Source: an uncultured cyanobacterium
GTDB taxonomy: Bacteria > Cyanobacteriota > Cyanobacteriia > Cyanobacteriales > Microcystaceae
Reading direction: 5' to 3'
Assembly (NCBI GenBank): GCA_963807635.1
Contig: CAWEDJ010000082.1
Coordinates: 1-15,099, forward strand
Length of the DNA stretch: 15,099 nucleotides
This document shows, in pieces, positions 1-15,099 of this stretch (positions are counted from its first letter, which is position 1; every line of letters starts with the position of its first letter). The notes below the pieces were generated by a model. That model searched no databases, was not told the DNA's origin, and worked only from the letters and a program-made list of their open reading frames with translations. The position numbers and the translations under genes were made by a program.

Positions 1-1
1 A

Positions 2-2023
2 AGAGTAGTCTTTCGCAATAGATACTAGGAAGTTGTCAAAATCACTATAAGAATCACCAAGAATAGTTCTCAAATCTGATAATTTTTCAATCTGATTTTT
101 CGTCAAAAAACGACTTTCTAAGCTAAAAATTTTGTTTAATTCTTGATAACTCACAAAGTTAGGAGCCGATAAAAATTTTCTCCAAATAATTCTTTTATTG
201 GTAAAAACTAAACCCTCTTTTGCATCATTCCACATACTCGTATCTATCAATCCTAAAATTTTTTCACTAGGGTTAACTGACACCCATGAAGATAGGGCTG
301 TAGATAATCTATCTAAGGGAATAAGAGGCGCACTAAATCCTTCTTTGTCATCATATTGTGTATTTTGAGGAAGATGATCTGCAATAAAACGTGCAAGAGA
401 TTCTGATGATGGAACTTCCGTTAGAGTATAGCTTCGTGCTTCTAATTCTTTTAAAATATTGCCATCTCGTTTTTTATTATTTTTTAAAAATGACCAAATT
501 AAAAATGTAGCACCAGAAGCAATAAAAGCTGCACCACCAGTTAAGACGCTTAAGCCTCCCAATGTCGCTATCATAGTTGAAACGGCCGCCGCTCCTGACA
601 ATGTTTCTGCGACACCTAAAGCACCAGCGATAGTCCATGCCGCAAATACTCCTGCCGCTCCCGTTAATGTTCCACCGCCTACAGCAATCCCTAAATTTTT
701 TAAGTCTTCTGAATCCATTTTAGAAATAAAAATAATGGATAGTAATCCTGCGGCTCCAATTAAAGCAGATCCTCCTGTAATAACTGCCAATCCTCCTAAC
801 ATTCCTAACCCACCTGATGCAACGGAACCACCACCTAAAAAAGCTAACATTGAATTAGTTGCAGCCCCTCCAGCTAAACTAGCAAAACTAACCCCTGTTG
901 CTGTTTCAGTTCCAATTACTGTTAAAGTCGTATTTATAGCTGGGCCAAGTCCCTCTCCTGCTCCTTTTGCATCAAGTATCTTATCAAGAATTACGTTAGG
1001 ATCTAAACCCTGTTGTTGTTGATTTGTACCACTTGCACTTTCATAAATAAATTTAACATTTTCGGCAAGATTGGAACTTTTTATTAGGAAGTTAAGAGAG
1101 TGAAAATCTCTTTGATCATCATCAGAAATTGTTTCTCCAGCCCGAATTTTTTTATAAATTGAGAGATATATTTCTTTTTGACTACTTGTTAAACGGGTAT
1201 TATCAGATAAATAGCTAACAATTATTGCATCAACGGTCAAAGCCCTTGAAGTCGAACTAGCAACAAAATAATAATGTTTAATAGTTGTAGAAAGTGACGA
1301 GCCGCCAATTATAGCATCTAAGTCATATAAGTCTTGAAAATTTGGAATAATTTCCTGAGAACGAACATATTGAAATGTTGCTTTCAACTTTTTTTGTTGA
1401 CCTTCAGAAAGCTGTGATTGTGAAAATGCTTCATCAATAGCTTGTTGAATTTCTAATAACCGAGAATTATTACTTGCTATTTCATAGCGTTGTTTAATAG
1501 AGCTATCAAGCTTAGACGAAAATACAATATAATCAAGCAATTCAAGCGTAGTTAAATCACTGACAGATTCAGCATTCTTGATTTGGCCTAAAATTTTCTT
1601 ACATTGAAGCTGGCTAGACTCTTTTTTAATAAATTTTGTATGATGCTCAATCTCATCATCAATTTTATCGATTAAAGTGGTGTTTTCTGGATCAAATTGA
1701 TCATGTAATGTATGTAAAATTAATATAATATCATTATTATTTTCTCCAACTTTTTTAAGTACTAATTCCTGATTTTCTTTAGCTTCTTTGGGGAAATTTA
1801 CTGATATATCTTTTCCTGAACGTAAGGTTAGTATTTGTTGTCCACCAGTTGTTGCTATATTATAAGGTACGAAAATATGATATTTTTCAGTATAGCTTTT
1901 GTTAGTTTCAGCATTAGCATATCTCGGATGTAGATAATCCACCGCCATTAAGGCTAATCCGCCTAACAGAAAATTACTGCAAAAAGTCCGACGGCTTAAA
2001 TGAGAATTAGTTAATGGAAACAT
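2..2023 (-). CDS. Large multidomain membrane/exported hypothetical protein (at least 674 aa, 3' end beyond window): Tat-like signal, DnaJ-C-like domain, 3 helical repeats, Gly/Ala-rich hydrophobic region, PH-like domain
   Basis: Manual translation of the minus strand from ATG 2023 gives MFPLTNSHLSRRTFCSNFLLGGLALMAVDYLHPRYANAETNK... with no stop down to position 2 (...FLVSIAKDYS). An in-frame TGA lies immediately upstream of the ATG. Absent from the ORF track, presumably because no stop lies inside the window. Domain calls are by eye. Confidence 0.9.
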   Translation of the reverse strand, partial: MFPLTNSHLSRRTFCSNFLLGGLALMAVDYLHPRYANAETNKSYTEKYHIFVPYNIATTGGQQILTLRSGKDISVNFPKEAKENQELVLKKVGENNNDIILILHTLHDQFDPENTTLIDKIDDEIEHHTKFIKKESSQLQCKKILGQIKNAESVSDLTTLELLDYIVFSSKLDSSIKQRYEIASNNSRLLEIQQAIDEAFSQSQLSEGQQKKLKATFQYVRSQEIIPNFQDLYDLDAIIGGSSLSTTIKHYYFVASSTSRALTVDAIIVSYLSDNTRLTSSQKEIYLSIYKKIRAGETISDDDQRDFHSLNFLIKSSNLAENVKFIYESASGTNQQQQGLDPNVILDKILDAKGAGEGLGPAINTTLTVIGTETATGVSFASLAGGAATNSMLAFLGGGSVASGGLGMLGGLAVITGGSALIGAAGLLSIIFISKMDSEDLKNLGIAVGGGTLTGAAGVFAAWTIAGALGVAETLSGAAAVSTMIATLGGLSVLTGGAAFIASGATFLIWSFLKNNKKRDGNILKELEARSYTLTEVPSSESLARFIADHLPQNTQYDDKEGFSAPLIPLDRLSTALSSWVSVNPSEKILGLIDTSMWNDAKEGLVFTNKRIIWRKFLSAPNFVSYQELNKIFSLESRFLTKNQIEKLSDLRTILGDSYSDFDNFLVSIAKDYS

Positions 2024-2088
2024 TCATCGCTCGACTTATTTTTCTGACAAATTAATAGCAATTCAAAAAGTAAATTTTAATAAAATCC

Positions 2089-2424
2089 CTATGTGTTTTT
2101 ACTAGGATTTGGTAAGAATCTCTGTTTGATAAACATAAATATACTGAGAACTAATTTTCCAATTAATTTTAAAAGAAACTGTACAGATTTTGCGGAATAC
2201 AAGAAAATATTATCCCAAAACTTTCGTGACCATTCCACAATAGTTTGAAGTAATCCTGTCACAAGGAAAAGAGTCACTAACACAATAACCAGGGACAATA
2301 TTGGCTGATTAATAACAAAAGCCGCAAGGTTTCCAATAAAATCAAATAATGGTTGCAGGCTCGCAATAGAATCAGTTAACGGTTGTAGTAGATTAAACGA
2401 AGACATGATTATTGAATTTTTCAA
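2089..2424 (-). CDS. Small hypothetical membrane protein (start TTG 2424 or ATG 2406)
   Basis: 111-aa ORF with a strongly hydrophobic segment (PILSLVIVLVTLFLVTGLL) and an amphipathic/hydrophobic C-terminal helix. Co-oriented with, and 65 bp upstream of, the large gene. Confidence 0.65.
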   Translation of the reverse strand: MKNSIIMSSFNLLQPLTDSIASLQPLFDFIGNLAAFVINQPILSLVIVLVTLFLVTGLLQTIVEWSRKFWDNIFLYSAKSVQFLLKLIGKLVLSIFMFIKQRFLPNPSKNT

Positions 2425-2539
2425 GAGCTTATAAATGATCGTCCAAAAGTTACTATAAAAAAAATATGAACTAAATTCAACTAGCCAAGACTAGGAATTA
2501 TGTTAGAATCTCATTAAAAATCTGTACTAAATCAAGATT

Positions 2540-3034
2540 ATGTCACTCAACACCGATCCTTTTTTTCAGGCTGTCAACCATTGGGACGTAGAAACCATCT
2601 ATATTGATCTTGCCTCAGTCAAAGGAAAGCGATTGACTCCAATCGAAAAAAAGCATCTCAGAGGTTTACTTTGTGGTTATAGTCCTACTGAAATTGCTGA
2701 AAAACTCAATAAAAGTCCTAAAGGTGTTGGGGTAGATTTGTGTAATACCTTGTATCAATATGTCAAAGGTTTAGTGGGAAATAGCAACGGGAAAGTCGAA
2801 AATTGGCGAAATATCACAGAATGGTTAGAAGAAGCAGGTTACAAAAATGACGAACCTGTTGAATATGATATTAGTGATGGCGTATCTTTTGATATTGTTG
2901 TAAAAAGAGCTAATATTAAAATCGAAAAAAATCAATTAATGATTGATATTAATATTCGTTTAGCCACACCTATCCCATCAGAAATTAGCAATCTAGATAA
3001 GACTAACTTTCATGATTTTGATCAAAATAACTAG
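2540..3034 (+). CDS. Cyanobacterial helix-turn-helix (LuxR/sigma-region-4-like) domain protein, putative regulator
   Basis: LTPIEKKHLRGLLCGYSPTEIAEKLNKSPKGVGVDLCNTLYQYVK fits the LT.xE...L.G.S..EIA..L HTH pattern, recalled as common in cyanobacterial proteins. Divergent from the two-gene unit. Confidence 0.75.
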   Translation: MSLNTDPFFQAVNHWDVETIYIDLASVKGKRLTPIEKKHLRGLLCGYSPTEIAEKLNKSPKGVGVDLCNTLYQYVKGLVGNSNGKVENWRNITEWLEEAGYKNDEPVEYDISDGVSFDIVVKRANIKIEKNQLMIDINIRLATPIPSEISNLDKTNFHDFDQNN

Positions 3035-3079
3035 ATCAATCATGATAAAAGTGATCGCCTTTACATAAACGCAATTCTA

Positions 3080-3276
3080 AAAAAAAACAGTTTTGGCTCT
3101 CAGAGTGAAGACGGTAATGTTTTTGTGTCCAGAATGCTGACGGTTATTACCAGTTTGCGCTCTCAGAATCGCAATGTCCTAGAATTTATGATTGACGCAG
3201 TTAGAGCTAATCGCAAAGGAACCACTCCTCCTTCTTTGTTACCTCAGTAGCTGTTACACTTTCTCTGAACGATTAC
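3080..3276 (+). mobile_element. IS66-family transposase C-terminal remnant with probable right terminal inverted repeat
   Basis: Frame 3080-3250 reads KKNSFGSQSEDGNVFVSRMLTVITSLRSQNRNVLEFMIDAVRANRKGTTPPSLLPQ*, the recognisable IS66 TnpC tail (RK.SFG..S..G...RMLTV..SLR.Q.RNV...PSLLP). CTGAACGATTAC at 3265-3276 (reverse complement GTAATCGTTCAG) fits a GTAA-starting IS66 end. Confidence 0.8.
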
Positions 3277-3334
3277 GATTAATCTAAGTCTTATTCGAGT
3301 TTTCATCCTCAGTTCATCACTTCCTGTTTCCATT

Positions 3335-3529
3335 ATGTCGATTCAATTAACTGTTTCTAGTATTGCCTGTGGTGGTTGTGCCGAAGCTGTCACCAATGCC
3401 ATTAAAAATCAAATTCCTGATGCTCAGGTAACCGTAGATGTACCGACGAAGCTGGTCACCGTTGAGACGATCGCTTCCGAAGCCGAAATTAAAAACGCGA
3501 TCGCCCAGGCGGGTCATGAGGTCGCTTAA
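3335..3529 (+). CDS. copZ: Copper metallochaperone Atx1/CopZ (HMA domain)
   Basis: 64 aa with IACGGC (CxxC) and C-terminal AGHEV containing the His typical of cyanobacterial Atx1. Closely resembles Synechocystis Atx1. Confidence 0.93.
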   Translation: MSIQLTVSSIACGGCAEAVTNAIKNQIPDAQVTVDVPTKLVTVETIASEAEIKNAIAQAGHEVA

Positions 3530-3553
3530 TTATTCGACATCTCCAAAAATTGA

Positions 3554-3581
3554 GTAAGGGCAATTCATGAATTGCCTCTAC
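3554..3581. repeat. REP-like (GTAG-type) palindrome, probably also a bidirectional terminator between convergent genes
   Basis: Perfect 18-bp palindrome GGCAATTCATGAATTGCC at 3559-3576. The minus strand reads GTAGAGGCAATTCATGAATTGCCCTTAC. Confidence 0.75.
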
Positions 3582-3594
3582 CAAAGGTTTCAAT

Positions 3595-4773
3595 TTAAGA
3601 GGCTTTGGCTAATAGTTCAAAATTTTTCCAACAAAGTAAAAAAGCGCGGGGAACATGAAAACACCCCTTCCACTTTCCACCTTTTAAATTTAATAAAACC
3701 TCTCCCCGACGATTAAGATAACCGAACCATTCCCCATATTCAGGATCAGCAAACTTTGACCAACTGTAATCATGCAGACGTTGATACCATTCCCAACATT
3801 CGAGCCTTCCCGTTAAGCGATAACCCATCGCCAAAGCAACTAAGGATTCTAAATGTACCCACCAAAGCTTTTGATCCCATTCCAATTGTTGGGGGGGATG
3901 GCCCTCTGCATCCATGAAATAATAAAGTCCCCCATAGTCCTGATCCCAAGCAAAATTGAGAATATTTAAAACCACATCAACGGCTTGTTCAATGGTTTTT
4001 TGATCCTGACTACGGTTAGCAATATCCATAATGAACCACATTGCCTCAATGCCATGTCCAGGATTAATCAAACGCCCGTCAAAACAATCTAAATGGGAAC
4101 CATCGGGTTCCACACTTTCAAACATTAATCCCCGTTTGGCATCCAAAAAATCTGTCATCACTTCTTTGACAGTTTGGGCTAGAACGGTTTCTAGGGTTTC
4201 GGGAGACAGTAGCCAATCCATTTCTAGGGTTAAATTCGCCAAAATCATGGGAACGGCGAGAGATTTAAGGGAACGAGTGCCTGGATAGGCTTTGCTGTAT
4301 TGACCTTTGGGGTTATCTTTACGGCGTAAAACGTTGTTATAGGCTTGTAAGGCGATCGCCTTGGACTCGTCATGCCCCGAAGCAAGGGCATACTGACTAA
4401 AGGCCATGGCAGCAAAACAATCAGAAAAAATATTGTAGGGTTGGGTCAAAGGATTACCCGCGCGATCGAGAGAAAAATACCAATTTCCGTCAGCATCTCG
4501 GCCATGTTTTGCTAAAAAATCGGCTCCGTGTGTGGCGATGTCTAACCAGTTTTGACGTTTTTCTAATTGATTGTAAAGAGTCGAAAACAGCCAAACTTGA
4601 CGATTTTGGAGCCAAATAAATTTATCCGTGTCGTAAACTTTCCCTTCTCGATCTAGACAGGTGAAATAGCCGCCCTGTTCTCGGTCGAGGGAATATTTTT
4701 CCCAAAAAGGGATTACATCTTGAAGAAGGGAATTTTGATAAAAATCTGCCAAAAATTGAAAGTCGTAGGTCAT
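3595..4773 (-). CDS. N-acylglucosamine 2-epimerase (AGE / renin-binding protein family)
   Basis: Intact 392-aa ORF with family motifs [48 protein letters not shown] and [12 protein letters not shown]. Confidence 0.95.
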
Positions 4774-4884
4774 TCTCTTTTTTTCGGAGGATTAACAATA
4801 AAAAAGCGTTAAAAAAGCTGACTGCTTCCTTAGCATGGCACAAGGGCGGCTAAAAACACATCACGTAAGACCCACAAAATACCG

Positions 4885-5966
4885 CTAAGAAGAAGCCATC
4901 ACCGATCGCGGTTTCGCAAAAATCATCCTTCCCGCCGAAGTTTGCAGAGCAGAAGTCACAATTACTCTCACCTCCGACCCCAGAAATTCTCGACCTTCTT
5001 CTACCACCACCATTGTTCCATCATCTAGATAGCCGATGCCCTGGGCGGGTTCCTTGCCTTGCTTGAGAATTTTCAGATCAAGGGGATCGCCTGGCAGATA
5101 AATGGGGCGTAACGCCTGGGCGAGATCATTGACATTAAGAATAATTACCTTTTGCAAATTCGCAACTTTGCTGAGATTGTAATCATTCGTCAGTAACATC
5201 CCATTAATCTCCTGGGAAAGATGAACCAATTTGGCATCTACTGTACTGATATCCTCATAATCCGCCGAATGAATAATGATACGTTCTGGGTAAAGCTCTT
5301 GCATTCGTCCTAAAATATCTAATCCCCGTCTTCCCCGTACTCGTTTTTGATCATTACTGGTATCGGCTAACTGCTGTAATTCCGCCAAAACAAATTGGGG
5401 AATCAAAATTTGTCCTTCGAGAAAACCCGTATCGAGTAATTGCTCAATGCGACCGTCGATTATGCAACTGGTATCGAGGATTTTCGGCGCGACGGGTCGG
5501 AGAGTTCCCTCGGCAACCAACATCGTTTCAATGCTATTGGGGTTAATTAATCTTAAAAAAGTCCGTCCGTGGGTATCTGCTAAACTAATTCCCAAAAAAG
5601 CAGAGGTAACACTGCCAGGATTTGCCATTGTCGGTTTGATAAAGGAAAATTCCCCAGAATCGGCAAGAGGAAAATCGGGGCCAACATCAAATTGGCAATT
5701 AACAATCCAATTACCAGCCCGACAGCGCGGGTCAGAATCGTTTCGATCGCCGTCTGACGAATTTGTGCTTCTAGGCGACGATAGGTAGTTTGAGCGACCA
5801 AACCCAAGGCCAAGCCGATGATAGAGGTAAATCCTGCTGCCAACCAGCGCAATGCCTCTAGATTAGAAACCTGCGCCCTAACTGTATCAGGAAGCAAGTC
5901 CACGCTATCAAAACCGATTCCCGCGATCGCAAGACAGAATAAAAGAATAATGATGGTATCTAGCAT
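4885..5966 (-). CDS. PIN/TRAM-domain membrane protein (YacL family), split by a frameshift near 5630-5660
   Basis: The N-terminal transmembrane part (ORF 5580..5984, ATG 5966) joins the PIN domain (KILDTSCIIDGRI, RGRRGLDIL, VDAKL, LLTNDYNL) and TRAM domain (GKEPAQGIGYLDDGTMVVVE, SALQTSAGRMIFA) of ORF 4885..5628. Confidence 0.9.
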
Positions 5967-6165
5967 ATTGTCTATCCTAATCAATAATCGGGAAAGTCTG
6001 GCTTAAATTTTTGTGATCCTGTCATCGGAAAAGATAAAGTCGGCGATGCGTGTCTTTGGCATTTGAAAGCATTAATCCAACCAATTATATCGGTTAGATA
6101 ACGCCCATTGAATCCCTCTGGATTGAATGAAACTAACTTTCGGACTTGGGTGAACCTTTTTTGAG

Positions 6166-6778
6166 TTAGCGGATTCCTAAAAACTTATGACTTTGCAGGC
6201 TCATTCGCCATTGGGGATGACAGAGAATATAATCAAAAATCAGTTGTTGACTCTCAGGACGGTTCCATTCGGGTTGTAAGTATTTAGGGATATTCGGCGA
6301 TATCTGCCTTGATTGTTCCTCAGCCCAATGAAAGTCTTTCTCTTCACCAATAATAACCTTTAATTCACTGGCTTTCTGGTAAATACTAGGGTGGGGTAAC
6401 TTGTAGGACTTGGGAGAAAAGGTCACCCAGTCAAATTTCCCACTAAAAGGATGCGCTCCCGACGTTTCTTAAATGAACTTTAATGGCTTTCTGCCGTAAT
6501 GCTTCCGTTAAGGGTAACAAATCATACAGTAACGGTTCACCCCCCGTAATAATCGCGATCGCGGATACACTTGCCTGGACTTGTTCTAATAAATATTCAA
6601 TCGATCGCTGGGGATATCGTTTAGCGGTTCCAGGTTCCTTTTGATCACACCAAGGACAATAAACATCACAGCCACCCAGACGAATAAAAAAAGCATTTGT
6701 CCCCGCCCAAGCTCCTTCTCCTTGGATGGAATGAAAAGTTTCGACAATGGGATAGGTCAAGGTTTGTAGAGCAAGCAT
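6166..6778 (-). CDS. queE: 7-carboxy-7-deazaguanine synthase QueE (radical SAM), frameshifted at ~6470
   Basis: Motifs ETFHSIQGEG, FIRLGGCDVYCPWCD (CxxxCxxC) and ITGGEP. Removing one A at ~6470 restores VHLETSGAHPFSGKFDWVTFSPK, continuing to WRMSLQSHKFLGIR*. Confidence 0.92.
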
Positions 6779-6848
6779 TGGAAAAAGCAAATATTTGGGA
6801 GTTTAGCTGAAGTCAGCGCGATATTTTCCATCGTAGAAGATGCGATCG

Positions 6849-6878
6849 CCAGATTGTAGTAACCCAGATTGTAGTAAC
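6849..6878. repeat. Exact 15-bp tandem duplication (CCAGATTGTAGTAAC x2)
   Basis: Copies at 6849-6863 and 6864-6878 in the queE/dcd divergent intergenic region, abutting HIP1 at 6842-6849. Confidence 0.9.
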
Positions 6879-6924
6879 ATTTATCAGGATATTAGAAAAA
6901 AGAACTCAACTAGGATCTCAACTG

Positions 6925-7506
6925 ATGATTAAGAATGATGTCTGGATTACCGCAATGGCAGAAAAAGGCATGATTACGCCTTTTAAATCCCAACTCATTC
7001 GTAAAGTTGAAAATCTCCCAGTAATTTCCTATGGATTAAGCAGTTTTGGCTATGATATTCGCTTATCACCCAATGATTTTCGCATTTTTAGACATATCCC
7101 AGGAACCGTCGTTGATCCTAAAAACTTTAATCCTCATAATTTAGAGTGTAGTCAAATTCATCAAGACCAAAATGGCAGTTTCTTTATTTTACCCGCCCAT
7201 TCCTATGGTTTGGGTGTTGCCCTAGAAAAACTAGAAATTCCTGAAAATATTAGTGTACTTTGTATTGGAAAAAGCTCGTACGCCAGAATTGGATTAATTG
7301 CCGATCTAACGCCTGCGGAAGCGGGATGGCGGGGACATTTAACCCTCGAATTTTCTAATTCATCTAGTGCCGATTGTCGAATTTACGCCAATGAAGGAGT
7401 CGTTCAGTTGCTCTTTTTAGAGGGGGAACCCTGTTCAGTGAGCTATCATACCCGCCAAGGAAAATATCAAGATCAACCCGAAGAAGTTACTCTAGCAAGA
7501 GTTTAA
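6925..7506 (+). CDS. dcd: dCTP deaminase
   Basis: Intact 193-aa ORF with ISYGLSSFGYDIRL, GKSSYARIG, TPAEAGWRGHLTLEFSN, IYANEG and GKYQDQ. Confidence 0.95.
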   Translation: MIKNDVWITAMAEKGMITPFKSQLIRKVENLPVISYGLSSFGYDIRLSPNDFRIFRHIPGTVVDPKNFNPHNLECSQIHQDQNGSFFILPAHSYGLGVALEKLEIPENISVLCIGKSSYARIGLIADLTPAEAGWRGHLTLEFSNSSSADCRIYANEGVVQLLFLEGEPCSVSYHTRQGKYQDQPEEVTLARV

Positions 7507-7538
7507 GAAAAAGAGCCCTAACGAAATTTTCGACTGCT

Positions 7539-7631
7539 ATAGCGGTTTCGCACGAGTGATATATGACTATAAGCTTATACAGTAAGGCTTTCAATATTTC
7601 TATTTTCCCTCATACGACTGAATGCCGCTAT
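7539..7631. mobile_element. Possible degenerate MITE-like intergenic element
   Basis: Inverted ends ATAGCGG (7539-7545) and CCGCTAT (7625-7631), with an internal imperfect hairpin AAGCTTATACAGTAAGGCTT. Resembles TATAGCGG-ended cyanobacterial repeats as recalled, not searched. Confidence 0.4.
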
Positions 7632-7806
7632 CTCAAACCCTATTTAATCCCTATTGTTCATGTGGTTAAATCTGGTCAGAAAGGCGATCGCGCCCGTCGA
7701 GCCAAGGATAGTCATGAGGTTCTGGTAGATTGATCACCGCAATATCTTCTATACAGACATTAATAAAACTTATAGCTAAAGCAAGAAAGACTGATTATTA
7801 ACATAC

Positions 7807-7835
7807 TTTACATTTTGTTACAAAGCCTCGATAAT
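7807..7835 (+). promoter_or_regulatory. psbA promoter with HLR1 (RpaB-binding) motif overlapping the -35 element
   Basis: TTTACATT-TT-GTTACAAA (7807-7824) matches the HLR1 consensus (G/T)TTACA(T/A)(T/A)-N2-(G/T)TTACA(T/A)(T/A). -35 TTTACA at 7807-7812; -10-like GATAAT at 7830-7835 (17-bp spacer). Confidence 0.8.
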
Positions 7836-7881
7836 GTAGGGACATAATCACAATCAATCATAACAACGCAATCATAAACCC

Positions 7882-8967
7882 ATGACAACTACCCTTCAGC
7901 AGCGCGAAAGCGCCTCTACTTGGGAGCAGTTCTGTCAGTGGATCACCAGCACCAACAACCGTATCTATGTCGGTTGGTTCGGTACTCTGATGATCCCTAC
8001 CCTGTTAACTGCCACCACTTGCTTCATCATCGCCTTCATCGCCGCTCCTCCCGTTGACATCGACGGTATCCGTGAGCCTGTGGCAGGTTCCTTACTCTAC
8101 GGAAACAACATCATCTCCGGTGCAGTTGTTCCTAGCTCCAACGCAATCGGTCTTCACTTCTACCCCATCTGGGAAGCAGCTTCCTTAGATGAGTGGCTCT
8201 ACAACGGTGGTCCTTACCAATTGGTTGTTTTCCACTTCCTCATCGGCATCTTCTGCTACATGGGTCGTCAGTGGGAACTTTCCTACCGCTTAGGGATGCG
8301 TCCTTGGATCTGTGTTGCTTACTCGCACCTGTTGTCTGCCGCAACCGCAGTTTTCCTGATCTACCCCATCGGACAAGGTTCCTTCTCTGACGGGATGCCT
8401 TTGGGAATCTCTGGAACCTTCAACTTCATGATCGTGTTCCAAGCTGAGCACAACATCTTGATGCACCCCTTCCACATGTTGGGAGTAGCTGGTGTCTTCG
8501 GTGGTTCTTTGTTCTCCGCTATGCACGGTTCCTTAGTTACCTCCAGCTTGGTTCGTGAAACCACTGAAGTCGAATCTCAAAACTACGGTTACAAGTTCGG
8601 TCAAGAAGAAGAAACCTACAACATCGTTGCAGCTCACGGCTACTTCGGTCGCTTGATCTTCCAATACGCTTCTTTCAACAACAGCCGTTCCTTGCACTTC
8701 TTCTTAGGTGCATGGCCTGTCATCGGTATCTGGTTCACCGCAATGGGTGTAAGCACGATGGCATTCAACTTGAATGGATTCAACTTCAACCAATCCATTC
8801 TTGACTCCCAAGGTCGTGTAATCGGAACACTGGGCTGATGTGCTTGAACCGCGCTAACATCGGTTTTGAAGTGATGCACGAACGTAATGCTCACAACTTC
8901 CCCCTTGATTTGGCATGCTGGCGAACAAGCTCCTGTAGCTTTGACCGCTCCTGCAATTCACGGTTAA
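7882..8967 (+). CDS. psbA: Photosystem II D1 protein, standard Gln130 form, with apparent indels near 8325-8335, ~8828, ~8843 and ~8915
   Basis: [10 protein letters not shown]...; Y161 (LIYPIG), D170 (SFSDGMP), E189/H190 (QAEHN). The C-terminal [16 protein letters not shown]...[15 protein letters not shown] is readable in shifted frames to TAA 8965-8967. The span is 1086 nt against 1083 for a 360-aa D1. Confidence 0.98.
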
Positions 8968-9000
8968 TTTCAACAGCCGATTAATTGAATATTTCTTTGA

Positions 9001-9031
9001 AAGGGACTCTCTAAATTTAGGGAGTCTTTTT
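9001..9031 (+). terminator. Rho-independent terminator after psbA, probably bidirectional
   Basis: Stem GACTCTCTA / TAGGGAGTC (9005-9013 / 9018-9026, one G-U pair), followed by TTTTT and preceded by an A-rich run. Lies between convergent genes. Confidence 0.8.
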
Positions 9032-9066
9032 CGGTAAAGGCAGTTTTTTAGGCGATAGGGAATGAG

Positions 9067-9726
9067 TTAATCCACCTTGATCTTCGCTTTGTTGGAAGCG
9101 TTAGACCTTTTCTTATTTCTTTTGAAAAAAGTTCCAAAAAGTACGGCAGTAGAAGCTCCTAGAATCACTTTGGGTTCCGACACAGCTTCTCCTATTTGAG
9201 AGCCACCGAGGCTAGTGCCGTTTAGGTTGAGTGTGACGACGTATCCATCTCCTGGAGTTAGACCGTCAAGATCTAGTTCGGTCGTTAAATAGGCATTTAC
9301 GATGTCTGAACGCTGAATCCCAAAGTCAAAGGGGATAAAGCTATTCGTTTCCGCAAAGCCACCTAGCCCAGCCAGAGTTAAACTGGCACCGTTAGGAGGA
9401 CTGGAACCTGGAGGAGCGATAAAACTGGAGGACGATTCTGGCGATAATTTGCTGAAATATAACGGGATAAAAATATTGGTCAGGAGAGGGGTGACGATGT
9501 GATAGATAAATTTCACAACATGAATAGGCTTATCTCTACTGGGATCATGAATTCTGATTTTTAAGTTAAAAGAGTCAGTTTGATTGAAAGTATTTGGTAA
9601 AAAAGGTGCGAAGTCTGTTCTAAAAAGCTGAGTAGAGACTGCCATCGATCGCGTATTAAAACCACTAGCTAGGACTAAGCTAATCCCCAGACCCGCAGTG
9701 CAACTGATGAATTTTGTTATTTTCAA
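9067..9726 (-). CDS. PEP-CTERM-like sorting-domain surface protein (variant VSEP motif)
   Basis: N-terminal signal-like segment. C-terminal AVSEPKVILGASTAVLFGTFFKRNKKR matches the cyanobacterial VPEP.TILG..TA..FG.FFKR pattern (motif, transmembrane helix, basic tail). Confidence 0.8.
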   Translation of the reverse strand: MKITKFISCTAGLGISLVLASGFNTRSMAVSTQLFRTDFAPFLPNTFNQTDSFNLKIRIHDPSRDKPIHVVKFIYHIVTPLLTNIFIPLYFSKLSPESSSSFIAPPGSSPPNGASLTLAGLGGFAETNSFIPFDFGIQRSDIVNAYLTTELDLDGLTPGDGYVVTLNLNGTSLGGSQIGEAVSEPKVILGASTAVLFGTFFKRNKKRSNASNKAKIKVD

Positions 9727-9912
9727 GGTTAATTCCCTGTATTTGACAAAAAATTGATGTGTCGGGAAATCATGGTATCATGAACTCTGATATTCAGCGT
9801 TTTTTGTATCTAAACTTAACAATTCATCATGCACGAGCCAAATTTTTACCTCAAAAGCCCGAAAAAGAGGTAAATCATCGTATTTTTGAACTTCAGATAA
9901 AATAAATCGATA

Positions 9913-10638
9913 TTAAGGATTATTCGACTGTAAATCTGCTAAACCCAAGGATTGTAAGGTATTTTCCCAGTCAGTTTTTAGGGATTGATCATTGGGGTTG
10001 GCTTGTTTGGCTTGAACTAAGGATTCTAAAAAGTCGTACCAAATTCCTTGTTGTCCAAACCAGATCGCTTTTTTGATCGGATTTTCACGTTGATTAGGAA
10101 TTGATACATTGATGCGCTCAATCCTCGCTTCAATGACGGGATCGTTGGGATGGGGATTTTTTCCGCAGACTAGGATGACTGCCCATGTGTAGGTTTTTCC
10201 CACTTCTAAAGAAGGGGCTTCATCGGGAAGTTTGAGGCTAATTAGACCTGGTTGGGGGGGGATGGGAAAGGAAGTTTGGGCATAATGTTTTATACCGCCG
10301 TTTGGCTGTTCTTCCATCACGCTCAGCATGATTTTACTGGCGGTTGTTTCAGGTAAATAAATCCAAAAGGTGGGATGGGCTGATGTGGTTGAGCCTTGTC
10401 CATTGAGAGGGACTAGGGGCGTTAACCCTGTTTGAGGCGCATTAGATTCAGGATCTTCCAGACATTTTTTGTCATTAGTCCGCCGTCCCCCCAGGGCTGT
10501 TTTGTGGGGTTTGGCATCATCTGCTGGTGGTTTAAAGGTTATCTGATGGTTGGTTATGTCGGCGATCGCGGCATTAGGAGTAACGAGTAAAAATGCTAGG
10601 GCGATAGAATTGAACCAGCTATTTTTTTTGAATATCAT
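9913..10638 (-). CDS. DUF928 domain protein, exported
   Basis: Signal peptide, F.PP...GGRR...C, LTPLVP...G.TTSAHPTFWIYLP, PGLISLKLP...LEVGKTYTW...C, GIWYD.L..L, W..LLQSLGL-like end, all characteristic of DUF928. Confidence 0.9.
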   Translation of the reverse strand: MIFKKNSWFNSIALAFLLVTPNAAIADITNHQITFKPPADDAKPHKTALGGRRTNDKKCLEDPESNAPQTGLTPLVPLNGQGSTTSAHPTFWIYLPETTASKIMLSVMEEQPNGGIKHYAQTSFPIPPQPGLISLKLPDEAPSLEVGKTYTWAVILVCGKNPHPNDPVIEARIERINVSIPNQRENPIKKAIWFGQQGIWYDFLESLVQAKQANPNDQSLKTDWENTLQSLGLADLQSNNP

Positions 10639-10926
10639 AATTAACGCTGAAAAAGGGCAAATAAGCTTTTTATATCCTATAGAACAACTCTTTTTGCCAT
10701 TGATGATGACGAATTGGTTGCCATAGCTATCATTAGACTGAAAATTGATGATCTTGACAATAGGAAATAGTATGGAAATAGTCTGTTTTTTTTGATAAAT
10801 TTTATAACAACCTGTGGAAAATCTGGTTTACTTATAATCAAGACTACCAAGACTCTAGGTCTGCTATCTTATTATAATCAAAATAATCACGGCTAAATTG
10901 ACGACTTTTGGGTTTAGTCCAACCTA

Positions 10927-13900
10927 GTGGAGCTAAAACTAAGATTAGGGGCAGAAGTGAGCCAGGAAAACGAGTGTAGTATTTTAATTGTTGATGATTC
11001 GGAAAGCGATCGCGCAGTCTATGTTCGCTACCTTCAGGCTGAAAAAAATTTTAATTATCAAATTATAGAAACAGATACTTTAGAGGCCGCCTTAGAAAGT
11101 TGGGAAAGGAACCGTCCCGATTTAGTACTACTCGATATTAATTTGCCCGATGGGAATGGGCTGGAATTTTTGGAAGCGATCGCCCGAAATTGCTCCACGC
11201 CCAAGTTACCTGTCATTGTGATGACGAGCCAAACGGATACACGAATTTTACTCGATGCCATGAAAAAAGGAGCGAGTGACTATTTATTTAAAGAAGAGAG
11301 AAATTCTGATGTTTTTCGTCGTCGTGTTGCCCATCTATTCAATGAATTGGAACTGTCGCAGAGATTAGCACGATTAAAGCAACAGGAAATGCTTAGTGCA
11401 GAGATTGCTCTACGGATTCGGGCATTTTTAAATTTAGAAGATATTTATCAGGCGATTGTCACGGAAATTCGCGCTTTTCTCAACACCGATCGCGTTATTG
11501 TCTATCAGTTTAATCCCGACATGAGCGGTCAAATTGTCGCTGAATCTGTCATTCCTCCCTGGGAGCCGTCTCTCCATGCTCAGGTTATCGATAACTGTCT
11601 TCGGGATAACCAGGGCATTGCCTATCAACAGGGTAAAGTCTTTTCGGTCTCGGATATTTATGACGCGAATTTAACGGATTGCCATGTGGAATTACTGGCG
11701 GACTTTCAGGTGCGGGCAAATTTGGTTGTTCCGATTCTCTTACCCCATACGGTTGCGCCAAACCAATCCCCTTTGGGGGTTACTGATTGCCCATGAATGT
11801 TCTGGGCCACGCCGTTGGAAAACTGATGACATTGAATTCCTCCAGCGTTTATCGGTACAATTGGCGATCGCGCTCCAACAGTCCGTCGCCTATGAACAAC
11901 TGCAAAACGAACTAGCCCAAAGAAAACGAGCTGAATCAACCCTACAAAAACTGATCGCAGGAACGTCCTCTGTGACGGGGAAAGCCTTTTTTCCTGCGTT
12001 TGCTCAGAATGTGGCTGAGGTTTTGGATGTTCGTTATGCCTTAATTACTGAAGTGGATGAGGATTACCTTCGGACTTTGGGATTTTGGGCAATGGAGCCT
12101 TGCAACCGTCTATTTCCTATCATGCTGTCCATACTCCCTGCGAATATTCCCTCAGAGACGGGGAATTTTACTGTGAACAACTGATTCAAAAACTTTTTCC
12201 TCAAGATTTAGATCTGGTGACGATGCAGGCAGAAAGCTATTTGGGAGTGGTCTTGAAGGATCATGAGGGGAATGCGATTGGTAATCTTTGCATTCTCGAC
12301 ACCAAACCTATTGCCAAACATAAACGGGTAGAGGCGATCGCGATTCTCAAAATTTTTGCCGCGAGAGCCAGCGCGGAATTACAACGAAAACAGGCTGATG
12401 AAAAACTTCAACAACTTAATCAATACCTAGAAGTTCAAGTTGAACAGCGTACTGCCGCCCTACAAGAGAGTGAAATCACCAATCGGACGATTTTACAAAC
12501 CATTCCCGATTTATTATTGCGTCTTAGTCGGGATGGAACTTGTTTGGACTACATAGAACCCAGAATTGAGAAGGATAAATTTCTGCCCATTGTTCATCAC
12601 ATTTCCGAAGTTTTACCCCCAGAAATCGTCCAAAATACGTTACAGGTGATAGAGCGGGCGATTGCCACCAAGGAGTTGCAAATCCATGAACATCAAATAA
12701 TCAAACAGGAGCGTCTGACCTATGAAGAAATTAGGGTACTGGCGATCAATGAGCAAGAAGTTTTAGTGATCGTGCGGGATATCAGCGATCGCAAACAAGT
12801 CGAAGAACAGTTGCAAAAAACAACTAATCGCCTTGCTATTGCCCTCAAATCTGGGTCTATCGGTTATTGGGAGTGGGATTTAGCTAATAATATCTGCCTT
12901 TGGGATGAACGAATGTATGAACTGTATGGCGTTGATAAAAAATCTAATTCTCTTGCGGAATGCGAAATTTTAGCAAACGCACTCCATCCCGATGACCGTA
13001 ACTCCGTCGAAACACTACTCCAACAAGCCATCTTAGGAGAGGCAGAATACGATACAGAATTTCGGATCGTTCATTCCGATAGCAGTATCCATTTTATTAA
13101 AGGCCTATGGAGTAGTTTTAAGAGATACTCAGGGCAATCCTCAGAGTATTATTGGGGTTAATTTTGATATTAGCGATCGCAAGCGAGCAGAACAATCTCT
13201 AGAGGAATCGCGACAATTTTTGCAAACTGTCCTAGATACCTTTCCCCTTTCTGTTTTTTGGAAAGACCGTCAATCTGTCTATTTAGGGTGCAATCAAAAT
13301 TTTTGCCCAGGGTGCGAACCTGACTTCTACTAATGAAATAGTAGGGAAAAATGACTACGATTTACCCTGGGGAGCCAAGGAAGCGGCTTTTTATCAAGCG
13401 GATGATCGACAAGTCATCAATCAGGTGTCCCTAAACTCGCGATTGAAGAAACCATTACCTTAGGGACAGGGGAAACTCGATGGATTGAAACCAATAAAAT
13501 TCCCCTACGAGATTTAAACGGTAATGTGATCGGCGTAGTTGGGACTTTTCAGGATATCAGCGATCGCAAACAGGCTGAAGACAATCTCAAAAACGAAAGA
13601 TTACGATTACAATTAGCCCTAGATGCGGCCAAATGGGAGCCTGGAGTCGTAGTTCTGAATCCCATCAACTGATTTGGTCTGATCGGGTTCAGGAAATTTT
13701 TGGGTTTGTGCCAGGGACTTTTTCGGGTGATCCAGAAACCTTTGTGGCGATGATCCATCCCAAAGACCGTGATCGCGTTATGGAAGCCCTCGCCCACACC
13801 TTTGCGACAGGAGAACCCTATCATCTCGACTATCGTATTTTCCGACTAGATGGTGAAATGCGTTGGATAAGCGTTTGGGCGATTCTCACTGAAAGGTTAT

Positions 13901-15069
13901 CCACAGACGAACGACAACTGATCGGCGTGATTGCAGACATCAGCGATCGCAAACAAGCCAAAAAGCCCTACGAAAATCTCAGCAATTTATTCAAACCATC
14001 ATTAACACCGTTCCCCTTCCCCTGTTTTGGAAAGATCGGCAATCTGTCTTTTTAGGATGCAATCAACAACTCGCCCAACTACTAGGTTTAAGCTCAACGA
14101 CTGAAATTGAGGGGAAAACCGACTTTGATTTCTTCTAACCGAAGACCAAGCGATCGCCTATCAGGCAGGAGATCAACGGGTAATCACCTCAGGAGAAGCC
14201 GAACTCGGTAGAGAAGAAACTTATACATTAGAGAATGGAGAACTGAATTGGATTGAAACCCACAAAGCCCCCCTCAGAGATGAAGAGGATAATATTATTG
14301 GCGTGGTGGGAATGTTTCAGAATATCAACGAGCGAAAGCACTACGAACTGGCTTTATATCAAAAGAATACCGAACTCGAAAAATTACTCCAGTTACGGGA
14401 GGAAACCCTAGAATTGCGGGAAGATATGTCTAACATGATTGTCGATGATCTACGCACTCCCTTAACAACGATTACCCTTGCGGCAGGAATGATCAATAAA
14501 TACGGCGATCGCGTAGGACAAAGAGCCTTGATCGTCCGCAAAGCAGGAGAGATCCCAGATTCTGCTAAACAACTGGAAAAAATGATCGACAGTTTGTTGT
14601 TTATGGCGAAACTAGAAGCAGGAAAAATATTATTCAACCTAATTCCAACGGATCTGAACCGTTTAGGGTCTGAGGTAATCGCTGATTTTGAATTGATCGC
14701 TCATGCCCGTGATATTGAGTTACACAGTGAATTACCTAATTTGGGTAAAACGATTCTCGTGGATGCAATGATTTTACGGCGTATCATTGACAATTTGGGA
14801 ATTGAAATTTTCTCCTAGCGGTGGTCAATTCACGAAATGGAATATTTACCTGAAAACCGATTGAAAGTTAAAGTGGAGACACGGGAACGGGAATCAGTGA
14901 AGCGAAAAAAAAAGATTTTTCAAAAATTTGAGATCTTAAGCTTGAAGAGAAATGTTTCTCAGACGGGGTTAGGTCTGGCTGTTTGTTAAACTGCGTCGAA
15001 GCCCAGGGAAGGAACCTTAGCTATTCAGATAATCATCCCCAGGGTGTTATCTTTATCGTAGAAATCTAA
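10927..15069 (+). CDS. Large hybrid sensor histidine kinase: REC - cyanobacteriochrome GAF - GAF - 5 PAS/PAC - HisKA - HATPase, broken by many indels (alternative start GTG 10957)
   Basis: REC ([27 protein letters not shown]). GAF1 ([35 protein letters not shown]). GAF2 (TPCEY...AESYLGV). PAC ends DISDRK at ~12778, 13166, 13553 and 13936, and NINERK at ~14321. H-box [17 protein letters not shown]2 box QTGLGLA near 14960. Ends [13 protein letters not shown] at TAA 15067-15069. ORF-track fragments join across frameshifts at about 11760, 12085, 13105, 13300, 13420, 13632, 13960, 14135 and several after 14790. Confidence 0.88.
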
Positions 15070-15099
15070 CCTAATTGCGTCAGACATAATTAAAAATGG

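Follow-up and report, generated by a model that had tools for sequence, protein, structure and literature searches.

The window analysed here is a complete cyanobacterial contig of 15,099 bp, which carries psbA at 7882 and, at its left end, a minus-strand gene of 674 codons (2..2023) that is single-copy in the genome. The first-pass annotation had described this frame as uninterrupted and missing from the ORF track: its 674 codons are indeed open up to the contig end, and because it is 3'-open it is absent from ordinary ORF lists, appearing only when open ends are allowed. Its length, previously given as at least 674 residues, is most likely exactly 674, since the first base of the window is T on the minus strand and the end ...IAKDYS is common to it and to six near-identical proteins (P0002, P0003, P0277, P0282, P0283 and P0288), which places the stop codon just past the contig end. 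P0277 is present on six contigs, the longest of 29.7 kb. Contigs from four freshwater sequencing runs span the gene from about base 384 upwards, with none over 1-360, and the sequencing runs listed for the gene include no RNA run. The ORF is real and almost certainly complete at 674 aa. The C-terminal helical tail (residues 631-674; 2..133, minus strand), delimited from the predicted model and homolog comparison, is longer by about 110 aa in homologs of ~795 aa.

The gene shares a low-GC island (1..3034; 33% GC versus 41% for the genome, GC3 0.19) with a truncated ORF and an HTH gene. The island contains zero GCGATCGC sites, which we take to be HIP1, against 3.6 expected (P = 0.028), and is bordered by a multi-copy element. 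By homolog comparison, the truncated ORF (2089..2424, minus strand) is the membrane part of a ~250-aa protein with amphipathic repeats and a transmembrane (TM) segment, full-length relatives of which lie directly 3' of the gene in two Pseudanabaena loci only (L006:10137-10823 and L044:3936-4622; 2 of 80 loci); it is possibly a loose partner of the gene. This upstream ORF, of 111 aa, was also considered as a frameshifted N-terminus of the 674-aa protein and rejected: it matches none of 120 homologs, and the ~795-aa forms extend at the C-terminus. The HTH gene (2540-3034, plus strand) encodes a widespread cyanobacterial protein without a Pfam family and was likewise rejected as a dedicated regulator, its homologs sitting in unrelated contexts, including an 84% identical copy elsewhere in sister genome G401 and, once, a relative divergent from a PDC-M09A-like gene (L106). 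Beyond the island, an element at 3080-3280 is multi-copy in other genomes, and its translation lacks a Pfam match and presumably resembles the C-terminus of an IS66 transposase. It is followed by a small gene for a 64-aa heavy-metal-associated (HMA) protein (3335-3529, plus strand), below the usual ORF length, and by a short repeat (3532-3594) found at many places in the same and related genomes. Several further genes of the window, which we assume to be PIN/TRAM-like, QueE-like and sensor kinase genes, appear split into overlapping ORFs (5580-5984 with 4885-5628, 6166-6790, and 10927-14818), suggesting frameshifts or assembly errors in the contig.

A protein search returned 278 relatives of the 674-aa protein among 8000 scored candidates. 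Among the 120 relatives listed, all organism-bearing entries are cyanobacterial, and identities lie at 41-50% save for three near-identical proteins. Pfam and NCBIfam gave nothing above cut-off for the 674-aa protein, Pfam over 58 family members revealed no full-length family, and PDB sequence searches (queries A1, A5 and A4) gave nothing significant. Matches to DUF5693, Med15_M and VP16-like entries fell below cut-off, and the names "urocanate hydratase", "Ammonia permease" and "monoamine oxidase" that some homologs carry in their source records have no Pfam support. In the Atlas, the whole protein falls in two unnamed cyanobacterial clusters and the Gly/Ala hairpin region has no usable match; a viral fold library returned DnaJ proteins and low-probability tape-measure rows and nothing else, and collections of phages, plasmids and viral contigs yielded zero matches to the family. 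The family is nowhere described in the literature that we searched, mostly outside subscription journals and bioRxiv supplements. The first-pass annotation had recognised five parts by eye and knew of no characterised protein that combined them. All five are confirmed (a twin-arginine signal, half a DnaJ-C, three helical repeats, a Gly/Ala region and a PH-like domain, the PH fold weakly), no characterised full-length family emerged from the Pfam, NCBIfam and PDB sequence searches, and at least 72 of the 80 loci carry the parts in a single ORF rather than as separate genes. Overall, the gene is real and almost certainly complete, and the cyanobacterial family to which it belongs is undescribed and patchy in its distribution.

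The N-terminal 38 residues (1910..2023, minus strand) comprise the SRRTFC motif, an h-region with a mean hydropathy of 1.86 (residues 14-28), and a cleavage site between ANA and E, as had been proposed. R11 and R12 are invariant and A36 and A38 at least 90% conserved among 58 aligned homologs. All 113 homologs whose N-terminus is at least 30 aa long carry the twin arginine (7 of 120 were too short for scoring), compared with 25 of 2094 ORFs of the same genome, and FL follows at +2/+3 in 92 of the scorable homologs. The section on class I Tat substrates of one review gives their consensus as Z-R-R-X-Phi-Phi at the n/h boundary, then an h-region and an AXA cleavage site (PMC13673990, section 6). 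S-R-R-T-F-C conforms to this pattern, as do the h-region and the conserved AXA, and by these sequence criteria the protein fits a predicted Tat (class I) substrate. As to the compartment reached, the available part of a spatial-proteomics paper on cyanobacterial signals reports too few Tat proteins to predict periplasm versus lumen.

The segment that follows (residues 43-108; 1700..1897, minus strand), noted earlier as beta-rich and DnaJ-C-like, corresponds in structure and profile matches to half a DnaJ-C, i.e., one client-binding beta-barrel subdomain of Hsp40. Residues 43-106 align with this subdomain at Z 9.4 and rmsd 1.6 over 63 positions, 13 of the top 14 structure rows are titled DnaJ or Hsp40, and Pfam DnaJ_C appears in 25 of 28 weak profile hits scanned, out of 57. 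The family shares this one subdomain with DnaJ/Hsp40 proteins of the CbpA type and differs from them in having no J domain (no Pfam DnaJ match in 58 family members), no second barrel, and an exported or membrane-bound context. Three four-helix repeats of ~73 aa come next, at residues 114-189 (1457..1684), 190-262 (1238..1456) and 263-337 (1013..1237), all on the minus strand. Their number agrees with the earlier reading by eye, and the repeats match one another at hhalign probabilities of 96.2-98.1%, versus at most 0.22% for four controls. Among 1.84 billion representatives, a barrel-plus-repeat profile found 52 matches at E 1e-10 or better, and because all of these are family members or fragments, the repeats look specific to the family at the level of sequence profiles. 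The AlphaFold model is confident for the barrel, the repeats and the C-terminal domain and not for residues 334-508.

Most of that low-confidence stretch belongs to the Gly/Ala hydrophobic region of some 150 aa ending in KNNKKR that had been flagged by eye, and this description proved accurate: residues 372-515 contain 20% Gly and 49% G+A+S, and KNNKKR (residues 514-519; 467..484, minus strand) adjoins them, followed by a conserved LExRxY helix at which the signal-less short forms end. At 70% identity, this region is the most conserved part of the protein; it is also poorly modelled (pLDDT about 25 in the 674-aa model). It is a tandem duplication of a hairpin motif that occurs once in cyanobacterial proteins of ~320 aa recovered from a phylum search. 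Unit 1 (residues 355-436; 716..961, minus strand) is homologous to the hydrophobic centre of these proteins, and unit 2 (residues 443-513; 485..697, minus strand) is a shortened duplicate that is full-length in L057, where it matches unit 1 at an hhalign probability of 99.3%. Against the hydrophobic centre of the ~320-aa long-helix proteins, the hairpin region scores 98.4%, unit 1 98.8% and unit 2 92.3-98.2%, Gly/Ala-rich matches being boosted by composition. A search for shorter proteins with the hairpin region returned mostly family fragments. Of the 19-mers in the region, three are clearly hydrophobic and one marginally so: on an insertion scale, 415-433, 453-471 and 491-509 score like PsbA helices and 392-410 is marginal, and therefore an odd or an even number of membrane crossings would both fit.

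The ~320-aa proteins match the PADLOC model PDC-M09A nearly end to end in five of five cases tested (E 3e-25 to 8e-32). PDC-M09A is a PADLOC candidate that the main text of its source paper does not name. A local match to it is present in 58 of 58 members of the family studied here, and the 674-aa protein covers just 47-72 of the 282-330 profile positions, i.e., not the full length. Both PDC-M09A with its look-alikes (L104-L111) and our family carry the motif G-x-x-I-S-x-L-S-G-A-A-A-x-N-A-T-L-A-x-L-G-G-G-S-x-A-x-G-G with flanking hydrophobic helices. In PDC-M09A-like proteins, however, it occurs once, between long coiled-coil helices and usually beside a ~135-aa partner gene, whereas the family studied here has it twice, together with DnaJ-C, repeats, PH and Tat signal, and has no partner. 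The model of one ~320-aa relative (pLDDT 58) shows a long bundle of helices in which the motif, at mid-chain, is poorly modelled. Its best whole-length match, the ClyA pore, is non-significant (Foldseek E 0.97, TM 0.37/0.41; Z 6.2 and rmsd 10.5 by VIA), and the matches listed for the model of the 674-aa protein, with its low-confidence hairpin region, do not include ClyA. Because the ClyA match is non-significant, it is from layout, by analogy with ClyA, DinC and JukB, that the ~320-aa proteins may be regarded as putative alpha pore formers. The ~320-aa protein and its helical ~135-aa partner, which has no PADLOC or Pfam match, form a common cyanobacterial two-gene unit (L104-L111, L142), with two copies 11 kb apart in G059. 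By itself, this unit is a candidate for a defence system.

Residues 547-630 (134..385, minus strand) form the PH-like domain. Here, the earlier proposal stood in part: the domain is modelled with a pLDDT of about 90 and matches positions 6-100 of the 544 of BnzA at E 5e-10 (6e-19 for the best family member; local match in 50 of 58 members), yet in structure it matches bacterial PH domains weakly, the Z scores of 4.9 (3hsa), 4.3 (3b77) and 4.2 (6b3y) for the whole model lying below the level that excludes chance, and no PDB sequence match was found for it. Between the 674-aa protein (P0001) and P0277, 24 of 41 residue differences fall inside the 84-residue PH domain of a 674-residue protein (p = 3e-12), i.e., two strongly different PH alleles coexist within this species group. 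Among 23 non-identical groups of close relatives, chosen on other regions of the protein, nine have a PH domain whose divergence is over twice that of the repeats, and two have one whose divergence is less than half. At the depth of the family, it is as conserved as the repeats (44% versus 42% identity). The divergence among close relatives therefore points to exchange or diversifying selection of the PH domain, as far as sequence comparison can tell. No longer fused PH forms were found, in what was a weak test.

We then compared architectures across 80 GTDB loci kept of 105 found. Fifty-five combine Tat signal and PH, five have PH without Tat, 12 have neither, and eight were unscored: five are split or interrupted, one runs off its contig, and two are intact, signal-less and with insertions. 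Intact signal-less loci thus number at least 17, of which at least 12 also lack PH, while PH is present in 55 of 55 intact Tat-bearing loci. The signal-less starts are real, with stops lying upstream of them; in L024 and L060/L070, comparison with closely related Tat-bearing members shows that the RR and h-region were cleanly lost. A quick unrooted tree of 49 rows requires the Tat label to change four times, and its longest branch holds P0188 and P0190, very divergent signal-less members on short contigs. Signal and PH are optional modules, and the intact signal-less forms suggest that the core can work without export. A further clade (clade C; L098-L102, six genomes in the phylum search) has the same barrel and repeats, with amphipathic N-terminal repeats in place of the signal, a degenerate hairpin that has lost its hydrophobicity, no PADLOC match and no PH. 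Its N-terminal repeats are similar to those of the ~250-aa amphipathic-repeat and TM family noted above.

This distribution bears on one of the two functions offered by the first-pass annotation, an integral membrane sensor or receptor in which Tat would export the barrel and repeats, three helices would span the membrane, and a cytoplasmic PH domain would be the output. The three PsbA-like segments, the marginal fourth, the basic KNNKKR after the last helix and the constant presence of PH beside the signal all fit such a topology. What weakens the reading is that no fewer than 17 intact loci are signal-less, at least 12 of them being without PH as well, so that the same core would have to face opposite ways in different members. 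The clean deletions of the signal and the want of a conserved signalling partner in the loci also count against it, as does the statement, in the part of the source consulted, that Tat membrane proteins usually carry a single TM helix at one end (PMC10924467). We consider a receptor unlikely.

The gene behaves as an accessory, foreign-looking and patchy one. It occurs in 22 of 401 genomes of the phylum (17 with the two main architectures, some of them broken, and five with clade C only), was found in none of five sister genomes, one of which is 84% complete, and is split or interrupted in five of 80 loci. Across the 80 loci, conservation of neighbouring genes does not extend past synteny within a genus, and the largest neighbour clusters (16 of 81 loci) represent a Microcoleus site at which the gene is syntenic in about 16 loci. 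Toxin-antitoxin (TA), restriction-modification (RM) or mobile genes make up 32 of 150 immediate neighbours and 21 of 140 genes at least 4 kb away, so that enrichment of defence-island genes is not significant (p = 0.17; 39 loci, 150 of 151 near ORFs, 140 of 177 distal ORFs drawn at random, classes by Pfam reading), the distal control genes lying in the same loci and possibly in the same islands. Single loci are suggestive: in Myxacorys, the gene lies in cargo position, with TnsB/TniB/TniQ-like transposon genes on one side and a type I RM operon on the other (L073:4403-14547), McrBC is found near the gene in L067, and two dynamin-like GTPase genes directly follow a signal-less member in Anabaena azotica (L061:7247-11197). 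In L075, Hsp20 precedes the gene.

The last two loci can also be placed in another reading, that of a membrane-stress or quality-control protein whose barrel would hold unfolded clients while hairpins and PH anchor or bend the bilayer, with no killing involved. The true Hsp40 client-binding fold is in its favour, as are clade C, with amphipathic repeats for a signal and a degenerate hairpin, the dynamin-like pair and Hsp20 beside the gene, and the stable Microcoleus site. Conversely, the protein has no J domain, half a client-binding unit and no conserved chaperone neighbour, the gene is patchy and often broken, and a fast-changing PH domain is unexpected for a housekeeping function. On balance, this role seems improbable, as does, to a greater degree, that of a toxin released against competitors or small grazers and parasites, which would be exported by Tat, shed past the outer membrane and aimed by its PH domain. 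A conserved cleavable signal and a variable PH domain would suit such a toxin, and glycine-zipper toxins are reported in interbacterial killing (PMC5380434, PMC10240207). Against it, no conserved immunity or secretion gene adjoins the gene, signal-less members exist, and a second export step is not evident.

The explanation that we favour, at a little short of an even chance, is a stand-alone, horizontally spread, membrane-inserting one-gene effector of the defence or conflict kind, most plausibly anti-phage. Of the two functions proposed earlier, the pore-forming effector is the better supported, but not as a multi-gene "system", since no conserved partner accompanies it. A hairpin in common with PDC-M09A-like proteins, a PH domain in common with BnzA, a patchy and foreign-looking gene, and the variability of the PH domain argue for the effector. 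On the other side are the lack of significant enrichment in defence genes, the stable Microcoleus site, the non-significant fold link to ClyA, the status of PDC-M09A as a candidate, the low model confidence of the hairpin region, the contribution of composition to Gly/Ala-rich matches, and clade C, which keeps barrel and repeats yet has lost hairpin hydrophobicity and the PADLOC match. Starting from the observed architecture, duplication, optional modules, patchiness, PH variability and local homology to two PADLOC models, we infer the following course for such an effector. The protein would fold in the cytoplasm, where the helical repeats would shield both of its Gly/Ala hairpins; Tat-bearing members would be carried folded across the inner (or thylakoid) membrane, and signal-less members would remain on the cytoplasmic side. 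A trigger would be sensed by the DnaJ-C barrel, as unfolded or foreign peptide, and/or by the variable PH-like domain, as a lipid or protein target. The hairpins would then insert and oligomerise, permeabilising a membrane, and the most plausible purpose would be to stop phage infection. A precedent for a sensing role comes from an abstract reporting that host DnaJ mediates phage sensing by bNACHT25.

Several known systems resemble the putative effector in part. Bunzi, which we take to be a two-gene system, is the closest at the PH domain: the N-terminal ~95 positions of BnzA match the PH-like domain, and both proteins pair it with hydrophobic helices. The match is N-terminal in BnzA, however, whereas the PH domain of the family is C-terminal and optional. 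BnzA also carries a TerB domain, according to the part of Millman et al. consulted, while 58 family members have no Pfam TerB match; no BnzB is conserved in the 80 loci, and the neighbours in the window, which holds one side of the gene, have no Bunzi match. The anti-phage alpha pore formers Dionysus DinC and Juk JukB, and the ClyA family, share with the family the proposed action, i.e., permeabilisation of a membrane by a hydrophobic segment of a helical protein, in the portions of their descriptions available to us, but no sequence or significant fold match to it emerged. Those same portions describe Dionysus and Juk as consisting of several genes and report no Tat signal for them, in contrast to a single gene with a short-helix repeat rather than a long bundle. 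SNIPE, from the accessible part of its preprint, is a defence protein encoded by a single gene and located at the membrane, and its homologs swap targeting modules, PH domains included; unlike the family, which has no enzyme domain and no homology to SNIPE, it is a nuclease. The accessible parts of Millman et al. and of the SNIPE preprint indicate that TM segments plus lipid-binding or PH modules serve membrane-associated defence, and these parallels support, by analogy, a similar way of working and not membership. The family is not a member of the Bunzi, PDC-M09 or DnaJ families, probably does not belong to the ClyA family, and is best placed with membrane-targeting defence or conflict proteins.

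What would be new in its biology depends on where the protein ends up. We give a rather low probability to a statement with two arms: either a one-gene anti-phage pore former is re-addressed between compartments (signal-less forms at the cytoplasmic face, Tat-bearing forms in the periplasm or thylakoid lumen, and specificity set by a PH domain that can be exchanged), or, if PH stays inside, the protein is a Tat substrate whose N-terminus is exported, whose chain forms several TM helices and whose C-terminal domain is folded in the cytoplasm. The latter layout fits none of the five Tat classes distinguished in the consulted part of a 2026 review. Since the available text of PMC10924467 gives one terminal helix as usual for Tat membrane proteins, there would be novelty both in a pore former that Tat exports and in a Tat topology of this unusual kind. 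Export of the whole protein would make it a defence protein of the pore-forming type that reaches its site through Tat, of which we found no described case in the literature searched; if PH stays cytoplasmic, the known classes of Tat substrates would be extended. The family itself supplies natural controls: forms that have or lack the signal, forms that have or lack PH, and two PH alleles in one species group. It occurs in bloom-, mat- and crust-forming genera, namely Planktothrix, Microcoleus and Limnospira, in which resistance to cyanophages is ecologically relevant.
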